IMG/VR virus record: IMGVR_UViG_3300021197_000762
Location: 1-30,300 of that record
Strand: one strand, 5' to 3'
Source: a virus
Taxonomy: Duplodnaviria; Caudoviricetes
Length of the DNA: 30,300 nucleotides
Position numbers and translations under genes: made by a program. Shown here in pieces: positions 1 through 30,300 of this stretch. The notes under the pieces were generated by a model. The model saw only the letters and a program-made list of their open reading frames with translations. It ran no database searches and was not told where the DNA came from. Numbering within the stretch: position 1 is the first letter of the stretch; each line of letters starts with the position of its first letter.

Positions 1-1598
1 CCTAATCTAAAAGTCGTGCCATCTCCAATATAACAATCAGATCTAGTTATAAACGCTGACATAGCCGAACCATCTGCATCATTTCCTATTTCGTGATTAT
101 AAACAAAGTTATCCCCAACTGCTTGTGGTAACTGTCGTAGATTAGAATCTAACCAAGCCGACCTGTTTAAACTTCCATAGAACCATAAATTTTCTGCATA
201 ATTGTATGTTATATAAGAGTCATTGATAGAACTATTTTTTGATGGGTAAAACCACCATATTTCATTATGAGTTTCTACCGTTCCTGCATAAACGTAAGGT
301 AGTGCATCAAAGTTAATATTATTAAATACTAAATCTCTTAATGGGCATGGCAAAGTATTTACTTTTCCGTTATATAAATAAAACTTATCTGCCCCCATCC
401 AGTACACAACATTACTTGCTCCAGCTACACTTCTTGGGCTTGCTATTGATATATTGGTTTCTAATTCACTTAGACCAAAAACATCTGTTGTGCCAAGAAA
501 CTGTAAAGAATGTAAAGACATTTCTGTATACACTAATATTTCTTGTCTTGTTCTGAACGCAGTTATTATTCGTGACCCACTACTAACTTTTAAAAATCCA
601 GCACTGTTTAAACTGCTAGGAGTGAAGTTTTCAGGTTCATTTTGATTAGCAAATCTGATCAACAAAGGATCAAAATCTCCTCCGCCAAAAGGTGTTGCTC
701 CAAACGCAAGTAAATGTCTGTCTACTTGAGACATCATAATCTGACCCACCTCATCAGGAACATCTGAAGCGTTTGAACGGCTTGATAACAAAACTGCTCT
801 AGTTGCTATTACATTTGTAGGGTCTACTACTGAACCTCTTGCCCAATAATAAATAGCTCCCTTGCCGTCTGTATTGACGTTCATTATTAAATCATTATTG
901 AAATTATCAAAAAACCAAACAGTTAAAGGAAATATAATAGGTTGTAAAGAACCAGAACCCCAATCTAGTCTTCCCCAAGTGCTAGTTCCCCAACCATAAC
1001 CATACTCAACAGTGCCGTTACCCGCTGTTATTTCAAAAGTTTGTACAGTTGAAGTGCCACCATTCCCACTATCGCTACTATTAGCAGTGACTGTGTTGCC
1101 GTCTACATCTTTTGCAGATATAGAATAAGAGTTATTGTCTATTCTAGTTATCTTGTAATTTTGATTTAACACATCAGCAGTAATGTTACCGCCTAAACTA
1201 GCTGCGTCAGAAAAGGTTACAAAGTCTCCAGTTGACGCTCCATGACTTGATGAAGTTATAACAACAGTAGAAGAGCCGTCAGTAGCTGCAAATATATTGT
1301 TTGCTTCTGAGGTAGCTCTTATAGGAGTTATGTCATTTAAGTTTTCTCCAACATCAATATATACTTTACTGTTTGTGCCTATAGCTAAAAAGTTATCAGT
1401 AAAAGAAGTAATCCAACCGAATAAAGCACGACAAGTTCCATCTAATGTATAAGTGCCATTTTGTTGCCAGCCCTTTATTTTTTCTGGGTATCCATTTAAG
1501 AACCTAACTTTATCGCACTCATACCAACCACCTTCGTTAGAATAGTTGGTAACATCTTGATTGATGCCTGCTTTAAATTGTAATTTTTGTAGTGCCAT
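1..1598 (-). CDS. Tail nozzle / packaged-DNA stabilization-type structural protein (runs off the window edge, 3' truncated)
   Basis: Not in the ORF track. ATG at 1598, just after the endolysin stop, reads MALQKLQFKAGINQDVTNYSNEGGWYECDKVRFLNGYPEKIKGW; the frame is also open where checked at the window edge. The N-terminus matches a structural protein I recognise from aquatic podoviruses; the precise function is inferred. Confidence 0.7.
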   Translation of the reverse strand, partial: MALQKLQFKAGINQDVTNYSNEGGWYECDKVRFLNGYPEKIKGWQQNGTYTLDGTCRALFGWITSFTDNFLAIGTNSKVYIDVGENLNDITPIRATSEANNIFAATDGSSTVVITSSSHGASTGDFVTFSDAASLGGNITADVLNQNYKITRIDNNSYSISAKDVDGNTVTANSSDSGNGGTSTVQTFEITAGNGTVEYGYGWGTSTWGRLDWGSGSLQPIIFPLTVWFFDNFNNDLIMNVNTDGKGAIYYWARGSVVDPTNVIATRAVLLSSRSNASDVPDEVGQIMMSQVDRHLLAFGATPFGGGDFDPLLIRFANQNEPENFTPSSLNSAGFLKVSSGSRIITAFRTRQEILVYTEMSLHSLQFLGTTDVFGLSELETNISIASPRSVAGASNVVYWMGADKFYLYNGKVNTLPCPLRDLVFNNINFDALPYVYAGTVETHNEIWWFYPSKNSSINDSYITYNYAENLWFYGSLNRSAWLDSNLRQLPQAVGDNFVYNHEIGNDADGSAMSAFITRSDCYIGDGTTFRL

Positions 1599-1599
1599 A

Positions 1600-1992
1600 T
1601 TAATAAGACCAGATGGTTGGGCGAGGTCTTGCAGGAGAACTTTCAATAGTATCTAGGTGCAAAAATCTCGCCCCGCCTTTCTGATTTACTCCTATGCCCG
1701 TAAATCCAACGTTAAACGCTAAGGACAAAAGTTTAAACGCATCTGCCCTGTCAATTAATATATCTGCGGCTTTGCCTGAAACGTGCGCTCCAGCATTAGG
1801 GTCTTTTTTAGCTGCTTCTACTGGATGAGTTGCGTCTCTGTATCCAGAACTAATTGTCATGGGCTTGCCATATGCTTCTCGCAAATTATTTAATTTGTCT
1901 ATAAAACTCTGATCCATTTTCTCTGTACCTGTATGGCTACAAGTAAATTCAGTAGCTTTAAAGTATTTAGAGTTTTCCCAATCAACACTCAT
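1600..1992 (-). CDS. Endolysin, peptidase M15A family (Zn D-Ala-D-Ala/L-Ala-D-Glu peptidase fold)
   Basis: Motifs YF..EF.C, ISSGYR, H..G.AADI and FLHLD; lies next to a holin-like gene. Confidence 0.9.
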   Translation of the reverse strand: MSVDWENSKYFKATEFTCSHTGTEKMDQSFIDKLNNLREAYGKPMTISSGYRDATHPVEAAKKDPNAGAHVSGKAADILIDRADAFKLLSLAFNVGFTGIGVNQKGGARFLHLDTIESSPARPRPTIWSY

Positions 1993-2114
1993 TTTGATTT
2001 TCTGTTTTTAGTTAAACTTTTTTTGACTATGTCAGCTTGTTTTTGGTGCATCTTAGACGCTTTCTCAAGTTCTCTAACTAATCTTCTTTTTTGTGCCATT
2101 GTTAACTCACTCAT
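1989..2114 (-). CDS. Small basic hypothetical protein (41 aa)
   Basis: MSELTMAQKRRLVRELEKASKMHQKQADIVKKSLTKNRKSK; ATGA overlaps with both neighbours; below the ORF-track cutoff. Confidence 0.7.
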   Translation of the reverse strand: MSELTMAQKRRLVRELEKASKMHQKQADIVKKSLTKNRKSK

Positions 2115-2566
2115 AATTTTGGTTCTTTCTTACTAAACATATCTTGAAGTTCTTTACTTTTCTCCTTAGAGCCAGTGCTAGAGCCGAAGTAGTAGTTAAT
2201 GCAACTCATTAAAGCTCCTGAGAGCAAACCCAGTATATAGAGACTTATCTCATAATTTTTACCAGACTCAATATCCATAAACAAGATTGCTGACATCATG
2301 CCAAATGTTAAAAAAACGATTAAAATAGCTAGGCACGGTACGATGACCTTATTTACCATTGGGGCAAATTCTGAATTAGCGATCCGCATTTCACGTTCTC
2401 TTGCACTTGCAGTATTTGCGTGGTCAGCCGATAGCCTTGCTAACTCCCCTGATTGTTCCATTTGTTTTAATTCTTTTAGAGCCTTTTGCTTGGCTTCAGG
2501 ATCAGGAATTAATTTGTCAACTAATTTTTCACCAATTGGTAATAAACTTCCAAGTAAATTTAACAT
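2111..2566 (-). CDS. Holin-like membrane protein (3TM/GTA-holin type)
   Basis: N-terminal K..DK.IPDP..K motif, two clear hydrophobic helices, YYFGSS motif; adjacent to the endolysin. Confidence 0.75.
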   Translation of the reverse strand: MLNLLGSLLPIGEKLVDKLIPDPEAKQKALKELKQMEQSGELARLSADHANTASAREREMRIANSEFAPMVNKVIVPCLAILIVFLTFGMMSAILFMDIESGKNYEISLYILGLLSGALMSCINYYFGSSTGSKEKSKELQDMFSKKEPKL

Positions 2567-3066
2567 TAACCACTCGCTTCCTTAATCATATCTATTAAAA
2601 AATAAATCATACTTACTAATAAAGTTCCTACAATGGTTATAGCTCCTCCCATTATAGTATTATAGAAAAAGGCTTTACGTCTACGAATCTGTTCATAAAC
2701 TTCCTTTTCCCGTTTTTTCTTTATTGCTCTACGTTGATGAATAAACTCCTTATACCCAGAAATCCCAAGATGACATAATGCTCCAACATAAAACATACTT
2801 TTTATTTCTTTTTCCTGTTCTTCGATTTTTCTTTTGGCTACTAATGTATCAAATGCTTCTGCTGTTGCTGATTTTTTGTAGATTATTTTTTTAAAAATAG
2901 AAGGTTTGGCTTCCTCCTGTGACATCCATTCTTGCAAATCACTAATATGTCCTGCCCACTTAGATAAAGATTGATATACTGCATCAGCTTCATCTGCTGC
3001 TTTAGCAACCTTCTTTACTACTGTAAAAGCAGTATTTGCTGCTGCTAATATAGTAAGCGGGTCCAT
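2566..3066 (-). CDS. Conserved phage hypothetical protein with a C-terminal TM helix
   Basis: MDPLTILAAA N-terminus, helical body, hydrophobic C-terminus; TAATG overlap with the holin. Confidence 0.75.
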   Translation of the reverse strand: MDPLTILAAANTAFTVVKKVAKAADEADAVYQSLSKWAGHISDLQEWMSQEEAKPSIFKKIIYKKSATAEAFDTLVAKRKIEEQEKEIKSMFYVGALCHLGISGYKEFIHQRRAIKKKREKEVYEQIRRRKAFFYNTIMGGAITIVGTLLVSMIYFLIDMIKEASG

Positions 3067-3069
3067 TGC

Positions 3070-3471
3070 TCACTCACCATATCCCACAACTTCTACCCAC
3101 GAAGTTGTGTCTTCACTCCAATTGTATTGTTTACCATCACTAGGGTATGCAATGGGAGCTTTCCAAATACAAGTATTCTCATCTAATATCCAACTTGTAA
3201 AAGGTTTAGACTCAATAAAAGCATCTCTACTAGAATCATAAGTGTAGCCTTTAGCTGCATAATTTTTACGAAAAGGTGTACCACCTAAACTATGTATATT
3301 GGCATTAGTGTTGTAGCTTGTTCTTTTACAATCCGCAGCATTAAAATAATCTCTATACCATTCTTCCCAAGATGATTTCCCATCTTTTTTATAGTCGGTA
3401 TTGTTTTCATCTTTTCCTGTTATTACATGAATAACAACATTATCAGAATCTAAAATTGCATAATGTGCCAA
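3070..3471 (-). CDS. Tail-fibre-associated protein (possible assembly chaperone)
   Basis: TTG start with AAGGAG. Motifs MAHYA..D..N.V, TSYN, FRKNYA..GYTYD..RDAFI..KP..SW are typical of the gene that follows Gly-rich fibre genes. Confidence 0.75.
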   Translation of the reverse strand: MAHYAILDSDNVVIHVITGKDENNTDYKKDGKSSWEEWYRDYFNAADCKRTSYNTNANIHSLGGTPFRKNYAAKGYTYDSSRDAFIESKPFTSWILDENTCIWKAPIAYPSDGKQYNWSEDTTSWVEVVGYGE

Positions 3472-3483
3472 TTTTTTTTCTCC

Positions 3484-4482
3484 TTAGAATTCTATATCGC
3501 CACTACCCGCAGTAAACGTATAAACTTTATAACCTGTTCTTAAAGTAGTGTCTGCTGATTTACCTGGTGTTAAACCTGCACCTATTGATTGAATATCTCT
3601 AAACTCTGATGGATAAGCAATAGCAATCAAACCAGAACCACCTGCCATACCTTTACCGTTTAAAGCTGCGTCATTTACATCATTTGCTGCTCCGCCTCCA
3701 CCACCTCCCGTATTAACTGTTCCAGCTTCGCCAGCAATTTTTGAAGGAGCATTTGTTGCTCCTCTACCACCGCCATCAGTTGCTGTTCCTCCACGGGAAT
3801 TAGAATCACCACCAGAATGACAATCAGTTCCACCTCCACCACCACCGCCTATTTCTAAATCTAAACCTGTTATCGTTTCAGTTTTTCCTGCTCCTCCAGC
3901 CCCACCTGTAGCTGCATGAGGGGAGTTAGAAGCCGCAGCACCTACTGCTGAAGCACCTCCTCCTCCACCTGCAACTGTTCTATTGGATGCTCCATCTAAT
4001 CCATTACCACCTGCAAATCCCTCTGGAATTCCATTTAAACTTCCACCTGCATTTCCAGAAGCACCTGTGCCAACTGGAGCAGAACCATCAGCAGAAGCAC
4101 CACCTCCAGAACCACCTGTGTTTGGAGCATCTCCGCCACCTGAACCAAAATCACCTGCATTTCCACCTCCTCCACCGCCAGTTGCTACAACATGAACCCC
4201 TGATGAAGAGAAGAAAGAATTAGATCCGTTGCCGCCTGTGTTTCCAAAATTTGTAATAGCACCACCACCACCAACACTTATAGAATAAGTTGTGCCAGCA
4301 GTTAGTGTTAAAGTAGAAGCAGCGGTAAACATTCTTAATCCACCAGCACCCGCTCCACCTCCTGTGTTTCCACCCCCACCTCCTGCTCCCCCTGCTAAAA
4401 CTAATAATTCAATAGAAGTTGGTCCACCCCCACCAGTGGCAGCAGCAAAGTTAGTAAATAGAAGTTGATGGATTCCCGTCAT
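3484..4482 (-). CDS. Glycine-rich tail fibre / receptor-binding-associated protein
   Basis: L.V.AGGAGGG, GGGAGG, NTGGGGGG and GGSG..IAYP polyglycine motifs. The start is more likely the ATG at 4482 (TAATG overlap) than 4509. Confidence 0.8.
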   Translation of the reverse strand: MTGIHQLLFTNFAAATGGGGPTSIELLVLAGGAGGGGGNTGGGAGAGGLRMFTAASTLTLTAGTTYSISVGGGGAITNFGNTGGNGSNSFFSSSGVHVVATGGGGGGNAGDFGSGGGDAPNTGGSGGGASADGSAPVGTGASGNAGGSLNGIPEGFAGGNGLDGASNRTVAGGGGGASAVGAAASNSPHAATGGAGGAGKTETITGLDLEIGGGGGGGTDCHSGGDSNSRGGTATDGGGRGATNAPSKIAGEAGTVNTGGGGGGAANDVNDAALNGKGMAGGSGLIAIAYPSEFRDIQSIGAGLTPGKSADTTLRTGYKVYTFTAGSGDIEF

Positions 4483-5450
4483 TAGTTTACATTCCCTGTT
4501 ATAAAGCACCCATCAGCAGATACCCATAAAACTGTAGCTACTCCGTTTACTCCAATTGTAATTAAAGAAGTTGCACTAACACCTCCTGCAACAATTGCGT
4601 CTACCTGTGCTGCGGAGAATGTTGTAACAGAATCTGCCGTTTTCATCCCACCATTTACGACAGTAAGAATGTCTCCAGCTACAAATGTAGCAGATGGAAG
4701 AACTAAAGTTTGAGTAACAGAGCCATTGTTTCCAGTTAACAATATATAATTTCCAATATCTGTAGTAGCTGCTGTTGTTGTGGCGGTTATAAATGCTCTG
4801 GAAACTGGTACTTTTCTCAAATTTCCGTCTACATCCGATACTCCACCTGTGCTTAATAATGTACCTCCAACTGAAGCATTACCTACTACACCTAAATTAC
4901 CCGTGCTATTTGCTGTGGCAAAAGTAAAAGTGCCTGTAACAGAAGCATTACCTGTTACACCTAACGTAGTTCCTACAGAAGCAGCACCGCCAACTGATAA
5001 AGCGTTTAGCACCTCCATAGCACTTGCACTACTTACAGCAGAAGTTACAGCCGATCCATCGGTGTAAACCATCGCTGCACCTCCAGCGGGTACTGTTTGA
5101 GTATTAAATAAATTTGTCCCTGCTGCCGTGCCGTTTCTAACTGAAACATCTACAGTTAGGGTATTGTTTATAAGATAGCTTTTTTCAACAGTAGGTAAAA
5201 GTAAAACATGACCTGCTGTTCCTGTTCCAACTAAGTTTAAACGAAAGTTTCTTCCAGCCTGCAAAGCATTTGAATCGGTTAATGTCACAGATGCAGTTGG
5301 AGCATCCGCAGCAAAAGTAACATCAGTTGTTCTTGCGATAGCTTCTTCAATAGCAGAAAGATTATTGTTAGTTATAGTTCCCCATGCCCCAGAGTTTTCC
5401 CCTGTTGCCATGAGTTGAATTTTTAAATCTGGTGACGCTGACGAAGCCAT
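4482..5450 (-). CDS. Tail fibre / proximal fibre protein
   Basis: N-terminus LKIQLM.TGENSG.WG..TN.NL..IE.AI; LxVxG beta-helix-like repeats. Confidence 0.75.
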   Translation of the reverse strand: MASSASPDLKIQLMATGENSGAWGTITNNNLSAIEEAIARTTDVTFAADAPTASVTLTDSNALQAGRNFRLNLVGTGTAGHVLLLPTVEKSYLINNTLTVDVSVRNGTAAGTNLFNTQTVPAGGAAMVYTDGSAVTSAVSSASAMEVLNALSVGGAASVGTTLGVTGNASVTGTFTFATANSTGNLGVVGNASVGGTLLSTGGVSDVDGNLRKVPVSRAFITATTTAATTDIGNYILLTGNNGSVTQTLVLPSATFVAGDILTVVNGGMKTADSVTTFSAAQVDAIVAGGVSATSLITIGVNGVATVLWVSADGCFITGNVN

Positions 5451-5459
5451 AATGTTCTC

Positions 5460-5849
5460 CTATGCTGCTTCTATTATATCCCAATTGGGGGTTTGATCTG
5501 TATCTACCTCTCCCCAAATTAATGTTTTACCTGCTGTTCCAATACCTGAAACTCCTGACGTAAGTGTTACACTTGCATTTAAAGAAACAAAATACCCTTC
5601 TCCTAATTCAGCCGTTCCAGATAAACCTGTTATTAATGCACTTGCACCTCCACTAACTGAAGGCACTCCTAAAAATCCTGATGCTGAAACTCCAGTTACA
5701 TCAACTCTATACTCTACGTTAACAGTTGCAGTACCAATAGAGCCAGCAGCACTGACTCCATCTACAGTTAAATCAAGTTGAGGCGCACCCCAACCATTTC
5801 TTGCCCACGGTCCTGTACTCCAGCCCTCGTAGATAACACTTGTGGGCAT
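5460..5849 (-). CDS. Virion structural protein (GW..G.W and V.GVSA.G repeats)
   Basis: ORF in the tail block with repeated VTGVS/ITGLS motifs. Confidence 0.7.
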   Translation of the reverse strand: MPTSVIYEGWSTGPWARNGWGAPQLDLTVDGVSAAGSIGTATVNVEYRVDVTGVSASGFLGVPSVSGGASALITGLSGTAELGEGYFVSLNASVTLTSGVSGIGTAGKTLIWGEVDTDQTPNWDIIEAA

Positions 5850-5850
5850 T

Positions 5851-6318
5851 TTAAGCTATTCTAATAATCGCTGCCGCACTTGTTGCCGCAGGGAAAACAA
5901 TTGTAAAATCACCCGCTGTTGCTGCTTTTGATCCTCCAAAGTCTAACACTGCTACTGCCGCATTAGTTAAAGTAGTTCCAGCATTATTAGATGTAAACGG
6001 AGTGCTATTGTAAATCAACGCTCCATCTGCCGCTAAAGTAACATTTAAAAAAGTTAAGTCAGCAAAATCTACAAAACCTGATGTAGAGCCTGAAGTTACC
6101 CCAACCACTGTTAGTGCAGAACCTGCGGTCACATAATTAGTTCCTACACATTCACCTGCTGTAACAAACCCAGTTGTAGAGGCATTTAATGTTGCTCCAG
6201 ATGAATACAAAGCAAGTTTAAACGTACTAGCTGAACTTGAACCTGTTGGATGAAAATTGTGCATACTTAACATTACTTCTTGTTTAAATGAAGTACACAT
6301 TGCTTGTGTAATTGCCAT
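5851..6318 (-). CDS. Conserved virion structural protein
   Basis: MAITQAMCTSFK, FKLALY, GALIYN and VLDFG motifs; GGAG RBS. Confidence 0.75.
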   Translation of the reverse strand: MAITQAMCTSFKQEVMLSMHNFHPTGSSSASTFKLALYSSGATLNASTTGFVTAGECVGTNYVTAGSALTVVGVTSGSTSGFVDFADLTFLNVTLAADGALIYNSTPFTSNNAGTTLTNAAVAVLDFGGSKAATAGDFTIVFPAATSAAAIIRIA

Positions 6319-6328
6319 ACCTAACTCC

Positions 6329-6619
6329 CTATTCGTCTAAAATTTTTATTAATTCAGGATGTCCTGCTTGCCTGAACTTATGTGCCAATGTTGTGTTGTT
6401 ACTGCTTATAGCTTCTTTCATGTAGTGAACTATAACTTTTCTAATATTTTCTTTAAATGCTTCTGCTTGTTCTCTAATAGCAGGATGTGTTTGACTACCA
6501 ACAGATATAATTTTATTTACGGCTCTTTCAGATATTTCTTCTGGAGTAAATCCTCTATTAGAAGTGGTATAAACTTTGACATCCCCTCCTAGTAATGCCG
6601 ATGTTCCGTTTCCTATCAT
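6329..6619 (-). CDS. Conserved phage hypothetical protein
   Basis: V.T..NRG.TPEE..ER...KIISV...HP.I..QA.AF; ATGA overlap with the upstream gene. Confidence 0.75.
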   Translation of the reverse strand: MIGNGTSALLGGDVKVYTTSNRGFTPEEISERAVNKIISVGSQTHPAIREQAEAFKENIRKVIVHYMKEAISSNNTTLAHKFRQAGHPELIKILDE

Positions 6620-7293
6620 TTGACTTGATACCTCGCTTGTTCTGTTCTATACATATCTTGACGGTTTTTGCCTTCACTTAATTGTTTTAAACCTGATATA
6701 GCTTGATTATATTGATCGGTATATGCTTTATAAACATCAGCCTCGCCTTTCATAAATATATGCGCTTCAATTATAGACCCATACAAAAGAATAGAATCGT
6801 AATTGTCTCCTAGCCATGATGTACCAGCAGTAACAATTGATTGTGGATAGTAAAAATAATGTAACTCTGCTGTGTACCCTGTGTCTGGAGTAGGTCCGAC
6901 TATGTAAGAATTTTGATCAAACAAAGCGTAATGCGTTGGTTTTCCTGTAGTGCTGGGGTTTGGAAAAGCCTCACGAATATAATTAACGTCTTTATTTAAA
7001 AGATAACTATACGCTCCAGAGGAATCTATAATTGCTAAAGAAAAATTAGCTAACCAATCTGACGGAATAGTTAAATATTGATTTCCGCTAGTCAAAGCAC
7101 CTGTTACATTTCTTCGTAAATCAAGTATTTGAACAGAGTTATAAACCTTTTGCTCTGCTTGTTCTATAAAAGTATTAATTTGTTCTGTGCTAGTTAAAGT
7201 CACAGAATCGCCCGAACTTCCTGTAAAAGAAGTATCAGGAAAATCATTTTCCACATAGCCTTTGACGGTTTCAAAAAGCTGTGAATAATTCAT
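6616..7293 (-). CDS. Head-tail adaptor / tail tubular A-like protein
   Basis: MNY..L, FI.QAE, G.P..YA, GPTPD..Y..EL.Y and LLYG..EA motifs. Confidence 0.7.
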   Translation of the reverse strand: MNYSQLFETVKGYVENDFPDTSFTGSSGDSVTLTSTEQINTFIEQAEQKVYNSVQILDLRRNVTGALTSGNQYLTIPSDWLANFSLAIIDSSGAYSYLLNKDVNYIREAFPNPSTTGKPTHYALFDQNSYIVGPTPDTGYTAELHYFYYPQSIVTAGTSWLGDNYDSILLYGSIIEAHIFMKGEADVYKAYTDQYNQAISGLKQLSEGKNRQDMYRTEQARYQVK

Positions 7294-7463
7294 TAGGCTA
7301 ATCTCGTAGAAGAATTTGTACCTTTAGTAGCAGCACCAGTTCCTCTTGTTTTTACGGTTTGTGTATTGGGTACATTATTAGGGTAACCAGATGTTGATGG
7401 CACAGGCACATCAATGGGCGACTTATATATACCATTATATTTTCCGTCTTTTGTTTCTTTCAT
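7293..7463 (-). CDS. Small protein (56 aa) with RGxGAAxKG motif
   Basis: MKETKDGKYNGIYKSPIDVPVPSTSGYPNNVPNTQTVKTRGTGAATKGTNSSTRLA; GGAG RBS and TAATG overlap; fills the gap in the track. Confidence 0.75.
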   Translation of the reverse strand: MKETKDGKYNGIYKSPIDVPVPSTSGYPNNVPNTQTVKTRGTGAATKGTNSSTRLA

Positions 7464-7473
7464 GTTTTTCTCC

Positions 7474-7833
7474 CTAGTTAACTTCTATTGTGACATTACC
7501 TACACTTCCTTTAATAATCAAAACATTTGGATATCCTATTTTATAAGGGTCTGGTAAACCAACTGGGTTAAATCCATATTGAAAATTTCTAGATTTAGAT
7601 TCTGGGAATGCTGTCAAATCTGGTCTAGGATTTCTCAATGCTTGCGGATCATTTATTGGTTTCATACCAACTTGCAACTGAGGCTGATCTTTTTCAAAAC
7701 ACTCAGGACAAACTAAGATATTCACTTTCTTTGTTTTAATTGTTAACTGTTTTAACTGCTTTAATTTAAATCTAAAACCACACCTATCGCACTCTGCAAT
7801 AGCGTTTTTTCCTGAAGCATATTTATTTCCCAT
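7474..7833 (-). CDS. Zn-ribbon (CxxC...CxxC) phage protein
   Basis: CDRCG and CPEC, plus the DPQALR.PRPD motif. Confidence 0.75.
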   Translation of the reverse strand: MGNKYASGKNAIAECDRCGFRFKLKQLKQLTIKTKKVNILVCPECFEKDQPQLQVGMKPINDPQALRNPRPDLTAFPESKSRNFQYGFNPVGLPDPYKIGYPNVLIIKGSVGNVTIEVN

Positions 7834-8546
7834 TAGACTGCTGAGAAAGAACTTTCAGGTACTATTCTAATAGAAGCCTTCTCTCTATCCTCTTCAGATG
7901 CTAAAGTCCATTGTTCTGCATAATCTTGTTTTAACGCACCCGATCTTGTTTCTGCACCAGGCACTTTCATAGATAAATAATAAGCAAGTCCAGCTATTAA
8001 ACAATTATAAAATCTAAATGGAATGGCTGTTGTGTTTACCCCATCGCCTACATCATTAATTCTTTTTAATCTGTAATACACAAGAGTATATGTGTTTGCT
8101 GTATCTGGAGCAGGATATAAATTTACCCTTGGAGGAAAAGACTCTGTAGATGTACTAGAACCAGATCGTCTATCAATATAAATTTGTATTGGTCTGCCTG
8201 TTGCATTTTTATTAGGAATCGTTGCGTATGTTGATACACTAATTCTTGTAACACTTAAATCAGATTGTGAACTTCCAGTGCCAGTTCTTATTACCTGTTC
8301 TACTAAATCTATAGTGTCGTCAGGAAGATCATACTGAATTGTTCCAGCAGTCAAAGCAACTGTTCCCTCCTCTATTGTCCATAGATTGACTCCACGATTT
8401 GCCCACTCTATAGTTAGTAAATTTAACGATCTTCTGGCTGTGCGGAAATGATACCCAGTTCTAGCCTCCACGCCACACCGTTCAAACGCCTCTTCAATAA
8501 TTTCATTTACGTCTGGATTAAAAGATGTTGTATTAGTTGTTGTCAT
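7833..8546 (-). CDS. Head-tail adaptor (P22 gp4-like) protein
   Basis: IIEEA.ER.G, ARRSLN....W.NRG.NLW, G.P and GLAYY motifs. Confidence 0.7.
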   Translation of the reverse strand: MTTTNTTSFNPDVNEIIEEAFERCGVEARTGYHFRTARRSLNLLTIEWANRGVNLWTIEEGTVALTAGTIQYDLPDDTIDLVEQVIRTGTGSSQSDLSVTRISVSTYATIPNKNATGRPIQIYIDRRSGSSTSTESFPPRVNLYPAPDTANTYTLVYYRLKRINDVGDGVNTTAIPFRFYNCLIAGLAYYLSMKVPGAETRSGALKQDYAEQWTLASEEDREKASIRIVPESSFSAV

Positions 8547-8797
8547 GCTCGATGCCTTTTAACTTTCTTTGCTATTTTTTTCGGTTGAGCCACATACTGC
8601 TTACCTTGTTTCTTACCTTTTCGCTTTGCTCGGCTAGTAGCTCTATACTCTGCATCAGATAACGAGGCAATTGCCGAAGTTGGTAAGTACCTTTCGCCTG
8701 TAGCTTTTTTACCTTGTGTGCTAGGTTTACCACTTTTTGTTCTCCATTTTTGTTTTGTCCAACTCTTTAAAGATTTTTGCGATTTAGCTAAAGCCAT
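8543..8797 (-). CDS. Small basic protein, resembles the C-terminal half of DUF5872
   Basis: SQKSL..WT.Q.W.T, GERYLP..A...LS..E..AT..KR.G...GKQ.V. Confidence 0.7.
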   Translation of the reverse strand: MALAKSQKSLKSWTKQKWRTKSGKPSTQGKKATGERYLPTSAIASLSDAEYRATSRAKRKGKKQGKQYVAQPKKIAKKVKRHRA

Positions 8798-9978
8798 TAT
8801 CTTGCCCCTTTTCCTCCTATACCAGCACCAAACCCTAAAGGTGGGGAAGAAAACCCCCCTCTCATGGGAGTCATTCTTTGACCACCTTTGCCCCCTATTG
8901 GAGCAGGTTGCTGTGACTGGTATTGATTCATATTAGCTTCGGGTGGCATAGGCGAAACTTCGGCTGGGGCTGAATTGCTAAAACCTCTTGATCCACCATA
9001 AGGTGAGTAAATAGGTTGATTAAAACTTGATCTAAAAGGTTGTGAAAATCTTTGTGGTGGTGGCATAGCATAAGGATTAAATCTAGGTTGTGGTTGCCTA
9101 TAAGGAGTAAACCCATAATCAGGCTGAATATATCTTGATCTTGATGCTAAATTTTGTCTTGCAATAGCACCTCTAAATTCATTTGGATTTAAATATGTTC
9201 CAGATTGAATAAGTCCTTGTAATGCACTTTGTGATGGATCAAACCCCATGTTCTCTCTGTATAAATCTCTAGCCCGTGAACCAAACTCTCCGCTATCAAT
9301 AGCGGCTTGTCTAAACGCTCTTGGGTCTTGCATTAAATCTGGTCTGACATTTCTATAATAATCTAAGCCACCTAATCTGGGGTCTCTTGCTAAAACTTGA
9401 TTGAATGTTGAAAATATTGGACTATTTCTTCTAAGCTCTGGAATAGCTCTTTGAAAAAATTCTTCTCTGGTTAATCCACTAGCCCCCTCTTGAGCAGCTT
9501 GTGACTCAGGTTCTCTGCCTAAAACATCCATGTAATTTTGATATCCAGTAGACTGTTCATCAGCCACAAAAGGTATATCAGCTTCAGCTTGGGCATCAGT
9601 TGTAGCCTGTAATTGTAAAGCCTCTTCTTTTGTTATTACATTTCCAGAAGGATCACGGTACGTTGTTCCAGTTAGACCATATCCTACGGGGTTTTCTGTA
9701 ACCGTGTATGCTGGAGTAGAAGCCACTTCAGGCGAAGAGGTGGCAGGAGAAGATGTATTTGGAGGTGTAACGGGGTCGGTGGAAACTCCCGTATCCACAT
9801 CCCCTCCTGCCGATGGTGGAGTATAACCTGGCACTGATACCATACGGTTATACAAATCTTTAGACTCGGTAGCATCTAAGTCCGAGCCATATACGTTAGA
9901 GTGAAAATTTAACTCTTGAGCAGAAGCTGGTCTTCCGTAAGTTTTAATATATAAGTCATTAATAGCTTTTTCACTCAT
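8797..9978 (-). CDS. Protein with DUF4214-like helical repeats and low-complexity linkers
   Basis: Four Y/F..xLGRxP-type repeats and P/Q/S-rich segments; TAATG overlaps on both sides. Confidence 0.7.
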   Translation of the reverse strand: MSEKAINDLYIKTYGRPASAQELNFHSNVYGSDLDATESKDLYNRMVSVPGYTPPSAGGDVDTGVSTDPVTPPNTSSPATSSPEVASTPAYTVTENPVGYGLTGTTYRDPSGNVITKEEALQLQATTDAQAEADIPFVADEQSTGYQNYMDVLGREPESQAAQEGASGLTREEFFQRAIPELRRNSPIFSTFNQVLARDPRLGGLDYYRNVRPDLMQDPRAFRQAAIDSGEFGSRARDLYRENMGFDPSQSALQGLIQSGTYLNPNEFRGAIARQNLASRSRYIQPDYGFTPYRQPQPRFNPYAMPPPQRFSQPFRSSFNQPIYSPYGGSRGFSNSAPAEVSPMPPEANMNQYQSQQPAPIGGKGGQRMTPMRGGFSSPPLGFGAGIGGKGAR

Positions 9979-10223
9979 TATCCTCTGTACCCTCCTCCAG
10001 CTTTTTTATAAGCAGATGCAAGCATTTGAGCTTTTCTTGCTGACCATTGACCAGGCGCACCGCCTTTGCCTCCAGACTTTATGCGACTGAACAAGCGTTT
10101 CCTTAGTGCAGGTTTTGTGTAATTACCAGCCTCGTTTACACGGGACTTCTTTACCTTACCACCTGCTTTAAGGTTTTTAATTTTATTGGGAGACATCGCT
10201 CCCATTCCTCTGCTAGATAACAT
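9978..10223 (-). CDS. Small basic protein, resembles the N-terminal half of DUF5872
   Basis: NYTKP.LR...F..IK.G.KGG.PGQWSARKAQ.LA..YKKAGGGY. Confidence 0.7.
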   Translation of the reverse strand: MLSSRGMGAMSPNKIKNLKAGGKVKKSRVNEAGNYTKPALRKRLFSRIKSGGKGGAPGQWSARKAQMLASAYKKAGGGYRG

Positions 10224-10771
10224 TAGATCATTTTACCTCTTGTTTTGCCTTTTGTCGCTAGTCCATCTGCACGTTTAGACGCACCGCCAGCGGCTTTACC
10301 TTTGGCAATCATTCCTCCAGCAACATAACCCTTTTTCTTAGCCATGCCACCTTTTTTCATTAGTGTTGCTTGCGTTGGTTTTCTTTTTCCAGTTTTAAAC
10401 ATTTCTCTGGCTTCTTCTGCTCTAGCTTTAGCCCTTTGTTTAGCAGTTGTTGCTCGTTCCTGCTCTTTTATTTTTCTTTTTATCTCACTAGGGTTAACTT
10501 TCATTAGCATCTTTATTTGTTTCTCGGTCAAACCAGACCCTAATCTACCTCCAGCCTGATAACCTTTCTTGGTCATACCTCCAGCTTTCATTTTACCTTT
10601 ACCATCAACAGCAAAAGTAGGCACTTTCTTTCCTGTCTTAGGGTCTGTAGTCATAGGCATACCGCCTGCTCTGTAGCCCTTCTTCATCATGCCTCCGCCA
10701 GCCATACCCTTTTTTCTCATCATACCTCCGCCAGCCATAGTCATTTTCTTTTTCATTCCCATGCCTTTCAT
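10223..10771 (-). CDS. K/G/M-rich basic protein with repeated [MY]xxGG motifs
   Basis: Seven [MY]xxGG motifs and a C-terminal DGLATKGKTRGKMI. Confidence 0.75.
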   Translation of the reverse strand: MKGMGMKKKMTMAGGGMMRKKGMAGGGMMKKGYRAGGMPMTTDPKTGKKVPTFAVDGKGKMKAGGMTKKGYQAGGRLGSGLTEKQIKMLMKVNPSEIKRKIKEQERATTAKQRAKARAEEAREMFKTGKRKPTQATLMKKGGMAKKKGYVAGGMIAKGKAAGGASKRADGLATKGKTRGKMI

Positions 10772-10775
10772 AACA

Positions 10776-11441
10776 TTACTCCTTATATAAATTATTAAAA
10801 GTTTCTTCTGGATTCATATAGCTATCATCTTGCTCTGCACAATGAGTCCATTGACTTGGTTTAAAATCTGGTGCGCCTTCTCCTGTAGCCCAGTACGCAG
10901 GGCTTGTTACCCTTACTCTATTGTTAGGTAAGGCTACTACATTACCTTTCCATTGTCCGTCTGTCAGCACCATAACATGACTCTGTTTGTGTTGGGCTGG
11001 GTCATCTGCGACTTCGCTTTCGGTGTAGTCCACAGTGAAGAGATATCTCGATTGATGAAACTCTCCTGCGATTTTACATAACCACGGGCTTGGTTTACAT
11101 CTGTTGAGAGATACGATTGAGTGGGTGTGTGACGGACAGTCCCAAGGTTGGACGAGGTGCGTTTCCATTCTTTCTGGGAATTCTTCCACAGGAATGTCTC
11201 CAACCAATGCAGTGATGGGCATTCTTGCCCACATTGCTCCCCCGTGTACATTTTCTTGGCTTCCGTCATCTGCTTCACATCCTGTGAAGATGATTTGAAA
11301 ACTGAGGCATCGATCTGGCATGGTTGTAACAGCCACTGCCAATCCGTGAACAAACTCCCCGTGATAGTTTTCATGCCCATTTGTAAATTCCTTCCTTACC
11401 CAAACTTTAAAATACGGAATATTGCTAATTAAATACGCCAC
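10776..11441 (-). CDS. Conserved phage hypothetical protein
   Basis: 221 aa, GGAGGT RBS; MAYL.SNIP, GGAMWARMP, QPWDC, QHKQSHV and ALPNNR motifs. Confidence 0.8.
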   Translation of the reverse strand: MAYLISNIPYFKVWVRKEFTNGHENYHGEFVHGLAVAVTTMPDRCLSFQIIFTGCEADDGSQENVHGGAMWARMPITALVGDIPVEEFPERMETHLVQPWDCPSHTHSIVSLNRCKPSPWLCKIAGEFHQSRYLFTVDYTESEVADDPAQHKQSHVMVLTDGQWKGNVVALPNNRVRVTSPAYWATGEGAPDFKPSQWTHCAEQDDSYMNPEETFNNLYKE

Positions 11442-11470
11442 CTAAACACCTCCAAGTTATAGTTTAAACG

Positions 11471-11767
11471 TTATTTCTTTGCTTTCACACTGTTAATGTA
11501 CCTCCTATATACACCAGCAGCATCTTTCTTACCCATCACCCTCGCTCTTTGTTCCATTGCAATAGCTGCTTGAATCTTGTGAGCCTTTGAGCGACCACTT
11601 CCTCTAATCTTTGTAACACTTTTAACTGCATCATCTTTTGTAGCAAACTTTAACCCTCTTATAGTTCCTTTAGGATTTTCATCAGTATACAAATCCGAAT
11701 GTTTTTTTGATCCAGCAGGTTGTCCTTTCTTTCTGGGTATTCTAGGATTTGTTTTTTTTACAACCAT
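11471..11767 (-). CDS. Small basic conserved protein
   Basis: KHSDLYTDENPKGTI.GL.F and HKIQAAIAMEQRA; GAGG RBS. Confidence 0.75.
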   Translation of the reverse strand: MVVKKTNPRIPRKKGQPAGSKKHSDLYTDENPKGTIRGLKFATKDDAVKSVTKIRGSGRSKAHKIQAAIAMEQRARVMGKKDAAGVYRRYINSVKAKK

Positions 11768-11782
11768 ATTTTGCCTCTAAGT

Positions 11783-12328
11783 TTAAACAATCTTTCCTTT
11801 GGTTTTACCTCTGACTGCTATGCCGTCCATTTTATTTACTTTACCTCCAGCTTTAAATCTTGGTTTAGAAGGACGCATAGATTTTCTTTTTATCCCTTCT
11901 TTATTTAAAAAGTTAACTCTTTCAACCCCAGTTAAACCCATACTATTTGCCATTTGTACTGGAGTTTGATTGCGTGAAGTATTTGGCTTTGATGCACTTT
12001 TATTCACTTTAGATTTACTACCAGCAAATTTTTCTACATCTTGCAGAGTTACTCTGCGACTGGGTTTGGATTGATTGACGTTTGTTTTAGGAGCGTCTTT
12101 TTTTGGTTTTGAATCTTTTCTTCTTGTTAAACCTCGTTCAGCGTTTAAATAGTCACGCAAGTTATCAAATCCCGAATCTTTTAACATCTTTTTAGTTACT
12201 ACTTTAGATGTTTTTGGTGATTTAGCTTTACCAAAATAGTCACTACTTGCGTCTCTGACTTTTTCAGCCATAGACTTTTTTTTCTTTTGAAAATAACTAC
12301 TGGTTGGTTTTTTGTTATAGCTACTCAT
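11783..12328 (-). CDS. Lys-rich protein with FKAGG and C-terminal DGIAVRGKTKG motif
   Basis: The likely start is the ATG at 12328, directly after the upstream stop at 12330; the track start at 12391 overlaps the upstream gene. Confidence 0.75.
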   Translation of the reverse strand: MSSYNKKPTSSYFQKKKKSMAEKVRDASSDYFGKAKSPKTSKVVTKKMLKDSGFDNLRDYLNAERGLTRRKDSKPKKDAPKTNVNQSKPSRRVTLQDVEKFAGSKSKVNKSASKPNTSRNQTPVQMANSMGLTGVERVNFLNKEGIKRKSMRPSKPRFKAGGKVNKMDGIAVRGKTKGKIV

Positions 12329-12329
12329 T

Positions 12330-12566
12330 TTACTTCTCCCAAAAAAATTGTTGTATTGTAAGTACAAAAGCGGCAACAGCCCCTCCTGCACCTGCTGCCC
12401 ACATTAAGGTTCTCCAACCGCCTTTAGCTTCTGATAACATCTTGTCTATATTAGCTAAAGACTTTTTAATCTGTTCAATATCTGCTTTCATCTCATCCAT
12501 ATCATCTTGAATATGTTTGATCTCATTAGCCTGAACAGCCACTTCGCTTTTAATATCTTTTTCCAT
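12330..12566 (-). CDS. Coiled-coil protein with C-terminal TM helix (XhlA/holin-like)
   Basis: Heptad N-terminus, KGGW and a hydrophobic tail; ATG at 12566 in a TAATG overlap. Confidence 0.7.
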   Translation of the reverse strand: MEKDIKSEVAVQANEIKHIQDDMDEMKADIEQIKKSLANIDKMLSEAKGGWRTLMWAAGAGGAVAAFVLTIQQFFWEK

Positions 12567-12856
12567 TAGCACTTCCATCGCTTTCTCGCTTGACGTAAAC
12601 GGCTATTTGGATTTTTTGCTGCCTTGGGAAATTGTTTCATTTGACCTGCTGATCTAGCACAAAACGACTTGCGTCTTTTTGCATCTTTAGAACCAGGTTT
12701 AACCTTGCCTGTTACGGCTGTTTTTAATTTAGAACCAGGATTAGCTTTACGATAAGCGGCTACTCCTTTCTTGGTCATACCAGCCCCCTGTTTAGTCTTG
12801 CGAAAATTGCCAGACTTCACAGAGGTTTTGATACCCATTCCTTTAGACTTAGCCAC
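12566..12856 (-). CDS. Small basic protein (DUF6321-like)
   Basis: G.T.KG..AY...NPGSKLK, RRKSFCAR and PNSR......W.C motifs. Confidence 0.7.
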   Translation of the reverse strand: MAKSKGMGIKTSVKSGNFRKTKQGAGMTKKGVAAYRKANPGSKLKTAVTGKVKPGSKDAKRRKSFCARSAGQMKQFPKAAKNPNSRLRQARKRWKC

Positions 12857-13442
12857 AATACAACGTCAGGTTAGTAATGTTAGTTAGCGTCACAATTGCA
12901 TAACTATTATTTTTACTTCCTGTAGTTAATAATCCATTTTCAGGCAAAGTTAAATGACTAGACTCAACAATTCCAGTAGGAGAATTAATCTCTAAAATAG
13001 GAAGAGTTGAATCTTCGTTGCTATTAACAATAATAGAACCTGCGGCTGTTGGTGCGGCATAGTTAAATGCTTTAATTCTAGTTCTAGGAAGAGCTAAATC
13101 TCCTCCAAAACCAATTTGAATAGTGCCAACCGAAGTCCCAGAGTCTACTTCAAAAGAAAGAAGCTCTGCGTAATAGTTAGTGGTAAATACGGTAACAGCA
13201 CTTTCTCCCCCTGCAAGGGTTTCAGTGACGGTTGTTCCGCCTAAATCACCAACCACAAAACCAGCGATATTATAGTTAGTGCTAGAATCATCTCCTGCAC
13301 TGTTTTGCACAGAAACTTTATATCCAGCACCATTTCTAGCTGGGATATTCTTGAGTAGCGTTAAAGCTCCTGTAGCAGTTGCTGAAGCAAAATAAAAATT
13401 ATCGTCAGAGGAAGGTGTAATAGCAAATACATCTGATTGCAT
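12849..13442 (-). CDS. Virion structural protein (head-associated)
   Basis: Beta-rich S/T/G composition, GAGGAG RBS, located after the capsid genes. Confidence 0.7.
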   Translation of the reverse strand: MQSDVFAITPSSDDNFYFASATATGALTLLKNIPARNGAGYKVSVQNSAGDDSSTNYNIAGFVVGDLGGTTVTETLAGGESAVTVFTTNYYAELLSFEVDSGTSVGTIQIGFGGDLALPRTRIKAFNYAAPTAAGSIIVNSNEDSTLPILEINSPTGIVESSHLTLPENGLLTTGSKNNSYAIVTLTNITNLTLYCG

Positions 13443-13455
13443 AATTTACTCCTCA

Positions 13456-13968
13456 TTAAATAGTATAAAATCCGCCAGCGGAAGCAGGTTGTCTGTATTC
13501 AACTGTAGCCACTGCATCCCCTAAAGTTCCTAAATTTGCCGCAGAAGCAGGGAAAAAAGTTCCTACAACTTGTAAATCTGTTGACCCTACATTAATTGAT
13601 GCAGATGCCATCGCAGAGCTTCTTACATTTGTTATAGATGTAATGTCAGTGCTTCCTAAAAAGGACGCATCTGCTGTGCCTGTTCCGATAACAAAAGTAG
13701 CTGCTGCACACGCACTCACAGCCTCAAAAACATTTAGATATACATTGGTAATTTGTGATCCAGCAGGTAAGGTAGCTATAACTGTTGAAGCGGTAGCCCC
13801 AACTACATCAACTCTTGCTGATTGAGACAACAAGACAGCACCCATATTATTTACATCTGTACCTACGGTAGTTCCTGTAGTGGTTTCAATAGTTCCACTT
13901 TGTACCTGCCCTAAAGAGGTAACGCCAGCATCTGATTTTACTGGTCCTGAAAAGGTAGTAGTACCCAT
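13456..13968 (-). CDS. Head fibre / capsid-associated protein
   Basis: MGTTTFSGPV N-terminus typical of the gene after the MCP in this phage type; AAGGAG RBS. Confidence 0.75.
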   Translation of the reverse strand: MGTTTFSGPVKSDAGVTSLGQVQSGTIETTTGTTVGTDVNNMGAVLLSQSARVDVVGATASTVIATLPAGSQITNVYLNVFEAVSACAAATFVIGTGTADASFLGSTDITSITNVRSSAMASASINVGSTDLQVVGTFFPASAANLGTLGDAVATVEYRQPASAGGFYTI

Positions 13969-13974
13969 TTAATT

Positions 13975-14056
13975 CTCCTTGTGTAGTAGCACATTTTCAC
14001 ACTATCTCTACTACGTCTGCTAGGTCAGTTAGTGTGAATAAAAAAACCCTAGATTA
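13975..14056 (-). ncRNA. Structured RNA downstream of the capsid gene, candidate Mu-gpT-DE motif
   Basis: Three interleaved helices: CUAGG/CCUAG, UUCACACUA/UAGUGUGAA and GUAGUAG/CUACUAC. The position downstream of a Mu gpT-like gene fits the described Mu-gpT-DE motif; identity was not tested with a covariance model. Confidence 0.6.
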
Positions 14057-14078
14057 CAGGGGGCGTTTAAACCCCCTT
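14040..14078 (-). terminator. GC hairpin after the MCP, possible weak or atypical terminator
   Basis: AGGGGG-loop-CCCCCT stem (14058-14077). The U-tract (14040-14046) is displaced by about 11 nt, so it is not canonical. Confidence 0.4.
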
Positions 14079-14091
14079 AATCGTCAATCAA

Positions 14092-15000
14092 TTACGCACC
14101 TGGTGATCCGAAGATTCCCAATGGATCAGAAAATCCGAAGGAATATCTCTCACGGGCTTTATAACGAACATTACCTGTATCAAAGTCACCTTCCATAGAA
14201 GTAGACATTGGTGTACGGACAAAATGCTTTAATCCGTTAGGAATATCAGTTGTAATAAAGTAAGCGTCACTATCTGTTAAGAAGTGGTTTACTCCATAGC
14301 CCTCTGGAATTGCTCCCATTGTGCGAATAGCGTTGATGTCGTTATCAGCAGTTGCTGTACGAAGCTCTGAATCTAACAAACGAGTAGCAACGAACATTAA
14401 AGCTGGCGGAACAATTAGCTTACGGGGTTTAGCCGCAATCAATAATCCACGCTCGTCAGTCCATCCTGCTATCTGAATAATATGAGACTCCAAAGAAGTT
14501 TCATTTAAGTCAGTTGCAGTTGCTGGTGTGTTTGAGTTAGTTCCGCCTGATGTAAGAGGGTGTGCTGTAGAAAATAAAGCAACTCCATCTCCGCCAGTAA
14601 ACGCTGCATCAAAGCCGTTGTTAAGAACATTTGCTGCTTTAACCTGCTTTGTATAAGACATAGCACGGGCTAGAGCCTTGGTATAACGAGCAGATAAAGA
14701 ATCATAAAGGTTATCCTCTACAGCTTCTTCAGTGATCGCAAAACCAAGTGCAATTGTTTCATGGTTGTATCTAGCGGTGTATGCTTCTTGAGCATTGTCA
14801 AAAGCAATAGCTGCTCCCTCGTCTTTGACGGGAGCGGCTGAAAAGCCAGATAGTTTAGTCTCCTCCTCGAAGGAACGCTCGGAAGTTTCTGTTTCAAAAA
14901 TTTCCTTATGCTCTTCTCCGTACTTTGCGTACTCAAGACCAAATAAAGCATTCAGTCCTGGAAGGAGTTCTTTAAGTAGTTGTGGGCGACCTATAGCCAT
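14092..15000 (-). CDS. Major capsid protein (HK97 fold, Mu gpT-like)
   Basis: L.KEL.PGLNALFG.EY, S.R.FEE, GDG..L....HP, P..LIVP..L and R.R.SFG..DP.G..GS.G motifs. Confidence 0.92.
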   Translation of the reverse strand: MAIGRPQLLKELLPGLNALFGLEYAKYGEEHKEIFETETSERSFEEETKLSGFSAAPVKDEGAAIAFDNAQEAYTARYNHETIALGFAITEEAVEDNLYDSLSARYTKALARAMSYTKQVKAANVLNNGFDAAFTGGDGVALFSTAHPLTSGGTNSNTPATATDLNETSLESHIIQIAGWTDERGLLIAAKPRKLIVPPALMFVATRLLDSELRTATADNDINAIRTMGAIPEGYGVNHFLTDSDAYFITTDIPNGLKHFVRTPMSTSMEGDFDTGNVRYKARERYSFGFSDPLGIFGSPGA

Positions 15001-15012
15001 TTAAAAATCTCC

Positions 15013-15846
15013 TTAAACTGCTGTAGCATCTTGATAAGAATGAATTGCAAAATTCAACTTAACAAGCACTTCAGGGAATTGAGTGAACACGATTGTTGAG
15101 CTTGCTGGTATAGCTGTTACGCTACCAGGCACTGCAATCGCAGAATTAATGGTTACTGATGTTGCTCCAGCAGCGGCTGCGGCAGAAACAAAAGAACCTG
15201 TTTGAATTGTGTTACCACTTGAATCCAAATAAGCTACATCTGTACCAATAACAAGTGCTTCAGGCAATGCCGTGCAAGTAATTGTTGTTGAAGAAGAAGA
15301 ACCAACTGCTGTAACACTTTTCTTTGTGTCTTCTACTAAACCAACTATTCTTACTGGGAATGTGCCTGTAGTCAGAGTATTACCCTGATCAACAGCGTTT
15401 TTAGAGTTTCCTGTTGCTGTGCTACCTGTGTTATTAAGCATAGCTTGATTTTGTCCAACCAAAGCTCTACTTCCAGAAGCTACTGTTGTTCCAGCGGAAC
15501 AAATAACAGCTTTATACACAACATTAGGGTCATCGGAAACATAAGCCATCATATCTCCAGCATTAGTGCCGCTAGGATAATACTGCGAAAATGTTTTTTG
15601 TTTGGTATTTGGGTCTGTATAAGAACATCCCAAAAAGACTCCAATTAAACCTGCATCTCCTCCTCCTGATGTAACAGAAAGACGAGTGATACTTCCACGG
15701 ACTATTGCTACAAAGTCTCCGTAAAAAATATCCGTTGCAAATCCATATTGAATAGGCAACTGTCTGGTTGACCCAGCAAAGGGCAAACCACCTATGAGGT
15801 TAATTGGCTTTAGCCCGAAAGGGGCATCAACTGTAGGGTAAGCCAT
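15013..15846 (-). CDS. Capsid decoration / cement protein
   Basis: D.PFGL.P, IF.GD.V, GVF.GC.Y and V.DDP motifs; directly upstream of the MCP. Confidence 0.7.
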   Translation of the reverse strand: MAYPTVDAPFGLKPINLIGGLPFAGSTRQLPIQYGFATDIFYGDFVAIVRGSITRLSVTSGGGDAGLIGVFLGCSYTDPNTKQKTFSQYYPSGTNAGDMMAYVSDDPNVVYKAVICSAGTTVASGSRALVGQNQAMLNNTGSTATGNSKNAVDQGNTLTTGTFPVRIVGLVEDTKKSVTAVGSSSSTTITCTALPEALVIGTDVAYLDSSGNTIQTGSFVSAAAAAGATSVTINSAIAVPGSVTAIPASSTIVFTQFPEVLVKLNFAIHSYQDATAV

Positions 15847-15872
15847 AATATTTTATTCTCCACAAATTAAAC

Positions 15873-16313
15873 TTATCCTCTTTTGCCTCTTGTTGTTGTG
15901 GACTTGCGTTCACTAAACATTGGCATACGAGGATCATTTTGTCTCATCAGGTTGCTGTCTACGGCTTCCGATTGTTGAGAAGTTTTATTAGAGTGATGTT
16001 CTTCTCTGGACTTCTTGTATTCAACCGACTGCTTCATAAGCATCAACCCACCAATTTCATAATTACCCTTCGCTTTTCCATAAATAGGAATCTCAGGATA
16101 ATCTTCTATCTGGCAAGGCTTCCATCCTTGTTGTAAATGAGCCATCATATTACGCTCATCTTTTTGCCCCATGATTTCAAATCTTACATATTTGTGTGTA
16201 AGACCTGGTCTTGGGTTAGGTTGTGGCAAAACAGATGGGTCTGTGTATCTGTCTGTATTTTTGCGTGTGTCTAGTTCACGAACTTCTGTATCTCGATTTT
16301 TACGATCAACCAT
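15873..16313 (-). CDS. Conserved head-module protein
   Basis: L..P.P..G....VR, GW.P, GGL.L.K and DPRMP motifs; between scaffold and decoration genes. Confidence 0.75.
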   Translation of the reverse strand: MVDRKNRDTEVRELDTRKNTDRYTDPSVLPQPNPRPGLTHKYVRFEIMGQKDERNMMAHLQQGWKPCQIEDYPEIPIYGKAKGNYEIGGLMLMKQSVEYKKSREEHHSNKTSQQSEAVDSNLMRQNDPRMPMFSERKSTTTRGKRG

Positions 16314-17193
16314 TAGCCTGCTCCTTCATAACGTGTTCAGCATACTTCTCAAGGGGAACTCCAAGTCTTTTAGCAATACTGACTTGAGTTTTTGTGAGTT
16401 TTACTTTTGTTGAGCCAGATGATCTAGATGCTGGAGCTACAACATTTGCGGGTTTTCTCGTCCCGAATTTTTCTGGAAAGTTTTCTCTCATAACCGAATC
16501 GATTTGAGTAAAATACTCTTCAGTCCCTGCTTGAACACCTTTGGCGACCAATTGATCGTGTACACCGAATGCCGCACCTCTCATTACTGCGTCAGTCTCA
16601 AACCAACGATTGTTTTCTACCCATTGTTTAGTGCGATCATCAGGTATTACTTGTTGTTGTACAGGATTTTCTTGCTGTTGTAAAGGGGCTTGATAAACAG
16701 GTCTATAAGTTTCTACTTCCCTTTGCTGAACAGCATATCTAGCAATATCTTTTTGAGCCTTAACCATCTTATCAGGATCGCCTGCTTCATAAGCGTCCTT
16801 ATATTCTTTTTCTGCTTGTGAAATCCTTGCATCTACACGCTCCTTCTGGCTTTCGACCAAAACAGTTTCTCCATTTTTTAACTGCTCTTGAAGTTTTTTA
16901 TTTTGATCTTGAATCGACTGAGCATAATTCATAGCTTCTTGTTGTTCTCTTAGAAACTTTTCTTTTTCTCTACGCTCATCGTGATACGCACGTTTTAACT
17001 GATTAATTCTTTTTTGTACGTTAGTGCTGTACTGTTCTATTTCTTCTTCTGGAACATCTACATCTCCCAGATGTTTTTTGTTTTTATCTTCTTCTGGTGT
17101 GTCATCAACAATTTCTAAATCTGCTTCTACATCTGTTGCATTTTTAGGTTGATCTTCTTCCAATTCGTAGTTAACTTCTTTTGCTTCTTCCAT
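16306..17193 (-). CDS. Capsid scaffolding protein
   Basis: Acidic N-terminus, long coiled coil, W...N.WF and C-terminal LT..Q..IA.RLGV....YA; AGGAGG RBS. Confidence 0.8.
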   Translation of the reverse strand: MEEAKEVNYELEEDQPKNATDVEADLEIVDDTPEEDKNKKHLGDVDVPEEEIEQYSTNVQKRINQLKRAYHDERREKEKFLREQQEAMNYAQSIQDQNKKLQEQLKNGETVLVESQKERVDARISQAEKEYKDAYEAGDPDKMVKAQKDIARYAVQQREVETYRPVYQAPLQQQENPVQQQVIPDDRTKQWVENNRWFETDAVMRGAAFGVHDQLVAKGVQAGTEEYFTQIDSVMRENFPEKFGTRKPANVVAPASRSSGSTKVKLTKTQVSIAKRLGVPLEKYAEHVMKEQANG

Positions 17194-17202
17194 AACGCCT
17201 CC

Positions 17203-17556
17203 TTAAACACGGGCGATGATTCGTGGGTCTTCTACAACAGCCTCCACTACGTCATCGTTAATTAAACGAAACTCCTGCTCACCTTTTTCACTGGCAATTT
17301 TAAATCGTGTGCCAGAATACGATCTCATAATTACAAAATCTCCTTCTTTGCAATAAGCTCCATTAGGAAATCTGTCTTTATCTTTATATGCCTGATCACC
17401 TAATTTGATAACCAAACCTATAATTGAAGCCACCTCTTCTCTTCTTTTTAGATTATCAGGACGCACAATATCAGAGTTTTCAAACTTTTCATTTAACTCT
17501 GGTATTGCAATTAGTATTTTAAAACCCTTCGGTTCTGGTAACTTCATTTCACTCAT
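17203..17556 (-). CDS. groES: GroES/Cpn10-like co-chaperonin
   Basis: P.G..ILI, G.V...G..AY, K.GD.V....Y.GT and RLINDD.V.AVV motifs. Confidence 0.85.
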   Translation of the reverse strand: MSEMKLPEPKGFKILIAIPELNEKFENSDIVRPDNLKRREEVASIIGLVIKLGDQAYKDKDRFPNGAYCKEGDFVIMRSYSGTRFKIASEKGEQEFRLINDDVVEAVVEDPRIIARV

Positions 17557-17719
17557 CAGGCAAATCCTCCAAATATTTGATTACACGTTGAAGACCTTTT
17601 ATCTCTCCAGTAAGACGGTTGTATTCCTCCATACTTTTTACTGGATTGAATGCTAATGAATCAATAATATTAGCTTGGTCTTCACTTATCTGTTTGAGCA
17701 ACAACTCCCTCAAGTCCAA
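17549..17719 (-). CDS. Small conserved protein between portal and GroES (56 aa)
   Basis: TTG start with AGGAG; MDLRELLLKQISEDQANIIDSLAFNPVKSMEEYNRLTGEIKGLQRVIKYLEDLPDE, with the Y...G.I.GL motif. Confidence 0.7.
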   Translation of the reverse strand: MDLRELLLKQISEDQANIIDSLAFNPVKSMEEYNRLTGEIKGLQRVIKYLEDLPDE

Positions 17720-20087
17720 TCTTTACTCCTTCCTTAAAGTCTTTTTCTTCACGCTCTTCATTCTCTGCATCCATTTTCTGTTGAGCTTCCATACTATCAA
17801 CAGCAATTTTTGCTCCTGCGATTTCAGCCTGAGTGTCAATTCTTTTATTCTCACGATCATCTTTTGCTTCCATCTCCTGAGATTTAAGACTTAACTCGGC
17901 TTCGTCCATTGCTTTTTCATGCTGGAACTTAGCTTGTTTTAACTCTAGTTCAGCTTTTTGCATTTGAATCACAGGGTCTTGTGATTGTTGTTGTGCCTGT
18001 TGTTGTTGAGCTTCGGCTTGACCTTTTTGCAACAGCTTATCTGATGCAAGGGCTATAACCTTGGACAACTGCACTTCAACGTCTTCTGTGATTTTTTCTT
18101 CATCTGCGGGCAATGGAACACCCATCATTTTTTCAATTTCGACTTTATATTGGAAGGCAACGTGTTCTGCAACGTGAGCCTGAACTGCCGCTAATATCGC
18201 TCCAGCATTTGGACTTTGCCCTACTATTTCTTTAATTTTTGGATCGTTTGCCATATTCATGTGAGTTTTGATATGGGCTTCGTGGTCTTGATAAGAAAAT
18301 GCTTTTACTGGCTTGCTTTTTAACAAGTTCATGTTCTCGGCTACTGGGTCAGTAGGTTTAAACTCATCTTCCAAAGGAACAATTTTTTGCACATCTTTTA
18401 TTCCTAGAACTTCTAGCATCTGACGATGTAGTAAAGGCAGATCATAAATATCTGGTGCGCCTTGTGCTAACTGTAAGGCGGCTTGATACTGCACAACTTT
18501 TTGTGCCATTGTGGAGGCATTTGGATCAGACACGGGAATAACTTCAACAAGGTTATAGTCTTGACTTTTAACAGCCTCTTCACCTTGTGCCTGATATTTA
18601 TATTCAGAATGCGTGTAATCTCTGACTATTGCAGAAAGCAGTTTAAACTCCTGACGCATAGCATAATGCACACGGGCTTGAACAGCAGTCATTACTTTTA
18701 ATGTTCTTTCTAGGATTGCTAGAGTTGTACCGACAGGTGTTTGACCTGACATATCTGCAACCTTTAAATCGGCAACCGAAGCAAATCTTCTGCCCTCTTC
18801 TATAATTTTATTTAGAAGTTGAAACAACGTAGACGATGGTTCTTTGTATGGCAAAGGAATTATTGATTCCTTGATTGTCATTCCTGTTACATCTACATCT
18901 CTAAATTCACCTGGTGCTATAGGAGTATCGTCTCCTTTGACTCGCAAGTCTTTTGATTTGAATCCACCTGGCAAATTAGACAATGTGCCTGCATCTACCA
19001 ATTGTCTTAGCAAAGAAGTGGCTGATTCTGCAAAACCACCTACTAAATGTATTAGCCCAAACCCATAAAACCCAAAACCAGGTATGTATGGATAGTGTAC
19101 AAAGTGCATTCTTTTCTTTTTTAACGGGTCATTTTCAAGATAATTTCGTTTTACGGATAAAATTTCTCCTGTAGAGAGCAAAGTAACTACATATGGCAGT
19201 GCAATTTGTGTTTCTTTGCCGTCTTTTTTGTCTTCATACCCAGTTAAGTCTAATTCACAGTGACATTCATACAATGTAAACCTATCATCTGACACAGCAG
19301 AGTATCCAGCCTCTTCGTTCTTGGTTTTTTCTATTTCTGTTCGTATATTTTCTGGATCGGGAAGGTCTATATCCATATAAAAACCCATAGATATAAGTTT
19401 TCTGAGTTCGTTCTCAGTTTTTCTCATACGATGGGTAATTCTAGGAGCAGACTCAAGATCAGATGCTCCATATGGAACAATAATGTCTTCAGCAGGAACA
19501 AAATTAGCAACTTGTCTGTTTAAACTGGGGTCAAAGTAGACTTTTTTGAATGCAGAGCCTGTAATTGGCAAAGACCACAGCAATCTTTCGTGTTCGCTAC
19601 GGTATTCTGTCATCTTTTCAGTCAATTCATAGTTCATATCTTCCTGAACTCGGTTGGCTGCCTCTTGTTTTTGTCTGGAAGGCTTGCCTATTATCTGTGT
19701 TTTGACAGGACCGCTGGCTGGAAAGGTAGAAAGTATGGTTTCTGACTGAAATCTTACGACTGCTTCAGATAAAACTGGGTGAAATACACCACAAGCCCCA
19801 TCCCAAGGTTCTGTTCGCTCTTCTATTTTTAATCCCAAGAGCTTTATGCCTTGTGCATAGGTTCTTTCCCACTCTTTTCTAGAGTCGATGTCTATACGAA
19901 TATTATTAAGAACATCATCTGACAATTCATCCATGTCAGCACGTTCCATTTCTTCAGCAAGATTTTGTTCAAAAGTAACAGGCTTGATCTCTACCTCGAT
20001 CTCAACTTCTCCCTCTTCTGGATCGATCTCTATTTCAACTTCCATCTCTGCTGGGACTAAGGGTTCTAGTGGTTTTTCGATATTCAT
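17682..20087 (-). CDS. Portal protein (P22-like)
   Basis: 801 aa; SR..W, HP.L.EA...FQ, GS.FKKVY, GFYG.GL and LVDAGTL.N motifs; long coiled-coil C-terminus; follows TerL. Confidence 0.92.
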   Translation of the reverse strand: MNIEKPLEPLVPAEMEVEIEIDPEEGEVEIEVEIKPVTFEQNLAEEMERADMDELSDDVLNNIRIDIDSRKEWERTYAQGIKLLGLKIEERTEPWDGACGVFHPVLSEAVVRFQSETILSTFPASGPVKTQIIGKPSRQKQEAANRVQEDMNYELTEKMTEYRSEHERLLWSLPITGSAFKKVYFDPSLNRQVANFVPAEDIIVPYGASDLESAPRITHRMRKTENELRKLISMGFYMDIDLPDPENIRTEIEKTKNEEAGYSAVSDDRFTLYECHCELDLTGYEDKKDGKETQIALPYVVTLLSTGEILSVKRNYLENDPLKKKRMHFVHYPYIPGFGFYGFGLIHLVGGFAESATSLLRQLVDAGTLSNLPGGFKSKDLRVKGDDTPIAPGEFRDVDVTGMTIKESIIPLPYKEPSSTLFQLLNKIIEEGRRFASVADLKVADMSGQTPVGTTLAILERTLKVMTAVQARVHYAMRQEFKLLSAIVRDYTHSEYKYQAQGEEAVKSQDYNLVEVIPVSDPNASTMAQKVVQYQAALQLAQGAPDIYDLPLLHRQMLEVLGIKDVQKIVPLEDEFKPTDPVAENMNLLKSKPVKAFSYQDHEAHIKTHMNMANDPKIKEIVGQSPNAGAILAAVQAHVAEHVAFQYKVEIEKMMGVPLPADEEKITEDVEVQLSKVIALASDKLLQKGQAEAQQQQAQQQSQDPVIQMQKAELELKQAKFQHEKAMDEAELSLKSQEMEAKDDRENKRIDTQAEIAGAKIAVDSMEAQQKMDAENEEREEKDFKEGVKIGLEGVVAQTDK

Positions 20088-21592
20088 TAGTAGTATTTCG
20101 CCCTTCTTTGGTAAAATTCGTTATCTGCCTGATCAGTAGGTATTCTTATAAATCCACCTTGTCGAAATCGCAATAATGCCTGACTTGTTGAGTCTACTAA
20201 GTCATCGTGATCCCCATTTGGAAAAGATGCTACTTCTTCCATCACTTCCTCTGCCCATCGTTTCTCTGGACACCAAACCAATCCAGAATGAAATAAATCA
20301 GAAACAGCGTTTATACGGGCTATCTTATCAGAACCTTTGGAAGGTGTGTATTCTGATATAGGTATGCCTGTTTTTCTTAACTCATAAATTAAGGGTGCGC
20401 CTGCTGCTTTTTTCTCAACAAGTAATGTATCTGGTTGCCATTGTTCATAAAACTCATAGGCAGTTTGTTTTAATCTGGGAAACTCCATTCTGTCTTTGAA
20501 AGCATCGAGAAGTATTACGTTGGCTACTTCTTCTCCGTCTTCGTTGGTTTTATAAAATATGCCCCATGTTGTACAGGCAGAATAGTCTGCACGGTTATGT
20601 TTTTCAAATGCGGTATCCCAGCTTTGGATTACATAGTCGCAAGATGGTGGAGAGTCTCTTTCCCATATTTGCCACATATCACGTTTTACTATTGCCCCTT
20701 CCTCAGAGGTTGGGTTTTGTTGATATTGTGCCTCCCATTTGGAAACAGGCAATTCATCTCTGATTGCTTCTAATTCTTCCAGTTTCCAGAACTCTTGCCA
20801 TAGAGGATTTCCTGACGGCATTAATGCGGGTAGTTCTATGACTTCCCATTCATCTGTTTCTTTGACTATAGAGTTATGTAGTATCTGACCTGTAAGGTCT
20901 CGTTTAGACCAGCGTGTCATAACCAAAACTATTGATCCGCCTGGTTGTAGACGTTGTCTCGGACCTGAGCTATACCATTCATACACTTTGTCATATACAG
21001 AAGCTGAACCTTGCATAGCTTCTTGCTCTGAATGTGGGTCATCAATAATTAGAACATCAGCACCTTTACCAGTGACTGCACCGCCAACACCGATAGCGAA
21101 GTAGTCTCCACCTTTATTGGTATTCCAGCGTCCAGCAGCTTTTGAATCAGAAGATAGCTTTGTATTAAAAATAGACTGATAGTCGGGAGAACCTACCAGG
21201 TTTCGGACTTTACGTCCGAAGCCAACAGCTAACTCTGCTGTATGAGCAGTCTGTATTATCTTCTTCTCAGGATACATACCCAAATACCATGCAGGAAAGA
21301 GATAACTAGCAAACTCTGATTTAGTATGTCTAGGAGGCATATTCACAATAAGTCTCTTTAAGTCGCCATTAGCGACTCTTTCAAAGGCATCTGCCATGAT
21401 TGTATGATGATGTCCACCAATAAAAGCACTCCACATCTCTCTTACAAAAGGTAGAAAGGATTGCTGACACATAGCTTTCTTATGATTGGTCAATAAATCC
21501 CATATCTTATAAAGATCATCAGAGCCTTCAGGAAGCGTTTGTACCAGTTTAAGGTACTTCCTTATCTCTTTCTGTGTTAAGAGGTCGCTGAT
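20087..21592 (-). CDS. terL: Terminase large subunit
   Basis: Walker A MPPRHTKS, Walker B LIIDDP, MTRW, nuclease SWDTA, DYSA and HDD.VD. The frame is open upstream of the TTG at 21493 to an ATC at 21592 preceded by AGGAG; the start is uncertain. Confidence 0.93.
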   Translation of the reverse strand: MSDLLTQKEIRKYLKLVQTLPEGSDDLYKIWDLLTNHKKAMCQQSFLPFVREMWSAFIGGHHHTIMADAFERVANGDLKRLIVNMPPRHTKSEFASYLFPAWYLGMYPEKKIIQTAHTAELAVGFGRKVRNLVGSPDYQSIFNTKLSSDSKAAGRWNTNKGGDYFAIGVGGAVTGKGADVLIIDDPHSEQEAMQGSASVYDKVYEWYSSGPRQRLQPGGSIVLVMTRWSKRDLTGQILHNSIVKETDEWEVIELPALMPSGNPLWQEFWKLEELEAIRDELPVSKWEAQYQQNPTSEEGAIVKRDMWQIWERDSPPSCDYVIQSWDTAFEKHNRADYSACTTWGIFYKTNEDGEEVANVILLDAFKDRMEFPRLKQTAYEFYEQWQPDTLLVEKKAAGAPLIYELRKTGIPISEYTPSKGSDKIARINAVSDLFHSGLVWCPEKRWAEEVMEEVASFPNGDHDDLVDSTSQALLRFRQGGFIRIPTDQADNEFYQRRAKYY

Positions 21593-21813
21593 CGTCTTCT
21601 CCTGAGCTTTAAAGACCTTGCTTTCAATGGATCAACTGTTAAATGTTTACGATCTTTTAAATAATGAACAATTCTATGAATATTACTTCTACTTTTCATA
21701 TTCAAACCTGTAGCTATTTCTTGTAAACAAGGAGAAAACCCTTTTATGTCAATAAACAGTTTAATAAACTCCAACACCAGTCTTTGTTTTTCAGTAAGAG
21801 GCTTTTTTTTCAT
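21577..21813 (-). CDS. LexA-type winged-helix DNA-binding protein (no peptidase domain)
   Basis: LT.KQ..VL.FI......G.SP...EIA..L...S.S..H.....L...........R.L pattern of the LexA N-domain; 78 aa only. Confidence 0.8.
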   Translation of the reverse strand: MKKKPLTEKQRLVLEFIKLFIDIKGFSPCLQEIATGLNMKSRSNIHRIVHYLKDRKHLTVDPLKARSLKLRRRRSATS

Positions 21814-22057
21814 AAAAATATACCCCCCCTATTTAGAAATGAACTTTTTGTTTTGGTTTTCCATATTTCCACCTATGTTTAAACAGCAATATTGTTAGAA
21901 AAGGGTATACCCCACTGTTGACTTAATGAAATAGTGTAATCGTTTGTGTGGATCATACTGCATATATGGCAGTGGTCATGTCGCTATGTGTGTGGGGTGG
22001 GGTGGTGTACCACTGCTAGGGGGTGACACTAGTTTTTTAGGGGTGGTCAGTGAAAAA

Positions 22058-22579
22058 TTAATGAGCATTTTTACTGATCTTCATTGCGTTTAAACTTTTC
22101 TCCAACTCTGCTTTTAGTTTTGCCGTTGAAACTTTTGTTACTGTCTGTTCTATCTTGCTATTGTCTTGATACATTCCAATTGATCTGCCTAATAGTTCCA
22201 GTGCCTTGAGTTTTTCATTCGGTCTACCGTTTAAACTATGCTGAAGTAATTCTTGCATGACATGGTTGCGAACAACTCGCTGATCGTCTAAGTTTTTTTC
22301 CAGAGATGATTTTACGAGATCATTGAATAAAGGCTCTCCAATAATTTTGTTTTCAAGTTTTCTTGCAGTGGCATTGATGGAATTATTGTTTGTGGATCGT
22401 ACATTATAGTTTTCTGTGTAGGCTGTTTTCCTATCATTGCCCTTGGCAATAGAGTGCATGAATCCTATCTGCTTGGATGTCATTCTCTTAGGTTTCTCTT
22501 TAATGCCTATGGGCTTACCATCTGATCTCTTATTAATGCTCAATGCATTTATTTGGTCTTTCATTTGCTGTTTATTCAT
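22058..22579 (-). CDS. terS: Terminase small subunit (putative)
   Basis: T.KQ..F....A.G.....AY...Y HTH and LKALELLG..IGM motif; upstream of TerL. Confidence 0.7.
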   Translation of the reverse strand: MNKQQMKDQINALSINKRSDGKPIGIKEKPKRMTSKQIGFMHSIAKGNDRKTAYTENYNVRSTNNNSINATARKLENKIIGEPLFNDLVKSSLEKNLDDQRVVRNHVMQELLQHSLNGRPNEKLKALELLGRSIGMYQDNSKIEQTVTKVSTAKLKAELEKSLNAMKISKNAH

Positions 22580-22624
22580 GTTTTTATCCGCTCTGCTACG
22601 CAGTTCCCACGCCCATCTTGGGAT

Positions 22625-22874
22625 TGTGGATAACTTGTTAATAAGTCGATAGCAAGTTCTGTAATATTAATTAGGTACTCAAGTATGTGTTTAAACGCAA
22701 AGCCGTTGACAGCCCTCTGGTGAGGTCTCAGGGTTGTATGTGGATAACTTTCTTCACTACATATAGTATTCATATTTTTTTACTGTACTACATCCAGTAC
22801 ATTTTCCCGATTTTTCTGTGGATAACTCTGTGGATAACTTGCGTTTAAACCCTATTTTAACCCCCTGTGGATAA
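22625..22874. promoter_or_regulatory. Cluster of five perfect DnaA boxes (TTATCCACA on the minus strand)
   Basis: TGTGGATAA at 22625, 22739, 22817, 22829 and 22866, each followed by CT, all in the same orientation. Confidence 0.85.
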
Positions 22875-23023
22875 CTTTTGCAATAGATTAGCCCTTATTA
22901 ATTGCAGTTTTTGTTCTCAACATTTCCTGACATTTTAACGGTTCAATTGATTACTAAATACGAGACCAAAAAAACAACAGCAAAAATTAAATTAAAGTTT
23001 TTTCCTGTTTAAACGATACAAGT

Positions 23024-23052
23024 GTTGACAACGTGTCAACGTTTGCTATTAT
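23024..23052 (+). promoter_or_regulatory. Sigma70-type early promoter with overlapping palindrome
   Basis: TTGACA (23025)-16 nt-TATTAT (23047) with a TGn extension; GTTGACA-ACG-TGTCAAC inverted repeat. Confidence 0.75.
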
Positions 23053-23094
23053 TAACTCATGCAAACAAACAAACCAATCAAAAAGGAAATGCCT

Positions 23095-23556
23095 ATGAAT
23101 ACTACTACTACTCCTAAAAATACTACTGCTCCTAAATGGTCTGAGACATTAGCAAAATTTAAATCAGCTTGGGTTTCTAAATGCAAAAAAGAATCAAAAA
23201 TATCTAGAGACGAAGTTTTAAATGTTTTGATTTCGCTGTCTTGCACATTAGAAGACGTTCGCTCGATCAAGTCTAGCTTAAATACGAAAAGCTTTTATCT
23301 CATGCTTTCGGACGCAACTACAGAGCAATTAGTATTCCTATGTGACAGTGAAAGAAAGTTTTCAAAAAAAGAATTTTTAGAAATTGTTGAAAATTTTATT
23401 TTTGAACATGATAGTGATAGGGGTTTGGTTTATCCTCACGACAGTGAAGAAATTGAAAAAATTGTCAAATGCTTTTTTGATAACACAACTCGTATTGACT
23501 GCACTTGGAAAGACTTTGAAAACTATGTATTGACTCCGCTTTTATTTTGCAGTTGA
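23095..23556 (+). CDS. First early gene, hypothetical protein
   Basis: ORF 23059-23556; AAGGA spacing favours the ATG at 23095. No recognised family. Confidence 0.7.
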   Translation: MNTTTTPKNTTAPKWSETLAKFKSAWVSKCKKESKISRDEVLNVLISLSCTLEDVRSIKSSLNTKSFYLMLSDATTEQLVFLCDSERKFSKKEFLEIVENFIFEHDSDRGLVYPHDSEEIEKIVKCFFDNTTRIDCTWKDFENYVLTPLLFCS

Positions 23557-23565
23557 GAATTATCA

Positions 23566-23615
23566 GGTTGTCTGATGAGGATTTAATATCCGAAACCCCC
23601 TTGGGGGTCACAACC
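23566..23615 (+). ncRNA. Hammerhead ribozyme, type I
   Basis: Stem I GGUUGU/ACAACC, core CUGAUGA, stem II GGAU/AUCC, GAAA, stem III CCCCC/GGGGG, GUC cleavage triplet (C23609); entirely intergenic. Confidence 0.92.
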
Positions 23616-23631
23616 AAAAGAGAAAAGGAAA

Positions 23632-24345
23632 ATGCCTATGGATAAGATACACACAACATCACAAGCATGGCTCGAAGATGCACTGCATCAGGCTCACGAC
23701 AAAATTGGTCTATTGACTGGCGGTCAATTTGCTTTCCCTAAATTAGAAGACATTGATATCACTTGCGGTTTTCCTACTACCAAGGCTAGATCGGTAGAGA
23801 AAAAGGGCAAGTCCTCACATGATTGGAGTTTACAGGGCGGTCACATTATTAGTATTAGTCCTACACTGGTTGATCCAGTGCAAGTGATGTTCGAGGTTGT
23901 AGTCTCTCTGGCTAAGTCTAGCGTTGCAATGCACATGGTAGCCAACAACAAAAAAGTTACTCACATTCCTAATCCTGACCATTACGGCAGTCATCTTACA
24001 GTCAATTGCAGAGAAGTTGCTCGTATTATCAGATTCATTGGTGCTGACACTTCCAAGCCTAGTCAACCAACTATGAATAGTCACTTTAGAGATATCTGGG
24101 CTGATCTGGTTGCATCCTTTGGGGCTTATCCAAATGATAAATCGCATCAATTAAAGGGCGGTAAAAAAGACACTACCAGACTGGTAGTAGGAACTTGTAA
24201 GGGTTGTGGATACAAGTCTTACACAGTGATGACTCACTTAGCCAGAGCATTATTGGTTTGTCCTGTTACTAATTGCTCAAGGCATGGAATGTCTTTTAGT
24301 TACACAGATTCTAGAGTTGTTAACCTCTACCCAAATTCACAATAA
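23632..24345 (+). CDS. SprT-like protein with C-terminal Zn finger, HExxH not present
   Basis: CGFP, I.ISP.L.DP and KK.TTR....C..CGY....CP..C motifs; the start may be 23638. Confidence 0.6.
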   Translation: MPMDKIHTTSQAWLEDALHQAHDKIGLLTGGQFAFPKLEDIDITCGFPTTKARSVEKKGKSSHDWSLQGGHIISISPTLVDPVQVMFEVVVSLAKSSVAMHMVANNKKVTHIPNPDHYGSHLTVNCREVARIIRFIGADTSKPSQPTMNSHFRDIWADLVASFGAYPNDKSHQLKGGKKDTTRLVVGTCKGCGYKSYTVMTHLARALLVCPVTNCSRHGMSFSYTDSRVVNLYPNSQ

Positions 24346-24358
24346 GGAAAAAATAATT

Positions 24359-25999
24359 ATGAAAAATTCATTAAAAAACCAAATCCGCACTCACGTTGCT
24401 ATGAAAAATTCAGATTCTCTTTTGAGTTGGGCGGGATTCGTTCTAACCCTCTACCCAAATTGCATTGATGATATTTCAGAATTAAAAAATGTTAAGGATG
24501 TTGTTAAGGAATTGAGTGCTTGTAAGAGAATTGATGCACAGAAATTTTTAACCAATTGGATTCCTCAAATGTTCATCACAGTTTTTGAAAAAAAGATTTT
24601 AGGTTGGGACAAACCAGCAAATTCTACTGCTTGGTCTGAGTACAAAGACTTTATCGACAATCAACTAAAGGGTTTAAACGTGTCAAAGTCTACAGCGTCA
24701 GTTCAGTTTGATGCCAACAAAATACAGGCAGATTTGAATTCTCAAGTCGCTGATGTAAGCAGTCAGGTCAACTCAGCCTTGACCGTTGCTACTGAATTGA
24801 CAAACAAATTTGAAAAGGTTGAGAAGAATATTGCCAAGGCTAAGACTCAATTAGACGATGGATTGAAACAGGGTCTGACAGACATATCTCAAGCAGTGAC
24901 TCCAAGTCAGTCAGCTATCGACTTGGCTGTTAGCAAAACCCTTGCTCCAATCATCAAGAAAAGTTCTACTGATCCAGTCGCTAAAAAAGTTTTGACTGAT
25001 CTCGCACAATCTACTGGGACGTTTAAACTCGTTAAGGTTAGAGATATATTCAACAAAGCTGAGTACAGTTATGACTACAAGGACGAGACTGTTGACTTCG
25101 GAGAAATTGAAGTTCAAGTTTTTGATGGTACAGATTCTCCCGTTGCTGACCCTAATTATATTTTTCAACCAAAAGTTTTGCATCAGGCATTAAATTGTAT
25201 CCGCAAAAAATTACCGATCCCTGTATGGCTATCTGGTCAAAAGGGTACAGGCAAAACTTCTTTTGTGGAACAACTTGCCAATCGCTTGGGCAGACAATTT
25301 TTCCGCATCAATATGAGAGAAAACATTGATGAGCAGATCATTGGCGGTCGTACAACTGATGACCAAGATTCATCAAAAATTGTGTTTAAACAGGGAGACT
25401 TTTTACGAGCAGTCCAAATCTCTGGAGCGTTTGTAGGATTAGATGAGTTCAGTTTTATACGTCCACAACTAAGTTGTCTGTTCCAACCTACGCTTGAGAC
25501 TAATGGCAATGGTGTCAGGGCTATCAGTGTCTCAGAGGAATGTCTCAGGGTTGTGTTCTCCGACTATGTTGGCATATTTGCTATGGATAACACGACTGGT
25601 TTGGGGGATGATTCTGGTAATTATGTTGGAGTCAAGGGTCAAAATGAGGCATTACTTGATAGGTTTGGTAAAACTTTATTAGTTGACTACTTACCATTTG
25701 CTGAAGAAGTTAAGTTACTTCAAAAACGTGTGGCAGTCAGCAAGCAAATCGCTGAGTCGATTGTATCATTCGCAAAAACTTCCAGACAAAAAGCTAAAGA
25801 TGGTTTACTTAATAGCCCAGTTTCACTACGTCAATTATTGGCTTGGGCTGAGGGTGTAAAAGATGGAGAACCAGTCGGTTTGGCTTTTGAGTCTTGTGTT
25901 CTAAACAAATTTCCAAGTGATGCTCACTCAGAATTATTGGCAGTATATGAGGTGGAGATTGACGAGAATGACTTTAAAAAATTTGCGAGGGGTCTATAA
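24359..25999 (+). CDS. MoxR-clade AAA+ ATPase (CbbQ/NirQ/NorQ/CobS-like) with long N-terminal coiled coil
   Basis: Walker A GQKGTGKT, RIN, Walker B VGLDE, N.ALLDRF and SLRQL; ATG at 24359 with AAGGA. Confidence 0.88.
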   Translation: MKNSLKNQIRTHVAMKNSDSLLSWAGFVLTLYPNCIDDISELKNVKDVVKELSACKRIDAQKFLTNWIPQMFITVFEKKILGWDKPANSTAWSEYKDFIDNQLKGLNVSKSTASVQFDANKIQADLNSQVADVSSQVNSALTVATELTNKFEKVEKNIAKAKTQLDDGLKQGLTDISQAVTPSQSAIDLAVSKTLAPIIKKSSTDPVAKKVLTDLAQSTGTFKLVKVRDIFNKAEYSYDYKDETVDFGEIEVQVFDGTDSPVADPNYIFQPKVLHQALNCIRKKLPIPVWLSGQKGTGKTSFVEQLANRLGRQFFRINMRENIDEQIIGGRTTDDQDSSKIVFKQGDFLRAVQISGAFVGLDEFSFIRPQLSCLFQPTLETNGNGVRAISVSEECLRVVFSDYVGIFAMDNTTGLGDDSGNYVGVKGQNEALLDRFGKTLLVDYLPFAEEVKLLQKRVAVSKQIAESIVSFAKTSRQKAKDGLLNSPVSLRQLLAWAEGVKDGEPVGLAFESCVLNKFPSDAHSELLAVYEVEIDENDFKKFARGL

Positions 26000-26740
26000 A
26001 TGATGAGGACATTTAACTCAATACTTCAGAATGCTCCAAGCAACTTGGGTGCTTTAAGATCAAATCTTTTGAGGGCATTACGATCTGAAGACTACTACGG
26101 TAAGTCAGTCTATGAGGAGAGTGGGCGTTTAAACTGTAAGCAATTAGCCAATTTAAAACTTGGTAGACAGGACGTTTTCTTCAAGACTGACAGGCGTGAT
26201 GAGGAAAATTCTGCTGTTTCACTGATGATTGATTTGTCTGGGTCAATGCACAATGAGGACAGAAATGGTACAAGTTCAATTAACGTTGCGACAGAGACAA
26301 CTGTCCAACTTGCCAACATCATCAACAAGACCAGTTCAACACTTTCAGTCAATGGTTATAACTCTTATCGCACTTTTTCGATCTTTCAATTCAAGACATG
26401 GGCAGAGAGTTTAAACGCCAAGACAAAGCAAAACATTGCCAATATGAGGGGCTGTGTTGGATGGTCTACCCCAGTTGTACAAGCGTATCAATGGCAACTA
26501 GAAGACTTGGATAAAGTCAATGCTTTCAAAAAAATTGCAGTATTTATTACTGATGATTCTGTTTATGAGTATGAGGAAAAAGCAATGGATCATTACAGTG
26601 AAATGGCTGACCAGATGGGAATCAATGTCGTAATAATTTCTATCGGTGCTGATTTAAAAATCAGAAACTCAATAAGGATTGATAAAGTTTCTGACATGGG
26701 CGGTGTTGTTATGTCGAACATTTTAAAGAAAATAAAATAA
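26000..26740 (+). CDS. vWA domain protein (CobT/NorD C-terminal-like)
   Basis: SGRL....L, VF.K, MIDAS IDLSGSM, STP and FITD. Confidence 0.85.
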   Translation: MMRTFNSILQNAPSNLGALRSNLLRALRSEDYYGKSVYEESGRLNCKQLANLKLGRQDVFFKTDRRDEENSAVSLMIDLSGSMHNEDRNGTSSINVATETTVQLANIINKTSSTLSVNGYNSYRTFSIFQFKTWAESLNAKTKQNIANMRGCVGWSTPVVQAYQWQLEDLDKVNAFKKIAVFITDDSVYEYEEKAMDHYSEMADQMGINVVIISIGADLKIRNSIRIDKVSDMGGVVMSNILKKIK

Positions 26741-26741
26741 T

Positions 26742-26771
26742 TGTTGACAAATCGTCAACAGTAACTACAAT
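26742..26771 (+). promoter_or_regulatory. Sigma70-type promoter with overlapping palindrome
   Basis: TTGACA (26744)-16 nt-TACAAT (26766); TGTTGAC-AAATC-GTCAACA. Confidence 0.75.
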
Positions 26772-26790
26772 TAAAAAAAAGGGAAAAATT

Positions 26791-27879
26791 ATGAAAAATA
26801 TAAAAGGCTACCAATTAACCAAAGTTTTAACCGCAACACTCGAAAGATTATTTAAATCTTATAACACATTCAAGTCCGATAAGATTGAGATTGAACTCAA
26901 GCAATGGAGTCAGGACACAATGGGCGTTAAGTATCGTACAAGTTCTGATGGTGTCTTTGTTAAGATTGTCGTGCCATCTATTGATGACACTGCCACATAC
27001 TCGCAAGAGCAAGTCAATCACTTGATCGCTTTAGTGTTCCACGAAGTCGGACACGTTTTGTTTACCAACACAAAAGATTGGGATGATTCAGTTGCACGCT
27101 TTAAAGAAGATTATCCTGACCACAGCAAATTTTTCTTTAACTTGATCAACGGTCTTGAGGACGTTAGGCAAGAGCAACTCCTTATTGAAAGAACTTCTAA
27201 AAATGCCAAGCCTTTGTTGGTCAAGTTGTTAAATGACATGATCAAAAAAGGTAACGGTCTCCCAGAAACAAATGACTTTCTAAACATTCCATTCACACTT
27301 GCTGTAGAGGGTAGACGTTTAAACGGTTACAAGGTTGATTACGATTTTGACTGGAGTACTTGCCCTTGGAAAGAAGAAATAGATTGTTCCTTGGATGCTT
27401 TAAGATCAGCTAAAAGCACACTGGACGTAACAAACATTGCTCTTACACTTTGGTACTCACTTGAAAAATATTTAGCTAAGGGTCAACTCCCTGATCAGCC
27501 CCAAGAAGAGGGGGCAGAACAAAGTGAGGAAGAATCTCAAGAGGACGGTCAGGACGATTCTCAGGAGTCTGGGAGCGATTCTCAGGACGATTCTCAAGAG
27601 TCTGATTCAGAATCTGGAGAAGATTCTGGAGAAGAGTCTGAGGGAGATTCTGAGGGAGATTCTCAGGGGGATTCTCAGCCATCAAATGATGACAATGTTG
27701 CTGATGATAACTCATATTCGGACTATGGACGTACCGTTGAGCCATCCGCTAATGATGATCTACCACGCTTGGACGATCAGGTGTTTAGATCACATAGCAT
27801 GGTTGTTGGTTCAGAATATTCTCTTAAACCAAGATTGCAGAAAGTAGCATTCAATGACCGTGGGAGATGGTTGAGATGA
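26791..27879 (+). CDS. HExxH metallopeptidase-like protein (CobT N-terminal-like) with acidic tail
   Basis: HEVGH.LFT followed by N.LED.R.E; D/E/S/G-rich segment near the C-terminus. Confidence 0.8.
   Translation: MKNIKGYQLTKVLTATLERLFKSYNTFKSDKIEIELKQWSQDTMGVKYRTSSDGVFVKIVVPSIDDTATYSQEQVNHLIALVFHEVGHVLFTNTKDWDDSVARFKEDYPDHSKFFFNLINGLEDVRQEQLLIERTSKNAKPLLVKLLNDMIKKGNGLPETNDFLNIPFTLAVEGRRLNGYKVDYDFDWSTCPWKEEIDCSLDALRSAKSTLDVTNIALTLWYSLEKYLAKGQLPDQPQEEGAEQSEEESQEDGQDDSQESGSDSQDDSQESDSESGEDSGEESEGDSEGDSQGDSQPSNDDNVADDNSYSDYGRTVEPSANDDLPRLDDQVFRSHSMVVGSEYSLKPRLQKVAFNDRGRWLR
27530..27680 (+). repeat. Degenerate 12-nt tandem repeats encoding the acidic linker
   Basis: GATTCTCAGGA / GATTCTGAGGGA units (DSQE, DSEG, DSQG). 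Confidence 0.7.
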
Positions 27880-28025
27880 GAAATAATGTCGTGCGTCATT
27901 TAATAAATAATCCCCCTAGAAATGGGGGGAAACACGCTAACAAAAAACGTCAACAAAAATTCAAAATAGCAGGACAAACCATAAAAGAGTTTAAACGTCA
28001 AAACAGGGGGAGAGATTATGAATAA
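27876..28025 (+). CDS. Small basic protein (49 aa)
   Basis: MRNNVVRHLINNPPRNGGKHANKKRQQKFKIAGQTIKEFKRQNRGRDYE; ATGA overlap with the upstream gene and overlap with the next start. Confidence 0.65.
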   Translation: MRNNVVRHLINNPPRNGGKHANKKRQQKFKIAGQTIKEFKRQNRGRDYE

Positions 28026-28218
28026 ATTCAAAAACTTTTTATCAGATTATTTTTATCACGTTGTAATGCACGTTGTAATGATGTTGTTTTTAAGTTTCAG
28101 CGGTACGTTCTTCTATAGCATTGGATTGATTCACTTTTCATACGCAGTCTTGATTGCCATAGGACTTGTGCTACTGGGCTTATTGCTTGATTACTTATCT
28201 TATAGGGGGCAAGTATGA
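28018..28218 (+). CDS. Small membrane protein (2 TM)
   Basis: Two hydrophobic helices; GGGGAG RBS. Confidence 0.7.
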   Translation: MNKFKNFLSDYFYHVVMHVVMMLFLSFSGTFFYSIGLIHFSYAVLIAIGLVLLGLLLDYLSYRGQV

Positions 28219-28424
28219 AAGACTTAGTTGAAAAAATTAGGGAGTTAGAGATGGCATTGTGTCATGTGAATGGAAAGTTGCTTGCAATAGGAGATGCTTG
28301 TGAACAGGAAATAATTAATTCTGAGGAAGCTATGGAAGATGTTACCGATGGCTCAGAAGCTATATACAAGGGTCGGCTAGAGTTTGCCAAGCAGATATTA
28401 AATTACTTAGAGGAGGAAGAATGA
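28215..28424 (+). CDS. Small acidic hypothetical protein
   Basis: ATGA overlaps on both sides; E-rich; GR.E.A motif. Confidence 0.75.
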   Translation: MKDLVEKIRELEMALCHVNGKLLAIGDACEQEIINSEEAMEDVTDGSEAIYKGRLEFAKQILNYLEEEE

Positions 28425-28594
28425 AAACATTTATATGTGATGTAAAAGTAACTTTTACTGGAAATGAGTTTGAAGCTGACAACATCGAGGATTATAAGGA
28501 ATTAGTTATTGAATCGTTTGAAGAGGAGTTCCCAAATATCGACATAACGGAAGATGAGATTCATAACATCGAAGAGATAGGAGAGGGGGAGTGA
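28421..28594 (+). CDS. Small highly acidic protein (57 aa)
   Basis: MKTFICDVKVTFTGNEFEADNIEDYKELVIESFEEEFPNIDITEDEIHNIEEIGEGE; GAGGAGG RBS; overlaps at both ends; missing from the track. Confidence 0.8.
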   Translation: MKTFICDVKVTFTGNEFEADNIEDYKELVIESFEEEFPNIDITEDEIHNIEEIGEGE

Positions 28595-28887
28595 GAATGA
28601 ATTTTAATTGGAGACTCACAACCAATGTTGCAGTTGAAAAAAAACTGGAAGAAATTGAACTGCACAAAAATATTATGAGCAGTGCCAGTAATTTCTTTTT
28701 AATTAAACCATTGCCATACAATCACAGAACTTGGACACAGCTACAACTTTACGATTTCCTCGCTAAAAATGTTATAGCACGTTACTCAGATTTAACTCCG
28801 AAAGAATTGTTAGAAGAGATACTGAGTTTGACTGAGGAGTTTAAACGTGTTTTCTATGAGGGTAAAAAACTGGGAGAACTTCAATGA
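28591..28887 (+). CDS. Hypothetical protein
   Basis: ORF coupled on both sides; the start is GTG 28591 or ATG 28597. Confidence 0.65.
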   Translation: MRMNFNWRLTTNVAVEKKLEEIELHKNIMSSASNFFLIKPLPYNHRTWTQLQLYDFLAKNVIARYSDLTPKELLEEILSLTEEFKRVFYEGKKLGELQ

Positions 28888-30089
28888 CACTAGTTGATAG
28901 AAGATTGTCCAGTGAAATTATACTTGCATTGAGCAGATATAAAACAAGAGTTTTCAATAGTAAGTATGCTGACAAAAAAATAGCTGAAAAATATTCTCGC
29001 TACGCTATCAACAATATGGTTTCAGCAGAAAAATTTCACATCTCAAATGATTTATTAAGATTAATTGTCAAACAATCTTTTGGCGATCAAGAATCATGTC
29101 TTGAAGCTATGGTATGTGGAATGCCCCCCTATCCAAAAATGTGGATAGAGTGGGATGAAGACTGCCGTTTAAACTGCGAGAGAGAGTTCTGGGAGCAAGA
29201 ACCCTTTAATGGTAAGTATCCCAAGCAAGAAGAACTTTTGAAAAATTATAAAACTAAAAAATTTGGCAGACAAGGATGTTTGATTACAAACATTTCTCAG
29301 TCGATTGATCCGCACCCTGACTTAGCTAAATCAGGTAGGTATTACTGGTTTGATACGTTAGGCTTTGTTGACAATGAACTTTTAATTAATCCATTTTCCC
29401 CAATGGTTGAATTTGATTTTAGGGAAGAAAGAAATTTTATTTCCGAAGAAACAAAAGAAGTTTATAACAATATTGGGTCTTGGCATGGACGAGACAAAGT
29501 ACATAACTCAGAAGTAAGGCTTAAAGCTAATTTGCGTTCGCTTGGTATTTCTTGGGTTGATTGGATGGCAAAACATCACGAAGATAAAGCAAAATACTTT
29601 GTGCCAATGCTAGACAGAATATACACCGTACAACATTCAATGTCTCCCATAATCTGTCAGCCTAGTTTTTTTAACGGGTTTAATGGGAATGGGGATGGGC
29701 TTGTAAATAGAGAAAGAGCAGATGATATAGTTTCTTTTTTCAAGCAGAATGAGGGCGACCTGAGATTTTTATTTCATGCCTTAGCCTGTTTAAACAGCAC
29801 TGAAGTGCAACGGGAGTATGTTCAATCAAAACCAAACAAAAAATATACAAGGTTTGGAGTTAGAGTTCCTTGTTCGGAATACAAAACTTTAAAACTACTT
29901 GTTCCAAAGACAAAGAAAATTTTTTATGACTCTGGATCAACTGGCAATGGATCGCCCAAAAGATTTCATAAAAGAAGAGGTCATTGGAGAAATCTTAAAA
30001 GCGGAAAAATGGTTTGGGTTAAACATTGCTCAGTCGGTAATGAGGAACTGGGAAGTGTGCATCACGAATATGATTTAGCTACCCAATGA
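28884..30089 (+). CDS. Conserved phage protein with C-terminal H.RRGH.R motif
   Basis: PPYP.MWIE and SP.R.H.RRGHWR.L.SGK.VWV....VG; function unknown. Confidence 0.8.
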   Translation: MTLVDRRLSSEIILALSRYKTRVFNSKYADKKIAEKYSRYAINNMVSAEKFHISNDLLRLIVKQSFGDQESCLEAMVCGMPPYPKMWIEWDEDCRLNCEREFWEQEPFNGKYPKQEELLKNYKTKKFGRQGCLITNISQSIDPHPDLAKSGRYYWFDTLGFVDNELLINPFSPMVEFDFREERNFISEETKEVYNNIGSWHGRDKVHNSEVRLKANLRSLGISWVDWMAKHHEDKAKYFVPMLDRIYTVQHSMSPIICQPSFFNGFNGNGDGLVNRERADDIVSFFKQNEGDLRFLFHALACLNSTEVQREYVQSKPNKKYTRFGVRVPCSEYKTLKLLVPKTKKIFYDSGSTGNGSPKRFHKRRGHWRNLKSGKMVWVKHCSVGNEELGSVHHEYDLATQ

Positions 30090-30127
30090 GGTGGAAACTG
30101 ATAACTTTAAAAAGAGAGAGAGGTGTA

Positions 30128-30211
30128 ATGGTGATTGAAAACTTAACTTACATGGTGGTTTTTGGCTTGTCTTGGTTAATGCTTTTGACAATAGTGGGGG
30201 TTTCATTATGA
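30128..30211 (+). CDS. Single-TM micropeptide (27 aa)
   Basis: MVIENLTYMVVFGLSWLMLLTIVGVSL; GAGGT RBS; ATGA overlap with the next ORF. Confidence 0.5.
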   Translation: MVIENLTYMVVFGLSWLMLLTIVGVSL

Positions 30212-30300
30212 ATGGAGAAAAAATTGTGTCTGTTCCTGATGATAAAGAAATATTGGAACTGGCAAAACAAGTACAAGCTAATGGGTGGAGTGTTATGCAC
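30208..30300 (+). CDS. Hypothetical protein, truncated by the window end
   Basis: MNGEKIVSVPDDKEILELAKQVQANGWSVMH, open to the edge. Confidence 0.55.
   Translation, partial: MNGEKIVSVPDDKEILELAKQVQANGWSVMH

Follow-up and report, generated by a model that had tools for sequence, protein, structure and literature searches.

A compact type I hammerhead ribozyme between early genes of an aquatic phage and its possible role in processing the early message

The plus strand of the window, by which we mean the whole 30,300-nucleotide stretch of viral DNA analysed here, carries at 23566–23615 an element that, judged by its letters and by comparison with its relatives, is a real type I hammerhead ribozyme. 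It falls into a compact type I subfamily which, as far as pattern searches indicate, is widespread before many different genes in unrelated aquatic phages. We hold at about even probability that a single cut in cis after C23609 would yield a downstream message with a 5'-hydroxyl end and a 28-nt leader, decaying separately from and more slowly than the piece that carries the preceding gene.

The window, a linear virus record with an estimated completeness of 50%, occurs in marine and aquatic runs; its structural genes lie on the minus strand and its early genes on the plus strand. The features on which the argument draws are listed below, and the two promoter-like sites among them are consensus matches only, since the promoter scan as a whole yields no more sites than shuffles do.

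23025..23052, plus strand: sigma-70-like early promoter, 11 of 12 consensus positions, a consensus match only
23059..23556, plus strand: gene 1, likely start 23095; would lie on the 5' cleavage product
23560..23566, plus strand: segment complementary to the core (seven pairs with 23572–23578), predicted to form a competing hairpin
23565, plus strand: A2.7, unpaired, 5' of stem I; candidate tertiary-contact residue
23566..23615, plus strand: type I hammerhead ribozyme with stem I open, from sequence, descriptor and shuffles, and covariation
23566..23571, plus strand: stem I 5' strand GGUUGU, pairing with ACAACC at 23610–23615
23572..23578, plus strand: catalytic core C3–A9, CUGAUGA, read from the sequence
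23579..23591, plus strand: stem II, 4 bp (GGAU 23579–23582 with AUCC 23588–23591), loop UUAAU
23592..23608, plus strand: G12–A14 (GAA, 23592–23594), then stem III, from folding
23609..23610, plus strand: predicted cleavage site after C17 (C23609) of the GUC triplet, from the hammerhead consensus
23610..23637, plus strand: predicted A-rich 28-nt leader of the 3' product, with SD-like AAGGA at 23625–23629
23616..23617, plus strand: A1.7 and A1.8, unpaired, 3' of stem I; candidate tertiary-contact residues
23638..24345, plus strand: SprT-like family gene without HExxH (phrog_6361); would be the first gene of the 3' product
24362..25999, plus strand: MoxR/CobS-like AAA+ ATPase (Pfam AAA_5 and CbbQ_C; phrog_249)
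26000..26740, plus strand: vWA-like gene with a DxSxS motif in translation (phrog_1576)
26744..26771: second promoter-like site, a consensus match only

The intercistronic position assigned to the ribozyme in the preliminary description agrees with this map, the element lying downstream of the strong sigma-70-like promoter and on the same strand, 9 nt after the stop of gene 1 (which ends at 23556). It does not head the operon, as had also been claimed, since it comes after gene 1, a gene with no Pfam or PHROG match and no relative among viral contigs. The earlier figure of 22–28 nt from cut to start is reproduced by the ATGs at 23632 and 23638, which lie 22 and 28 nt past the predicted cut; an SD spacing of 8 nt, against 2 nt, favours the ATG at 23638 and hence the 28-nt leader. 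One motif of ribosome-binding site and start, in which two ATGs stand six bases apart, occurs both before gene 1 (at 23082–23097) and before the SprT-like gene (at 23624–23640). 'SprT' is here a family label by homology only: a relative matches phage proteins annotated as SprT-like, and the HExxH zinc motif, present in 129 of 149 SprT profile matches, is absent from the window protein and its nearest relatives. The protein is likely a non-catalytic member beside the MoxR-like AAA+ and vWA pair, of which the vWA-like gene (26000..26740) has no Pfam match.

Several other elements of the window deserve mention in their own right. The palindrome GTTTAAAC occurs at 27 sites from 165 to 29788, against 1.08 expected; it is enriched in most SprT–AAA relatives too and not in unrelated hammerhead loci, nothing on it was found in the literature searched, and it is possibly a protein-binding or a packaging/uptake signal. 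Five perfect boxes of TTATCCACA, which we take to be the DnaA-box consensus, stand in one orientation at 22625–22874 (0.39 expected) in the gap between the divergent gene blocks and form a candidate origin or DnaA sink. The inverted repeat GTTGAC-N5-GTCAAC, found twice (23024–23040 and 26743–26759; 0.02 expected), overlaps the -35 box at each of the two strong early promoters and is a candidate operator to which the LexA-like DNA-binding protein encoded at 21577–21813 might bind. Low-complexity 12/33-nt repeats at 27532–27677 encode an acidic Ser/Asp/Glu/Gly tract in the CobT-like gene 26791–27879.

The core of the hammerhead is complete in the window copy (C3 U4 G5 A6 N7 G8 A9, G12 A13 A14, A15.1–U16.1, H17) and all three helices are present; together with the shuffles and the covariation described here, this upholds the claim of an intact type I hammerhead. 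Across both strands of the window 23566–23615 is the sole type I descriptor match, and no reading as type II or III came out of the descriptor search. When the window was shuffled with dinucleotides preserved, a match at stem lengths 6/4/4 appeared in 0 of 1500 cases, with 8 of 1500 at the looser 4/3/3 and 68 of 1500 at 3/2/2. The minimum free energy structure of the isolated 57-mer is the hammerhead fold, its energy not being unusual (z -0.89). Stem III had been drawn as CCCCC-uu-GGGGG, with a 2-nt loop that is not feasible; folding gives instead the A15.1–U16.1 pair (A23595–U23608) and four C–G pairs closed by a CUUG loop. The predicted position of the cut, 3' of C17, is that of the hammerhead consensus.

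When the window copy is aligned with nine copies from related operons, 159 of 159 cells are paired, against 32–45% in slid controls. Two-sided (compensatory) changes occur at 11 of 16 pairs in this 10-copy alignment (A5), and at 6 of 6 in stem I, in sequences that are related, so that the changes are not independent events. The suggested check with hammerhead models came back negative: Rfam 15 returned no hammerhead match over the whole window at E<=1 or over the 271 bases around the motif at E<=10, and the identification therefore rests on the consensus core and the comparative evidence. One metatranscriptome contig matches 23411–23611 with no mismatch and ends 2 nt past the site; a second, from the same study, crosses the site (23553–23682). 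Both are unstranded contigs, which cannot show RNA ends and could derive from DNA. The RNA runs X17 and X20 are represented by small shares and contigs only, and are left out as evidence of transcription or cleavage.

A first broad pattern had returned 44 loci with other type I hammerheads and no relatives of the window's early genes. The subfamily pattern, drawn from 10 copies, fixed the core, a 13-nt stem II and a CCC/GGG stem III, which are thus shared by construction, and left stem I, its flanks, the loop II letters and the downstream gene unspecified. It returned 133 loci from 27 of the 64 parts of the viral collection, with about 280 stretches estimated; 133 of the 135 distinct matches have three stems, and a few are training copies found again. 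Stem I is exactly 6 bp long in 125 of the 135, though this was not asked for. Among 96 representatives (matches with a 6-bp stem I, below 85% identity), A2.7 is conserved in 100%, G2.6/C1.6 in 95%, A1.7 in 99% and A1.8 in 85%, and loop II reads U-N-A-N-U, with its U, A and U at 99, 92 and 77%. The window copy has all of these signature bases, its stem II loop UUAAU fitting the loop consensus.

The placement of the subfamily is equally uniform. An AUG opening a frame of at least 30 codons lies 19–37 nt past the cut in 79 of the 96 representatives, as against 8 of 96 on the opposite strand, and the upstream stop lies -4 to 20 nt from C3 in 99 of the 105 copies in which a stop was found (133 examined). 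Conservation of position, proposed earlier as a check, is thus borne out for the placement before a start codon, which fits mRNA processing; the conserved distance to the AUG is also partly expected for any element in a compact intergenic gap. Elsewhere in the subfamily a locus holds up to five copies. The catalytic core is common to the window copy and the Rfam hammerheads (Hammerhead_3 RF00008, HH9 RF02275, RAGATH-1-hammerhead RF03152 and others); 15 of 20 subfamily loci, nevertheless, have no Rfam hammerhead match at E<=1, and the other five have sub-threshold ones. Such matches in subfamily members are weak and partial, with scores (HH9 22–25 bits, RAGATH-1 33 bits, Hammerhead_3 29 bits) all under the gathering scores (52, 56.3 and 48.5). 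The open literature searched, a scope that excludes the published alignments of Perreault et al., held no paper on the compact subfamily, and the window hammerhead possibly belongs to an uncatalogued hammerhead variant. The cultured Agrobacterium phage OLIVR1 (MT234338.1; L266, 2500–2556) carries an unannotated hammerhead between small early genes, a close match to the subfamily model R1 at 48.4 bits.

How might loop II be held in such a compact fold? A pairing of the upstream AUUA (23559–23562) with the UAAU of loop II had been put forward. This finds no support: marine relatives that keep the ribozyme have the AUUA replaced, and in the 96 representatives the complementarity of loop II to the 5' flank is 0.24 observed and 0.23 swapped. 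Over the same representatives the downstream flank gives 0.11 observed and 0.13 swapped, and there is no covariation between loop II and the flanks (best mutual-information z 2.0); the invariant loop U/A and flanking As cannot show any. The fixed 6-bp stem I, the invariant unpaired As and the loop U/A suggest instead a non-canonical contact, in which loop II (U-N-A-N-U) would touch the unpaired As closing stem I. In other hammerheads, reverse Hoogsteen pairs are a conserved feature (PMC6155905).

No close relative of the early operon emerged when viral contigs were searched with single proteins, metagenome contigs with an AAA alignment and GTDB genomes with a SprT alignment, and a DNA pattern search of metagenome contigs returned the window itself (L053) alone. 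Close variation is known from marine contigs and predicted proteins only, without flanking-DNA relatives. The marine contigs keep the motif from 23562 or 23553 onward and differ upstream of that point; for relatives about 92% identical in DNA, two loop III bases are the only changes listed within 23566–23615. An N-terminal extension of the SprT-like protein through the motif, as in gene calls P0002, P0003, P0172, P0174 and P0175, was rejected as a likely calling artefact because the frame ends in a stop in the window.

The AAA protein alone fetched eight loci at 24–30% identity; in two of them a type I hammerhead precedes the SprT-like start by 27 nt. In a set of 84 loci with SprT-like genes (the best 80 of 149 SprT matches and four AAA-fetched loci; 81 with at least 1200 nt upstream), nine carry a hammerhead, one each, all on the sense strand and intercistronic, after the first to fourth early gene; a covariance model built from these nine found no further copy. 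A special link to the SprT–AAA–vWA genes, claimed in the preliminary description, finds no support in these counts, the ribozyme lying directly before the SprT-like gene in only two of the 84 loci, or in the subfamily, where the fetched flanks match SprT or AAA in no more than 7 of 81 long loci and match neither in the other 74. After clustering, the hammerhead occurs in 8 of 44 SprT clusters, in three separate groups whose sisters are without it; it is thus dispensable. One locus (L051) has an extra gene-plus-ribozyme unit relative to two others (L050 and L052). The window protein sits on a very long branch of the SprT tree, for which reason its ribozyme is not taken as an orthologue of the copies in freshwater-type relatives.

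What could the ribozyme do for the early message? We hypothesize that the early transcript would start at the promoter at 23025 and be cut once, in cis, after C23609, and that the 3' product, with its 5'-hydroxyl end and 28-nt leader, would thereby be uncoupled from gene 1; decaying independently, the downstream message would likely outlast the gene 1 piece. Stop codon, ribozyme and ribosome-binding site would form a portable cassette that gives any next gene a standard 5' end, and the presence of near-identical motifs before start codons in many unrelated phages suggests that the cut likely provides a uniform fresh 5' end. The absence of a protective hairpin from the predicted leader counts against stabilisation, and a host with RNase J would degrade a 5'-hydroxyl end. 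In phage T7, RNase III cuts one long early transcript between its genes; the T7 sites are several, need the host enzyme and leave a 5'-monophosphate, and their likeness to the window ribozyme is an analogy of role only.

Hammerheads between phage genes have been described before, as have the way they cluster and their activity in long transcripts, and the processing hypothesis is likewise already in print (Perreault et al. 2011, PMC3088659). The published copies have a canonical core, lie between genes of phage operons and have variable neighbours, and the window and related hammerheads are likewise intergenic and on the sense strand of phage operons with variable neighbours; the arrangement is thus already known, the copy itself being new. 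Those hammerheads are often clustered and were proposed to process polycistronic RNA, whereas the window holds a single copy; about 40% of them have a loop II pseudoknot and the window copy has none; and the fixed 6-bp stem I, unpaired As and U-N-A-N-U loop set the window subfamily apart from that set as its text describes it (PMC3088659). Cleavage by clustered phage hammerheads occurs both within 2-kb transcripts and in E. coli; in haloviruses HF1/HF2 a hammerhead lies 13 nt before an early start codon, and the 5' end of a halovirus early mRNA maps within 3 nt of a hammerhead site (PMC3088659). As for the fate of the product, 5'-hydroxyl substrates are poor for 5'-end-dependent RNase E cleavage, and direct entry of RNase E on single-stranded RNA bypasses the 5' end (PMC2948425). 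The engineered RiboJ is similar in that a self-cleaving ribozyme just before the ribosome-binding site fixes the 5' end whatever lies upstream, and it raises transcript level about twofold; it differs in keeping a 23-nt hairpin at the new 5' end (PMC6206723), to which this effect may be due, whereas the predicted window leader is unstructured, retains no hairpin and follows an intercistronic site. The role of phage hammerheads is still open in reviews (PMC6155905, PMC6765202).

Other readings of the cut have to be weighed against cis processing in favour of the downstream message. That cleavage mainly shortens the life of the gene 1 message or lowers downstream expression, instead of stabilising the downstream part, we hold to be rather unlikely: the 5' product would end about 53 nt past the gene 1 stop with only weak stem II/III hairpins, the ribozyme follows the first to fourth gene in related operons and the 3' leader is unstructured and A-rich, yet it is the spacing to the AUG downstream that is conserved (79 of 96) while the identity of the upstream gene varies freely, and 3' exonucleases may be slowed by the 2',3'-cyclic phosphate itself. 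Translation might also gate the ribozyme, the hairpin between 23560–23566 and the core keeping it off until a ribosome ending gene 1 melts the hairpin. Folding in native context gives this hairpin a probability of 0.90–0.98 and stem I one of 0.01–0.10, and masking bases to 23562–23564, as a terminating ribosome would, brings stem I back to 0.73–0.75; a marine relative with different upstream sequence has, by eye, a longer complement to the core and stem II, and the closeness of the upstream stop (99 of 105 copies) suits the idea. Masking to 23566 or beyond, however, abolishes stem I; anti-core pairing is not enriched family-wide (five or more pairs in 7 of 96, against 7.8 in swapped flanks); and a low predicted probability of stem I is a generic outcome (37 of 96 representatives below 0.1 and 18 of 96 below 0.02) in models that leave tertiary stabilisation out. 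Two marine variants, moreover, break the hairpin, a depth-2 contig by a change at 23564 and P0002 by the G at that position implied by its mis-extended N-terminus, as read back from the translated extension. We regard gating as unlikely. Equally unlikely in our view is that the cassette persists chiefly because it offers a short stretch of homology at which small early genes can be exchanged, with cleavage a tolerated by-product. Homology to the marine relatives begins abruptly at 23553 or 23562 with differing upstream sequences, L051 has a gene-plus-ribozyme unit that L050 and L052 do not, and copies are repeated within loci; but substitutions in the helices compensate one another, and the catalytic core and the unpaired signature do not vary, which points to selection on RNA structure, not on DNA identity, and core-dead copies are rare so far.

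The conserved spacing of 19–37 nt to the AUG could be taken to mean that the cut frees the ribosome-binding site of the next gene and in this way turns on or raises its translation, and self-cleavage does promote translation initiation in fungal and plant RNA viruses (PMC13725137). That eukaryotic case is one of cap-independent initiation, however, the window's SD lies outside the ribozyme fold, and the modelled opening energy of 23620–23650 falls from 6.0 to 4.5 kcal/mol on cleavage, a gain of only 1.5 kcal/mol; freeing the ribosome-binding site is thus an unlikely purpose of the cut, and we think this reading quite improbable. The predicted stem I probability of 0.014 in 50-nt context and an RNA contig that spans the site would suit a window copy that folds wrongly and has little activity in vivo, a relic within a family that is otherwise active. 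Its core and subfamily signature are intact, though, and relatives at about 92% identity differ inside the motif at two loop III bases only; we think a relic very unlikely. Cleavage of other early-message sites in trans is extremely improbable: no other site in the window (30.3 kb of a record about 50% complete) matches both binding arms; elsewhere on the plus strand the best candidates offer 6 Watson–Crick pairs against 11 in cis, and none of them lies before a gene start; the nine relatives add one candidate (L054, position 5232), far downstream of the early-gene cluster; and stem III is a closed G–C hairpin.

A second structured RNA recurs before the early genes of relatives. It consists of a hairpin of 9–12 bp, an A and a hairpin of 4–5 bp, the loop of the short hairpin complementing a segment 5' of the first, and it stands 16–28 nt before AUGs. 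Copies lie at:

L098, 3926–3981: second motif
L048, 4861–6775: second motif, four copies
L182, 3528–5051: second motif, four copies

In 28 aligned copies, picked by a descriptor that requires the two hairpins and not the third helix, 94.8% of cells pair, two-sided changes occur at 15 of 20 pairs, and 5 of the 6 pairs of the third helix covary. A model of the motif has 60 sense-strand matches at E<=1e-5 in 37 of the 84 loci, 28 of them being the training copies; it has no match in the window, and Rfam has no match on loci that carry the motif, which is apparently undescribed. In four loci (L182, L174, L091 and L063) the motif and the hammerhead take turns in the slots between a stop and the next start codon, and it is this context only that supports a view of the stop-to-start slots as sites where 5' ends are made. 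The motif may be a ribozyme; alternatively, it may be a long stem of the RNase III type which, once cut, refolds to leave a hairpin at the 5' terminus. To the more far-reaching idea that a hammerhead invisible to Rfam, with an undescribed contact between loop II and the end of stem I, and the second motif as an undescribed self-cleaving RNA are interchangeable 5'-end makers of aquatic phages, we give a low though appreciable probability.

The window copy alone does not settle what phage hammerheads are for, but it defines a large and uniform subfamily that Rfam misses. The fixed leader length, the pairs of loci with and without the ribozyme (L051 against L050) and the match in OLIVR1 make the processing idea directly testable, and OLIVR1 offers a practical test system for a hammerhead of this subfamily.
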